DNA of 63,777 nt, filler included, from Reticulomyxa filosa (lineage: Eukaryota; Protista; Foraminifera), in the NCBI GenBank assembly GCA_000512085.1. It is 22 parts of 22 records of this genome, joined end to end, with 100 filler letters (N's around TTAATTAATTAA, not from the genome) between each part and the next. Parts side by side here need not be neighbours in the genome. Positions count along the whole stretch, not along the records: positions 16,886 to 23,699 come from ASPP01002653.1; 21 more parts are not named here. One strand, given 5' to 3'. Below are positions 1-63,777 of the stretch, piece after piece (within the stretch, counting starts at the first letter, position 1; every line of letters begins with the position of its first letter). Position numbers and translations under genes: made by a program. The notes under the pieces are model-generated. The model was not told the origin of the DNA, did no database searches, and saw only the letters and a list, made by a program, of their open reading frames with translations.

Positions 1-2380
1 TCAAATAGTAATTCCAATTCCAATTCCAATTCCAATTCAAATGGCAATGCAAGCACAAATGGAAACTTGGAATTGATAGAAAATGTAAAGTGTTTGCGCA
101 GTGGGAAGCGCGTAGTGCTGTACTCTCAAACGCCACAGCCCCACGGCAACTACAGCAAAGGCAAATGGATGAACCGCGCTCAAAAAAAGCGACAAAAGCA
201 GATTGAGCCGCGTGTGTTGGGATTTGTGAACGAGGAACATGAAGGTGAAGACGAAAGCAGAGAAGAAGAAGAAGAAGAAGGAGAAGAAGAAGCGGAAGAG
301 GAAGAAGATCAATTGCAAGGGAAAGAGTCAGCGCAAAACAAGTATGCATTGCATGAAATAGAAAAAGAAAATAAGTCAACACAAAACCAAGGCAATGCCT
401 CAACTCCGAACAAATTGGATGAACTTGATGCCACAATCACTGGAACAGAATTTGAAGAACTCAATCTTTTATTGTTTGTGTTTTTTTTTTTAAAGCTATA
501 TCTATATATATATGCATATAATAGATCAGATTATATGTATGTATGTGTTGTTATACTTGCTCTTGGACAAATGTCGAGGTTAGGAAAGACAAAAACTCCA
601 ATTTGCTGGGACTGTCGTTAGAAGATTCGAAGCTACGCAATCAAATGCGAATGGCGTCGGAAGCGCTGGCCGAATTGAACAAAACCAATAATCAACTTTT
701 TCGGTACAAAATGAAGTGCAAAGATTTGCAATTCCAAATGAATGACGCCATCACGAAGTGCAAGAAATTGGAAGAAAGGGTGGAAATCTTAAATCGCGAA
801 AACTCGGCCTTTGTGACGATGCAAGTGGAATTGTCCAAACAACTTGGTAATATAAATATATACATATATACATATACATATATATATGTATATGTTTAGA
901 TATAAATTACACATAACAAAATGACAGAAATGGAACGTACGCGTGCGGAAGAACATAAAAGTCAACACACAAAAGACACTGGGAATTTGTGCGAGCAAAT
1001 TCGCAACTATCATGTCGAAACGCAAAGTCTGACAAAGGAGTTAACGGAAATGAAACAAGCCAACGACTACTTGAAGCAAAAAATGGAACTATACAAAAAC
1101 TTGGATGTAACGAGCGCGAGCAAGAATCGCGAGTACTTGACGACCATCCAATGTTGTTTGAAAGACAATCGCACCGAGTATGTTGGGCTGCGTGCCTTTG
1201 TCGAAGAATTTATGGATTCCATGGGAGAGCAATACAAACTTGTGAAACAACGCGTCAGTTGAGACTTGTTCTATCGATTTATAAAAATATAAGTAAATCA
1301 ATAAAATAAAATAAATATTTGTATTATTAATTAATAGGTCAGTTACTCGCACAGCAATCGAAATGGATGAAACGCACCTCCATCTTGTGCCCAGTTCCGG
1401 GAACAGCTGGTGGAGGAGTAGGAGGAGGAGTAGGGAGCGCGGTTGTATTGCTACCCCCGATTGCAGAGCCAATGATAGACGAGCGTGCCAACGGACAATT
1501 GCAACAGCTGCTGCAAGAACACAATGAAGTACTGCAACAGTTTTCGCAACTGCAAGACTTGTATTTGCACGAAAAAGAATTCCGCAAGAAGTTGCTGGAA
1601 CAAATAATCGATTTGAAAGGAAACATTCGTGTCTTTGTCGAGTAAGACCGCCGATTCAAAGAGAAAACACTTTGGAGCCGAACTTGGAAATCAAGTGGCC
1701 GTGTCGTGTATTGACGATGAAAGGGTGTCTGTACAAATTGATCAGGTCTTCACTTCAAATTCAAACAAATACATTAAAATAAATCATTTCATTTTAATGT
1801 ATTTGTTTGAATTTGAAGTGGTCACTTATCCTTTGATACGTGAAAATAGAAAGAAATGAAAAGATTTGAATTCGATCAATTGTTTCATCCGTACGCAGAT
1901 CAGGCCAAGGTGTTTGAGGAGGTTATCCCATTGATTGCATGTGTAGTGAATGGATATAATGTTTTGTTTCTGTTTTTTTTAATGAATTGTTGATTTCGTT
2001 TATTCTTAAAAACAATGCTTTGTTGTTTGTTGTTGTTGTTGTTGTTGTTGTTCAGGTGTGCATATTTGCATACGGACAAACGGGGTCAGGGAAGACGTAC
2101 ACAATGGAAGGTGGAAATGACATTGAGCAAGCAGGTGTGATATATCGATCAGTGAACGAGTTGTTCCGCTTGAAAAAGGAAAAAATTGATCAGCACGAAC
2201 TATTGCACAGCAGTCGAAGCAAGGGCAACAACGGCGAGGAAGACAACTCCAATTATCAAGAGAAGGTGGACATTCGTGTGTGGCTTAGCTGTTTGGAAGT
2301 GTACAATGAAACGATCCGAGACCTCATGATCGATCGCAATGCGGAGATACAAACACAGCTCAAAGTCAAATTAGGTTTTG

Positions 2381-2411
<31 letters not shown>

Positions 2412-4794
2412 AAGGATCAAAACACACTTCACAAAATAATGCACACCTAACAAAAAAAAAAAAAAAAAAAAAGATAAAAATGGCAAAGTGACTGTTCCCG
2501 GTTTGACTCAAACCGAAGTGCATAACACAGATGAAGTGCGACAATTGCTGAAAAATGTTGCATCGAAAAACAGAGCCAGTGGTGTGACCAACATGAATGC
2601 TCATTCTTCACGATCTCATTGGTAATGTTAACCAATACACTTATATTCATATGTGTGTGTATTATTGTTTGACAATGAGAATGAACTCCTTATTTGTGGC
2701 TATGAACTTGAACAGTGTAATATTCATTGACGTGTGGATCGAAACGCGACGGAAGATGTCGCTGACTTGCCCTGCGGGCAATGACGACAATGAAGACTTT
2801 GAAGTGAATGCAAATGGGTCGGACAACGAATGGGTAGTTGTGGACAGCAGCCGAAGTCGCTTGGTGTTGATTGACTTGGCTGGGTCCGAGCGCGTGAAAA
2901 GGAGTGGAGTGACCGGCAAGGCAATGGACGAAGCGAAGAACATCAACCAATCTTTGTCCGCGTTGGGAAATGTAATGGCCGCTTTGCAAAGCAAGCAAAA
3001 ACATATTCCATTCCGAGACTCGACTCTGACATATCTATTGCATGACTGTCTAGGTACAATTTTTGTCCAATTTGTATTGTACTCTCTTGCAAAGGATTGC
3101 ATTTTGTTTTGAACGAGGATATACTTACAACAAACAATTTTGTATATGATGAATTAATCATAAACACAAAGGCGGCGATTCGAAGGCATTGATGTTTTGC
3201 AACATTTCGTGTGAAAGTGTGGATGTGAAGGAGTCGTTGAATACCTTGCAGTTTGCGACACGCGTGAGGAGCATCGAGTTGGGAGAAGCGAAAAAGCATC
3301 ACAGTGATGCCAACAATGGCAACATTTTGTGCAGCGCAACCAATCAAACTCAATTGGACACTATGAAAACACAATGCAAACAATTCAAACGCGAAGTCGA
3401 GTCCAAAAACACGGAGATAATGGAACTTAAGGGGTTGCTGCAAAAAACGAAAAAAGAATTGACCGCTCTCCAAAAAAAAAAGAAAACAATGACATGGCCA
3501 CCAGTAATAACAACAGCCATTCGGCGAATAATTTGGCCAATGCTGCAAACCTTTCCGAACAAAAAAAACTAAGCCAAGTGACGAAGGAAAATCAGGCATT
3601 AGAAAAAAAATTAAACAACACGAACACATTGGTCAACAAATTGAAACTTGAAAATCAAGAATTGAAGTCCAAACTTATTCAAAACAAAATTGTTTGTTTA
3701 TTTTTTTTTTTTGTCTTGTACGTATATTGCTTGGTGTCCACTTACTCCCTCTTTTTTTTGTCCATTTTTTTTTTCCAATCAAGAATGGCCGACCGTTAAC
3801 AGCTGCCAACTCACAGCGCCCACGGACTATTCGAAAGTCACCCACAAATGCAGTGACGGACAAGTCAATCCACCACACACAAAGAAAAAATCCAAATGAT
3901 TCAAAGCAGACGAAAACAAAACTTGGTCAAACAAAAACTTTCCTTGAAAATGAAATCAAAGAAAAAGAAAAAAGTAAAGACTCAGAAGATATCACGGAAG
4001 AACATGTACATTCTGATACTGAAAGCACCAAAGATGAACACAATGACTCGTTTGACAATATCAACCAGATCAAAAACATTGAAGGCAATACCAAAAGAGT
4101 TACATTTTGTGATCAGCCAAAAATTCTATTTCCAACCACCGACGATTCTTTTGTGCAGTTTTGGGTTTCATTATCTCTTTTTTTTAATATTGGGAGCTTA
4201 GCATTTTTGAAACTGTCACCAAGTGTTGTACGTGTTTATTCTTTTGCACAGGCCAAAAAAAATGGGACAAAAAAGAAAGTTATCTCCAGCAAATGAAGAA
4301 ATTGGCGAATATCGAGAAGGAGAAACCGATGAGATAATCGATCATCCAAATAAAAGGCAAAGAACGAATGGCTTTACTAGTACCTCAGCAACAAATCTTT
4401 TGGGTAATTAAATACAAGTAACAGAAGAAAAAATAATTGGCTCTGTCTTTTCACTCTTTCTGGATATGTATATGTTTAAACCCACAGATGCTAAATCAAA
4501 GCCTGCAACTTTGTTACCTAAAGTCGTCACGGTGGATAGTATCAAGAAAGCCATTCAATCCGGAACGTATACTGAAAGCGGTGTGTTTTATATCTACATG
4601 CTCTACTGTTTTGTGTTTTTTTGCAAGTTATCTATTTGGATTGCTTGTATCACATTTTAGACAACAAAGCTAGCACAAGTACCAAAACAGAAAAACTTAT
4701 GGAGACGAATACAAGCAATAAAGCTAGGTCTGCAATGTTGCCTGTAACAGTGAGCTCAGTGTTACATCAACTAGCAATGAACAAAAGATCATAA
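1..4794 (+). CDS. Kinesin-14 (KIFC3/KCBP-like) motor protein, multi-exon, 5'-truncated; coiled coil, motor (about 1580-3290), coiled coil and tail
   Basis: Neck [18 protein letters not shown](C)RVRP; FEFDQLF..Q..VFEEV; P-loop [22 protein letters not shown]; [11 protein letters not shown]; switch [12 protein letters not shown] (about 2587-2620); switch II DLAGSER; [13 protein letters not shown]; [21 protein letters not shown]. Two apparent 1-nt slips near 1636 and 1666. Confidence 0.93.
10..38 (+). repeat. AATTCC hexamer tandem repeat encoding (NS)n in the kinesin N-terminal region
   Basis: Direct reading: four full aattcc units plus a partial fifth, in an open frame. Confidence 0.8.
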
Positions 4795-5486
4795 AATGGT
4801 TTTATTTTGGAACGAATTGTTTTGTGAATTTTTTACCATTATTTAAGAAAAATTTTTTTAAACAACCAAAAAATGCTATACACTCCTTAATTCATCAACA
4901 ACCAACAAATCTCATCTTTTTTTATGAAATATTGCACCCAGCCCGAACCACACAAACATACACCGAAATCGATAGTTATATCAATTCGTTAACTACATGT
5001 TGATCGAACAAGTAGTGTTTTCGCAAAGAAAAACAAAACCCAAAAAAATTCATTACACATAACAACCCCTAACGAACAACACGGCTCAATCTTTTTTTGC
5101 TCTTCACGATGTGAAGCCTTTTAATTTTAAAAAGACAAAAAAAAAATTAAAAGTTCCTTCTGTAATAGGCACAATTTTCCCTTCTTGACATACCTTGTTT
5201 GTTCCATTTTGTCGGATTAGAACAAAAACAGATATGCCCACTACAAAAGGTCTAAAAAACTCAACAAAGAAAAAAAACCTAATTTCTCAAAAAAAGACAG
5301 AAAAACTCAACAACAGGTGAAAATCCAAAAATATTTTGTTAACTTGTGAAGTAATCATAACATGGACTATGAGCACCCATATCAGGTAACAAAAAGCCAC
5401 ATTGGTCGTCAATCTCAATACCATTGTTTGATAGATTAATTAAATAATCACCAACATTAGAGTCAACAACAGGAAGTGTTTCACTC

Positions 5487-8341
5487 TCATGGAGAGCCAT
5501 TTTTTTTGATTGTTAAACTATTTTCATCTAGTTCCATGGCAACGCTATTGCTGTAAGTAAGATCACTACTGTTTCGCAATTCAAAATGCAAATACCATTG
5601 GTTCGAATATTTCATCACTGAAATGCATGGAGATGAACACATTCCAGGGACACGATTTGCGCCAATGGTTACAGTAGATAATGGACATTGATAGGACCAG
5701 ATTTCTTTTTGATAAGAAATTTCACCTTTGTACGAAACATAAAACCCATACAATTTGAGATGATATCTTTTCTTTCCCACGGAAGAAGTGGTTGTGAACA
5801 AATAGCCAATCAAGAGCATACGTTTCTCGGTGACGTCGATATATACGCCACCTAATTTACATTCGGACAACAATTGCAACAATGCACTGTTGTAAACGTT
5901 TGGCATTGTGTCATTCACGTGTAGCATAAGCTTATAATATCGGCGATGCGTCAACAAACTTAAAGATGATATTAAATTACTATCATTACAAATCAATAAT
6001 ACTAATTGATTTGATGCATTTTCTTCCATTCCTAGTTCCTGGTAAGTGACACCCCCAAAGCGAACAAAAGAATTACAAGAGCAGAAATTTGTTACGTATA
6101 ATTGCGTATCATTAACTGTCTCCACACATACCTACGTACACAAAAAAAAAACAAAACATACGTTAAGTATGCCAGGATCTATAGACACCATCAAATCCTG
6201 AATATCAAACAAGAAGAACCACTTCAAATTATGTACAAGACTGTATGATACAGGAGGGATCGTCATTTGCCGCAAACTCGTATTACTCAATGCACGATCG
6301 ATTAAAAGTGTATCAAATGGTAAAAGTTCTAAGCACTTATTTCTTTCATTCAATTGATAAAAGCCATTGGACTGATCCCCAACGATGAAAAACGACGAGT
6401 TATTCACATACGAAGCGCACCAATTCACGTCGAGTTTCAGTCCGAGGGCCTGTAATCGCGGGTCCTTGCTCACGGAAAAGAATTGCCAGTCGCTACAACA
6501 GTACTCTTCATTGCATTTCCAAACCAAGCGTGTACGCAGCACCCCAACAGCACGTCTCTCGATCGCTTTTTGTGTATTGTGTATGGATTTTTTAATATTT
6601 GCTGTGCAATTACAAAAAAAAAAAAAAAAAAGAAACTTGTGAGTCAAGAATCAAAGCAGTCAAAATTCCATACGGCGACAAAAAAGCGACAACGGTTGTT
6701 GATACGAATCCTCTTTCGATCATAAGACGACTAAAGGTATTGTACCCAGCAAAGACGTCCACGTCAGTCTCAGTGGACAAAGATACGTTGGATCTCACAT
6801 TGGCGTCGAGGACATCCCTTTTGGCATTAGTTTGCACAACGGGGTGATCCCTTGCATATCCGTTTTGTGCGCTTGCATTAGAATCACTGGGTATAAAGAG
6901 CTCTCTCAACTTTTCGTATCTTTGGCGAAGGACATATTGGATAATCTTAGCCGGCAATGGTATATTGAGGGCTCCAATGGCTTGCCAAGTGATAAAGGAA
7001 TAGTACTTGACATGGAGTTGTTCGGTGGCAAGATGCCATGAACTCTCCTTCTCACTACGGGAAGAGTCACTGCTCCCCACTTTCCCTTCGAGAATGTTTT
7101 GGCTTGAAAGCTCACTCGAGCTGCGACTACTGTAGTTGCTCGAATCGCGGCTCCCTTCTTCATCGTTCGTCTCCACATCGGAGGCATGCCAATGCACTGT
7201 AAAACTGCAGCGTGTGTTCATGGAACAATTCACACACAGCGTTTTCAAAAATACAAATTCCCAAATCAACTCGGTCACTTGCTTTGGCAAAGACGCCAAA
7301 TATTTCTTTTGGCAATATCTCGCAAGCAATGCATTCATACTGTTTATATGTTTCGTAAATTTTTGGTACAATGGGCTGTACGTAAAAAACAGTGATCTTT
7401 GGGACTGTCTTTTCGCAAATATCTTTGCTTTCTTCAACTGTTCACTCGTTTCCAAAGTCATTATCGAATCGCTCAGCGACTTGCCTTCATTCCATTCGTC
7501 CTTCATTTCCTTGTTCATTCGTTCCAGTGTCACCCATTTATCATGCAGCAGCACCTATCCACCCATCATATACACACATACGCACATTAATTTTTTTTTT
7601 TTTTGTACCTTCTCCAAAGAAGAAGAGTTAAAACACAGGACACAAGAAAGAACTGGATTTAATTTCATTGCTGTTTCCATTTCTTTCATTGTGCCAAACT
7701 CCACAAAAGCCTGATTACTTCCAATATTCTTATGAACGTGTGTTGGGGAGATTTTTCTTTCTGTTTTTTTTTTTGTAGTTAATAAACGTCTTTGTTATGT
7801 CTCAACGGTCCTAGTTCAATGAAATTAAAAAAAAAAAAAAATTGTTCATACCTTGAAAAAAAACACTGAGTGATTCGGAAGTGACATCTGGCAGGCCTGT
7901 CAGCAACACGCAAAAATTGTTGTCTCGAACATGGCTGGCTTGCATTTGGGCTTGAGAAGCGACTCTTTGACTCAATGGACTGAGCACATTTGCCTGTGAT
8001 GGTCGCTCCTCTACTATCCTCGGCCAAGATACATTCGCTTGCGTCGGCAGTGAGTCAATTGGCTTGGGGATCAGGAAAAGCGGTGACGGTGCAAGCAAAC
8101 ATGGCAACGGATACGTCGGTAATGCATTCGAGCCCACTGGCTTCAGTTCGCACTTTTCTGTTGGTCGCGTATTCTCGGCGCTCTTTTTGATCCATGTTTC
8201 TGATGCACCTAGCACTTTCATTTTACTCGAGTGATGGCGTTCGTCGGTCGGATAGATAAGCACTTTCGCATTCAATGACATTTCATACTCGTTGCTTTTG
8301 AATAGCTCCACATACCTTTGTCTAATGTATTGACGATCCAA
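5487..8341 (-). CDS. Multi-exon RRM-containing hypothetical protein
   Basis: Splicing the ORF pieces gives CVLLTGLPDVTSESLSVFFQ/ERKISPTHVHKNIGSNQAFVEFGTMKEMETAMKLNP/VLLHDKWVTLER, an RRM with RNP2 and RNP1 (QAFVEF). Downstream exons 6610-7554, 6132-6600 and 5487-6125 are unassigned. Ends approximate. Confidence 0.7.
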
Positions 8342-8579
8342 GCTGAGTGCAGTTCTGCATGTTCAATTTGTTTGTTTGCTTATTTGTTTGTTTGTTTGTT
8401 TGTTTTGATTCATTTGCTTTCCTTCTCTTCTTTTTTTTTCCCCCTTCCCCTTTTTTTTTTTTTTTTTTTCTTTCCTCCTTTTGTACGAGTTAACTTTCGC
8501 TGTCCATGAGTTTTAAATACCACAAATGCGTTACCATTCAGTTTGCCCACTTCATCCAATATCAAAAAATTTGTACTGA

Positions 8580-8679
8580 NNNNNNNNNNNNNNNNNNNNN
8601 NNNNNNNNNNNNNNNNNNNNNNNTTAATTAATTAANNNNNNNNNNNNNNNNNNNNNNNNNNNNNNNNNNNNNNNNNNNN
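8580..8679. other. Artificial contig spacer N44-TTAATTAATTAA-N44 (first of 21)
   Basis: Identical 100-bp spacers start at 8580, 14335, 16786, 23700, 25998, 28707, 30273, 31965, 33069, 34631, 36234, 41141, 42378, 43866, 52994, 54585, 56529, 57775, 59657, 61271 and 62516. Confidence 0.99.
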
Positions 8680-8703
8680 AAAAAAAAAAAAAATTGCTAG
8701 AAT

Positions 8704-9102
8704 TTGGAGATTCGCAAGTTTGCACCGGGGAGAAAATATGTTGAGATTGACTTTAGCATGAATCCTGGAGGAATCGACTGGCAACAATCCTTGACAGATA
8801 ACACTGGCATTGATTTCATCAGTGTTGATGGGCGGGTTCGCAAACCCTGCTTGGAATATTCCTTGAACTTGATCAAACCGCATGGGGGAATTATGTTGTT
8901 GGATAATAGTGACCGAAAAGACGATCCTAATGGCGATCCGGCCAATTGGGATGGTGAACTTGCTCAATCTGCTGTTCCTAAACACTGGCTTAAATACTCC
9001 TCTTACAATCTTGACAAACATGTGGATAACTTAGACAACAAACGATGGTTGGACAATTCACAAACCACTATCTGGATCAGTAGGGATCCACGATGCTTGT
9101 GA
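8704..9102 (+). CDS. C-terminal exon of a class I SAM-dependent methyltransferase-like protein (5'-truncated)
   Basis: GIDFISVDGRVRKPCLEYSLNLIKPHGGIMLLDNSDR fits the D-x-I-x-V-DG ... L-x-P-GG-x-hhh-DN pattern of Rossmann-fold methyltransferases. Confidence 0.7.
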   Translation: MEIRKFAPGRKYVEIDFSMNPGGIDWQQSLTDNTGIDFISVDGRVRKPCLEYSLNLIKPHGGIMLLDNSDRKDDPNGDPANWDGELAQSAVPKHWLKYSSYNLDKHVDNLDNKRWLDNSQTTIWISRDPRCL

Positions 9103-9942
9103 GAAAACGCCAACAAACACAAAGACTGACTCTATTGTCTCTTTTTTTTTTTTTTTTTTAACTTTTACTTTTTTTTTTTTAAATTTATGATCCCGTTTTT
9201 GTTGCTTCTTTGACCATCACTTTCCGTTGATAAAATGTCAATTGGTTTAGTCTCTTATTTTCCCTTCATACATTCTCGCTTTCGGCATTTCCACCATAAT
9301 ACATATTTTATGTTTGTTCGGACTGTGCCTAAGTGTCAATTCTGAATGTATCATCTCCTTTTGAGTTTCTTTTTAATGAGATAATAAATTTTCAGAAGAG
9401 AACTATTACATCACTCAGATGTGTTCGTAGTTTCACACAACAAATTAATAAAGAAGAACCAACGCTATTTTCTTGCACAAGGTCATATGAATTCTTTTGA
9501 TTACATGGAGTTTTCGAATTACTACAAGCTACATAATAACGAATTACACTTTTTATCAATCCAAAAAGTAAATCAGTTTCTTGCATTGATATGTGTACGA
9601 GCGAAAACTCTATATTTCTAGTTCAGCAAAAAAGAAAGCCTTCATAACATTTACCAACATAAATCATGGGATCAACTTGCCCAACATGTTCAGATCCAAT
9701 TCAATCAGAAGTTGTGAACAGACAACGAGAGAAATTGTTTCCGGAGGTATATACATGACAACTGTAACTCTGTCTCTCGTAGTTGTAACTTTGTGTTTGC
9801 AACGTGGAAGGTGGTCTCTCAATCGATACAAGAAGACTCGCAATTGCAGCTGGAAAATAAGGTATATAAATCATCTTAGCGTCTAAAAAATGTGTTGTGA
9901 TTTGAAGAAAAAAAGTGTAACGATGTGTGGCTCAGGGAGACA

Positions 9943-10548
9943 ATGGGAAAAAAAGAAGAATCGGGTACAGAGGCAATGAAAAGTTTAAGTGAAATGAAAA
10001 CATTATTCGAGGATATGGCAACATTTATGGAAAAGCTGGCTCCAGCAAGTAAAAAACATATATGGAAACATGCAATGCATAATAAATTTAAGAAAAAATC
10101 AAGCAGCACAAACGGCGATCAAGATGAACAAACTTTGCAACAAAAACAAGTTGCCAAATTATTATGCGACTGTGTCATCATTTACATTCAAGTCACGTTT
10201 CACTTAAACAAAAAAATTATGGAACAAAAAAACATCAACCCAAAGCACATCAAAAAACCAAAAAACAGTACCAAAATCGTAAGAATAAGCCGCCATCTGT
10301 CGGATTGGTATTATCTCATGTTCAACCTGTAGCGCAGTGGATTGTTCAAAAATATAAAGCGTTGGAAAAGGATCGTTTCGAGCGTGAATCCACCTATTTT
10401 TCACAAATATTGCAAGAATATTCACAATCGTCTCTTCAGTTTTGTTTCTTTACTTTTGTTTTTTCTTCTTTCGGTTTTTGCTTTTTTTAAAATTATACAC
10501 TTACCAATTCACAGGCAGAATACCGGATTAACTTCTGGATTGAACTGA
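9943..10548 (+). CDS. Small multi-exon hypothetical protein
   Basis: ATG at 9943 and an open helical, lysine-rich frame, followed by probable short exons; no recognised domain. Confidence 0.4.
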
Positions 10549-11298
10549 ATCATCCAAATTTTAATTGAATTGTGTGACAACGTACAACATGAAATGTTAT
10601 ATCGGCCGATCAATTAACAGTTATTTATTGCAAAAAAATGTTAGGGTGTACGAGAGCATTAAGATTAAAGGGGTCCATTTTACTGGGATTTAAAAAATAT
10701 TTATATTAACTTTTTGTAAGAGGTAGTTTTTGGTTTTGCGTTCTTTCATTCATTGTTTTTTTCCTTTTCTTTCATTTTTGTTTACAATTTTTTAGTTGAC
10801 GAACATATTTTCTTTTCTTTAATCACAACTTGCACTGAGCTAAGCGCAAATAAAATTATAGCATCAAATATATTTTTCGGAAAATATAAAAAATTGTTAA
10901 TATTCTTTTTCATTTTTGAACATTTTAAGAAAATTAAGATGTACTCAGATATTAAAATTAAGAACTCTTTTCTTTTATTTTGTTATCATTGCAAAAAATT
11001 TTGAAAATTTGGTTCATTTTGATTTGCCGATCAGCAAGATGTAAAACAACAAGTTCGAACAAATTCATAAACACTCCCAACAATGCCTTTGGTGGGGAAG
11101 TACATTCCTCCCAGCTCTGTGTTTTTACTAGATCACAATGACTTTTGATCAAACACAAAATGGGACGAAAACGGTATAAAAACATAGAATGCAGTCATGA
11201 GTTTTTTGTCCTTTTCAGTCACGACGACACACAAAAACAAAAAGAAAGGAGCTTTACAAAACAAGACAAAAAAATCTCAATATTTGCAAATGCTTTGT

Positions 11299-14222
11299 TC
11301 AAACTCTGCGACGTCTTTGCTGTCCTTCAGCATTGGCTTCTCTTTGCGATTGTCGTTCCAATCCGAAGTAATTGAGCACAGCAGTAACTGGATCGCCATT
11401 CAATTTAAACGGAGTTCCCGAAAGTTGCTCATATTCGCGAACCAACACCCGAACGCACAACCTGTGTCAAATATTGTATTAAATTGTTAGCAGTATGGAT
11501 AAAGCACATAACTTTCACAACATACGTGTATATATATATATGTGCATTGATTTTACCTAAGATATTCAATTTGTTCATTCAATGCAATAGCCAAGTTGAC
11601 TTTGGAGAGTTCGATACGAGAAATTTCTTGTTCTAATTTTTTGACTTGTGCTGTGGCGTTGACAGGATGCGCATTAGCACCATATTCTCTTTTCACGTCA
11701 TCCTCCATTGATGATTGTCGGAAAACTACAGTTCCATGTCCACGTTCTCTTTCTCCATACTGTGGTTCGTCATTGTGTTCGTCTACATTGTGGCCTGGAC
11801 CTCCTGGAGTCTCTTTAACTTCCCGTTCCAAATTAGAAAGTTCGAATTGTAAAACCTCATTGATTCTTTGCTGTGTTTCCAGATCTTGTTTTAGTTGTTT
11901 CACTTCTTGAGGATCCAATCCAAAAGAATCGTTCACAAGTCTTATATCAGTAAAATCGGACACAGTCTAGTAAGCAAGCAAAAGGAAAAGTATAAGCAAA
12001 TGTCATTGAAAACAGCTCATCACCATATCATACACATACACACAATATTGTTAATATATTAGCAATTTGTCAAGTTTACAATTACCAGAATTGCTTCTGC
12101 ATTTTCTTTTAATTTTTGGATTTCTCGAGCAATTTTGCCAACATGATAAGGTTGTACGCCAATATCATTTGTCAATTCCTGCGATTTCAAATCATTCAAC
12201 AACATGCTTCCATCCACGCGATGTTTTTTGAAGGCGTCAATGTATTCTTGGGAACGAATTCGGAACAGCCACAGTGAGACCTCTTCCAACGTCCATTTAT
12301 TGGCTTTTTTCGGATTTGCAAATAAAGGATCGTCTTCCGCTTTTTTTTTCAAAGACTCCAAATAACTGGTTTCCTTTGTTTCAATCTCTTCTTTTTGGCG
12401 TTTGGTCTCTTCCAGCTCTTCCAATCGAGTGGATAACGCATGACACTCTTTTTCCTTTTGGTCCAAGAGCTGTTTCAGCTCATTGTTGGCATTATTGCTC
12501 TGCTCCAATTGCGTTTGTATTTCTTTCTTCCCATTTTCAAGTGTATCGACTATTTGTTTCTTTTCATTTTCAAAAGAGTTGGTTGCTTCTTGCAACTTGT
12601 TGTTTAACTCTTCAATCTTCTCTTGCGCTTGTTGAGCGAGCGCTTTTGTAGACTGCTCTTTCAATTGTTCTATTTCTTTCTGGCTTCCAGCCAAATTGTC
12701 TTCTGTCGTTTGAAGTTTGGCTTGTAATGTGGACAATTCCTTTTGTAAATCTTGGTTTCGTTTATTTGCACATCGTTTTGCCAACAAAAACAATAACAAA
12801 CAATGAATGAAAAGGGACGTAAAAAATATCATTATCAACCGATTAAAAAAAATTCAAATATAAATTATATACATATATGTATATAATTTATATTTGAATT
12901 AACTTTCTTTCTGTTCTGTCGTCAGTTGATGTTCGCCACTTACTCGTTGCAATTCTGTGCCAAGTTGCGATAACTCTTGTTTTGCTTGACTGATGGCTTG
13001 CTCATATTCCGCAAAACGATCCACAGCTCGTTTTTCCATATTTTCTTCGGTACCCGGGCGGTAACTTACTTCGGTCAGATATTCGCTTGTTTCCAGATAT
13101 CCAAAAGCCGTTTTCTTCAACTCTTGGATTTCGCGTAGAATCGAATTAATATGAATGCGTTTTACACTTAGTTCGCGACTCAGAATGTCATTATCTACAT
13201 CCGTTACCAACATATCGCCAAACCTTTTTTTCTCGGAACGAATGAACATATTCGCCAAATCCTTTTTTGATTGATCCAATAGCATACTTCATCCTCACGC
13301 CACTGTTTCACATTCCGTTCTACTGCAAACGCAGGATCATTGCGTTTTCTTTCTTCTAATCCATTCAAGTATTTCTATTTTTTTATTTTTTTATTTAAAA
13401 AAAGGAAGGGGGGGAGGCCATTTTTTTAATTGTCAGTTGTGTTTAATTTTTGAATTGGAAAAAAATACCTCTTCTTCAAGAAATTTGGAAGCAGTTTCTT
13501 GAGCTGGGACAACAGCTTCTTTGGCTTTGGTCAATTCTTCCTCAGATCGATCTACTTGTTCAGCTAACCTGGCCATTTCCTTATTAATTGCTTCGTACTC
13601 TTCTTTCCGGATAATCATTTCGTCATCTTGAATTTTTGGCCGATTCATTAGCTCTTCCATCTTTTCTTCCGTTTCTTTTTTTTCTTTCTCCAATCGCGAT
13701 GTAAGTGTCTGCAACTCACCAATTTGTGTTTTCGCAGATATTGCTATTTTTATTAAACGAAACAAATCATACAACAATATCTTTTTTTTTTCCTCCCCCT
13801 TCCGCTTCAAGATCAATTAATCGAAAGTTACCTGGTATAAACGAAAACTCCAGATAGGGGGCCATTGTTGCATCTTCTGCACACATCTATTCTCAAAGGC
13901 AGTAACAGTAGCAATAACAAGGGATTTTATCATTGCGCGTGTCCTTTGCTCACAAAAGCACATTCAAACAAATACCAAAAAAAAAGCCAAACTTGTTTGA
14001 GTTTTTGGATTTCTCGCACAATTTTCCCAGTGTGGAATCGTCGGACTTCCAAGTCTTCGTGCAAAATCGTTGCACTCATATCACGCAAGAGAATTTCTCC
14101 ATCAATTTTATGCTTTGCAAATGTGGGGATATATTGTGCAAACTCAATCTGATTCAACCAATAGCAAACTTCTTGATATTGCCATTCTTTTGCGTTAGCC
14201 TTTTGTTGTTATTTGGTGTTGC
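11299..14222 (-). CDS. Coiled-coil protein with at least three SAM (sterile alpha motif) domains, multi-exon, 5'-truncated
   Basis: SAM1 WQYQEVCYWLNQIEFAQYIPTFAKHKIDGEILL..HTGKIVREIQKLK (about 13990-14190). SAM2 WREDEVCYWINQ..GDMLV..HINSILREIQELK (about 13110-13310, frameshifted). SAM3 WTLEEVSLWLFRIRSQEYIDAFKKHRVDGSMLL..HVGKIAREIQKLK (about 12105-12300). Heptad coiled coils lie between them; stop at 11299-11301. Confidence 0.85.
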
Positions 14223-14434
14223 TATAACATATGAGTAGAGTACAACAATGTTTTTCGTGATATATATACATATATATGTACATATATGCATATACATGTA
14301 TATGTGTATGTATCTTCTCCTTTTTTTTTTTTTTNNNNNNNNNNNNNNNNNNNNNNNNNNNNNNNNNNNNNNNNNNNNTTAATTAATTAANNNNNNNNNN
14401 NNNNNNNNNNNNNNNNNNNNNNNNNNNNNNNNNN

Positions 14435-14465
<31 letters not shown>

Positions 14466-14559
14466 TTGTTATTATCATCATTGTTATCATTATTGTTATC
14501 ATTTTTGCGCTTTTGTTCGTACTTTGTCTGTCGATGGAACAGAAAAAGCAATAGCGAAA

Positions 14560-15319
14560 AGGGCGTCCACAAATGCTCGTCTTGGATCGTTAGCAACGTC
14601 TTCAGATTCAAATGCAACTCCAACAACCATTTCAAACATTCGAGCTCGCCAAAGGCCATTATGTAATGTCCAACTGTCGCGCCGCTTCGGTCTTGGTATC
14701 CCAGTTCCCATCCATTTTTGCGATTGAAAAAATAATTCAACTTTTTTTTTTTTGACAAAGTTGTGCACTAAAGTCTTATGTGTGCGTGTGTGTGTATGAA
14801 TGTGCAAAACTGACCATTGGAACATCCCCAAAACGCACGCATTGATGTGGTAAAATGTTCAGCAAGATCTCAAACTCTGTTATCAATGAACTTTCCCCAC
14901 TCAGATTCGTTATTCCATAGCGGTATATCCACTCGTTGAAATATACTTGCAATTCCTTCGCTATCTCTTGCGGCTTCTTTGATGTGCATGGACAATATAT
15001 TTGACCGTTTGATGGAAATTTTGGCAAGCCTTTCGATCCACTACACTTTGCCAACTTTTTCCATTTGTACACATACATTTTAAATAAATTTTTTTTTTTT
15101 TTTTTTGGATTGCCATCTGTTATACCTTTTTTTTTAAAAAAACCCAACTTTTTGATGGATGTCATACAATTCGTTGTAGGTGAAAAACATTGTCCATTTT
15201 GTTCTTCGTTTTGTGTTTGCCAAGACGGTCATCTCATACAGAGTCGCCAGCCCCAAATTCGAAAAGATCAAAGGAGAACCATCTATTATTATCTCGTAAT
15301 GTGGAGTTGCGACCGTCAT
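14560..15319 (-). CDS. PX-like domain followed by ankyrin repeats, multi-exon, 3'-truncated
   Basis: YEMTV..KWTMFFTYNELYDIHQK/LAK..GLPKFPS..AKELQVYFNEW is PX-like. DRSGATVGHYIMAFGELECLKWLL and QDEHLWTPF are ankyrin-like. Confidence 0.65.
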
Positions 15320-15602
15320 GATGAATGATTATATATATAATTATTCAAAAAAAGTTCTTTGTGAACCTTTTTATAATGGCTTTAGACATTGCTTAGAAAG
15401 GATTTTTATTAATTACTATTACTCAACAATTATTCCAGCTCGATGGCAATATATTTGAAAATGCACACGATTGAAATTTTTGTTGCAGATTTTGGAATGG
15501 GAAAATCAAACCACAAACCAAAGTAAGCAAAATAAGTGAACAATTGGAAATGCAGAGGGGGGGAAAAAGAAATAGCACACGTGATTTATACATGGATATG
15601 GA

Positions 15603-16688
15603 TCAAGGAGAAGCAAGAGTCCATTTTTGATGTTTGACAAAGGAAGAGAAGATTTGTCCATTAAAAAACAGGACAACTAAGAGAGCGATAAAGACGACGG
15701 GCAAAGGGCGTAATTGTTTGGAGTAGAACGGGAAAACAAAAACGCACAAGACGAAGGAGGAGAGAACAGCGATAAGTACCAAAGACAAGGGAATGAGTTG
15801 TAATTGAGCAACCCCAGTCATGAGCCCATAGAACATGAAATCGGAGGCCCTCACCCGAAGTCCGAAGATTTCATAAAAAATGCGCGGCGTCGTATGTTGG
15901 AACTGAACATTGATCGGGAGTAAGAAAGGGGAGAACCTCTCTCCAAAAGTTCTCCGAACCATGGCAAAGAAGTCGATAGCAGCCAAAAAAAAGATGAAAA
16001 ACACGGCATACCAGCCAATGGCCGAGGCGATCATAATGGACATGATACAGTTCAGAACGACCAAAAAGAAGCGATGAAGAGCTCCGGGAACGGGCCAGTA
16101 GAAGGTGATGGTACCAATGGCTCCAAAGTTCCAGACGAGAATGACAAAGGAGATGACATCCGTGGTCCAATTGTAATTGAAGGACACCATCAATCCCAAG
16201 ATGAAGGCGCCCACAGTTAGGATTAGAAAGATGTCTGCAATCAAACATGCACGGAAGGCACGTTGACATTGTCTTTGAAAGCGATATCCGATGCAAATGA
16301 GAACGATGATGAAAAGGAAAGCACCCAGAGCGTAGTACAGATACTCACTTCCATTAGACCCGGTCGACGGTTGATCAGGCAAGTAGATGGTAGTGGTGGA
16401 CGTGTTTGTGTCTCGAAGAATGGAGTTGTATCGTCCAAATTCGTTGATGAAGCAAATGGTGGTGAGCATGACGAACACCACGGGAAGAAAGATATTGCAG
16501 AACTGAGACCACGCCGACACCGTCAAGAACACAAACTCCTGGCCGTCGCTTCCGTCGAACAATACCCCGTTGTCCGCCCATATCTCAATGCTATTGCAGT
16601 TGCTCCGTTCGTCAAACACAATCAGCGCCCTCGTTTTGTTCGCCTTTTGTGCCTTGTCCAGAGCCTGCTTTACGTTTGACATTACCAC
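15603..16688 (-). CDS. Divergent presenilin homologue (peptidase A22A-like, multi-pass membrane protein)
   Basis: Collinear presenilin landmarks: IFLPVVFVM (cf. LFVPVTLCM), IYLP (cf. IYTP), D..SFVILVWNFGAIGTITFYW.VPGALHRFFLV (cf. [34 protein letters not shown]), AIDFFAM (YD site), VRASDFMFY (GLGDFIFY site) and LRPLP (PALP site). The start may lie upstream. Confidence 0.85.
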   Translation of the reverse strand: MVMSNVKQALDKAQKANKTRALIVFDERSNCNSIEIWADNGVLFDGSDGQEFVFLTVSAWSQFCNIFLPVVFVMLTTICFINEFGRYNSILRDTNTSTTTIYLPDQPSTGSNGSEYLYYALGAFLFIIVLICIGYRFQRQCQRAFRACLIADIFLILTVGAFILGLMVSFNYNWTTDVISFVILVWNFGAIGTITFYWPVPGALHRFFLVVLNCIMSIMIASAIGWYAVFFIFFLAAIDFFAMVRRTFGERFSPFLLPINVQFQHTTPRIFYEIFGLRVRASDFMFYGLMTGVAQLQLIPLSLVLIAVLSSFVLCVFVFPFYSKQLRPLPVVFIALLVVLFFNGQIFSSFVKHQKWTLASP

Positions 16689-16746
16689 AGAGATTTGTGT
16701 TTCGTTTCTTTGCCAAAAGTGTTGAAACGAAGATTCAACAGCATTT

Positions 16747-16785
<39 letters not shown>

Positions 16786-17089
16786 NNNNNNNNNNNNNNN
16801 NNNNNNNNNNNNNNNNNNNNNNNNNNNNNTTAATTAATTAANNNNNNNNNNNNNNNNNNNNNNNNNNNNNNNNNNNNNNNNNNNNTGTATTTCCAACAGT
16901 TGACGCAAGATTGGACAATTTTGTGATAAAATTTGAATCAGTAAAAAGACTTCATTTTCAAGAGAGCAAAATAAAAATCAGAACAATATTTGTAATAGAT
17001 TTTCTTCAAAAAAAAAAAAAGTTAATAAATTGTTTATTCTTTTACTTTTATTTTTTTCATGTGAATTACAATAACAAAATACAAAATAG

Positions 17090-17310
17090 TTGACGGCATA
17101 TGTGGAAGTGAATAAAAGAAAAACATTAATAAAAATGAAGAACATACATTTGAAAATTCTTTTGTCAAAATAATTATTGTTTGGAATGGAAAGACATTCA
17201 AAAATTAGAAATGAAAATATAAGGTTTGAATTGGTCAATATGAAAGATAACATTATTGAATCAAACAAAGATATAAAAAGAAAATTTAAAAAGAACAATT
17301 TATTCTGAAA
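17090..17310 (+). pseudogene. Frameshifted copy of the about 75-aa exon module that precedes the caspase-like domain at 21490-21734
   Basis: Same AAATAG acceptor followed by xxAY; exact 17-mer TGTTTGGAATGGAAAGA (CLEWK) shared; NEN..F/LELVNM..NIIE conserved; several frameshifts and a stop. Confidence 0.7.
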
Positions 17311-17658
17311 AGCATTTCTACTTACACAGATTTAATACAAAATTCAAAAATAAGTAACATTCTATTTTTTAATTTCAAAATTTATGCATTATAGAATTGT
17401 TGTTATAATGCAAAGATATTTACAAAATGTAACATTTATCTTTCATTTCAAAATGTTTCTTATGTACATTAATTCAGTTTTTCCTTTATTAAACAAAAGT
17501 TCAACCATTTTTTTCATCTTGCATCATCAAAACATATCAAGAAAAAACTAAAAAAAGCTGAAGAATAACTTAAAATTATCAATGAAAGTTAAGTCTAAGT
17601 TGTCTTTACGTTTTTATTATTTCTTTTATTTAGCGTTATTACGTGTAATTGATATAGT

Positions 17659-18898
17659 CAAAAGAAGAAGAAGAGATCCAAATAATTATTCATTATTGGA
17701 TTCGAACATTAAATATTCAATTAGGATGGATCAAAGATTTTGACAAATTTGTTGTCAATTATGTTAGTTCATTTATTCTTTCTTTTTTAAAACACCAATC
17801 AAATATTCAAATGTTTATTTAATATAGGCTTCTACTATCTTCATGTTTGGCACATTTCGTTCATCATCCAAATTAATCAATACATTCACTGGACATACAA
17901 ATAATGTGTGGAGTATTGATTACTCAACATTTGATGATCGTCGACTCATTTGTTCTGGATCATCTGATAAAACAGTTTGTGTATGGGATGTTGATAACAA
18001 CAAACAAATTCAATCATTCAATGGACATTCAAATGCTGTGTTGTGTGTGAAATTTTCATCATATCATAATCGTCAAAATGTCATTTGTTCTTCGTCATCT
18101 GACAAAACCATTCGTTTTTGGGATTTCAAACATAATAAACAATTACAAATATTAACTGGACACACTTATGCTGTTTATGGTATTGAATTCTCACCATTTA
18201 ATGGTGGTAAATATTTGTGTTCTGGATCTAATGATAGTACTATTCGTTTATGGGATGTTGAAACATCAAAATCATTACATGTTTTCAATGGACATGAAAG
18301 AGCTGTTTGGAGTATTGATATTTCACCATTACAAAGCAATAATAACAATGATAATAATAAAATGAATAATATTGGTGTAATTGGTGGAAATGGGTATACT
18401 ATTTGTTCTGGATCATATGATAATACTATTCGAATATGGGATATTGAAACAACAAAACAATTCAATATATTCAAAGGACATCAAGATTGGATTAGGAGCG
18501 CAAAATATGGATCAAATGAATTAATCAATACAATATTATCTGGATCATCTGATAAAAGTGTTCGTTTGTGGGATATTCGATCTGGTAAACAAATTCAAGT
18601 GTTCAATGGACATACTCATTGGGTATATGCTGTTGAATATTCACCATTTGTAATAAAGAATAATATTGGTAATTCAAATGTGATATGTTCTGGGTCAAAT
18701 GATAATACAATTCGTTTTTGGGATATTCGATCAAATAAGAAGCAATTGTATATTATCAAAGGAAACAAGAAAGAAGATAATGGAATAATTTGTCTTAAAT
18801 TTATTGAATTGAAAAAAAGAGATAAGACAAATAATATCAAATATGATTTGAATTTGTGTTATGGCTCAAATAATGGTCCCATTCGTATTTGGGGATAA
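17659..18898 (+). CDS. WD40-repeat protein (expanded lineage family, about 7 blades)
   Basis: Repeated GH..V..(S/D)..ICSGS.D.TIR(L/F)WD units. Upstream exon EEEIQIIIHYWIRTLNIQLGWIKDFDKFVVNY is joined by a GT-AG intron at about 17763-17828. The 5' end is uncertain. Confidence 0.93.
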
Positions 18899-19132
18899 TT
18901 TTCTTTTTGTTGAATAAGAAATGAAAGTGTTTTTGTTTGAAAAGTTTGATTAAAATAAAAGTGATTTGATTGAACGCACAATGAAAGATTTGTTCTATCT
19001 TACTTTGTTGTTTAAAACTGCGTTCAATGTCTTTTAAAGAATTGAAAAGCATAATAAATGAAAACTGCACTTTGAAAAGAATTAGCTTGTATTTTTGCGA
19101 TCTTATAAAACTTTATTGAGATCAATAGTGAA

Positions 19133-19300
19133 TCATGCATGTTGGACATCAACACAAGAATAACATGCTCTTTGGTCTTCGCCTCCACAAATGAGGTGTT
19201 TGTGTTTGTATACCACACATTGAGATTTTGAAAGTGGAGTGTAAGAGTCGTCGAACTCTTGCAAGGGAATAGGTTTTTGTGTTGTGGTTTGCTTAGCCAT
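19133..19300 (-). pseudogene. Truncated 5' relic of the kelch-repeat family
   Basis: MAKQTTTQKPIPLQEFDDSYTPLSKSQCVVYKHKHLICGGEDQRACYSC then a stop; matches the N-termini at 25786 and 31474. Confidence 0.75.
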
Positions 19301-19899
19301 GTTACTACTAAGTACTTATTTTAAAAAAGGGGGACTGGTGCGACCCTTTTGAACGTTGGTTGAAGTTAATGTTAAAAGGTTAAAAAAAATGGGTGTTTAT
19401 TTCAAATTTGTTTTTATAATTCAAGAAATTGTATGTAATACATTTCAAAAATTTTTGCAATACATAATGAAGTTTTCGCTCTTTTTAGCATGAAAAAAAC
19501 TATTCGCTTAAAAAAGAATAGATGATGCTGTGACATCATAGTGAGCATCACAACAAATCAATGAGACCATAAACAAGCAAAAGCCAAGTCCTTGTCTAAA
19601 AATGATAAAATGGCATTGTTAAAAACTGTGATTGAGGATTTTTTCAAAGGATTAAAGATATTGCATGCTTTTGCATTAATGCAAAGATTTGTCAAATCTT
19701 TATATTACTATCTATTGAAAATGCTAAAGTCATACTCTTAGCAATGCATTAAATTGTTCTTTCATTCGAATGAATATATCCATGAAGATGATATAACATA
19801 GAATGTCTATTTATTAACAAATATAATTTAGTAAATATGACTTTATTTAAGAAAAACAACACAAAAAACTTTTTTTTTCTTTTTGTGGCACAGTTTTTG

Positions 19900-20170
19900 G
19901 ATATGTTAATTTGAATGATTAGAAGCTGCGCAAATGTATGAAATTACTTTGATCACGTAAAAAGAATATATGTATATCAAATTCTGTTGACAAATATTTG
20001 TTAAAATGTATTATAAATCAAGCAATTGAGCCATTTCGTTTTGCAATTTATGTTAGATTGCAAGCATTATTGGGAAATATATAAATCAATGGATATGATC
20101 ATCCTGATATTGTTAAAACATATATTATGGAAGATTTTCCAATATCACAAATATTCCAAGCATTACAAGT
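19900..20170 (+). pseudogene. Possible decayed TPR fragment
   Basis: Fragments NQAIEPF and GYDHPDIVKTY resemble the 42-aa TPR unit; multiple stops. Confidence 0.3.
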
Positions 20171-20735
20171 TGGGAATCCAAATAAAACATCACTGGTATT
20201 CAATGATGATATCTTTTTTTGTGATTGTAATTGAAACGACATAAAACATAAAGAATTCATTTTAACAATAAACTGATAATCAAGTTACTTCTATTTTATT
20301 TCAAAGAAATTGTTATTTATTACAGTATTGAAATATTCTTCTGCAATTATTAAAACGTATATTTATTTGTCTTTTTCTTTTTTTTTGTAATATTCACTTT
20401 TAATTAACATGATACATAATCACTAGGATAAAATCACCATTTTCCCTTTTAATTATGTTTTAAAAATCAGTGTTAAAAGGAATATCGGGTTCTATCTCAT
20501 TCAAATGAAAAAACTATTTGTTTAGTGTAAATACAAAAATTGGGAGAATATTCAATTGGATTTTAAGGATAAATATTTCAGCAAATAACAATACAATTGT
20601 GTTTGCTTGTAAGTTTGAAAAATTTATCGTTTATCAAAATATTTTTCCAGTGACTGCAAATAATGGAATGTAATTACAAAATTTATCTCAAACAAACTAA
20701 TAGTACTGTACAGCACACTTTTTTAAAAAAACACA

Positions 20736-21734
20736 TTAAAGCGTTTTTCTTGAAGTGAAAATGATTTCATAATCAGTTGTATCTTGACTTTCCACACAAT
20801 ACCATTCACCACTTTTATTCTTGCGAATGTCATTTCGAACATCTTGTAGCATTTGCTTGAAAGGATAACCAAGTTTATATTTGGATATAATAATATCTTT
20901 CATACTTTTACTTAACAATGACAAATCACCAACTTGAAATCCTTTTGTTGTCGACCAAACAGTCAAAAATCCATCATCATTATGTCCATATATTGGCATA
21001 TTTTTATTTGGATTTCTACCGAGTACAATTTCGTGTGCTTTTGGAATATTTTGACCACGACAAGCATCAACAATGAATATTTTAGGAAAATCTTTAAATG
21101 ACTCCATTTCATGACAATTAAATGCCATACGTAATTTATCAATTGATACAGTCTTTCCTTCGCTTGTCACAAATGTATTTTCATCATTTCCATGTCCACA
21201 AATAATCATTATTAATCCATCATAATTATTTACATTTTTACGAAGTTTGAAATTGATAATCAATTGATCCATAAAATCTTGACATCTTCTTTTGTCATTT
21301 TTGCAGAGTCATTACACACAAATTCATAATTTAATTCTTCCTTGAATAATTGTCTGAAATTTGTTAATATCTTTTTTTTTCACGTTATGAAGATTACGCC
21401 ATATTGTGTTATCAGTGTATTCACTAATTGCGATCATTACCACTAATGCATTTGTTATTGTCTTTATTTTTCCTATTATTATCGGTCGTTGAAATGACGT
21501 CCAAATTATTTTGAATGAACGGCTATTATTTTCAAATTCTTTCCTTACAGCTTCATCTGTTTCAATAATACTATTTTCCATATTCACCAATTGAAGTTTC
21601 ACATTTTCGTTATTCATTTTTTGAAAATCTTTCCATTCCAAACAAAAATAACTATGACGAAGAAGCTCCTCAAATGTCAATTCTTTCATTTTTATTGTTT
21701 TTTTTTCTTCATCTTGTATGATATATGCTTCAAA
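20736..21734 (-). CDS. Caspase-fold (C14, p20-like) protease domain with an N-terminal adaptor-like module; probably the 3' part of the TPR gene
   Basis: NALVVMIAISEY..L..V..D; IICGHG (His codon 21192-21194); FPKIFIVDACRG (Cys codon 21060-21062); p10-like FLTVWSTTKG. Two 1-nt slips near 21360 and 21280. The frame is open upstream of the ATG to an AG acceptor at 21735. Confidence 0.88.
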
Positions 21735-21900
21735 CTATTTCAAATTTTTTTTTTTTTCTCTCTAATTATTATAAAGCAAAAGACAAAAAAGAAGATAAAA
21801 AAAAAACTTCAACTTTCTTTTCTTCTTCCTTTTTATTTTATTTTTATTTTTTTGTTCAAATTATTTTTGATTTTTGTCTAATTTCAACGAAACAAATAAA

Positions 21901-23699
21901 TCAAACCTGATCAATCTTTTTTATTTTTGATTTTACATCTTGTGTATTCTGATGTTGGTTACCGAATATTTGAGTAAAAATAATTACTGCATCTTCATAA
22001 TACTTTTTTGCTTTGCTTTTATCTCCATTTATAAAATAGACATCTCCTAAAAGAACATAAGTTTCACCAATATGTGGATGATTAGAATCTAATTTTTTTA
22101 ATCTCAAGCTCAATGCCTTTTGTCCAAATTCAATTGATTTGTCCAATTCATTCTTATTTTTAAATGCACTTGCCAAATAATGAAAAGACAGAGCAATAAT
22201 AGGATGCTCAACATGATGCTTCTTTAATCTGATTGTCAACGATTTTTCAAAATGTTCAATTGCCTCATCATTTTTTTCTTCTTTTTCCAATCTAATCCCA
22301 ACACATCATATGAATTTGCAATATTCAAATCAAAACTTCTTTTTACTGTTTACAAAAATTTTCAAAGCTTTTTCAGCATATTCTTTGCCTTTATCCGTTT
22401 GTTCTTTTCCTTTTAGCCACACCAATCCCAATCGATTGTAAGATTTTGCAACAGAACTATCATGTTCCCCAAACTTCTTCAAGAGAATTTTTAAAGCTTT
22501 CTCATATTCTTCAATCGATCTTTCATATTGTCCTTTTTCAAAATATACTCTCCCAAAATTGCAGAATGCGATTGCAACAATGTCACGATTATCATCTAAT
22601 TCCCTTACTCTTATTTCCAGTGGTTTTTCATAGTATTCAATCGCTTTGTCATAGTCCCCTTTATCACAATAAGCATTCCCTAAATTATTATATAAATCAA
22701 CACTATAAATGCCGTTACATTTATCTAAGTACATATTTAATGCTTTTTCATAATATTCAATTACTCTGCTAAATTCTCCTTTACAATTATAAGCATAACT
22801 CAAATTGCAGTATAAGTGTCCACCAACAATGTGATTTTTGCCTAATTTATCTAATACTATTTTCAAGGCTTTTTCGCAGAATGTAATTGCTATGTCGTGT
22901 TCACCTTTTCCATTATAAGAAACTCCCAAACTGTTGTATAAATCAGCAACATCAATATTATCTTCGCCTTGTTTATCTAATCTTATTTTTAGTGCTTTTT
23001 TGTAGTATTCAATAGCGATATCATATTCATCTTTATCATCATAAATACATCCCAATTTGTTATGTGATTTAGCAACATCAATGTGATCTTCACCTAATTT
23101 ATCCAATCTTATTTTTAGCCCTTTTTCACAGTATTCAATTGCCCTATCGTATTCACCTTTTTTCCAATAATATCTCCCAAATCGTAATGTGATTCAGCAA
23201 CGTCAATACTATCTTCGCCTAATCTATCTAATCTTATTTTCAGAGATTTTTCGTAGCATTTAATTGCCATATCGTATTCATCTTTATTCTCGTAAATATT
23301 GGCCAAATTGTTGTATGAACTACCAACACCAATATGACCTTCGCCTAATCTATCTACTCTTATTTTCAAGGCTTTTTCGTGGAATGTAATTGCTATATCG
23401 TATTTATCTTTTTCGTTATAAGCCGCTCCCAAATTGTTGTATAAATCAGCAACATCAATATTATCTTTACCTTGTTTATCTAATCTTATTTTTAGTTCTT
23501 TTTTGGAGTATTCAATCGCTTTGTCCCATTCATTTTTCTTATAATAAATATATCCCAATTTGTTATATGAATTAGCAACGTCAATATGATTTTCACCTAA
23601 TTTATCTAATATTATTTTCAAGGCTTTTTCGTGGAATGTAATTGCTATGTCGTATTCATCTTTTTTATTATAAGCCAATCCCAAATTGTAATATGAATC
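21901..23699 (-). CDS. Tandem 42-aa TPR array (kinesin-light-chain/TPR_12 type, about 14 repeats), 5'-truncated, frameshifted
   Basis: Repeats of ALKIRLDKLGE.HIDVA.SYN.LG..Y..K.EYD.AIEY at a 126-bp period. The three ORFs are linked by slips at A/G runs near 23170 and 22290-22340. Confidence 0.92.
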
Positions 23700-23940
23700 N
23701 NNNNNNNNNNNNNNNNNNNNNNNNNNNNNNNNNNNNNNNNNNNTTAATTAATTAANNNNNNNNNNNNNNNNNNNNNNNNNNNNNNNNNNNNNNNNNNNNA
23801 ATCAACAAGGTTTACACATTGATATTTACACTTGATAGCTTTTCTTTTTTTTTTTTTTTTTGAGTAAAAATGATTGACATAAAATCCAAAATGAATGCAA
23901 TTGAAAAATTAATGAAGTAGTCTTTGACAAAGAGGAGGAC

Positions 23941-25093
23941 ATGTTTAAAGAAGAAAAGTTGAATGAAAGAAAAAAAGCAGATGAAAAGGAGAATCGAACT
24001 GACACTGTTGTATGCAATACTTACAATCCTTCAGTCGTAAAAACTGTAAGCAGACATGAGGGGACTGTGTGGAGTATGGAATTTTTGTCATATGATGGAA
24101 AGTACTTCATTGGTTCTGGTTCGGGTGATAATAAAGTGTGTTTGTGGGATCTAATGAACCCGCGTCCGATGAAAACCTTTTGTGGACATGACGATGTGGT
24201 ATATTCGATTCAATTTTCAACATTTCATCGACGACAACATTATCCGATCATTTGTTCCGCATCACGTGATAAAACCATTTTTTTTGGGATTTTGATACTT
24301 GCAAGCCATTTAAAAAATTGATTGGACATAGCGATTGTGTAATGGAAATACATGTATCACCGTTCAATAAGGGCGAGCAATTGTGCTCTGCTTCCTGGGA
24401 TGGAACAATTCGATTATGGAATCTGAAAACTGATGAACAGAAAACTGTTTGTAATACAACATCGAGTTTTTGGACTGTTCAGTTTTCACCACTTCAAAAT
24501 GATATTGACACGGCAAATGGAACTGGATATACTATATGTGCTGGGTCATATAATGGAACCATTCATTTGTGGGACATTGAGAAAACAAAGGAATTGAACA
24601 CCTTCAAAAAAAACAATGGCGTTATCAGGAGTGTCCAGTATTCTCCATTTCATTTTAGTGCTGGTGGATTTACTGGTGGAAATACAATATGCTCTGGATC
24701 ACAAGATCGCAAAGTTTGTTTGTGGGACACTCGTACGCAACAAGAATCTATTTTCTTTGAAGGCCATACGGACGATGTTTATTGTGTAAAATTTTTGTCG
24801 TCTCAAAGTGCATATTCCAAATCTATAACCAAAAGCAATGACCAAACCAAACAAAACGTCATCATCAATTCAAATGTAATCTGCTCCGGATCTTCCGATA
24901 ATACCATTCGATTTTGGGATGTTCGAAACAATAAACAATTACATGCAGCTGAGAGCAACTTTGGCGACAATGGTGTAATATCACTGCAATTCCAAAACTT
25001 AACGCTATTTCTACTACCACACGCAATACTTACTACAACAACATTATTTTATGTTCTGGGTCAAATAATGGAACAATCCACGTATGGGCGTAA
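23941..25093 (+). CDS. WD40-repeat protein, frameshifted
   Basis: GSGSGDNKVCLWD, GHDDVVYSIQF, CSASWDGTIRLWN, CSGSQDRKVCLWD, CSGSSDNTIRFWD; terminal LCSGSNNGTIHVWA* ends at 25093. Slips at a T run near 24280 and near 25000. Confidence 0.88.
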
Positions 25094-25785
25094 ATATATT
25101 TCAAAAAAAAAGCAAATTTCTTAACATGCGACTTTGAACGTTTAGATTTTTCTACATATTTTCAAAATTAAAGTAATTTTTGTAAACAATATATTCAAAT
25201 ACAGTAGTTTGCGAATAGAACACATACTATACTACTTTATAACAATAATCAATTTTCTCTGCGAAAAACAAGCATTTAATGCTAATTTTTAAAAAAATCT
25301 GCAAGCATTGAAGTTTCGAATATGATATTGATCTTTCAACAACATTGCATCACTTAGTTGAAGTGCATGGACCTAATTCATGGGCAAAATATAACATCCA
25401 ATTAACGAAAAGTACCAACGTAATCTGAAAATTTATGTCAAATACAATAGTTTGCAAAAAACCGTACACAAAAAAAAAAAAGAGCTTTTTTAGTACTTGA
25501 CTTGTATATCGCTGTCAAACTTTTCATTGTCAATGTGGACAAGATTAATTCAGTATGTCTCATTTCTGCTTTAATGGATACTGTTGTTTTCAATGATAAC
25601 TTACAAGACTTTCAAAATGTGGCTAGTATATTCTTTCAAACTTTTTTAAAAACTAGTTCAACTTGAATTTGTTTTTATGTATTTATTTGAATAATTTATT
25701 CTATGTAAAATACATGTTTGTTGTTTTTTTTTGTTTTTCAAAAAAGTAATACCATCCCCTTTTTAAAAAAAAATTCAGCAATAGC

Positions 25786-25997
25786 ATGGCTAATCAAACT
25801 ACAACACAAGAACTTCCTGAAAAACAACTTGAACAAAGTCAGCAGCTTAGTACTTCATCTCCCTTTCAAATTTTGAAGGAGTTACCTATTGCACTTGACC
25901 AACCTCAATGTGTGTCACACAAGCATGAAATCCTCATTTGTGGAGGTTGTAATCAAAGAGTTTGTTATTCTTATCATACGCTCAAAAACGAATACAA
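25786..25997 (+). CDS. Kelch-repeat family protein, N-terminus only (cut by contig end)
   Basis: PFQILKELPIALDQPQCVSHKHEILICGGCNQRVCYSYHTLKNEY is homologous to 30446-31474. Confidence 0.8.
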
Positions 25998-26599
25998 NNN
26001 NNNNNNNNNNNNNNNNNNNNNNNNNNNNNNNNNNNNNNNNNTTAATTAATTAANNNNNNNNNNNNNNNNNNNNNNNNNNNNNNNNNNNNNNNNNNNNTTT
26101 CAAGTTTTTCAAGCAAATTTCAATCTCAACAGATTAACTTTATTGTTTTTCTTTAACTATTTTTGCATGGACCTTTGGTCGTTGTAAGATTTGTGTGTTT
26201 TCTTTTGAGTACTGTGTTCTATTTCTTAGAACGATGTGGTAGTTAACATGTCTGCCTTACCATTAGATCGGATGCTTGAACCAATTCCATGTTGGGTATT
26301 TTATCCAATCATGGCTTGCAGTATAGCCGATTGGGGTAAAAACACTTTGCCTCGACCGTTCGGATCGCCTTCACAAGCTAGTGGGTTTTGGTTTTACTAC
26401 AAAAAAAAATTTTTACTAGTAAAAAAAATTTCGGACTTGAGGCTTCTTATTGTGTGAAACGACTTGAATTTTCGACGATTTTGAGATATATCGATATATC
26501 ACTTGTTCTAAGTTTACTTGAAGTGATCTCGATCGTTAATGATTATAATATAGTTGTTTTTTTTTCACCACGAATTGAGAAGCAACAAATGGGAACAAT

Positions 26600-28706
26600 T
26601 TAGATTTAGAATATTGAAAATTGGATGGAATCTATTGATCCAATTATATCGAGAGCTCAATATCTTCTGACAATCTATAATGGCAATTTATAGACCATTG
26701 TTAAATATCGAATTAATCACGAACTTGCAATCAGTGAGAATAATCACTCTTCCACAATGTGATCTGTAATGATTATTCATATATTCCAATGCAAGCCTCA
26801 TCGCTTCGATCTCTGATCCAATGTTTGTTGTAATACCATTCCACGAGACAATGTCGATAATTTGATATTTAATTCATTCCAAATCTTGTATGCCAATACA
26901 AGATTATGACCATTGAATCGACTTAACCTCTGATACGTTTGTCTTCGTCGTAATTCAAGAGGGGAGAAGCTAGTAAATAACATTGACTGTATCATAAGCA
27001 GTCCGGTTCATCACACCAAGAATTCGACACATTGCAATCCTTTGTATCCTTACAATCGTCTCTTATGAGTGTCTGTACACCATTCCAAAATGTCGATGCA
27101 TATTCGAGACTCGGACAATGGTCTTGTACAATAGACTTGGTCTGACACCTTTGTATGAACATACTTATATCAAATATACAAGTTTCGCTGCTTTGCCATA
27201 GATGTAATTAAGATGATCAAATCCAAAATACTTCACATGATCGCATTCTTTCAGGTTTGAGTGCTGCAATATCAATATTTGATGTCTGGATGTGATGCAC
27301 TGCGTTTTATCAGCTGCAAGTAACATCTTCCATTTATTCGACCAAATGAATACTTTATACAGACTTTGCTGCAATGATTGCAATTGAACATCCATTTCAT
27401 TGACATCACTTGTGCATATCGATGTCCAAAGTGCAACATCATCAGCAAACATTCCACATTGAATAGGTTGATGAATAGCTGTTGGTAAATCATTGATATA
27501 CAGTAGAAATAATATTGGGGATAAAGCAGATCCTTGAGGAATTAGTTCCATTCAATACAGCTCTTCCAAGTCGATCTGATAAGAAACTATCAATCCACCA
27601 ATATAATCTTATATCTCAATCCATTTCTATCATACGCTGCAGATATATCCAATAACACTGCATAAGTCACTGAATTGCAATCGAATGACTTGTGGATCAG
27701 TCTCAGTCAATTTCAACAATTCATCTGTATTATGCCACTACGGAATCTTGCTTGTGTTTGGTGTAATAATTGCTTATAATCTCCTTGTGATTCTTTCCAA
27801 CACTTGATAATAATGCAATCGGCCTATAATTCTTGCACTATATCTCTGTCAGGCTTGGGAATAGTCACAATGTTTGCCTTTTTCCATGCAATAGGCAAAT
27901 AGGAATATCAATGATTCAATCATTGCGTTGCCACCATTCTTGAGAATTTGATTATGGATGTTATCAGGACCTTGGGCTTTATACGTCGACAAATGTCTCA
28001 TAGCTTCAATAATTTCTTCTTTTGTAATATCATTTTGATGAATATCAATCATCATTTAATTCCAATGGCTTAGATATTGCCACTTTAAATCTGAACCAGT
28101 TCATAATGCTTTTCATCCACATCTTTTGGAGGCTGATGAGGCTCTGACAATAAATATGCTTTATCAATATCTGATCTTGCAACTGAACTTGTCTCCTTGT
28201 TCACCAATGCTGGGATAATGCATATTTTATTGGTGTTCAATGCCTTGAATTGTGTAAATAAATGTTTGTGTTCCCTTCATGCAACGAATTAATGCTGTCT
28301 ACCATATGTTGATTCTTTCGCAATTGCTTGGCAGCTCTCTTATACAACATCAAATTCCTTGGTGTAATCTGTTCTTTGACTTTTGAACTCTCTTTCGTAA
28401 TCGACTTAGACTATCACTCCACCATGGCTTTTTGCCTTTCCAAATTGTCTTGATACCAATTGTCGCTTTTAGCTTCAATAACATATTTGGTCCAAGATTC
28501 GACTGCTGTCCAAAGAATTTTGATCCAATATTTCTTTTCAATCTAAATTGTTCTAAATCACGTTCAATATCAAAACAACGTGGTCATCACTACGAATTGA
28601 ACGACAAAAGATTGAGACTTGGAATCTGAGAAGTAGATGATCTGATTGCATATCCAATTCGACATTATCAGTTCTCCAATTACTAATTAATGAAAGAATA
28701 TACGAT
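26600..28706 (-). mobile_element. Decayed non-LTR retrotransposon (LINE) ORF2: end of APE endonuclease, reverse transcriptase and probable RNase H remnant
   Basis: SDHLL (APE C-terminus, about 28640), KPWWS, KAQGPDNIHNQILK, YRPIALLSSVGK, PQGSALSPILFLLYINDLP, FADDVALW, VKYFG, and VIILTDCKFVINSI (RNase H-like, about 26720); many stops and frameshifts. Confidence 0.9.
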
Positions 28707-30445
28707 NNNNNNNNNNNNNNNNNNNNNNNNNNNNNNNNNNNNNNNNNNNNTTAATTAATTAANNNNNNNNNNNNNNNNNNNNNNNNNNNNNNNNNNNNNN
28801 NNNNNNCACATATTCTCCAATGGCACGTAGGACCACAGTTTGCATTATGCATTTGAACTGTCACTCACATCCAAATACACGTCATCAAAAAGGGTAAATC
28901 CAAGTGCTCGCTCACAAAAAGCACAAAAGTGAGCCAAGTGGCAATGGCAAGGAGCAATGTCACAAGCAAAAGTTGATAGCCAGAAAAAATGACACGTGTT
29001 CCCAACTCGAAATAAAAAATGGCAACTCCACAAACATGATATGTTGTCATGGAAGACTATGTATTGACTAGTTTCTCCAGGTGTTTTTCCAAATTTTTTT
29101 TTCACTGTCCCGAAAATTTGCAAAATGGAGGACAACAACAAGATGGAAGAAAAAAAAAATCGACAACAATAATGATATTGAATAACACTTAAACATCAAG
29201 ATGGCGTCAAATGTGGAGACCAAATGCTAATCGAATTACGTACGTATTTGATCCCCTTTGAAGCGTTATATGATTCATTTTTGAAAGCGTGCGAACGTGG
29301 ACATTTAGCAATAATTCGTTTGTTACTCGAAGAAATGTTTCCGGAATGAGACTGATAGTCGCTGCATTCTTCATCGTCGCTGTCTATTTGACAAACGTAA
29401 AACTCAGAGGTCTTGGCTGACAAAGATGATCGTAGTTGTCGCATTAATAGCAATACCAACATTAATATCCATGCAAATGGCACTGCTAGTGGCAGCAATG
29501 ATAATAATGATAACGATAATTTCAAATAACAGTCACAATCACGACAACAAATAATGGCTCAAATTCATCCAATTCCCATTTACGAAACTGAAACTAGGTA
29601 TACTTGTGAAGAATGAGTTGAAAAGGCATATTTATTGCTGTGTTCTGAAAGCTGTGGTGAGAAAACAAATGATATCAATGACACTGTCACGGTTGAAAAT
29701 CAAAATCCATATCAACATCTGCATTCACATCAACACCAACATCACAACCAATATATCAATACTACAAAGGTCACAAACAGAAAATGAAAATGGTCAATCT
29801 ATTTAAACAGGCATTATCCATTGACAACAATGAGGATTTGGTGTAATAAAAATTGCTTGAAAAGTTTCAATGAAAATAATATCAACAAAAGGATAAAATT
29901 GGAGTAGAAAACAGTGTTATCCACTTGCAAAAATTTTCTAGGATTGTTTGTAACTCTTTTTTTTCATTTCCCCAAGAGCACAAAAAAAAACTTGTAAAAA
30001 CTTTTTTTGAAGTCTACCAAGAGTTTTTTTGTATGTTATTTAAAAAGTGTTTTAAATTCCTGTTCAAATTAGAACACCCAAATTTCTAACAATAAATACA
30101 TTCTACAAAAATTTTATACACAAAAACAACAACATCATATTATATAGATTACTATTGATTTACATGTGCCATTCTTGTTTAGAGAAAAATACTATTTTTT
30201 ATTTATAGAAGTTCTAAATCAAAAAAATCAAAAGGATTTACATCATCATGCTCGAACAACTTCAACAAACGTNNNNNNNNNNNNNNNNNNNNNNNNNNNN
30301 NNNNNNNNNNNNNNNNTTAATTAATTAANNNNNNNNNNNNNNNNNNNNNNNNNNNNNNNNNNNNNNNNNNNNTCTTCTTCTTCTTCTTCTTCTTCTTCTT
30401 CTTCTACTGCTTTCAATACATTTCCATTTTCCTTTTCTTCTTTAT

Positions 30446-31474
30446 TCACCATTTGCTTACTTCCGCTTTCATGTGTGTTGATACTGGCATTCCTTTGTCA
30501 TTCCATCCTCCAATAATATGTACATATGTATTGTCATCACTCAATACTGCCACACAATTATGCAATAGATTGGGTAAAGTATTTTGGAATGTCGTCCATT
30601 TGTTTTCTTGAATTGAATAATTGTGCACTAATTTTGAAACAACACTCTCATCATCTGATTTACAATTCCACCCATCAAAGAATAAGATTATATTATTGAT
30701 GCACACATAAGCATATTCATTGAATGGAGCAATCTCATCACAAACAGGTATTTGACGAAATTGAAAAGTATTGTTATCTTCATTATATTCTATTGACAAT
30801 CCTGTCTTTTTACAAAATAACAACATTTCACACATTCTCTTCTTTCTGCTCTTACTTCTTTCTTCTGTTTTCATCATTCCACATTTTAATACAAAGCAAT
30901 GAAATAATATTTCAATTTCAGTTGGCAAAGTATCATGTTTAATAAATTGAAATAAATTTAAATCAAATACGCTAATATTCTTTGGAAAATAAGTGATAAA
31001 TAACAAATTATTGTTGCTTCCACCGATCACTGCACGCACTCCTTGATAATTCGCTTTTTTTTCTTTTTCATCTTTTCCAATCTGAACTGGGCGCTTGTGA
31101 TTGTTAGTCAAAGGAATCCATTGATTGCGATTGCTTGCTTTCTTTGATTTTGCATTACTCCAAACACTTACATATTTCATTATCAATGTATGCTTATAAT
31201 ATCCACCAAAAGACAACAAAGTGGTTTCATTGCTATCATTTTTATTATCTTCCAGCTTCACTACACAGTGTCCAACTAATTTCACATCACTTGGATACTT
31301 ACAGATAAACTTGTATTCATTTTTGCGTGTGTGATAAGAATAACAGTCCCTTTTATGAACACCTCCACAAATGATGAGTTCGTTTTCATGTAGCACACAT
31401 TGAGACAAAGCAAGTGGAATGGGCAGATCTTCCAAAGCTTGAAAATGAGTTGGTGTAATATTTTGATTAATCAT
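30446..31474 (-). CDS. Kelch-repeat (beta-propeller) family protein
   Basis: ELIICGG..CYSYH, LVGHCVVK..LLSFGG, AVIGG, HCFV, YAYVCINNIILFFDGW, YSIQENKW, VHIIGG are kelch GG/W motifs. Confidence 0.88.
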   Translation of the reverse strand: MINQNITPTHFQALEDLPIPLALSQCVLHENELIICGGVHKRDCYSYHTRKNEYKFICKYPSDVKLVGHCVVKLEDNKNDSNETTLLSFGGYYKHTLIMKYVSVWSNAKSKKASNRNQWIPLTNNHKRPVQIGKDEKEKKANYQGVRAVIGGSNNNLLFITYFPKNISVFDLNLFQFIKHDTLPTEIEILFHCFVLKCGMMKTEERSKSRKKRMCEMLLFCKKTGLSIEYNEDNNTFQFRQIPVCDEIAPFNEYAYVCINNIILFFDGWNCKSDDESVVSKLVHNYSIQENKWTTFQNTLPNLLHNCVAVLSDDNTYVHIIGGWNDKGMPVSTHMKAEVSKW

Positions 31475-31771
31475 GTATTATCAAGTTTAAATTTTTTTTT
31501 ATTTTGAAAGGGACTTTGAAAAAAAAAAAGAAAATTATAAAAACTGCAAAAACAAATGAAACATTAATTGCATATGATCGTTTTCCAAGAAAATAAAATA
31601 CTCGGATGAAAAAAAATGAACAAATAAGATTTAATCTACCACGCATTATGTATTTTAATATATCAAGCCAAAAATGGAGTCGTATTGTGAAGAAATCCTT
31701 TTCTTTCGGAGACGTTTTTTGAAGTTTGAAAATTTACTCTGTATACGAAAAGGATTATTTGACAAATAAAG

Positions 31772-31964
31772 ATGGGTGGCGCAATAAAAAAGGCAGCAAC
31801 ATCAATAGGAAATGTAGCGAAAAAAGTTGTAACGGAGACCGTAAACGTGGGCGTCAAACAGTGCAAAGCACGTTCGAAGTGATAAAAAATCCAATCACAA
31901 CCATAAAAAGAGCAGTGAATATGGCAAAGCAAGTGGTGAAAGGCGCATGGGATATGGTGAAAAA
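31772..31964 (+). CDS. 5' end of a hypothetical protein with an amphipathic helical N-terminus
   Basis: MGGAIKKAATSIGNVAKKVVTETVNVGVK continues as TVQSTFEVIKNPITTIKRAVNMAKQVVKGAWDMVK after one A slip near 31858; cut by the contig end. Confidence 0.5.
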
Positions 31965-32064
31965 NNNNNNNNNNNNNNNNNNNNNNNNNNNNNNNNNNNN
32001 NNNNNNNNTTAATTAATTAANNNNNNNNNNNNNNNNNNNNNNNNNNNNNNNNNNNNNNNNNNNN

Positions 32065-33068
32065 CCAATATCAAATGCTTGATTAAAATCACCATCATAA
32101 TCTGCTTGAATCTTTCCTTTCAAACTAGGTGATCTCACAATGATAATTTCATATTTCTGTAATTCTGTTACCAAATTTTTTAAAGTACTGTTCACTGCAT
32201 GTTCACTTCTTTTTATCAAATCTTCAATACTCTTTGCATGTTGTCTTATTTTGCTTGCTTAAATCAATGGAATCAACAAAAACATATGATTTCATGGACT
32301 TAATTATTATCATCAAATTTTCAATTTTATTGTCTGTTATCAAATGATCCATTGTTACATCATTTTGATTAAAATGCCATTTTTGAAAAAAGCTTTTTTT
32401 TAAATGTGCATGAATGCACCATAAATAAATAAATCGTTGCGAAAATCGCCGCCAGGTTTTATTTTTAGCAAACTAGATGGAACACCATTAACGAATAAAT
32501 CATTAAGAGAATTACAAGGATATTTAATTTTAGGAAAATTCCAATGGAACAACCGTTGAAATTCAATTTGCCATGTTCATTTTCATTTGAACAAATGGCT
32601 TTGTGGTAATTCACAAATTTTATGAACTTATCTTCTTTTGAATCAAAATCAAAGGTGAAAACTCCTTTTTTACGTAAACTTTTCATTAAACAAGTAAAAA
32701 ATTAATCAACAATATCATATTCAATATATTCATAAAGTATCATTTTAACATTAAATGGCATCCCATATTTCAAATCAACAGTTTGTGATATAATATTAAA
32801 TACTTGAAGTCATGCCATAACATTCCAATTTTAATCAATAACGCGTCAACAACTGTGTTCACAATTTTTTAATTTTCTTTATTCTCTGTTTCAAACCAAC
32901 ATTCTCATAATTTGGTGTAAAACATTTAAACGTTGCCCATCGATAAACCGTAACACGTGATATCTCTTTTAGCTTCGCAATTACACAGAATAAAGCAATT
33001 GCGATCATAAACTTATAATCAACCATTACATAATGATCTCTTTTTGCGAGTCTTTCCAAATTACCTTC
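32065..33068 (-). pseudogene. Decayed coding sequence ending in RSPSL..ADYDGD (possible two-barrel RNA polymerase or RdRP relic)
   Basis: Short broken ORFs, all on the minus strand; last segment IIIVRSPSLKGKIQADYDGDFNQAFD. Confidence 0.3.
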
Positions 33069-33298
33069 NNNNNNNNNNNNNNNNNNNNNNNNNNNNNNNN
33101 NNNNNNNNNNNNTTAATTAATTAANNNNNNNNNNNNNNNNNNNNNNNNNNNNNNNNNNNNNNNNNNNNTGTGTGTGTGATATGACTCGACCTAAAAAAAA
33201 ATGAAAAAACAGACCATTTAGACTCATTTTGACGATGAAGTAATAACAATTTACTAGCATCTCGTCTGGAGCTTGGTATCTTTTATTGTTTTTATTGT

Positions 33299-34630
33299 TT
33301 ATAGAAAATGTTTGCTGAAATGACCAGACTTCACAAATTTGGTTTTGTGAAACTTACTCCAAGTTTCATTCCCAAAGGCCACTTGCGTTTTTCGTTCCCC
33401 AATAGTACGTCCTTGTTTTGCCTCATTCTCGCTGTCGCTTATCCCATTGCTACTCCGAAATCCAAATAGGGGCAAGTCTTGAATATTGCATGGCACTTCC
33501 ATGACCTGGGCCAGGCAGATCGAACACTAGCTTGATGCCTCCTCCACAGCCAGCACTGCACTTGCCAAGAAGTTTCCACTCAGTCCATTCTCCAAAGATG
33601 CATCGGTCACTGCAAGGATTAGGAATGGTAAAACAACGCCTTGTGTTGTAAAGTTGAGGTACATCTGGAACGTCCGCCCGATGCTGCATCCCGTTAATTT
33701 CACCTTTCAACAATTGTCAAGAGTTTGGACTACCAGGCTGAACGTCAAATTTTCAAAATATAGTAATTGGAATGACAACAGCAGTAAGTGTTGTATCTTG
33801 AGTAATTGACAGCAGGTATATGTTTGACTTATGTTCGCAATCACATCCGAGACGAATGGTAACATCAGTCAATGGAGCAGATGAATCGTCATATTTGCAC
33901 GATTGGTTTGGCAATTTGCTGCTTGTATTCACTCGCCAGACGATCGTAGTAATGTCATAAGTAGCATCGTACAGCGATGATAAATATTCGATCGACTATT
34001 CAGTGTCAATATCTTCACGCATGCTCTCCAAATACAAAGGTTCACTGTTGTCGCATTCGGAATCATATAACCCTGGTCTCAAAGTTGCATGTCCTTTCGA
34101 AGCCAGCTCAAAGTATTGACACTTGCCGGAGTAACTTCGACTTCCCAGACACATTCTCGGTCTAATTCGGTTGTGAGTCCATCAGTATCCATGTCTTTGG
34201 TCACAAAATCAATGCACAAGTCACAGTTACAAGGAATTTGTAAAAATAATTTCTCCAATAGCACTGGAACTTGGGTTGAATTGTTGTTCAAATACGGACT
34301 TCTCGGATACACACAGACTTGGTATTGAATGTACGCACGATCCTTGGAAGCTTTAAACTCATAATCGATCAACTCCAATGTCCATTCATCTTCGTCCTTG
34401 TTCACAGTGCATTCGGACACAGAAAGTGAGGAGGAGGAAAGTAGCAAATTGTAGCTGTTGGACTTCCCGTTAGGTAAAGGTAGGATCACTTGTTGGATGA
34501 TATGTTGGTTTGCCTGTGGGTCTTTGTGTTGGTCTCGAAGTAGGAAAAGTTGTTGGGCTATATGTCGGACTGTTGGTAGAGCATTGATTGGCCTTAGCGC
34601 TGGACTGTAAGTGGGACTGTAAGTGGGACT
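33299..34630 (-). CDS. Frameshifted surface or secreted protein with PT repeats, a Cys-containing domain and a thrombospondin type-1 repeat
   Basis: SPTYSPTYSP repeats at the contig start; CIFGEWTEWKLLGKCSAGCGGG (TSP1 WxxW..CS.xCGGG) and EVPCN; multiple frame breaks. Confidence 0.55.
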
Positions 34631-34747
34631 NNNNNNNNNNNNNNNNNNNNNNNNNNNNNNNNNNNNNNNNNNNNTTAATTAATTAANNNNNNNNNNNNNN
34701 NNNNNNNNNNNNNNNNNNNNNNNNNNNNNNTATGGGGAGAATGCGCA

Positions 34748-36233
34748 ATGAACAAGCAGCAATACACTCTCGCTGCCCTGGCCCTGGCCGTGGCCGTGGC
34801 CGTGGCGTTGGCAAGCGGTGGCTACTGGCTGGGCAGGCAAGGCCAAGCCGACCATACGGCAAGCACGGTGGCTGACACCGCAACAGATGGTCGCAAGGTG
34901 CTGTACTGGTACGACCCGATGGTGCCAAACCAGCACTTCGACAAGCCGGGCAAATCGCCTTTCATGGACATGCAACTGGTGCCCAAGTATGCCGACGCGG
35001 GCGGCGAGGCGGACTGGGGGTCAGGGTCGATACCTGGTGTGGTACAGAACCTGGGTATCCGGCTGGCGACAGTCGAAGCCCAAATGCTAGCGGAACCGAT
35101 CGCAGCGGCCGCAAGCGTGATGTTCAATGAACGAGATGTGGCCATCATTCAGGCACGCAGCACCGGCTTCGTGCAAAAAGTGTATGCCCGGGCTCCGGGT
35201 GATGTGGTGCCTGTCGGTGCCCCCATCGCCGATCTGCTGGTACCGGAGTGGGCCGGCGCCCAGCAGGAGTTCCTGGCCATGCTCAAAACCGGCGACAAGG
35301 CGCTGGCCAACGCAGCCCGCGAGCGTCTGCGTCTGACGGGGATACCGGAGTCGCTGATCACGCGTGTCGAGCAGACTGGCATCCCACATGCTGTGGTGAC
35401 CATTACGGCCCCGGTCGGCGGGGTCATTCAGGAACTGGACGTGCGCAGCGGCATGACCGTTGGCATGGGCATGACGCTGGCCAGGATCAACGGTTTGGGT
35501 AGTGTGTGGCTGGAGGCAGCCATCCCCGAAGCCCAGGCTGATCGCGTCCGTACCGGCCAACCCTTGGTGGCCCAGTTGACCGCCTACCCGGGCGAGACAT
35601 TCAAGGGCAAGGTCATCGCGGTACTGCCGCAAACCAACACCGATAGCCGCACCCTGCGCGTGCGTATCGAGTTGCCCAACCGGGATGGCCGGCTCAAGCC
35701 AGGCATGTTTGCCCAGGTGCGCGTCGAGGCGGGAACGGGTAAGCCGGCAATCGTGGTGCCTTCCGAAGCCATCATTCGCACTGGTACGCGTGCTGTGGTA
35801 CTCCTCGCCACCGACGGCGGGCACTACCAGCCGGTCGAGGTACAGATCGGCCGGGAGTCTGGCGGCAAGACCGTCGTACTCAAGGGGCTGGCGGAAGGCC
35901 AGAAAGTGGTCGCTTCCGGTCAGTTCCTGATTGACTCCGAAGCGAGCCTCAAGGGCGTGCTAGCACGGCTGGACGGAGGCGCGGCGTTCACCACGACAGC
36001 TCCTCAGCTATCCCGCGACAAAGCTGCCACGCCCAACCAGGCGATTGGCAAGGTGGAGGCCATCCAGGCCGGTGAGATCACCATTTCACACGGGCCGGTT
36101 GCCACACTCGGCTGGGGGGCGATGACCATGACCTTCAAGCTCGCCAAACCCGAGCTAGCCGCCGGTCTGAAACCGGGTGACAGTGTCTCGTTCGGCTTCA
36201 GCCAGAACGGCAGTGACTACGTGGTGCAGCAAC
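34748..36233 (+). CDS. cusB: Bacterial heavy-metal efflux RND periplasmic adaptor (CusB/SilB family) with N-terminal metal-binding motif and C-terminal CusF-like domain; 3'-truncated
   Basis: N-terminal membrane anchor; YWYDPMVPNQHFDKPGKSPFMDMQLVP; MFP core ITAPVGGVI, TRT-like SRTLRVRIELPNRDGRLKPGMFA, VPSEAII, GLAEGQKVV.SGQFLIDSE; CusF motif ISHGPVATLGWGAMTMTF. GC-rich and intronless, with GGGGAG upstream as a possible RBS. Confidence 0.93.
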
Positions 36234-36409
36234 NNNNNNNNNNNNNNNNNNNNNNNNNNNNNNNNNNNNNNNNNNNNTTAATTAATTAANNNNNNNNNNN
36301 NNNNNNNNNNNNNNNNNNNNNNNNNNNNNNNNNAAAAAAAAAAAAAAAAAAAAAAAAAAAAGAAACATTGTAGCTGAGGAAAAAGAAGGAAGAAAAAAAA
36401 AAAACAAAC

Positions 36410-37471
36410 TTTTGATGGTTTAGTGGTTTCAATTGAATGGTCGGGTTCACTGTAATTGGTACGTATGTCGGTGAGTTCGGCAACGGCCAAGGAAGCGAGC
36501 ATATCTAAACTTGTGGCGTCCACCTCTTCACTGAGGATAGTTCGGCAATCGTGGTCATGATCTTCGACAGTGTCGTAATGTTTGGCAACACTTTGGTGTT
36601 CTTGCCGATAGCAACACTGGATCAGGTCAATCATGTTTTTCCCGAGTTGCGCAATATTCTGCTCAATCAAGCCGAGACCAGAGTCAAGCGATTCACTCGA
36701 CGAGAATCGGAGTGGAAGATTTTTAGGTAAAAACTGGTTCAGGCCGTAAAAGTCAATCTCTGCTAAAATGTCTTCCATTTTGATGTCGTCGCAGTCGCTC
36801 AAAGGATTGGTGCTCGCATACTGCAACGGGGGTGGTCTGGATTCCAAAAACAACTTGGGGTTAGACAAATATTTAATGACGTATCGAAATAACACATCAC
36901 TTCGTTCAATGTGGTAGTACCAGTGGTACTTGTGTGATTCCCATTGCACCTGAGCACAAGGCGTTTTCAAACACCATCCTGGGATCATTGCTTTCGCTTC
37001 ACTCTCTTTTGTCTGACTCATCGTTTCGTCAGTGCTTCCACTTTTTTGATTGGGTGTCGATGACGGAGGACATGCCATCGGAGTGAACACATAAGATCCC
37101 AAGTGCGTGTGACGATACTTGAAAAATCCACGTAAGGGCATTTGAAAACGACCCTTGCCAACGTCCAACACTATCATCACATTGTCCAAGTCTGGGGGAT
37201 ACTTCGGCATTATCCATTCCATTGTCTTACTCGGTGGCTGTTGCAGTCCATTCGTCTTCAACTGTGGAAACACTGCTGTCTTTGACATTGCATGCACTCC
37301 TCGACATTCACTACTGCCTGTTTGCACTACGCTTTTTTCATTTGACACTGACGACAATGGAGACGGCAGCAACGGAGGTATAATCCCACGTGTGAACGAC
37401 GTTGAGTGAGCCATTGCGAATGACCCTGAAGGATTCATGTTTGGAATTGTCGTCGGCAATGCGATCGACAT
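36410..37471 (-). CDS. BTB/POZ (KCTD/T1-type) domain protein, 3'-truncated
   Basis: IVLDVGKGRFQM..FFKYRHTHLG ... YHIERSDVLFRYVIKYL ... ILAEIDFYGL matches the T1 pattern LNVGG.F.T..TL.K.P.S.L / FIDRD..F..IL.YL / EA.FY.L. Confidence 0.8.
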
Positions 37472-38262
37472 ATTCCTTTATTTTTTTTTCGGTTTTTTTG
37501 CTTTGTGTTGTCAAAGCCGAAAAAAACTTAAAAAAAAATGAAATGTAGGAGAAAAAAAGACAATATAATTGGCTTCATATAATTAAAAAACTTACAGAGG
37601 TCTGCAATACTGTGCAACGCGGAGGTAGCAGGAGGTCACAAATAAATGTCAAAAGGGCCAAAAATAAATTTCGTTTTGCTGAGCATGCAGCAACACTTCG
37701 GCTCACAAATTCCTCATACACAGCAAATTCAAGTTAATCAATTATCCTGTCCTGTAGTATTATCCAAGTTACTTAGCACATAATCCAAGAAAAATCCATG
37801 AAACAGCGTTTCTTCATATGACTCAAAAATTTCACACAGTCAACATTTTTTTTCGGTTGTTGTCAAAATGAAAACAATTTACAAAGGTTTCACATCTCCG
37901 AAGAAAAAAAGCCGCTTTTGGCCCAGTGGAAATTGAAAGCCTAACCAATTTTTTCAAAAATACCGCCTGCATACTGATAGAACATATTATTGTAGTCATT
38001 CAATTCAAAATTGTATTCAATTGAAAATAGTGACAAATCAAATTCAGACTTATAAGGTTTTATTTTAACGTTTTTGCCTATGAATCAAAGTAATTCTCTC
38101 TCACCTCACAAACAAAATTAAATGGACAAGTATATTTACTCCATGATCATTCGTCCCCAAACTGCAATGCATTTTCAGTTGGTCGTCTTAAAGGCTATTG
38201 ATACACGTTACTTCAACACATAGTTTGCTACAATAATCCATATATATACTTGCATTTTGACT

Positions 38263-40474
38263 ATGGACTTTGTGGCTAATAAACTAGGCAATGGCTCTGT
38301 TGTTTATCTACTCTTGCGTTTTTGTTCATTTTGAAGACCACTAGTTAGGCCAAGCAGAAAACCTGCTAAAACAAAAAATAGTTATTTCCTTGCACAATAA
38401 TTTTTGACAGTGTAGATTTAAAAAAAGTATGAATGAAATAAAATGGTTCGCTTGCTGCTTTCTCAAATTTTCGGGTTTTTTTTTAATTACAGATATAGTC
38501 GTCATGGAATATATGATTACTTTTCTTTCTATAATTAATTCTTCTTCTCTTCCTGTTTCTACCACCTTACTTTGCATAGAGTTTATGGTTGGTATAGTGA
38601 ATATAATTGCATTTTCGTCTTTCTTGACTCAAGTGCAACTGATATTCAAGGAGGGTCTAGTGCCAGCAGCAGATATTGTCGAAGCCTGGAAATCTAAGCA
38701 CAAAATTTTGAATGAAAGGCATTTTTAAAAAAATTGCTTTGTTTTTTGTTTGGATACAAATGAGTACCCATAAAATTTTTTTGCAACATGCCAGTACACT
38801 GAAAAAGGACAAATAAGGGGGGGAGGGGGGTGAAACACACTGATGAAAATACACAAGTGTAATAAAGAATAAAATGTCATGGTGCGCTCGTCTAATATAT
38901 AAACCAAACGTGTTTTGGTATCGTAGTGATGATCAATTTCTGGCAATGGCATGTTATGTAGGCGTGATGACAGGTGTTGCGATATGTGTGTTGTCGCTGT
39001 CGACGTGCATATATTTGCTCGGCGCATGTTATTTTGTTTGTGCACTACTATACAGCTCCTTGGTCAGCGTAAGTAGTATATTTTTGGGCTTGCAATCCGA
39101 TTCCAATTTAATCGAAACTAATTTCTTATTGGGGATGTGCAGCGTCCTACGTTATCGCTGTCCAGTGTTGACAATATGGATACTCCGATGGTTGGCCGCA
39201 CGAACAATGATGGGATGTGGTTTGTGTAAATGGTTCGGGAGTCCAATGTGGAAAAATTTGAGCGCAATGGTAAGTTTTTACATTGTATACATATGCATAT
39301 ATATATGTATATGTATGTATATGTATGTATATATTATATACGGTGCGTGATATGGGAAATGCGTTTATAGAAACATCACTATTATACTCAACCCTTGCCA
39401 AATCCAGTTTCTTATTATTGGCAACAATTGCCTTCGTGGTTTCATGAGCTCTCTGTAATCATGACATTTGTGATCGAGGGACCTCTGGGGTTTCTTATCT
39501 TTTCCACAAAGATATGGCGGTATTTTGCTTTCATTGGATTTCAAGGAATCAATTTGTTAATCAATTCAACCGGAAATTATGGCTTCATTGGTGCACTCAA
39601 TATGACTGAAAATTTAGCTATTGTAGATGATTCAGTCTGGCCTACAGGCTTTGTTGATTACAGCGAAGGGCTTAGGTACATTTTTTTTTTATTTCTTTGT
39701 AAATTGTAATCATAAGTTTTTTTTTTAAAAAAAAAAAAAAAAGAGCCAAGTGGTCGGCTTGGTATGGTGATCAGTGGAGTTGGTATGAATGTCTGACCAT
39801 ACCTGTGGTACTGATGTACCTAGCTGCGTATGTGTGTGCGTCATGGGTACCCTGGGCAGACACTAGCCGTTATCCATTGCCAGTGTGGAGTAGAGCAGAA
39901 CGACTATACTCTTTTTTCAAAAGTTATAACTTAGTTAATCATTATGCCAAGTTTGGCTCGATGCATCAAGGAAGATTTGAATTTATTATTGAAGGGTCCA
40001 ATGACCAACGGGTTTGGGAGTCGTATCAATTCAAATTTAAGCCGTCATCTAGTAATCAAATCCCAAGCATTGTACCTCTTCATATCCCACGCTTGGATTG
40101 GGTAATGCTTTTTCAATCTCATACATTTATAACACAGCATCTCAAAGTACAATATAACCATTTCACTTTTCATTATTTCTCTTTTTTTTTTGCGTGTCTT
40201 ACAGAGAGCTTGGTTCTTACCTTTGGAATGGCGTCGATGTGATCGAGATGGGTATACCTATTCTTCGCCTGCATGGTGGCGCAGACTTGAACACTTATTG
40301 CGCCAAAATCATCCCATTGCATTGCAATGTATCAAACATAACCCTTTCCCCATTCAAGGACCAAGATACATCCGAACGCGGGTTGACCGATTTGAGTTTG
40401 TACCTTCTGTCAATCTAACTGCAACTCGTGAAATCGTATGGTGGAACACTACACAATGCGATGAGTTGTCATGA
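38263..40474 (+). CDS. Lipase maturation factor family protein (LMF1/LMF2-like), multi-exon
   Basis: AFSSFLTQVQLI..EGLVPA; FLGLQSDSNLIETNFL; LRWLAARTMMGCGLCK..W.NLSAM/HYYTQPLPNP.SYY; TGNYGF; LVNHYAKFGSM..RFEFIIEGS.D..W..YQFKFKP; PLHIPRLDW/RAWF; PRYIR. Start approximate. Confidence 0.9.
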
Positions 40475-42494
40475 TTGGTTAAATGTTACAAAACTCTGTA
40501 ATTTTGTATTCTTTTCTTAGAAACAGTCAAAATAACGATTGAAATTAGTACTTTATTAAATTAAACCAAAAAACATGTTCTATAATGTGTGTAAAGTGTT
40601 TAGTTTTTTTTAGTTAATAATCATCAGTTTACCCTTGGTTGCTATAAGTGTTTTTTTGTTTTTGGACTTCGCTTCTGGCTCCTCTTTTAATCCTACATGT
40701 TGATATACCAGATATGCTTAGCATGTCCATGGAAGTGAGATTATAGCCTAGATAACTATTTATCTCAAAATATCAATTGAGTTTTGTATTAATGACATTA
40801 GCATCTTTGATATTTTTTTAATATAATTGTTAACTTTCTTTCTAAAATTTACAAAAATCAATAAAAGATTTAAATTTTGAAAAGATATAATAAAAATCCT
40901 GCTTTATTGTAATAATGAAATTATTTATTTTTAACCATTTTCATAAGCTTCAAAGAATTTGTTTTTTGATGATGTGTGATTGCGTATACTTAAAGTATAA
41001 GTCAACTTAGAGGGACATTACAAAAAAGGATTTCGAAAATTTTAAGATTTTTGTTATTTTCTTTTTTTTTTTTTTTAAGAAAGTGAGATCTTATCCTAGT
41101 TAAAATGAGCACTTCGTCCCAAAAGGAACACAGTACTCTANNNNNNNNNNNNNNNNNNNNNNNNNNNNNNNNNNNNNNNNNNNNTTAATTAATTAANNNN
41201 NNNNNNNNNNNNNNNNNNNNNNNNNNNNNNNNNNNNNNNNAGCTGCGCTGGAGCTTTTCCCACGGCTTTTCTTCTTGCATCTTGTATAATAATGTTTTTT
41301 AAACATTATCGATATTTTTAACAGACTTTTTCTTCCATCCAAAAAAAAATTGGAAAGTACCTTCAATATGAAATCAAAATAACGTGTACAACATTTTTTA
41401 CAATCAAAAGATACAAATTCAAAGAAATAGTGCTTTTTTAAAAATGAACGCTTGTTGGATTTTTTGTGGGAGAGTTGAATAAGATTTTGTGCTCGTTGAA
41501 CATTTGAAACAGCTTTTTTTTTTTGAAAGGGACATTTGGGTTATTGATTATTATCAAAAGAAAACGATAAATTTTTTGTTATTATTGAACGATAACTGTC
41601 AGAAGGTTTTTTTGAAAGTACTAACGGATCGCCTAAAAAAATGAATCAATAATGACGAACATAACCTACAATTTTTTTGAATTAGAAAGAGATTAAGTGC
41701 CAAACCAGAAAGCCGGGACTCAAATGCTGAACACCTTGCCAATTTATGATGTCCTATTTGTTGTCTTGACCGAACAAACCAACCCAACTACATTCTTAGT
41801 GCAAATAAAATGAAATACTCCTTTGTCATTTCATTTTAACAGAGGATATAATCCCAATATTTGTACATACAATTTGTATGTGTCCATTGCCATTGATAAG
41901 CCAAAGCAATCCTAAACTTTAATATCAAATTGTCATTCTCCAGTAAATGTTTCTTCTTTTTCCTTCACTCTGATCAAACTTTTCTTTACCTCTTTACTTC
42001 GCCTTTATTTAAGGGTAAGAGACCAAAGAGGGAAAGCATATCATTAACAACTCATTGATTTTTTTTGTGATTATTTGTTTTGCTTTGTGCATTTGTCCTC
42101 CTGGCATTTTCCCCCTTTTGCCCCTCTTGCACTTTTTTTTTCACTCGCTGCAATTTGCTTATTTTACTTTTCTGTCACCTTTACTGTTTTTTCTTTCTAA
42201 AAAACCACCTGTACTACATAATTTTTTCTAGGACACTTTTTTGTTGTAGCTTTTTTTGACACTCACAAACGTACTGTTCGACGTTGCATTGGATATTTGA
42301 GATCCACGTCGAATACGAGGAAAGAAATACGATGACACAAAACAAGAGAATGCATGCTTCTATGGGATACATCCAAANNNNNNNNNNNNNNNNNNNNNNN
42401 NNNNNNNNNNNNNNNNNNNNNTTAATTAATTAANNNNNNNNNNNNNNNNNNNNNNNNNNNNNNNNNNNNNNNNNNNNAAAAAAAAAAAAAAACA

Positions 42495-43727
42495 AACTCT
42501 CAATAATAGATATGCTTTCTGGTACTGTGTCAAACAAAACTCTCTTTTTTCCTTTGCCAATCGCTCGAACAATGTCTCACCCTTTATTTTTTTTTTTTTT
42601 TGTTTTTTTTTTTTTTTGGATTTCCCGGATTTCCTGGACTGTTCCTTGTAATCTGAGGACATGTTTTCTGTGTTTTCCAATGTTGTATTGTCTACCTTAT
42701 TTTGATTTGTTGCTTGTACTTGTTCTTCACTCTGTGGTTGGGATTGGGATTGAGGTTGAGGTTGAGGTTGAGGTTGAGGTTGAAGTTGAGATTGAGGTTG
42801 AAGTCGAGATTGTAATTGGGACTGTGATTGAGGTTCGGCTTGCGTCGGCTGTTGCAATGGTAGTTGCATCTCTAGCGATGGCTTCGATTGTGTTTCTGAC
42901 TGTGTCTCAACTTGCACTTGTAGTTGAGGATGGGATTGCACTTGTAGTTGAGGGGGTGATTGCAGCCGTAGTTGAGGATGGGATTGCAGTTGTAGTTGAG
43001 AGTGGAATTGCAGTTGTAGAGGGTGGGATTCCAGTTGAGGAGGTGAGGGTGATGGTGATGATGATGGTGATGGTGGTGGTAATGGTAGTGATAATGATAG
43101 CGACGGTGATGGTGGTGGCTGTTGCGCGTCCACGTGAATGTCGTTTTCATGTCCGCTTATCTCTTCTTGTTGTGGCATCTCCGGCGCAGACTGTGATTTA
43201 TTAATCGATTGGTTCGACTCGCCTTCAGCACCTAGTTCCGTGGACATATCACACACTGAATCAGGAGAGCGAATGCATTGAGGATTGGCGACATCAGCTT
43301 TGAGAAGAAGAGAAGGAGGAGGAGAAGAAGAAGAAGAAGAAGAAGAAGGACATGGTCGTTTAGGATTTGGTTCGGCCATCCGACTTTGAGCGATAGCGGC
43401 AAGACCATGGATGGTCCTTTTTTGCTGTTTGTGGACAGGCGCGTTGGTGGGACTGGGCAAATAACATATGGCCAGAGAGTGATCGAGCTGCTTTAACACT
43501 GTCATCTTTTCACATTTCTTGTCGTGCAATTTCTTTAGCAATTGTGTCCGATAAATGTCATTATACCACGACACATATTCTGTTATTTCTTGGAACGTCT
43601 TGTTGCGCGTTGGCGTAGGCGAAGTGGATAAAGTAGATAAATCGGACGACTGCGCAGTTTCCGCATCGTCAAGCTCGAAGAATAAAGAGGGAAAATGAGG
43701 AACAAGCCAATCACTTGGCATTATCAA
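42495..43727 (-). CDS. Q/P/S-rich low-complexity hypothetical protein (internal exon)
   Basis: About 410 open codons with poly-S, (PS)n, QSHPQLQ(L/V) and (QP)n tracts and a basic KKKK patch; flanked by intron-like sequence. Confidence 0.55.
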
Positions 43728-43773
43728 GCTTGTTCCATTTGTATTCGCATTACCATTGCTATTACTATTGCCA

Positions 43774-43775
<2 letters not shown>

Positions 43776-43837
<62 letters not shown>

Positions 43838-43856
43838 TATTATTATTATTGTTATT
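43776..43856. repeat. (TAT)n microsatellite at a contig end
   Basis: Direct reading; similar (TAT)n tracts border contigs at 14435-14470 and 16749-16785. Confidence 0.9.
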
Positions 43857-44050
43857 GTGATTGTGNNNNNNNNNNNNNNNNNNNNNNNNNNNNNNNNNNN
43901 NNNNNNNNNTTAATTAATTAANNNNNNNNNNNNNNNNNNNNNNNNNNNNNNNNNNNNNNNNNNNNACACACACACGCATATATATATACATATATGTGCA
44001 CTACTTTTATTTCTATTTTCATTTGCATTAAAAAAAAAAACAAAACCAAC

Positions 44051-44829
44051 TTGAAATCGAGATTTTCTCCTTTTGGTATTTGAATTAGAGAGATTGTTGG
44101 GATTAGAAGAATTGGGATTGTTGTTGATAGACATTCCACCACCGACTTGTGATGGCAATGCTTCATTTTCGCCCGTGTTACCTCCAAATGTGCTCATGAT
44201 AGGTATTCTGGTGTTGGTGTTGCTAGTGCTATTGTTAGTATATTGACTATGGCTACTAGTATGGCCTCCTATGGGTTGGCCTCTTTGGTCCATTGCATTC
44301 ATATGTTGCACGTCATTGGAATACATTGGCAAGGAGACTTGTGGACCATTGTTATCAACAACAGTATTGGCATTACCAAAGCCAAACATTTGGGGGTTAT
44401 CAATGTTCCTATTCATGTTCATGTTTCTGTTCATGTTCATATTCATGTTCATCATGTTACCTCTCTCATCAAATCCAGGACGATCCATTATTTCGGGCTC
44501 ATGATGCAATTTCATGCGTTTTGACGGAGGTGAGCCAATGGCCACATTATTGTCATACATATTGTGAGGAGGATGTGGCATGTTCATTACATTTTCATTT
44601 CTGCCGTGAATCGAAGGGTAGCCCATTGACGTCGAGTTTAAATTAATCATATTGTCTTGTGCGTTTTCTGGGATTGCATCTTCATCAACGTCGATATTAT
44701 TGCCATTTACATTATTATTGGGTAAACTCTGGCCTCTTTTTTTTTTTTTAATTTAAAAAAGGAAAGCATTGCATTGTCGTTCTTGCACTTAAATGGATCG
44801 AACAAATGTTAAGGAGAGAGAAAAGAAAG

Positions 44830-44860
<31 letters not shown>

Positions 44861-46451
44861 CAATAATAACATACCCTTGAAAAACAGCTTGAAGCGAAGT
44901 AAACAAATCAGAGCTCCCGACATCACCCGGGTCACTATCGTTATCCTCTTTGGTTTGTTTAGTGATGACGTCAGTATTGTTGTTACTTTCATTAATTTGC
45001 TTTTGATTTGTGTTGGACATATCTTTGGAAGATGCAAACTCTTGTGCATTTCCTCCCTCTTTGCCTTCACTATTGGAGTGCTTTCTCTTGTGGCTATCAT
45101 CGGCTTGGCCGTGTTTGTGTCTTTTGTGTTTTGGTTTTTTTTTCATTGACTTCTCTCCGTCGTTGCTATTGTCGTGGTGATTACCGTTGTCATTGTTGTT
45201 GTCATTTTCATTCTGTGAATCTCTGTTTGTCGACCCTTTTTTGCTACGGCTTTTTTCTTTTTTACGAGACTTTTTTTCCTTGTCTTTCTCCTTTTCATTC
45301 TTTTTTTCTTCGTCTGTTTTTTTGGGAAGATCTTCAAATTTTTCAATGCTTTTCATTATTGATTCCATTTTCTCCTCAGGAAACCACCTTTCCTCCATTT
45401 ATTCCATGCCCCCCGTCCCGATATAAACAAACAATTTCTTTTTCTTTTGTTTATCTTGCTGTCTATCCTTTTTTTTTCCCCCCCTTTCGCCCCCTTTTCG
45501 TCCCCTTCCCTTTCCTAAACTTTTGGGAATGCCATATCCTGAACACCTTTTTAATGTAAGGTTTATCTGAACCTGGTCCCTGACATAATGCCTCAAATGT
45601 CTTATTAATGTTAATTCCAAAGCGCTCGGTGTACCTTTGCTCCTTTACTTTTTGCTGGAAACATAAACAAAACAAGGTCAAAAAAAAAAGGGGGTATTAA
45701 TTTTTGTGTAAACAAAAAAAAAGGCATTTTTTTTTAAGTAACTTTAGCTTGTTGACAGATAGAATCAATAATGTACAATTGAGGTAATTTACTATTTTGA
45801 ACAGTTTTTCCTTTTCGAACACTTCTCTCTATCAAATGTACGATTAATTTGTATTCCTATTTTTTTTTTTTTGAAACGCAAATCCGAAACTTATTTATTT
45901 AATTGTAAAAAAAAAAAAAAAAAAAAAATTAATAATATTATGTTGATACAATAAACTCGAGGGTGCGACAAAGCATATTTCGTGACAGTGGTAATCTTGG
46001 ACCTGGAAATGGAACTACATTGGCTTAGCGCATCTTCGAAAGCTTTTTGTTCTTTCCAAACGTGTTTGTGTGGGTTGCTTTTATCTTTGCTTTTTCCTTT
46101 TGTTTTTTTTTTGCGTTTTGCATTTTCTTCCATTTTTTGGATTTCGTTATTATTATTGTTATTCGTGTTGTTGCTGTTGTCATTGATGCTTTCGTCTTTA
46201 TTTGACATAGGCTCGTCCTGCGTCGTCGCCGTACTAGCTTGCATTTTCATTTCCGCTTCATCCTCTTTGTGAACTATTGAGGCTGTTGGCTCTATTTCTA
46301 TTTCTGTATTTTTGTTGGAACTACTCATTTCCTCTGCTTGGTTGTTTGAACTACCACTCAGCCATGCCGGTTCTTGCCCTTCCATATCGTCACTTTGGTC
46401 GTCACTCAGTTTTTCAAGCTGAGATGTGACAACTTCACTGCAATCACTCAT
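44051..46451 (-). CDS. RNA Pol II CTD-interacting domain (CID) protein, SCAF4/SCAF8-Nrd1/Seb1-like, multi-exon, 3'-truncated
   Basis: FEDALSQCSSISRSKITTVTKYAL/EYKLIVHLIEK..SKLPQLYIIDSICQQAK/QRYTERFGININKTFEALCQGP..DKPYIKKVFRIW parallels the SCAF8 CID (ISKAKMTQITK..YKHVVQSVEK..KVPGLYVIDSIVRQ..F.PRF..TF..L..DK.KIVRVLNLW). Basic and N/M-rich regions follow. Confidence 0.82.
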
Positions 46452-46860
46452 ATTGTCTCACAAACCAATGCTTTTTCTTGTTTTTTTTTTAATATCTTGA
46501 TGATATCAAAACACAAGCGTTTGCGCTTTGTCTTTATTATTCAAATACAGCACCCTTTTCTTCGAGAAAAACCAAACAACAAACTTCACGCTCCCACATT
46601 TCAAATAACTTGTTTAAATGTAACTGAAAAAAGTATGACTTCCTGATGATGTTTCACTGCTCAAGTTATTGTTCACTGTATCATTGACATGTGGCACAAA
46701 TACACTTCTGTTGTTGCAAATAATGCAATGAAAACGTATCCCAAAATTATTTTTCTTATGACAACGCAAGTAGAAATTAATTTTGTTTAAACAAACACCA
46801 AAAAAAAAAAGCACGGAAGACGGGGAAAAACAAACAAACAAAAAAAAAGCAAACATTGGA

Positions 46861-49800
46861 ATGACGAACGATTTATTTCAGGAGCTGAAAGATCTCCAAA
46901 ACACAAAGAAATTAAAAGAGCGGCGAGTATGTTTTGGTGTTGTTGGGTTTTGATGGTAAAGATCAGTTTGCACTTTGTGGAGTTGCGTTGTGTATGGGCT
47001 ACTTTCCTGTTAAAATGATAGGATAAATTTAAGCGAATCTATGACATGGTGTCATTGACGCAGTATTGCGAATATTTGACCCACAATTCGATTCAAAAAG
47101 CTCAGGAGGGACAAGAAGAGAAGAAAACAGAGAGCATTTCAGTCAATGAGATAACGTGGGGAGATCTGATAGTAGTAGTCATAGGAGCAATGGAAAGGGA
47201 GCTTTCTCAAGCGTGGACAACGCAAAAAGGAAGCATAAGAACCCATGTCAATGTAATGTATTCTGACTTTCAATCCATTGTAGCACGTGCAGAATCATGT
47301 ATCATTACTTCAAGCAAAGACAACAATAGAATACAAGAGATTATTATATATATACATATATACATATATATAAATATATGATTGTTTGTAAATCACAGGT
47401 GGACATCATTTAGAAAGTGTTATTGGAAATCTTATTGAGTTTATCCAAGAAGTAACCCGACACAAAGACAAATTGATTATTGTTCCCAATACAATTTTGT
47501 TAATTTTTTTTTAAATTGATTCTTTTCGATTGATTTGAATAGTCAATCAATACTTTTTTTTTTTTAAAAATAAAACAAAAAAGATGGATATTGCAAATGA
47601 TAAGCAAAAATCCGTTCTATTGCAAACGAATTGAACAAAGATATTTTGACAGTTTACTTTACTTTTTTTTTTTTTTTTTTTTTGGTGAGATTTGTTTCCT
47701 TGTTTGTATGGCTCTAGAAATCCTAAATGAAATGATAATGGCATTCATCGATGAAAGCAGTGCTTGGGGGAAAGTCTTGCATTACCAAGGGACTCTTCAT
47801 GTCATTTCTATTTCTCACATCTTGTCCAATCTGATCAAGTCGATTTCCAATGAAGAAATTGACCATTATTTGAATTCAATCATTTTCCCTTTTTTTGAAA
47901 AATTATTTCAGTTAATTCGTTTTGTTGACTTTGACAACACTATATTTCATTATATACACACATATATAAAAATATGAGATTTAAATGAATAAGAGCTTCT
48001 ATCTTTTTTTAAATGTGTTGGAACAACTTTTGCAAAGATTTCCTCTGAGTAATTATCACTGTGTGCTACTTAATGGATTAAATGATGTTTTGTCACAACA
48101 TGTATTCAATTCCCTTCATTCTTATCAATTCTTTCTCCCTCATGCACTTGCCTTTTTTGCCAAAGTTAACTTTTCTCATATTTGTGTCTCTTTTATTTGC
48201 TTGCGCGTTTGTCTTGTCATTGCTATTTACTGTCGAGTCATTTTCACACGTTTGTGCTTTGGTGTTAGCACTGGAAAGCAAAATCGGACCCAAATGTCCT
48301 AATCTTGAAAAAGGAAATGATTCGATTTTTGCAGTTGTTCCTGCGATTGTACAATTTCTTATTGCCAAGCAAAATATCGACGCTCCATTTGTGTATGCCG
48401 TCATTGATCAATTTGTATCGACTTATCAAATCTGAAATCTTTGAAAAAAAGGTGGGTGTTTTCATGTGTCTGTTTTTTTTTTGTTGCTATTATTTGTTTG
48501 TTCATTTTGCATTTGTTTAGCTATTTGTCCAAACAATGAACAAACAAATACACAAATGACAGCAAAAAAATAACAAACAAATAAACGCATTGGACACAAA
48601 AAATGTATCATCAAACAATGGCAACGACAAACTCTATTTACCGAATTACGAATTTTTCTCAATGACATCCGCCATGGTCGTGTTCATGGAAAAAGAGTAC
48701 ACACAAACGAATGAACAGCATCACCACCTGGCAAAAAGCGAGAGTGGTGGATCAAAGGACATTCAAGCCAAACCAAGAAAGCGAAAGCGTGAAGAGGACG
48801 TGATTGAATTGGATGGAGATATGGATGACATGTCGCACAAAAAGAAAATGAAAGTGAGCAAAGATCAACCACAGCATATTGAAATGGGAAGCATTCCGTC
48901 ATTGCATTCGTCCTCGCATTCTCTTACAGATACTGTCGCTTCGTCTTCCAGTCACACCGCCTCTTGTTTGTTGGAAGAGTTGACTGACAATGAAGAACGG
49001 CTATTGCATAACAATTGTCTGCATTTTTTGTATTTGTATTTGAAAGATATCAAACATGTTGTCATTCATGACGGGACTTATGACAAGCTGTTGCAAATCT
49101 TATTTTCTCAATTCAAAAGGTTATTAATGGAAAAAAAGATGCATTGCCTTTATTTCACCCTTTATCGAGATTGAACATACAAAAAAAAAACAAAAAACAA
49201 TAACAATAAACAAATTCAGATGTGCAATGGAAGATGAAAATCTTGCAATATGGACGTTGTTGGTATTAAGTGAATTATGCAAACACAATGGAAGTTCTGC
49301 CTCTTGCAATGACGGATGGACCAGTAATTTGAGCTGTTTGTTGTTCGATGGCATTTGGTCCAAAGATGTCATGTTTCTCACCTATCTTTGTCATCTGCTT
49401 GCTGAAATGATCAAGTTCAAAAAAATATCTCAACTTGGTCATTTGCAGAGTATATTCGTTAAGTCCTCCTTTTTTAAAAAAATTTTTTTTTTTGGATTAT
49501 AAAAAAAAAAAAAAAAGATATAAATATAATTTCTCTTTGTTGTCTCTCTCTCTCCTCTCCAAAGAATAAAATATTGCATTCGTTAATGGCCAAAAAAAAA
49601 TTGATCGAAATGACTCATTTGCTGACATTCTTTCAAGTGATGCATCACCTGTTAATTGCACTTCACCAGCACAAAGTGAGTTTGCTGGATGACACGATTG
49701 AAACGGCATTTCAATGGATATTTGATGGAGCACGCATTTCTGTGGAGCGATCAAATTCCAAGTGGGTGTCTTTGTCCACAATGCAAAGTGTGCGGAGCAT

Positions 49801-52800
49801 TGATTTGAGCATTGCCATAACGGATGTCATCAACAGCTTTGGGCTTGACACAGGTCAAAGTTGCAGTGCATTATTATGCCATTTGAGGAAATTGGGGGGA
49901 CACAAAGGAATTGAGTGCTTCTATTTTAACCAGCCGCTTTATTATTCCTCCCTCCAAACCAAGTTCAAACTGGATCACAAACATGTCTGCAGCATGGTGG
50001 AAGAAGGCTCCATTTCGAGCCGTCATTTGTCCAATGTGATCCCTTGTGAATTGTTGTCCCAAGAATGGATCCAAGAGGATGTCTTGGCAAATTTGTATCC
50101 AGTGGAACTTGGAATTCAGCAGCAAATGAACTCAGTAAACAATGAAAGTGCGGCTGATTCTGATGCATATACTATTGGAAAGCACTTTGTGTCCCCATTT
50201 GATAATGTAAGCACTTGTTTGTTAAATCCATTGAAATGGGAAGAAATGCAATTCACTGCATGTGCATTCCTGGATAATGAAAGTGTGGATTGCCCATTGC
50301 CATCGATCTCACAATCTCACAAAAAAAAGAAAGACATGGAGATATGTTCTGCACTACATCACCAAATTCGCATTTTGAAATGTTTGGGAAATGTGATTCG
50401 ACAGAATATCAATGATTGGAACAAGAAAAAGCAAATGAGCTCCAAAGCAGATGTTATTCACATGTTTTATTCCAATATTTCTTTCATGTTAATCCTGTTA
50501 TTGTCTGAAAAACAATGGAACTTGACCAAAGGCTATTCCCGTGTGTGTTGGACACACCAATACAAAACACAACAAAATGTAAATGATATCAAACTGAAAA
50601 CGAGACACTTGCAAACTTGGTTCAAACACATTGTTATGCTAGGTCAACTTGTCATCCAACTGTTGACCAGCTCCAATGACCTGTTATCGCAATACGCAAA
50701 TCACACAAATGATTGTTATTGGCTTGATAATCGTTACCCTTTGCCCGGCATCCACAGAGATATGCTTTTTGTTTTGGAGTTGCTCCATATTTGGTTGAAT
50801 GAAGTGCAAGAATGTATGAGATTGGTTGGCCATTCTCCACCGAATCAACATATACAAGTTGACCCACAAAACAACGCCTCAAAGGATCAAATACCAAAAG
50901 AAGAGCCTATGGAAGAAGACATGGCCCAGAAAGCCAATGCGATTGATGCCCATGAGCATGACTTAAAGTATGTGCACGATACACTGCGTGCTGCAATGCA
51001 AACATGTTGTCAAATTGTTACCCAAATTTACCAAACCAATTGCCAGACGGTTGTGCAAAGCCATCTCGAAAGCGCAAAAAGTATTGTTCAGTCATCCATA
51101 AGGACAGCCAACAAAGGTGCTTTGCAATCTTGCACACATATCATATGTACACACTTTTTTTTTATTTTTTATTTTTTATTTTTATTTTTCTATTGCAAAT
51201 AGTTGTTTACAGCTATCAAGATATACACATATGTAAATATATACATATATATATATATATGAACTCAATGTAGTTCAATACTCTTACATAATATGTACCT
51301 TGTCCTGTTGATTGTTTACAAATAGATAACTTTGACGAGGAGGACGAAGTAATAGAAAGAAAAACAAAGAAATTTGGAGTAAGTGAAATTAATACCTTGT
51401 TGAACATTGGAGACATTGTGTGGTTTGGGATCAAACATGGCTATGCTTGGCTTGACAATTACCAGCCATCTGTAAAGATCGCCCTCGAAATCGCCAAAAA
51501 TATGATGTTTTACCAGCCTTTTCTGATACGACTGCGTATGTGTCTGTTTGATTTGTTTTTGTTTTTTTTCTGTCCCTTTCTGGGGTTTGCGTGCACAGTG
51601 CCATATACTTATGGACATTGGATAAGAGCTTATATATAGTAATGGTGATGGCGATGGGGAATTACCAAAAATACTAACAGAGTTTCAGATGTTTTACTTG
51701 GCAGGAGATCGAGTGATGGAGCGAATCTTGAAACAACAGAGCAAAATGATCGTTTCGAGGAAAGATAATCCCTATTTTCAATGCGAGTGTATTCGCTTCT
51801 TGATTTTGCTGAAACGATCGCTTGCGTGTGGTAAGCGTCTCACGGTGTATCAAAAATCCAATGTCGTAGTGGATCAACTGTTTGAATCGCTGTTGAAAAC
51901 TGTTTGCAGTCAAACGGATGATACTATCGACACGTTTGTATTTTCGATTACTTTCATTCAAAGCAATTTTCTCAACTTATATTAATTTTGTGCATTGTCA
52001 TGTGTATGCATACATATACATATATTTATATATTTATATATGTGTATATGTATATTTTATGCAATAGATATCCATTACATCGATTGGCGGCTGTAACGCT
52101 TGCGCGACACTCCGTTTTAGCTTTTGGAAAAAGTTCGGTCATTGGCGCTTGGTTGAAGTACATAATCGAAACGTCGGCAGACTATGTTTTGAGACAACAA
52201 GTGTCTTTGCAAGTGCCCATGATTTTGCAACATTTCCAACTTTGCAAAGTGTTCCCAGATTTAATGAAGATCGCATTGTCTATGCTAACTGAAAAGACAG
52301 GTGCCAATGAAAACAACGCCAACGGCGTGCCTCTGGACTTGGTCATGAGCAATTTGTCGTTGCTGTCGCAATTTGCCTGCACTGACATTCGCTGTGAACG
52401 TATTGTATTGTTCCATCTTTGCAAGTTGTATGTTGCTTATCCAGAAGTGCAGTCCTTCATTTCCAAAGTTAGATGTTGTATGGAGCCCCTCTCTTTTTTT
52501 TGCAATTTGGATTTGCCATTTTTTTTTTTTTTTTAGCCTTCTGTTCATCACTCATAATAGGTGTTTGCAATTTGACTTTGAAACAGATGATCCATGGAAT
52601 CTCCAACAAACAAAGTGAAAAATCCACTGATTCGGTCATTGCGAAGCATTTGGTGTATTTGTTGAGTCGGTGGTGTGACTCCACATCGCCCTTTGTGCTA
52701 AGTCCAGATATCCCCGAGACTCCAGAGGCCGTCGCGCAACGCGATTCCGACAACGAACAGAAATGCTCACACGAAAAACCTATCGAGATCTTGCAGACCA

Positions 52801-52930
52801 CGTGTCCAATTGATTTGTTTCCAGTTGAACTCATCCAAAAAAACCTGGATTTTCTAGATTTCCTACAAGTGTTTCAGCGAGCTGTATTAATTGCATTGCT
52901 ATGGAGTCGATCTTTCGATGTTGTTCAAGG
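46861..52930 (+). CDS. ATM: ATM/Tel1 kinase, N-terminal HEAT half (kinase domain beyond the contig end), multi-exon
   Basis: TAN-like start LKDLQNTKKLKERR (cf. Tel1 LSSTKIKER), ITWGDLI..ERE and ILQMISKNPFYCKRI. Later DYVLRQQVS, ACTDIRCERIVLFHLCK (cf. human SCSPICEKQALFALCK), IAKHLVYLLSRW (cf. ASHLDYLVLEW), IDLFPVELI (cf. LSSFPFILL) and LDFL..VLIALL occur in the expected order. Comparisons are from memory. Confidence 0.75.
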
Positions 52931-55900
52931 TAAATCAGACAATAGAAAAAAAAGACACTACATACATATTATATATGCATATACATACATATANNNNNNN
53001 NNNNNNNNNNNNNNNNNNNNNNNNNNNNNNNNNNNNNTTAATTAATTAANNNNNNNNNNNNNNNNNNNNNNNNNNNNNNNNNNNNNNNNNNNNCTTCAAA
53101 ATAAAGTCAATAACACAAATGTATTATTGACAATCCGTCTTTAGGCCTTTGCTTTCGTGTAGAAGCCAAATAACACTCGTAACTATGTTACTTTGGCTAT
53201 CATTTTTCTAACAAAAACTTCACCAACATTGCAATAGATAATCATTGGCTAATGCGAAATATTCGATATCACAAGCCATAAACAACATTGCGGCTACTCC
53301 CATTCAGTAGGTACGCATGATCAAATTTTTACCAATTTTTTTTTTTTTACATCATCCATAAATTTTTTTTATACGTACGTATTGTTTCCCATTAGCATCC
53401 CTTTTATTTTATTTTCATGCTTGCTCCAAAGTTTAAATTTCCTTGTCCGCATTGAGCCAGTTACAACACTTGCTTGATGTCTCCACAAGATACTCATTTT
53501 CTAGCTTAGACATAGCATCAATAGTTTTTTCGCGTTTTTGGCTTTAACTTCCAAATGTGGCTTTTTTTTTTTAGCGTAAGCATGTGCTTCTTTGCAGCTA
53601 TGGATGCACAATTTTTTTGGAGTGCATGGTTATTTTTCTATTAACCAGGCACTGGTAAATCTCGAAAATGGAGCGTGTGTCGCTATTAAATATTTGTATT
53701 TCAGTCAGTTAAATATCAACAAAAGATTTTTTCTTGTCTCCCAGAAAATTCACACTCTGTCTCGCACAAACGACGGAAAATCCTTTTCAGTTATCATAAA
53801 ACTAAAATTACCTGAAAACAACATCAGGATTCACTTTCATAATGTACAATTGCTCGTCTTAACGTAGCGAGAAAATAACAAAACTTAAACAACAAAGCTT
53901 TTGTGTTCAAGGGGCTTTTTCTTCAAGCAACAATTTTTCCATTAAAAATAAAGCATAGTTGAAGTACTGTCAATTAAAGATAATTGGAGTTTTACATTTA
54001 AACGTGAAATTTTATATTTTTTAAGCCGTGAGACAAGGGATTAAGAATAAAGATATGTATGCATTATAACATGTGGGAAATTGAAAATAATCCGATCGAA
54101 AAACTCCAAGTGATCTTTCTTGGCATAATCTTTATCTTTTCAAGTAGGTTATGGTGGATTAACACTGTGAAAGTCAGCTCCAAGTTGGTGACATCGACTC
54201 CATATAAAATGATAGAGTGACTCAAGTCACTGTTACCACAGAGTTGTATCTCATGTACGATTTGGCTGATACAATCGTTGACATATCTTTGGAGCGGTAA
54301 CATGTAGCGATTAACTCCAGCGACTTCGATTAGCAAATGTGTAGCTAAATATATACCAAACTTCTCGAGAACGAAAAATTGCCATCTCAACAACTAGTAT
54401 GCGCGTAGGAGACGAGGGATCGTCTATCTTGTAAGTACAAATGTTTGAAATAGTTTATTTGCTCTCGGTAAAGGGACAGCATAAGAGATTGCAAGGTTGG
54501 TCATGACTTTGTTTGTTTTGGCAATGTGGAGTGAGAGCCAAAGTGCAATGCAAAGATTGATGTGCATACTTCGAAACAAACTCGNNNNNNNNNNNNNNNN
54601 NNNNNNNNNNNNNNNNNNNNNNNNNNNNTTAATTAATTAANNNNNNNNNNNNNNNNNNNNNNNNNNNNNNNNNNNNNNNNNNNNCAACAAAGCTGTAAAA
54701 GTAATTAAATTTTGGAATAATAGCTTTCTCAGACAAACATTTTTGAGAAAAAATTATTAGAAAAAAAGACTGTTGAAGTTTTATTTTAACTTTTTTTAAG
54801 TTGGTTTCCTTTTTTCAAATATATGATAACAGTTTGATATCAAATTCATGAAAAATTTTTGTAGAAATGATAATAGTAATAATTTTTTGAATTCACTTAA
54901 AAAAAAATCATGTTAGATATATATTATCATATAACAAAATTTTCGATATATAATTTATCAAATTAACATTGTGGTTAGTTAGTTTATGATAAGATGACGT
55001 TAACTAGTATAAGTTCACACACATTTAATATTTCTGGGGTGTTCAACCGGTATTAGTTAGTGGGTAAGCATCACTTGTTCGTAACGATAAGCACTAGCAA
55101 GATCGACGTTCCTTTTACAAACAATATATTTGTGCTCACGATAAATGTGGCAATTGCAAATTGGTGGACTTTCAGATATGTACAATGAGTCAATAGATCA
55201 GGTGAAATAATCTTTGCTCGTATCTGTTTGCAATTCATGCAGTAACACGTTCTGTATGATTTGATGCCTATTGGATCGATACATGCCAAACAAGGTACTG
55301 ACAATTGACGTTTCACTTTTTGAGGACATGATACTTTCACTTCGAGCCAAAGTTGGTTGGAAGTGAACTGCTATAAGCCCATATCAATGATTGAACCAAT
55401 GAAATTGATATTTGATGAGTCATTATCATCATCGTTATTTGATCGGGTGTTGGATATGGACAATGATCGCTTGGATCGATTGTCTGCACTCCAGTGATAA
55501 TGCAAAGTAGTTACAGTTTGTTCTTGACACTCCACATAGGCTAGATTCCTTCTATGCTTAATGACGGTACGTAGGCGCGAGGCGGTATGATCAAAGTGAT
55601 AATCAACTTGGAAAACTCGTATTCTAATTTGAAGCTCTTTTGGAAATCGCATTGCGGTAACAAAATGTACACTTGCTCTTGAATCATTTCGGTAATGCTC
55701 ATCGCCGCCAAACGTGCACGTAACGTAGAAACTTTCTAAAAAAATCATTTATTGAATAATTTGTTAGTTATTTTTATTGTTAACCTTTTTCATATTTTTT
55801 GAAAATACTTATGAAATCTTTAAATGTGTTTTTTCTTTTTCAAAATCATGAAATTTATCAATTTTTTCTTGTTTCATATTTTAATTGTGCTTCTTCAAAT

Positions 55901-57010
55901 TTGTTTCATTCGACTGTATTTCATAATTTTATCGAAATCATTGATTTATACAAATTTTATTCGTAAAGTTCGGATCCAATATGAATAATAATTTATTTTA
56001 TTTTTTGACTGTTCATTATTATTTGTCAATCAGTTTCATATAGTCAAATTTATTTTGTTTCGTTAACATAAATAATAAAAATAATTACTAACATTGAATG
56101 ATCACAGACTCTGAACCTCTCCGATTGCGACCAGACAACATAGTTTTGCTTAAATCATTTTACTGTCAATGCTAACTTGGTCCTCGTTTTCAAAAATCAG
56201 ATCGTTTAGCAGACCATCCGCTGTTGTTGATTACGCATTTTGATATCGACACGAGCTCACTGTCACCATATTCACAGTCGCAAAGTCCCCCTTGAACCTT
56301 ATATCAAATGTGATCTTGCTTAGCGCCTGCTTGCTTTCCTCGCACGCCCAGCAGCACGACTAACAGTTTACTGACTGATGCATTAGCTGTCGCAAATGTT
56401 TCTGGAGACTATTACCAAGAAGTAAGTATTTATATTAGTGCAGATGAAGTACACTAGGTTGCAAAGAAAACTGAACGCATAAAACGATATCATATGATGA
56501 TAATTGATTTTATCAATGAAAAATCAACNNNNNNNNNNNNNNNNNNNNNNNNNNNNNNNNNNNNNNNNNNNNTTAATTAATTAANNNNNNNNNNNNNNNN
56601 NNNNNNNNNNNNNNNNNNNNNNNNNNNNAACCACAAAAAGGGGTCAAAATAAACAACGATGCTCATTATGCTATGTTGCATTTTATATAAAAACAAATAA
56701 AAAAATAAAATAGAGAAATTTAAAAAAGTGATTTAAAACACCAAGCTAAGTTGTTCCAACCAACTCAATACAAAACAAATTAAAGCAAATTGGATGAAAA
56801 TCAAGGCAAAAAAAAAGAAAAAGAGATCAAACAGAAGTTCAAACTGATAGTGAAATATATCAAATCAGAATGACATCAAAGTCAAATCAATCACTTACAA
56901 ATTGGTTTTTGATCTCCCCAGTATAAGCCATAGGCAATATGTGTGGTTACAAAAAAAAAACATAATGACAAAAAAAAAAGCTAACAAACCTAAGAGTACA
57001 AACATTAACA

Positions 57011-57740
57011 CTACGAACCCAATACTTGATGTACATTCCTGACATGGGATGTCATTGCTGACCGTTGTCGAAATTGTCTACCGCAGTGCTTACATTTGTG
57101 AGGTTTTTGATTAGTATGAATTCGCATATGCACTTTTAAATTCCATTTCACCGCAAATCCACGGCCGCAAATTTCACATAAATGTGGTTTTTCTCCAGTG
57201 TGCGTTCTGTTAAACACGTTTTTATGTTTTTTTTATTTTGTTTGTTTTTTCTCTCTCCTCGTTACCGCTACGTACACGTACACACATTGTAAAATCTTCT
57301 TTTTAAAATTATTATTTGACATTTTTAGACAAAAAATTTGTCGCTATTTTTTTTTTTATTATTATTTTTTTTTTTGGAATAATTTTGTGGTCATAAAAAA
57401 GCCGCAAAAAAAAAAACACACATTATTTTTACACGTTACGTAAGTGTATATGTATGTGTAGATATGTGCGGCTCACCGTTCGTGGTCTTTCCATCTGTAG
57501 ACACAAAAAAGGGGAAGGTGCACATGTTTATACAACACAATGTAGCACATTGCAGCACATTTTGAAAACGGTTGGGAAACGAGGGATAAAAAATACATAA
57601 TAAGGGAACAAACAGATTTATGTATATTATACGTACCCATGGCATTGAGTGAATCGTTTTGGACAAAATCTGCATTGATAAGGCTTGGCACCAATGTGAA
57701 TATTGACATGTTCGACAAAATTCGTTTTACGTGCAAATTT
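57011..57740 (-). CDS. Tandem C2H2 (Kruppel-type) zinc-finger protein, last three exons (57637-57740, 57477-57494, 57011-57206)
   Basis: Spliced product KFARKTNFVEHVNIHIGAKPYQCRFCPKRFTQCHGWKDHERTHTGEKPHLCEICGRGFAVKWNLKVHMRIHTNQKPHKCKHCGRQFRQRSAMTSHVRNVH; GT-AG sites and phases are consistent. Confidence 0.92.
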
Positions 57741-57904
57741 CTGTTTTTTTTTTTTTTGTTTGTTTTTTTTTTTTNNNNNNNNNNNNNNNNNNNNNNNNNN
57801 NNNNNNNNNNNNNNNNNNTTAATTAATTAANNNNNNNNNNNNNNNNNNNNNNNNNNNNNNNNNNNNNNNNNNNNAAAAAAAAAAGTGCAATTTTTTTTTT
57901 TTTT

Positions 57905-58169
57905 GAGAGTTGGAATCAGTTATGCAAAAATGCAGGTGTGCTGATAATGCTTACAAAATTAGACAATGGAGTTCTGCAAAAAAAATGCGAAGAATGAAGC
58001 AGAAGTGATACACAAAGCAAAAACGGCGTTGTCCCAAGCCCCAAAGCTGTACAAAATCGACGCCAAATTTGAGCCCGTTCAGTTCCATCTGGATACCTTG
58101 CAATGGCAAATCAATCAAATCGGGGTGCAGTCTGTCGATGCTATCCATTACAATAACAATAATAATAAT

Positions 58170-58209
<40 letters not shown>

Positions 58210-58908
58210 GCAACAATGGCAATGGCGTCAAAGCACAGACGTCAGCAAGTCGACATGCGAAGCAACCCAGCGCACCAGCTCAGAGTCTCAACACAGCCAA
58301 TAATCACAATAACAATCCGTCTCAACTCTTGTCGAATCAAGACATGAGAGCTGTTTGCTTATATATGCATATACACATATACATATATATCATAACATAT
58401 ACGTATATAGCCTCTTAACACATATTGTGAGTTTGTTTGTGTTGGTCCCTTTTCCTTTTGTAACTCCTTGCACTCGGTAGCTTGTAACAACAATGTTCGG
58501 ACAACAAGGAGGAAATGCTGCAAGAAGGACCACCACCGTTCACCAGGCCCCAGCTTCTGTCGAGCCTATTGTTACTTTTTTTTTTTTTTTTTTTTGGTAT
58601 TCTTTGCAATTCTTATTTCCATCAAAAAGGGGAGGGGGGCAATAATATATCTGTATATATATATTTTTTTGTATTTGTGGTGGCGTTTACAATAAAACGG
58701 GAAAAGGCGGAACTAACTGCTACTGAAATGGCGTCATAGGGTTTTCGGACGATGATGAAGACAGCGATGGTGAGAAAAAAAGCTGAAGTTGTATCGCAGC
58801 AATGTGAGAACGGACTCCAATGTGGACGAAAAATCACCCAGTGTGGGTCCGGTGAAAAATAACTCCCAGGGTAAGGATGTCTGGGATGGTGAAAGCGACG
58901 ATGACTAA
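57905..58908 (+). CDS. 3' exons of a hypothetical protein with a helical segment, poly-Asn tract and acidic tail
   Basis: ORF 57966-58350 contains (AAT)n; a probable last exon ends ..KDVWDGESDDD* at 58908. Confidence 0.45.
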
Positions 58909-59756
58909 AATTTGACTTTTATTTGCATCTTGTTCAAACAGCAATTTATTATGCTGAGAATCTTTTTTTTTTTTCCATTTATTTGTTCTTGTTCTTTTTC
59001 TGTTTATGTTGTTGGTTAGTCCCTTTTGTAAAATATGTCTATCCATTCCAAATTATTCTTTTTTTTAGAAACAATAAATCTCTTGTTCTTATCTCTCTCT
59101 ACAATGCTATGGACCTATCTCAGCCTTCTTTTTTTTTTAAAGACAGGAGGAAAAAAAAAAGGGGCTTGGATTGACGTTTCTTTTTACGTTCATTGCTACT
59201 ATTTCTCACTAATTCGAATAAAATATAAATGGCAAGAAAAAAAAAAATCACGTTTCATTCTAATTTACAAAACAAAATAACCTCTTGATTTGCACCGATT
59301 AGCCATATCTTCACCTGAATTAAAGCAATATAGCAAAATGCATTTTGTGACTATCTCTCGTTTGCTTTTATTTGTCCATTTTCTTTTGTGGATAGATATT
59401 GTCAAAAAAAAATAAATGGACGTGCATAATCATTTATCCCTCTTAGATTCATATCATCTTGCAAAAAAAAAAAAAAGAATAATTTGAGCTGATGTATGAA
59501 ATGCGCATATGATGTCTCACGTAGCAGATTGTAGTTGCCCCTCTCTCCTCCCCCTTCGGAGGGAAAGAACAGCAAGACAAGTTAGTTTCAATAAAACTTG
59601 TGAAGTTAAAAAAAACGCAAGAATGTGAGGAAAGCTCAGTTCCAAACAATAGATAANNNNNNNNNNNNNNNNNNNNNNNNNNNNNNNNNNNNNNNNNNNN
59701 TTAATTAATTAANNNNNNNNNNNNNNNNNNNNNNNNNNNNNNNNNNNNNNNNNNNN

Positions 59757-59794
<38 letters not shown>

Positions 59795-59899
59795 CATTTG
59801 TGTCAATGAGTTTTTTAATTTTCACATTACATTATACAAACATAATACATATACGTATATATATTCTCTATTTGAATTATATGTTGGATTGTGAGATAA

Positions 59900-61196
59900 A
59901 CTTCTCTAAATGCAGTAAAGTCAGTTCGTTTTGCCCACTCTTCACGCTGTGCTTCGTCTGTGTCATCGTTGGAGAAGGGAGATTTTAATGGACCTGACGT
60001 GGCTGTATCGGATGAAGATGGCTGTGATTGTGGTTGTGTTTGTGATGATGATGATGATGATAATGATGATGATGGGATATTTGACATTTTGTAATCCTTT
60101 GATAGCTTGTTCAAGAGCAATTCACTTTCGGGCACTTTAAAACGCAAAGGGTCGTATTGGATGTGGTTGATTGGCCAAGTCTGCAACACCTCAATGGAAT
60201 CGGACAGTATATCTTTGTCATCGATTGTGGAGAGAAGTTGTTGCATAGAATGGGTGGATAAAGGGACATATTTAACAGTAATGCGTTGATTTTGTGGGTC
60301 ATTTTCAATGGGTATTACAGGTCTCCAAAACTTGTTTTCGAAATCGTACAGTCCAATCCCAACTTTATGTTTGACAAACAGATCATGCGTTTCGTGATAC
60401 AACAACCAACTTTGATTTTCAAATGTCTCTGTATGTTCCTGATCATTGCGATTCATATGTTCTTCAGGCGTGTGAGTAGTGCCATCGATTTCCCGGACGA
60501 CAGTTTCCATGTCGTCACAATCTGCTCTGGCGCTGTCATTGGACACTCGTCTGCTCATGGGATGGGGATACGTGTCGTCTTCGTCAAACGAACGATCAAA
60601 GTCGGCCACGCCCGCCTCAATGCTACCAGCACCACCACCACCACCACCCCCGCCGCTGGCACTATTTTGATGTGGTCTTGTCGGATTTTCCGCGTTCCCC
60701 AGACTCTCTTGAATGGCTCTTGCGATCATGGCCTCTTCGTCCTCGACATCGTTGGCATAATCGTCCATTTCAAATACGCCACTTTTCTTGACGTAGAGAT
60801 CCTGTACATGACTAGACAGATCCGCTTCTTCCAAGGTTACTGGTCCTTGTACAGCTCTGTCGCTGTCATTGTCATCTTGATGATTGCTTGAGCGGATTGC
60901 TTCGTTGTTATTGTTATTGTTATTGTTATTGTTGCGTTCGTGTGTGCTTGAGCCGACATCATTACTGTTATTCGATGTCTTATCACTGTGCGATGTTACA
61001 TTCGTAGTCGAGTTTTGATTTTGACTTTGTACATTTGCATTTGCATTTGTATTTGCATTTACATTTGTATTTGCATTTACGCTTGCATTTGCGTTTGCGT
61101 TAGCGTTAGTGCTAGCACTGCCATTGTCATTTGCGTTTGTGTTCGTGCTGCTTTGGTTTTGTGCATTCGTGTTGTCTTGGTTCGATGGCTTTACAC
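59900..61196 (-). CDS. Ubiquitin-interacting-motif (UIM) protein, internal exon
   Basis: EDEEAMIARAIQESL matches the UIM consensus (eEe.l..Al..Sl). Upstream (NA)n and poly-N tracts, then poly-G and a globular unassigned region. Confidence 0.6.
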
Positions 61197-62211
61197 CTTT
61201 TTTTTTTTTTTTTAAAAAAAAAAAAGAAGAAAAGGTTTACAAAAAAAACATACACAACCATCCCTCCAACNNNNNNNNNNNNNNNNNNNNNNNNNNNNNN
61301 NNNNNNNNNNNNNNTTAATTAATTAANNNNNNNNNNNNNNNNNNNNNNNNNNNNNNNNNNNNNNNNNNNNGTTTATTATTATGTACACTGAAATGAATCA
61401 CATTTTTATTGCAACTATTTCTTGCATTCTTTTTTTCCAAGATTTCTTGTGAATAACAATAAAGATAACAAGCAATTGACATCAAGTGTTTTTTGAAATA
61501 ATGTAGGATTTTGTTCTGTGAATCACATTTGTTTCACATAACACAACAAAACGAATACAAATGTTCTTTGTGGACGTTTGATGATTTTCATTTTTAAAAA
61601 CAATATTTATATTCATTAATTTATTTTGTTTGAATTGACTGCAGACAACAAAGTAAGTACAGTTCTTTTGATCGACGCATGTACTTTGAAAAGAATTCGA
61701 TTGTGTTTTTGTGATTCTTTATAATCAATAATGTAAAAATATTATTAAAAGAAGACGAATTTATGACTTTGATAAAATGATTTCTAAATATGTTAAGTTA
61801 TTTTTTAGAGAAACGAAAACTGCAAAATGCTGGTTGAACAGGGATCACAAATTGCATAACTGTTACACAAGTTATTTCAAAAAAAAAGTACAACATCCAT
61901 GTTTTTGATACTTTCATTATTTCAAAAAGAACAGTGATTAATTGCAACAAAACTGTCACAAATTCAGTCTTAGTTGACAGATAACAATGTTTAGTAAATG
62001 ACATTACTTTTTCACTGAAAATTTTCGATACAATAATTCAGCTTCTCATGCATTTCAATTTCCATTGCTCAAATTATGTTCAATTTTTTTTTGTGTTTCA
62101 TCAATCAAATAAAAAATATCAATGTAAAATACCTTTTTTGTTTTTTTTAAAAGGGTCAAATCCTCTTTTTAAAAAAAGTTAAACTTAAAAAACTTCAGTA
62201 ACATCAACAAC

Positions 62212-62373
62212 ATGGGTAATCAAACTACAACACAACAACTTCCTGAAAGAGAGACTAAAAAAAGTCAACATCTTATTACTCCCTTTCACACTTTAAAAAA
62301 GTTACCTATTCCCACTTGACCAATTTTAATATGTTCTACACAAACATGAACCCTCATTTGTGGTATTCAATAG
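62212..62373 (+). pseudogene. Truncated, frameshifted 5' relic of the kelch-repeat family
   Basis: MGNQTTTQQLPERETKKSQHLITPFHTLKKLPIP, then frameshifts through ..LHKHE.LICG; clearly similar at DNA level to 25786-25945. Confidence 0.78.
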
Positions 62374-62819
62374 ATTAATGAAAATGTTGACAAGATAAAT
62401 ATTGTCTTAGCTAAGAGAGAAAATATCAGAGATTTATACAACTTTCATGCAACACTCCAAACTTTACGCGCCCTCTTGGCGTGTTCAGGACATTGGCATT
62501 AGTTCATTATATTCANNNNNNNNNNNNNNNNNNNNNNNNNNNNNNNNNNNNNNNNNNNNTTAATTAATTAANNNNNNNNNNNNNNNNNNNNNNNNNNNNN
62601 NNNNNNNNNNNNNNNATCAATGATTTTGATCACACCATTTTGATCAATCAACTTATCTTCTATATAATCAATTGCATATTTGATTCTTTCCATTGGATAC
62701 ATTGTTCATTGTTTTAATATCAATTTATAATTATCCATTGCATCTAAATATCCTTTGATATTTTTGTCATTTTTTATGTTTTATAATCAATTCCATGATA
62801 TTTTCAAAAGGAGTTCTTA

Positions 62820-63777
62820 AAATGAGAGAGTTGACGGAACCCTCTCTGATATCAATATGCACCTTGTTCAATGCAATAACGAGTAATATCCCAATATTGA
62901 TGATTGATTGCCAAATGTAATGGAGTTTGTCGATGTTCATTACTATTATTCCACTTTAATTGATGAGTTGGAAATTTCCATTCAATGGCTTGTTCATCAC
63001 AATATCTGCTTAATTCATTCAAAGCATCGAAATTGGTAGTATCGTCATTACAACTCAATTGAATACGAGGATTGAATGTCATCAAACCGAAAGTCAACAA
63101 TTTTATTTTTTGTCACATTACTAAACCATCTTTGCCAAATATTTTGTTCTTTGATTACCTGCATATATTCTTTCAATCCACAAATTGTTGTATGTTTCCA
63201 CATATCTTCGGATATTTTTGGCAGTGCACCCCATTCACATTTCTTTTTCGCTCTTTCCAACAAATATATCACCAATAAATACAATTGTTTGTCATTCAAT
63301 TTCGTTGATATTAATTCAAGTAATTCCACCAATCGTCTATCGTTGTTTGTGTTGATCGAATGTTTGGAAACAAATATCAAAGCGTTGAAAATCCTCTCTG
63401 ATTGTTTTTCATTCTATTTCGTTGAAATTTCTTCAAGTACTTTGAATTATGAATCAAAATAATGCAATTTCTGCCACTTTGGCAAAGCATTGAAAACTCC
63501 TTCCAGTTGTTTATCATTCAAATTTGTTGAAAATACTCCAAGTGATTGTGCACGTGATATGCAAACACAAATACCTTTATCTTTCAATCCACTCATCAAA
63601 GCGTTGATAACTTCTTCCAGTTGGTTTCTCACTCGCTTTTGCTGCAATTATACCAAGTGATTTTGCATATGATCCACGATCCCATTTATTTGTATCTTTT
63701 AACTCATAAATAAAAGCACTGAAAACTCTATTTAATTGTTTATCATTCAATTTTGTTGACATTGTTTCAAGTGATTG
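62820..63777 (-). pseudogene. HEAT-repeat array followed by an ankyrin repeat, frameshifted or decayed, 5'-truncated
   Basis: Repeats STKLNDKQL..VF.A(F/L)..LKD....R.S.A.SLG.I; then RQTPLHLAINHQYWDITRYCIEQGA (ankyrin); several frame breaks. Confidence 0.75.

What the first reader, a model, noticed from the sequence alone, without database searches (positions are those of the whole stretch)
20736..23699. Candidate TPR-adaptor-caspase fusion: a repeat-sensor protease system in a protist
Seen: the TPR frame ends ..KIKKIDQ at CAG|GTTTGA (donor 21906). The caspase frame is open upstream of its ATG to AAATAG|TTTGAAGCATAT (acceptor 21735). Both sites are phase 0, so a 172-nt GT-AG intron gives KIDQ/FEAYIIQDEEKKTIKMKELTF in frame; a small internal exon is also possible. 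The product would be at least 14 TPRs, an adaptor module and a caspase fold with intact HG and DACRG. Known: TPR-gated caspase-clan proteases (TPR-CHAT, separase) and TPR sensors of fungal and bacterial NLR-like proteins control cell-death outputs. Inference: a single-chain receptor-protease for defence or localised cell death. I know of no functional description, but cannot verify novelty.
Basis: partly seen in the sequence, partly recalled or inferred. Interest (0 to 1): 0.8.

Follow-up and report, generated by a model that had tools for sequence, protein, structure and literature searches.

The report
Frame-broken TPR–caspase gene copy, Reticulomyxa
This is one more, frame-damaged copy of a large Reticulomyxa filosa gene family in which a TPR repeat "sensor" is spliced onto a PB1-like oligomerisation domain and a caspase-like protease; the architecture is real and already sits unnamed in public protein databases, but its function is untested.

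Summary
The TPR frame ends KIKKIDQ|GTTTGA, and the downstream frame opens at AAATAG|TTTGAAGCATAT. Both sites are phase 0 and lie 172 nt apart. There are 14 TPR units, and the HG and DACRG motifs are intact.

No uninterrupted product can be read from this sequence.

All relatives are Reticulomyxa filosa proteins. Annotated paralogs already carry the same architecture:
- RFI_29501 (1214 aa), 74% nt identity and colinear with the window.
- RFI_04677, RFI_00725, RFI_02778 and RFI_12441.

Their splice sites are homologous to the window's. In RFI_29501 the gap is two introns (73 and 76 nt) around a 36-nt micro-exon. The window has a matching candidate micro-exon at 21828-21814.

The "adaptor" is a confidently modelled beta-grasp domain closest to PB1 and CIDE-N folds. 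Its first two strands lie upstream of the ATG, so that ATG cannot be the true start.

The same beta-grasp+caspase cassette also follows Kelch, TRAF-zf, Ras and HSP70 modules. The S1 pocket lacks the Asp-binding residues of animal caspases.

Verdict: a new, possibly dead member of an annotated but undescribed family. No RNA data were available.

The parts
21907..23699 (-). TPR exon, cut off by the piece's edge. It holds 14 TPR_12-type units ending ...FGNQHQNTQDVKSKIKKIDQ. Three 1-nt frame breaks lie at 23163-23158 (A6), 22335-22332 (T4) and 22288-22282 (gg/aaaaa).
   Evidence: Colinear with L009 exon 1. There are no in-frame stops inside the frame pieces.
21735..21906 (-). AT-rich spliced-out gap. 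Either one 172-nt GT..AG intron, or two introns (21906-21829 and 21813-21735) around a micro-exon.
   Evidence: The donor GTTTGA matches the L004 and L007 donor. The acceptor AAATAG matches L003, L005, L006 and L009. The gap aligns with the intron-microexon-intron stretch of L009. R. filosa mean intron length is 87 bp (PMC13746701).
21814..21828 (-). Candidate 15-nt micro-exon gaagaagaaaagaaa (EEEKK). It is preceded by AG (21830-21829) and followed by GT (21813-21812). It looks like a relic of the start of the helical 'WW' exon found in other paralogs.
   Evidence: Alignment to the annotated 36-nt micro-exon NNEEKKEEKEQE of RFI_29501. Unverified without RNA.
21495..21734 (-). Beta-grasp 'adaptor' domain with a PB1/CIDE-N-like fold. 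Strands 1-2 are encoded upstream of the ATG at 21689.
   Evidence: AF2 pLDDT 85 with beta-beta-alpha-alpha-beta-beta-alpha-beta topology. VIA-align Z 8.2-7.7 to PB1 domains of MEKK3, Bem1p, p62, Par6 and NBR1, and Z 7.5-6.7 to CIDE-N. Foldseek top hit is NBR1 PB1. The ESM Atlas list is dominated by PB1. No Pfam or PDB sequence hit.
20736..21452 (-). Caspase-like Peptidase_C14 domain (p20+p10), including the stop codon at 20738-20736. The His codon is 21194-21192 and the Cys codon 21062-21060. Two compensating 1-nt frame breaks lie within 21365-21356 and at 21280-21278.
   Evidence: Pfam PF00656. Best PDB sequence relatives are caspase-3/6/7. Frame breaks are located.

Best explanation
The stretch is the 3' two-thirds of one multi-exon gene of Reticulomyxa filosa, or a very close relative. 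It belongs to a lineage-expanded family of single-chain 'sensor-caspase' proteins.

The upstream exon encodes a TPR_12 array. That exon is spliced in phase 0 onto a constant cassette, through either one 172-nt intron or, more likely, two introns of about 78 nt around a 15-nt micro-exon. The cassette is a PB1/CIDE-N-like beta-grasp domain followed by a caspase-like C14 protease with an intact His/Cys dyad.

Inferred mechanism (not shown):
- The TPR array binds a ligand or keeps the protease quiet.
- The beta-grasp domain plays the part that CARD/DED prodomains play in animal initiator caspases. It would drive head-to-tail oligomerisation and proximity-induced activation of the protease.
- P1 specificity is probably not Asp.

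This particular copy lacks the helical 'WW' module found in many paralogs, as does its closest intact relative RFI_29501. It also carries five single-base frame breaks. It is therefore either a decaying paralog or a poorly assembled one, and I put that at roughly even odds.
For: Shown:
- All homologs of the caspase piece are R. filosa proteins, at least 60 annotated paralogs. Sixty-eight cluster representatives score E<=1e-30.
- Annotated fusions with TPR_12 + PF00656 are RFI_04677, RFI_02778, RFI_00725, RFI_29501 and RFI_12441.
- Window 23686-20746 is colinear with the RFI_29501 locus at 74% nt.
- That locus has an uninterrupted 869-aa exon ending ..KIDQ|GTTTAG. A 73-nt intron, a 36-nt micro-exon and a 76-nt intron ending AAAATAG| follow, then a 333-aa exon starting FEAYIIV.
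- RFI_04677 joins ..KINE|GTTTGA through an 83-nt intron to QQAYIIVDE.
- In 8 of 8 loci an AG precedes the adaptor exon. The 45 nt before the window's ATG are as conserved as the rest of the exon (0.78 in both).
- That Met is Val in L006 and Leu in L007.
- The 45 nt before the ATG encode strands 1-2 of a confidently modelled beta-grasp fold.
- The fold is PB1/CIDE-N-like in three independent structure searches.
- dN/dS against RFI_29501 is 0.2-0.3 for the adaptor and caspase, and 0.3-0.6 for the TPRs.
- A 2268-nt JGI contig and Bolivina argentea sequences encode Kelch+caspase in a single uninterrupted ORF.
Against: - No RNA evidence for this locus or for any R. filosa paralog could be obtained: no run was listed.
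- The paralog gene models are automatic predictions. Some annotate the sensor and the caspase as separate genes (RFI_26638 and its upstream neighbour on L002; L001).
- Five frame breaks interrupt the coding sequence.
- The beta-grasp domain has no sequence-level link to PB1 or CIDE-N.
- Its oligomerisation, the sensor role of the TPRs and any cell-death output are all inference.
- I did not search or fold the joined (spliced) product as one chain. The exons were handled separately by reference.
Confidence: 0.75

Rival explanations
1. The locus is a pseudogene. The five single-base indels are real, and this copy no longer makes a TPR-caspase protein. This rival concerns the state of this copy, not the architecture of the family.
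For: - Five frame breaks fall in about 2.9 kb, while the closest paralogs have clean ORFs of 869+333 aa (L009), 589 aa (L007) and 328 aa (L006) in the same assembly.
- Two breaks are not in long homopolymers.
- The same piece carries other decayed family fragments: an adaptor remnant with a stop at 17090-17296, and a Kelch-sensor start at 19300-19157 with nothing behind it.
- The WW exon is missing.
Against: - There are zero in-frame nonsense codons in 923 codons, although 6.4% of random substitutions would create one. P(0) is 0.04-0.38 depending on the assumed substitution:indel ratio.
- All breaks sit in mononucleotide runs.
- The assembly is a fragmented draft with N50 3.6 kb (PMC13746701).
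- Other paralog models contain non-canonical pseudo-introns that bridge similar frame slips.
- Loss of the WW exon is shared with the intact RFI_29501 and RFI_04677.
Confidence: 0.5
2. There are two independent genes. A TPR-only protein ends at TGA 21903-21901, and a separate caspase starts at ATG 21689 from its own promoter in the 172-nt gap.
For: - The unspliced TPR frame stops one codon after the donor, here and in L004, L007 and L009.
- An ATG exists 15 codons into the downstream frame.
- NCBI models such as RFI_26638 start at that Met and call the upstream TPR gene separately.
Against: - That Met is not conserved: Val in L006 and Leu in L007.
- The 15 codons upstream are conserved as coding sequence and form strands 1-2 of the beta-grasp fold.
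- The frame opens exactly at a conserved AG.
- Five or more annotated fusion models exist, and uninterrupted Kelch+caspase ORFs occur on a JGI contig and in Bolivina.
Confidence: 0.1
3. The juxtaposition is an assembly chimera of unrelated repeats in a highly repetitive draft genome.
For: The genome is repeat-rich and fragmented. The family has many near-identical pieces: P0001, for example, is 98% identical to the caspase C-terminus but lies on another contig.
Against: The same order, spacing and splice sites recur on at least six independent contigs, L002-L004, L006, L007 and L009.
Confidence: 0.03

Closest known systems
Annotated R. filosa hypothetical proteins: RFI_29501 (1214 aa), RFI_04677 (ETO32440.1), RFI_00725, RFI_02778 and RFI_12441
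   Same: Same domain order: TPR_12 array, then beta-grasp, then Peptidase_C14. The splice sites are homologous. RFI_29501 is colinear with the window at 74% nt. RFI_29501 and RFI_04677 also lack the WW module.
   Different: The window copy has five frame breaks and is truncated by the piece's edge. The gap is 172 nt, against 185 nt (73+36+76) in RFI_29501 and 83 nt in RFI_04677.
Animal initiator caspases (caspase-8/-9/-2) with CARD or DED prodomains
   Same: A homotypic-interaction prodomain lies directly N-terminal to a p20/p10 protease. By sequence the protease is closest to animal caspase-3/6/7/8, as noted for R. filosa by Klim et al. 2018 (PMC5982838).
   Different: The prodomain is a beta-grasp (PB1/CIDE-N-like), not a death fold. 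The sensor repeats are in the same chain. The S1 pocket residues Gln283 and Arg341 are not conserved.
PB1 domains (p62, NBR1, MEKK2/3, Par6/aPKC) and CIDE-N domains (DFF40/45, Drep, FSP27)
   Same: Same beta-grasp topology and best structural matches: Z 8.2-6.7, rmsd 2.0-2.6 A over about 68-71 residues. An acidic 'ESDE' stretch sits where PB1 has its OPCA motif (read from alignment A3; the comparison with OPCA is from my own knowledge).
   Different: There is no sequence-level relationship. An extra helix is inserted after helix 1. Generic ubiquitin-like folds score only about 1 Z unit lower, so assignment within the beta-grasp folds is tentative.
TPR-CHAT (Csx29/Craspase), separase, and bacterial or fungal repeat-containing caspase-clan conflict proteins
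   Different: Here the protease matches Peptidase_C14 (PF00656), not a CHAT or separase family. The protease is C-terminal, behind a beta-grasp domain. No NTPase, CRISPR or STAND module was detected in the full-length paralogs.

Membership tests
Peptidase C14 (caspase/metacaspase superfamily, clan CD) | Match to PF00656 above the gathering score | tested here: met
   46.1 bits against a cutoff of 21.4 for window 20736-21272 alone.
Peptidase C14 (caspase/metacaspase superfamily, clan CD) | Catalytic His-Gly and Cys in the conserved strands | tested here: met
   ICGHG (His codon 21194-21192) and DACRG (Cys codon 21062-21060). Both align to caspase-3 SHG and QACRG.
Caspases proper (C14A, Asp-specific) | S1 pocket Arg179, Gln283 and Arg341 (caspase-1 numbering) that bind the P1 Asp | tested here: not met
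   Asp replaces Gln283 (DACRG). The caspase-3 'YSWR' loop carrying Arg341 is an insertion relative to the family profile. The Arg179 position is His in the window and P/K/R/S in paralogs.
Caspases proper (C14A, Asp-specific) | Closest sequence relatives are animal caspases rather than meta- or paracaspases | tested here: met
   The PDB searches return only caspase-3/6/7/8, E 1e-9 to 1e-7. This agrees with Klim et al. 2018 (PMC5982838).
R. filosa TPR-beta-grasp-caspase family (RFI_29501-like) | Colinear TPR array, beta-grasp and C14 with homologous phase-0 splice sites | tested here: met
   74% nt identity over 3004 aligned columns with L009. Donor and acceptor are homologous.
R. filosa TPR-beta-grasp-caspase family (RFI_29501-like) | Uninterrupted reading frames within exons | tested here: not met
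   Five 1-nt frame breaks. Whether they are real or sequencing errors is undecided.
PB1 domain (PF00564) | Sequence match to the family model | tested here: not met
   No Pfam hit at E<=1. A profile search against PDB found no PB1.
PB1 domain (PF00564) | Beta-grasp fold with PB1 topology | tested here: met
   pLDDT 85 model. PB1 domains top VIA-align (Z 8.2-7.7), Foldseek and the ESM Atlas (TM 0.59-0.65).
PB1 domain (PF00564) | Head-to-tail interaction through a basic and an OPCA acidic surface | not testable with these tools
   An invariant Asp in the 'SDE' stretch and conserved Lys residues are seen in A3. Binding needs experiment.
NLR/STAND-type receptors | Central NACHT or NB-ARC NTPase | tested here: not met
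   Precomputed Pfam for the full-length paralogs lists only TPR families and PF00656. The N-terminal 240-270 residues have no Pfam hit. The window itself lacks its N-terminus.

The most novel reading that the evidence does not exclude
Foraminifera carry a large, exon-shuffled repertoire of NTPase-free single-chain receptor-proteases. A constant cassette, a PB1/CIDE-N-like polymerising prodomain plus a caspase-like protease with a non-Asp S1 pocket, is spliced behind interchangeable sensors: TPR, Kelch, TRAF-zf, Ras and HSP70 in R. filosa, and MATH/SAM in other forams. The system would work as an innate-immunity or self/non-self (plasmodial fusion) death switch that evolved independently of death-fold signalling.
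Probability: 0.25. Interest if true: 0.75.

Novelty: new member of a known kind. Interest (0 to 1): 0.42.

Why it matters
R. filosa is the best-known non-animal organism with animal-like caspase homologs (Klim et al. 2018), and those sequences are used as outgroups in caspase phylogenies. The literature I could search treats them as bare protease domains.

This window and its paralogs show that they are C-terminal cassettes of multidomain proteins. The proteins have repeat sensors and a PB1/CIDE-N-like prodomain, and their S1 pocket does not look Asp-specific.

This bears on how regulated proteolysis and cell-death signalling were assembled outside animals. It also bears on whether these sequences are suitable 'caspase' outgroups.

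The window copy itself adds little. It is a damaged paralog of already annotated genes.

Tried and rejected
- **Sequencing runs.** The look-up of sequencing runs listed none for 20736-23699. No read-level check of the splice or of the five indels was possible, and read laying was not used.
- **Own contig.** An exact look-up of the window's WD40 ORF to recover its contig and annotation found nothing. No protein in any search was flagged as encoded by the window.
- **Adaptor and WW module by sequence.** Pfam found nothing significant for the adaptor, the WW module or the N-terminal region of full-length paralogs. A profile search of the adaptor against PDB sequences gave only chance hits.
- **WW module by structure.** It models as a 4-helix unit (pLDDT 88) with no convincing structural relative, Z<=5.1.
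- **Literature.** The Glöckner et al. 2014 genome paper is not held. One literature query timed out.
- **NLR-like reading.** Considered and rejected, because no NTPase domain is present.
- Considered and rejected. The out-of-frame stretches encode the homologous residues in the shifted frame.
Full report
**What is in the sequence**

The piece 16886-23699 is AT-rich, 22-33% GC. On the minus strand, ORF listing and direct reading show a TPR array in three frame pieces: 23699-23163, 23157-22336 with 22331-22287, and 22287-21907. It ends ...QDVKSKIKKIDQ, followed by GTT TGA.

After a 172-nt stretch of very low complexity (21906-21735), a frame opens immediately behind AAATAG. It reads FEAYIIQDEEKKTIKMKELTF..., with the first ATG at 21689. 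It continues into a Peptidase_C14 domain that ends at the stop codon 20738-20736.

Pfam confirms TPR_12 (E 1e-23 to 1e-45) and PF00656 (E 6e-12). I count 14 TPR units. The catalytic His (ICGHG, 21194-21192) and Cys (DACRG, 21062-21060) are intact.

The coding sequence is broken five times by single-base frame slips.
- FS1 lies in an A6 run, 23163-23158: ..LGDIIGKK / GEYDRAIEY...
- FS2 lies in a T4 run, 22335-22332.
- FS3 lies at 22288-22282. FS2 and FS3 compensate each other.
- FS4 lies within 21365-21356.
- FS5 lies at 21280-21278. FS4 and FS5 also compensate each other.

The stretches between the paired slips encode the expected homologous residues in the shifted frame, for example FRQLFKEELNYEFVCNDSAKMTKEDV. 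They are therefore frame slips and not introns.

**Where it comes from and what its relatives look like**

Every significant hit of the caspase piece is a Reticulomyxa filosa protein. Further word searches and a full HMMER search with a family profile give at least 60 annotated R. filosa paralogs. The HMMER search returned 2854 hits at E<=1e-3, 68 of them at E<=1e-30.

Five paralogs are annotated with TPR_12 and Peptidase_C14 in one protein: RFI_04677 (846 aa, partial), RFI_02778 (1109), RFI_00725 (1101), RFI_29501 (1214, complete model) and RFI_12441 (729).

The same C-terminal cassette also follows other modules:
- Kelch propellers, in about ten models.
- A TRAF-type zinc finger (RFI_37412).
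- A Ras domain (P0190).
- An HSP70 (ETO35864).

I found no paper that describes it. Klim et al. 2018 (PMC5982838) only report that R. filosa has caspase homologs close to animal caspases.

**The junction**

Mapping annotated proteins back to their contigs gives the following.
- RFI_29501 (L009): an uninterrupted 869-aa exon ends ..LKLEKIDQ|GTTTAG. A 73-nt intron, a 36-nt micro-exon (NNEEKKEEKEQE) and a 76-nt intron ending AAAATAG| follow. Then comes a 333-aa exon starting FEAYIIVNQEKK.
- RFI_04677 (L007): a 589-aa exon ends ..LILEKINE|GTTTGA, followed by an 83-nt intron ending ..AACAG|QQAYIIVDETKE.
- RFI_03115 (L004), RFI_34462 (L003), RFI_26599 (L005) and RFI_06001 (L006) have an extra exon for a helical 'WW' module (KWWxERxEKDKxEII..WLL..KW) between sensor and cassette. 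The last intron is 43-102 nt and ends (A/C)AG| before (L/Q)(T/Q)AY(V/I)I(V/M)D.

The window is colinear with L009 at 74% nt from 23686 to 20746. Its donor and acceptor align with the annotated ones. All these junctions are phase 0.

The window's 172-nt gap aligns with the intron-microexon-intron stretch of L009. A candidate micro-exon, gaagaagaaaagaaa (21828-21814), has AG before it and GT after it. It would split the gap into introns of 78 and 79 nt. That is close to the R. filosa mean of 87 bp (PMC13746701) and to the 43-148 nt seen in the paralogs. Either splice pattern keeps the frame. Only RNA can tell which is used.

**Why the ATG at 21689 is not the start**

Across eight loci an AG always precedes the exon. 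The 45 nt upstream of the window's ATG are as conserved as the following 75 nt, with column identity 0.78 in both. The Met itself is Val in L006 and Leu in L007.

AlphaFold2 was run with an alignment of 20 paralog segments and gave pLDDT 85 and pTM 0.71. It folds residues 1-80 of the exon as beta-beta-alpha-alpha-beta-beta-alpha-beta. Strands 1 and 2 are encoded before the ATG, so a protein starting at that Met would lack them. Because the frame is closed by the acceptor's own TAG, an upstream exon must supply the N-terminus.

**What the 'adaptor' is**

It has no Pfam hit and no sequence relative in the PDB. Three structure searches agree on a beta-grasp fold closest to PB1 domains.
- VIA-align: MEKK3 Z 8.2, MEKK2/MAP2K5 8.0, Bem1p 7.8, and p62, Par6 and NBR1 at 7.7. 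CIDE-N domains follow at Z 7.5-6.7: DREP3, Drep4, CIDE-A, FSP27 and CAD/ICAD.
- Foldseek: the top hit is NBR1 PB1 at E 0.013.
- ESM Atlas: PB1 families dominate, TM 0.59-0.65.

Generic ubiquitin-like folds score only slightly lower, so I call it PB1/CIDE-N-like without claiming family membership.

The WW module is absent from the window, RFI_29501 and RFI_04677. It models as a four-helix unit with no convincing relative.

**The protease**

By sequence its nearest solved relatives are caspase-3/6/7 and caspase-8, E 1e-9 to 1e-7. However, the residues that make animal caspases Asp-specific are not kept.
- Gln283 is Asp (DACRG), as in metacaspases and paracaspases (that comparison is from my own knowledge).
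- The YSWR loop with Arg341 is missing from the family profile alignment.
- The Arg179 position is His in the window and varies among paralogs.

I therefore call it caspase-like. Its P1 preference is an open question.

**Is this copy alive?**

For real decay:
- Five slips fall in 2.9 kb, while L009, L007 and L006 have long clean ORFs in the same assembly.
- Two of the slips are not in long runs.
- The piece also holds other dead fragments of the family.

For assembly error:
- There are no nonsense codons in 923 in-frame codons, although 6.4% of random substitutions would make one. P(0) is 0.04-0.38 depending on the substitution:indel ratio.
- All slips sit in mononucleotide runs.
- The assembly is a fragmented draft.
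- Other annotated models contain non-canonical pseudo-introns that hide similar slips.

dN/dS against RFI_29501 is 0.2-0.3 for the adaptor and caspase and 0.3-0.6 for the TPRs. That mostly reflects older history. I leave the odds at about even.

**Beyond R. filosa**

A 2268-nt JGI contig (3300030740) carries one uninterrupted 731-aa ORF with a Kelch-type sensor and this caspase. EukProt entries from Bolivina argentea and Nonionella stella encode the following:
- Kelch + C14.
- MATH + SAM + C14.
- C14 + SAM.
- GGACT + C14.

I take these data sets to be transcriptome-derived (Gomaa et al. 2021, PMC8153729, listed), but that provenance is from my own knowledge. Multidomain caspase-like proteins therefore appear to be a foraminiferal trait. 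I did not see TPR + C14 outside R. filosa among the 150 hits listed.

**Mechanism**

Shown:
- One gene architecture, with homologous phase-0 splice sites.
- An intact catalytic dyad.
- A beta-grasp prodomain.
- Interchangeable N-terminal modules on a constant cassette.

Inferred:
- The repeat array senses a ligand or autoinhibits the protease.
- The beta-grasp domain oligomerises head to tail, as PB1 and CIDE-N do, and brings protease domains together for activation. This parallels CARD/DED-driven activation of initiator caspases.
- The recurring phase-0 intron in front of the cassette is what allowed it to be shuffled behind many sensors.
- The large paralog number and the faster-evolving TPRs fit a conflict or self/non-self role in this syncytial organism. 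Nothing here tests that.

**Limits**

- No RNA data were available.
- The N-terminus lies outside the piece.
- The joined (spliced) product was not translated, searched or folded as one chain.

Noticed in passing
window 17090-17296 (+): A degenerate second copy of the beta-grasp adaptor exon (LTAYVEVNKRKTLIKMK...NIIESNKDIKRKFKKN), with an internal stop and a frame slip. It aligns at 73% nt to L009 4668-4896. No caspase follows it.
   Followed up: partly
window 17691-17783 and 17843-18898 (+): An intact 351-aa WD40 ORF with at least 6 WD repeats. It and a conserved upstream leader segment are 74-81% identical to the WD40 part of P0054. P0054 is an annotated R. filosa model that joins a caspase fragment to WD40 repeats. 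WD40 genes also follow the caspase genes on L001 and L006.
   Followed up: partly
window 19157-19300 (-): Only the first ~48 codons of a Kelch-type sensor (MAKQ..SQCVVYKHKHLICGG..CYS), matching the N-termini of the Kelch+caspase proteins P0057, P0061 and P0192. The rest of that gene is absent.
   Followed up: partly
L004 238-492; L002 1985-2185; L001 4891-5106: A conserved ~60-residue helical 'WW' module (KWWxERxEKDKxEII..F..WLL..KW) lies between sensor and cassette in many paralogs. The AF2 model has four helices and pLDDT 88. It has no Pfam hit and no structural relative above Z 5.1. It is absent from the window.
   Followed up: yes
P0185 and P0186 N-termini; P0187 residues ~60-230: Full-length TPR-caspase paralogs start with a further PB1-like-looking segment (..FKIRDINGQNIDNNQKLRIAF..) and a conserved ~120-residue domain (..VYSFHS..TIDGCVYVIDC..). 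Neither has a Pfam hit. The window would be expected to have these upstream of 23699.
   Followed up: partly
L001 5847-5944; L004 493-530 and 1090-1113; L007 2592-2618: Annotated 'introns' in paralog gene models that lack GT..AG. They evidently bridge frame slips or skip in-frame codons. This shows that frame breaks are common in this family or assembly, and that the public models are unreliable in detail.
   Followed up: partly
P0207, P0151, P0137, P0122, P0164 (EukProt Nonionella stella and Bolivina argentea): Other foraminifera have relatives of this caspase fused to MATH+SAM, SAM, GGACT or Kelch domains.
   Followed up: partly
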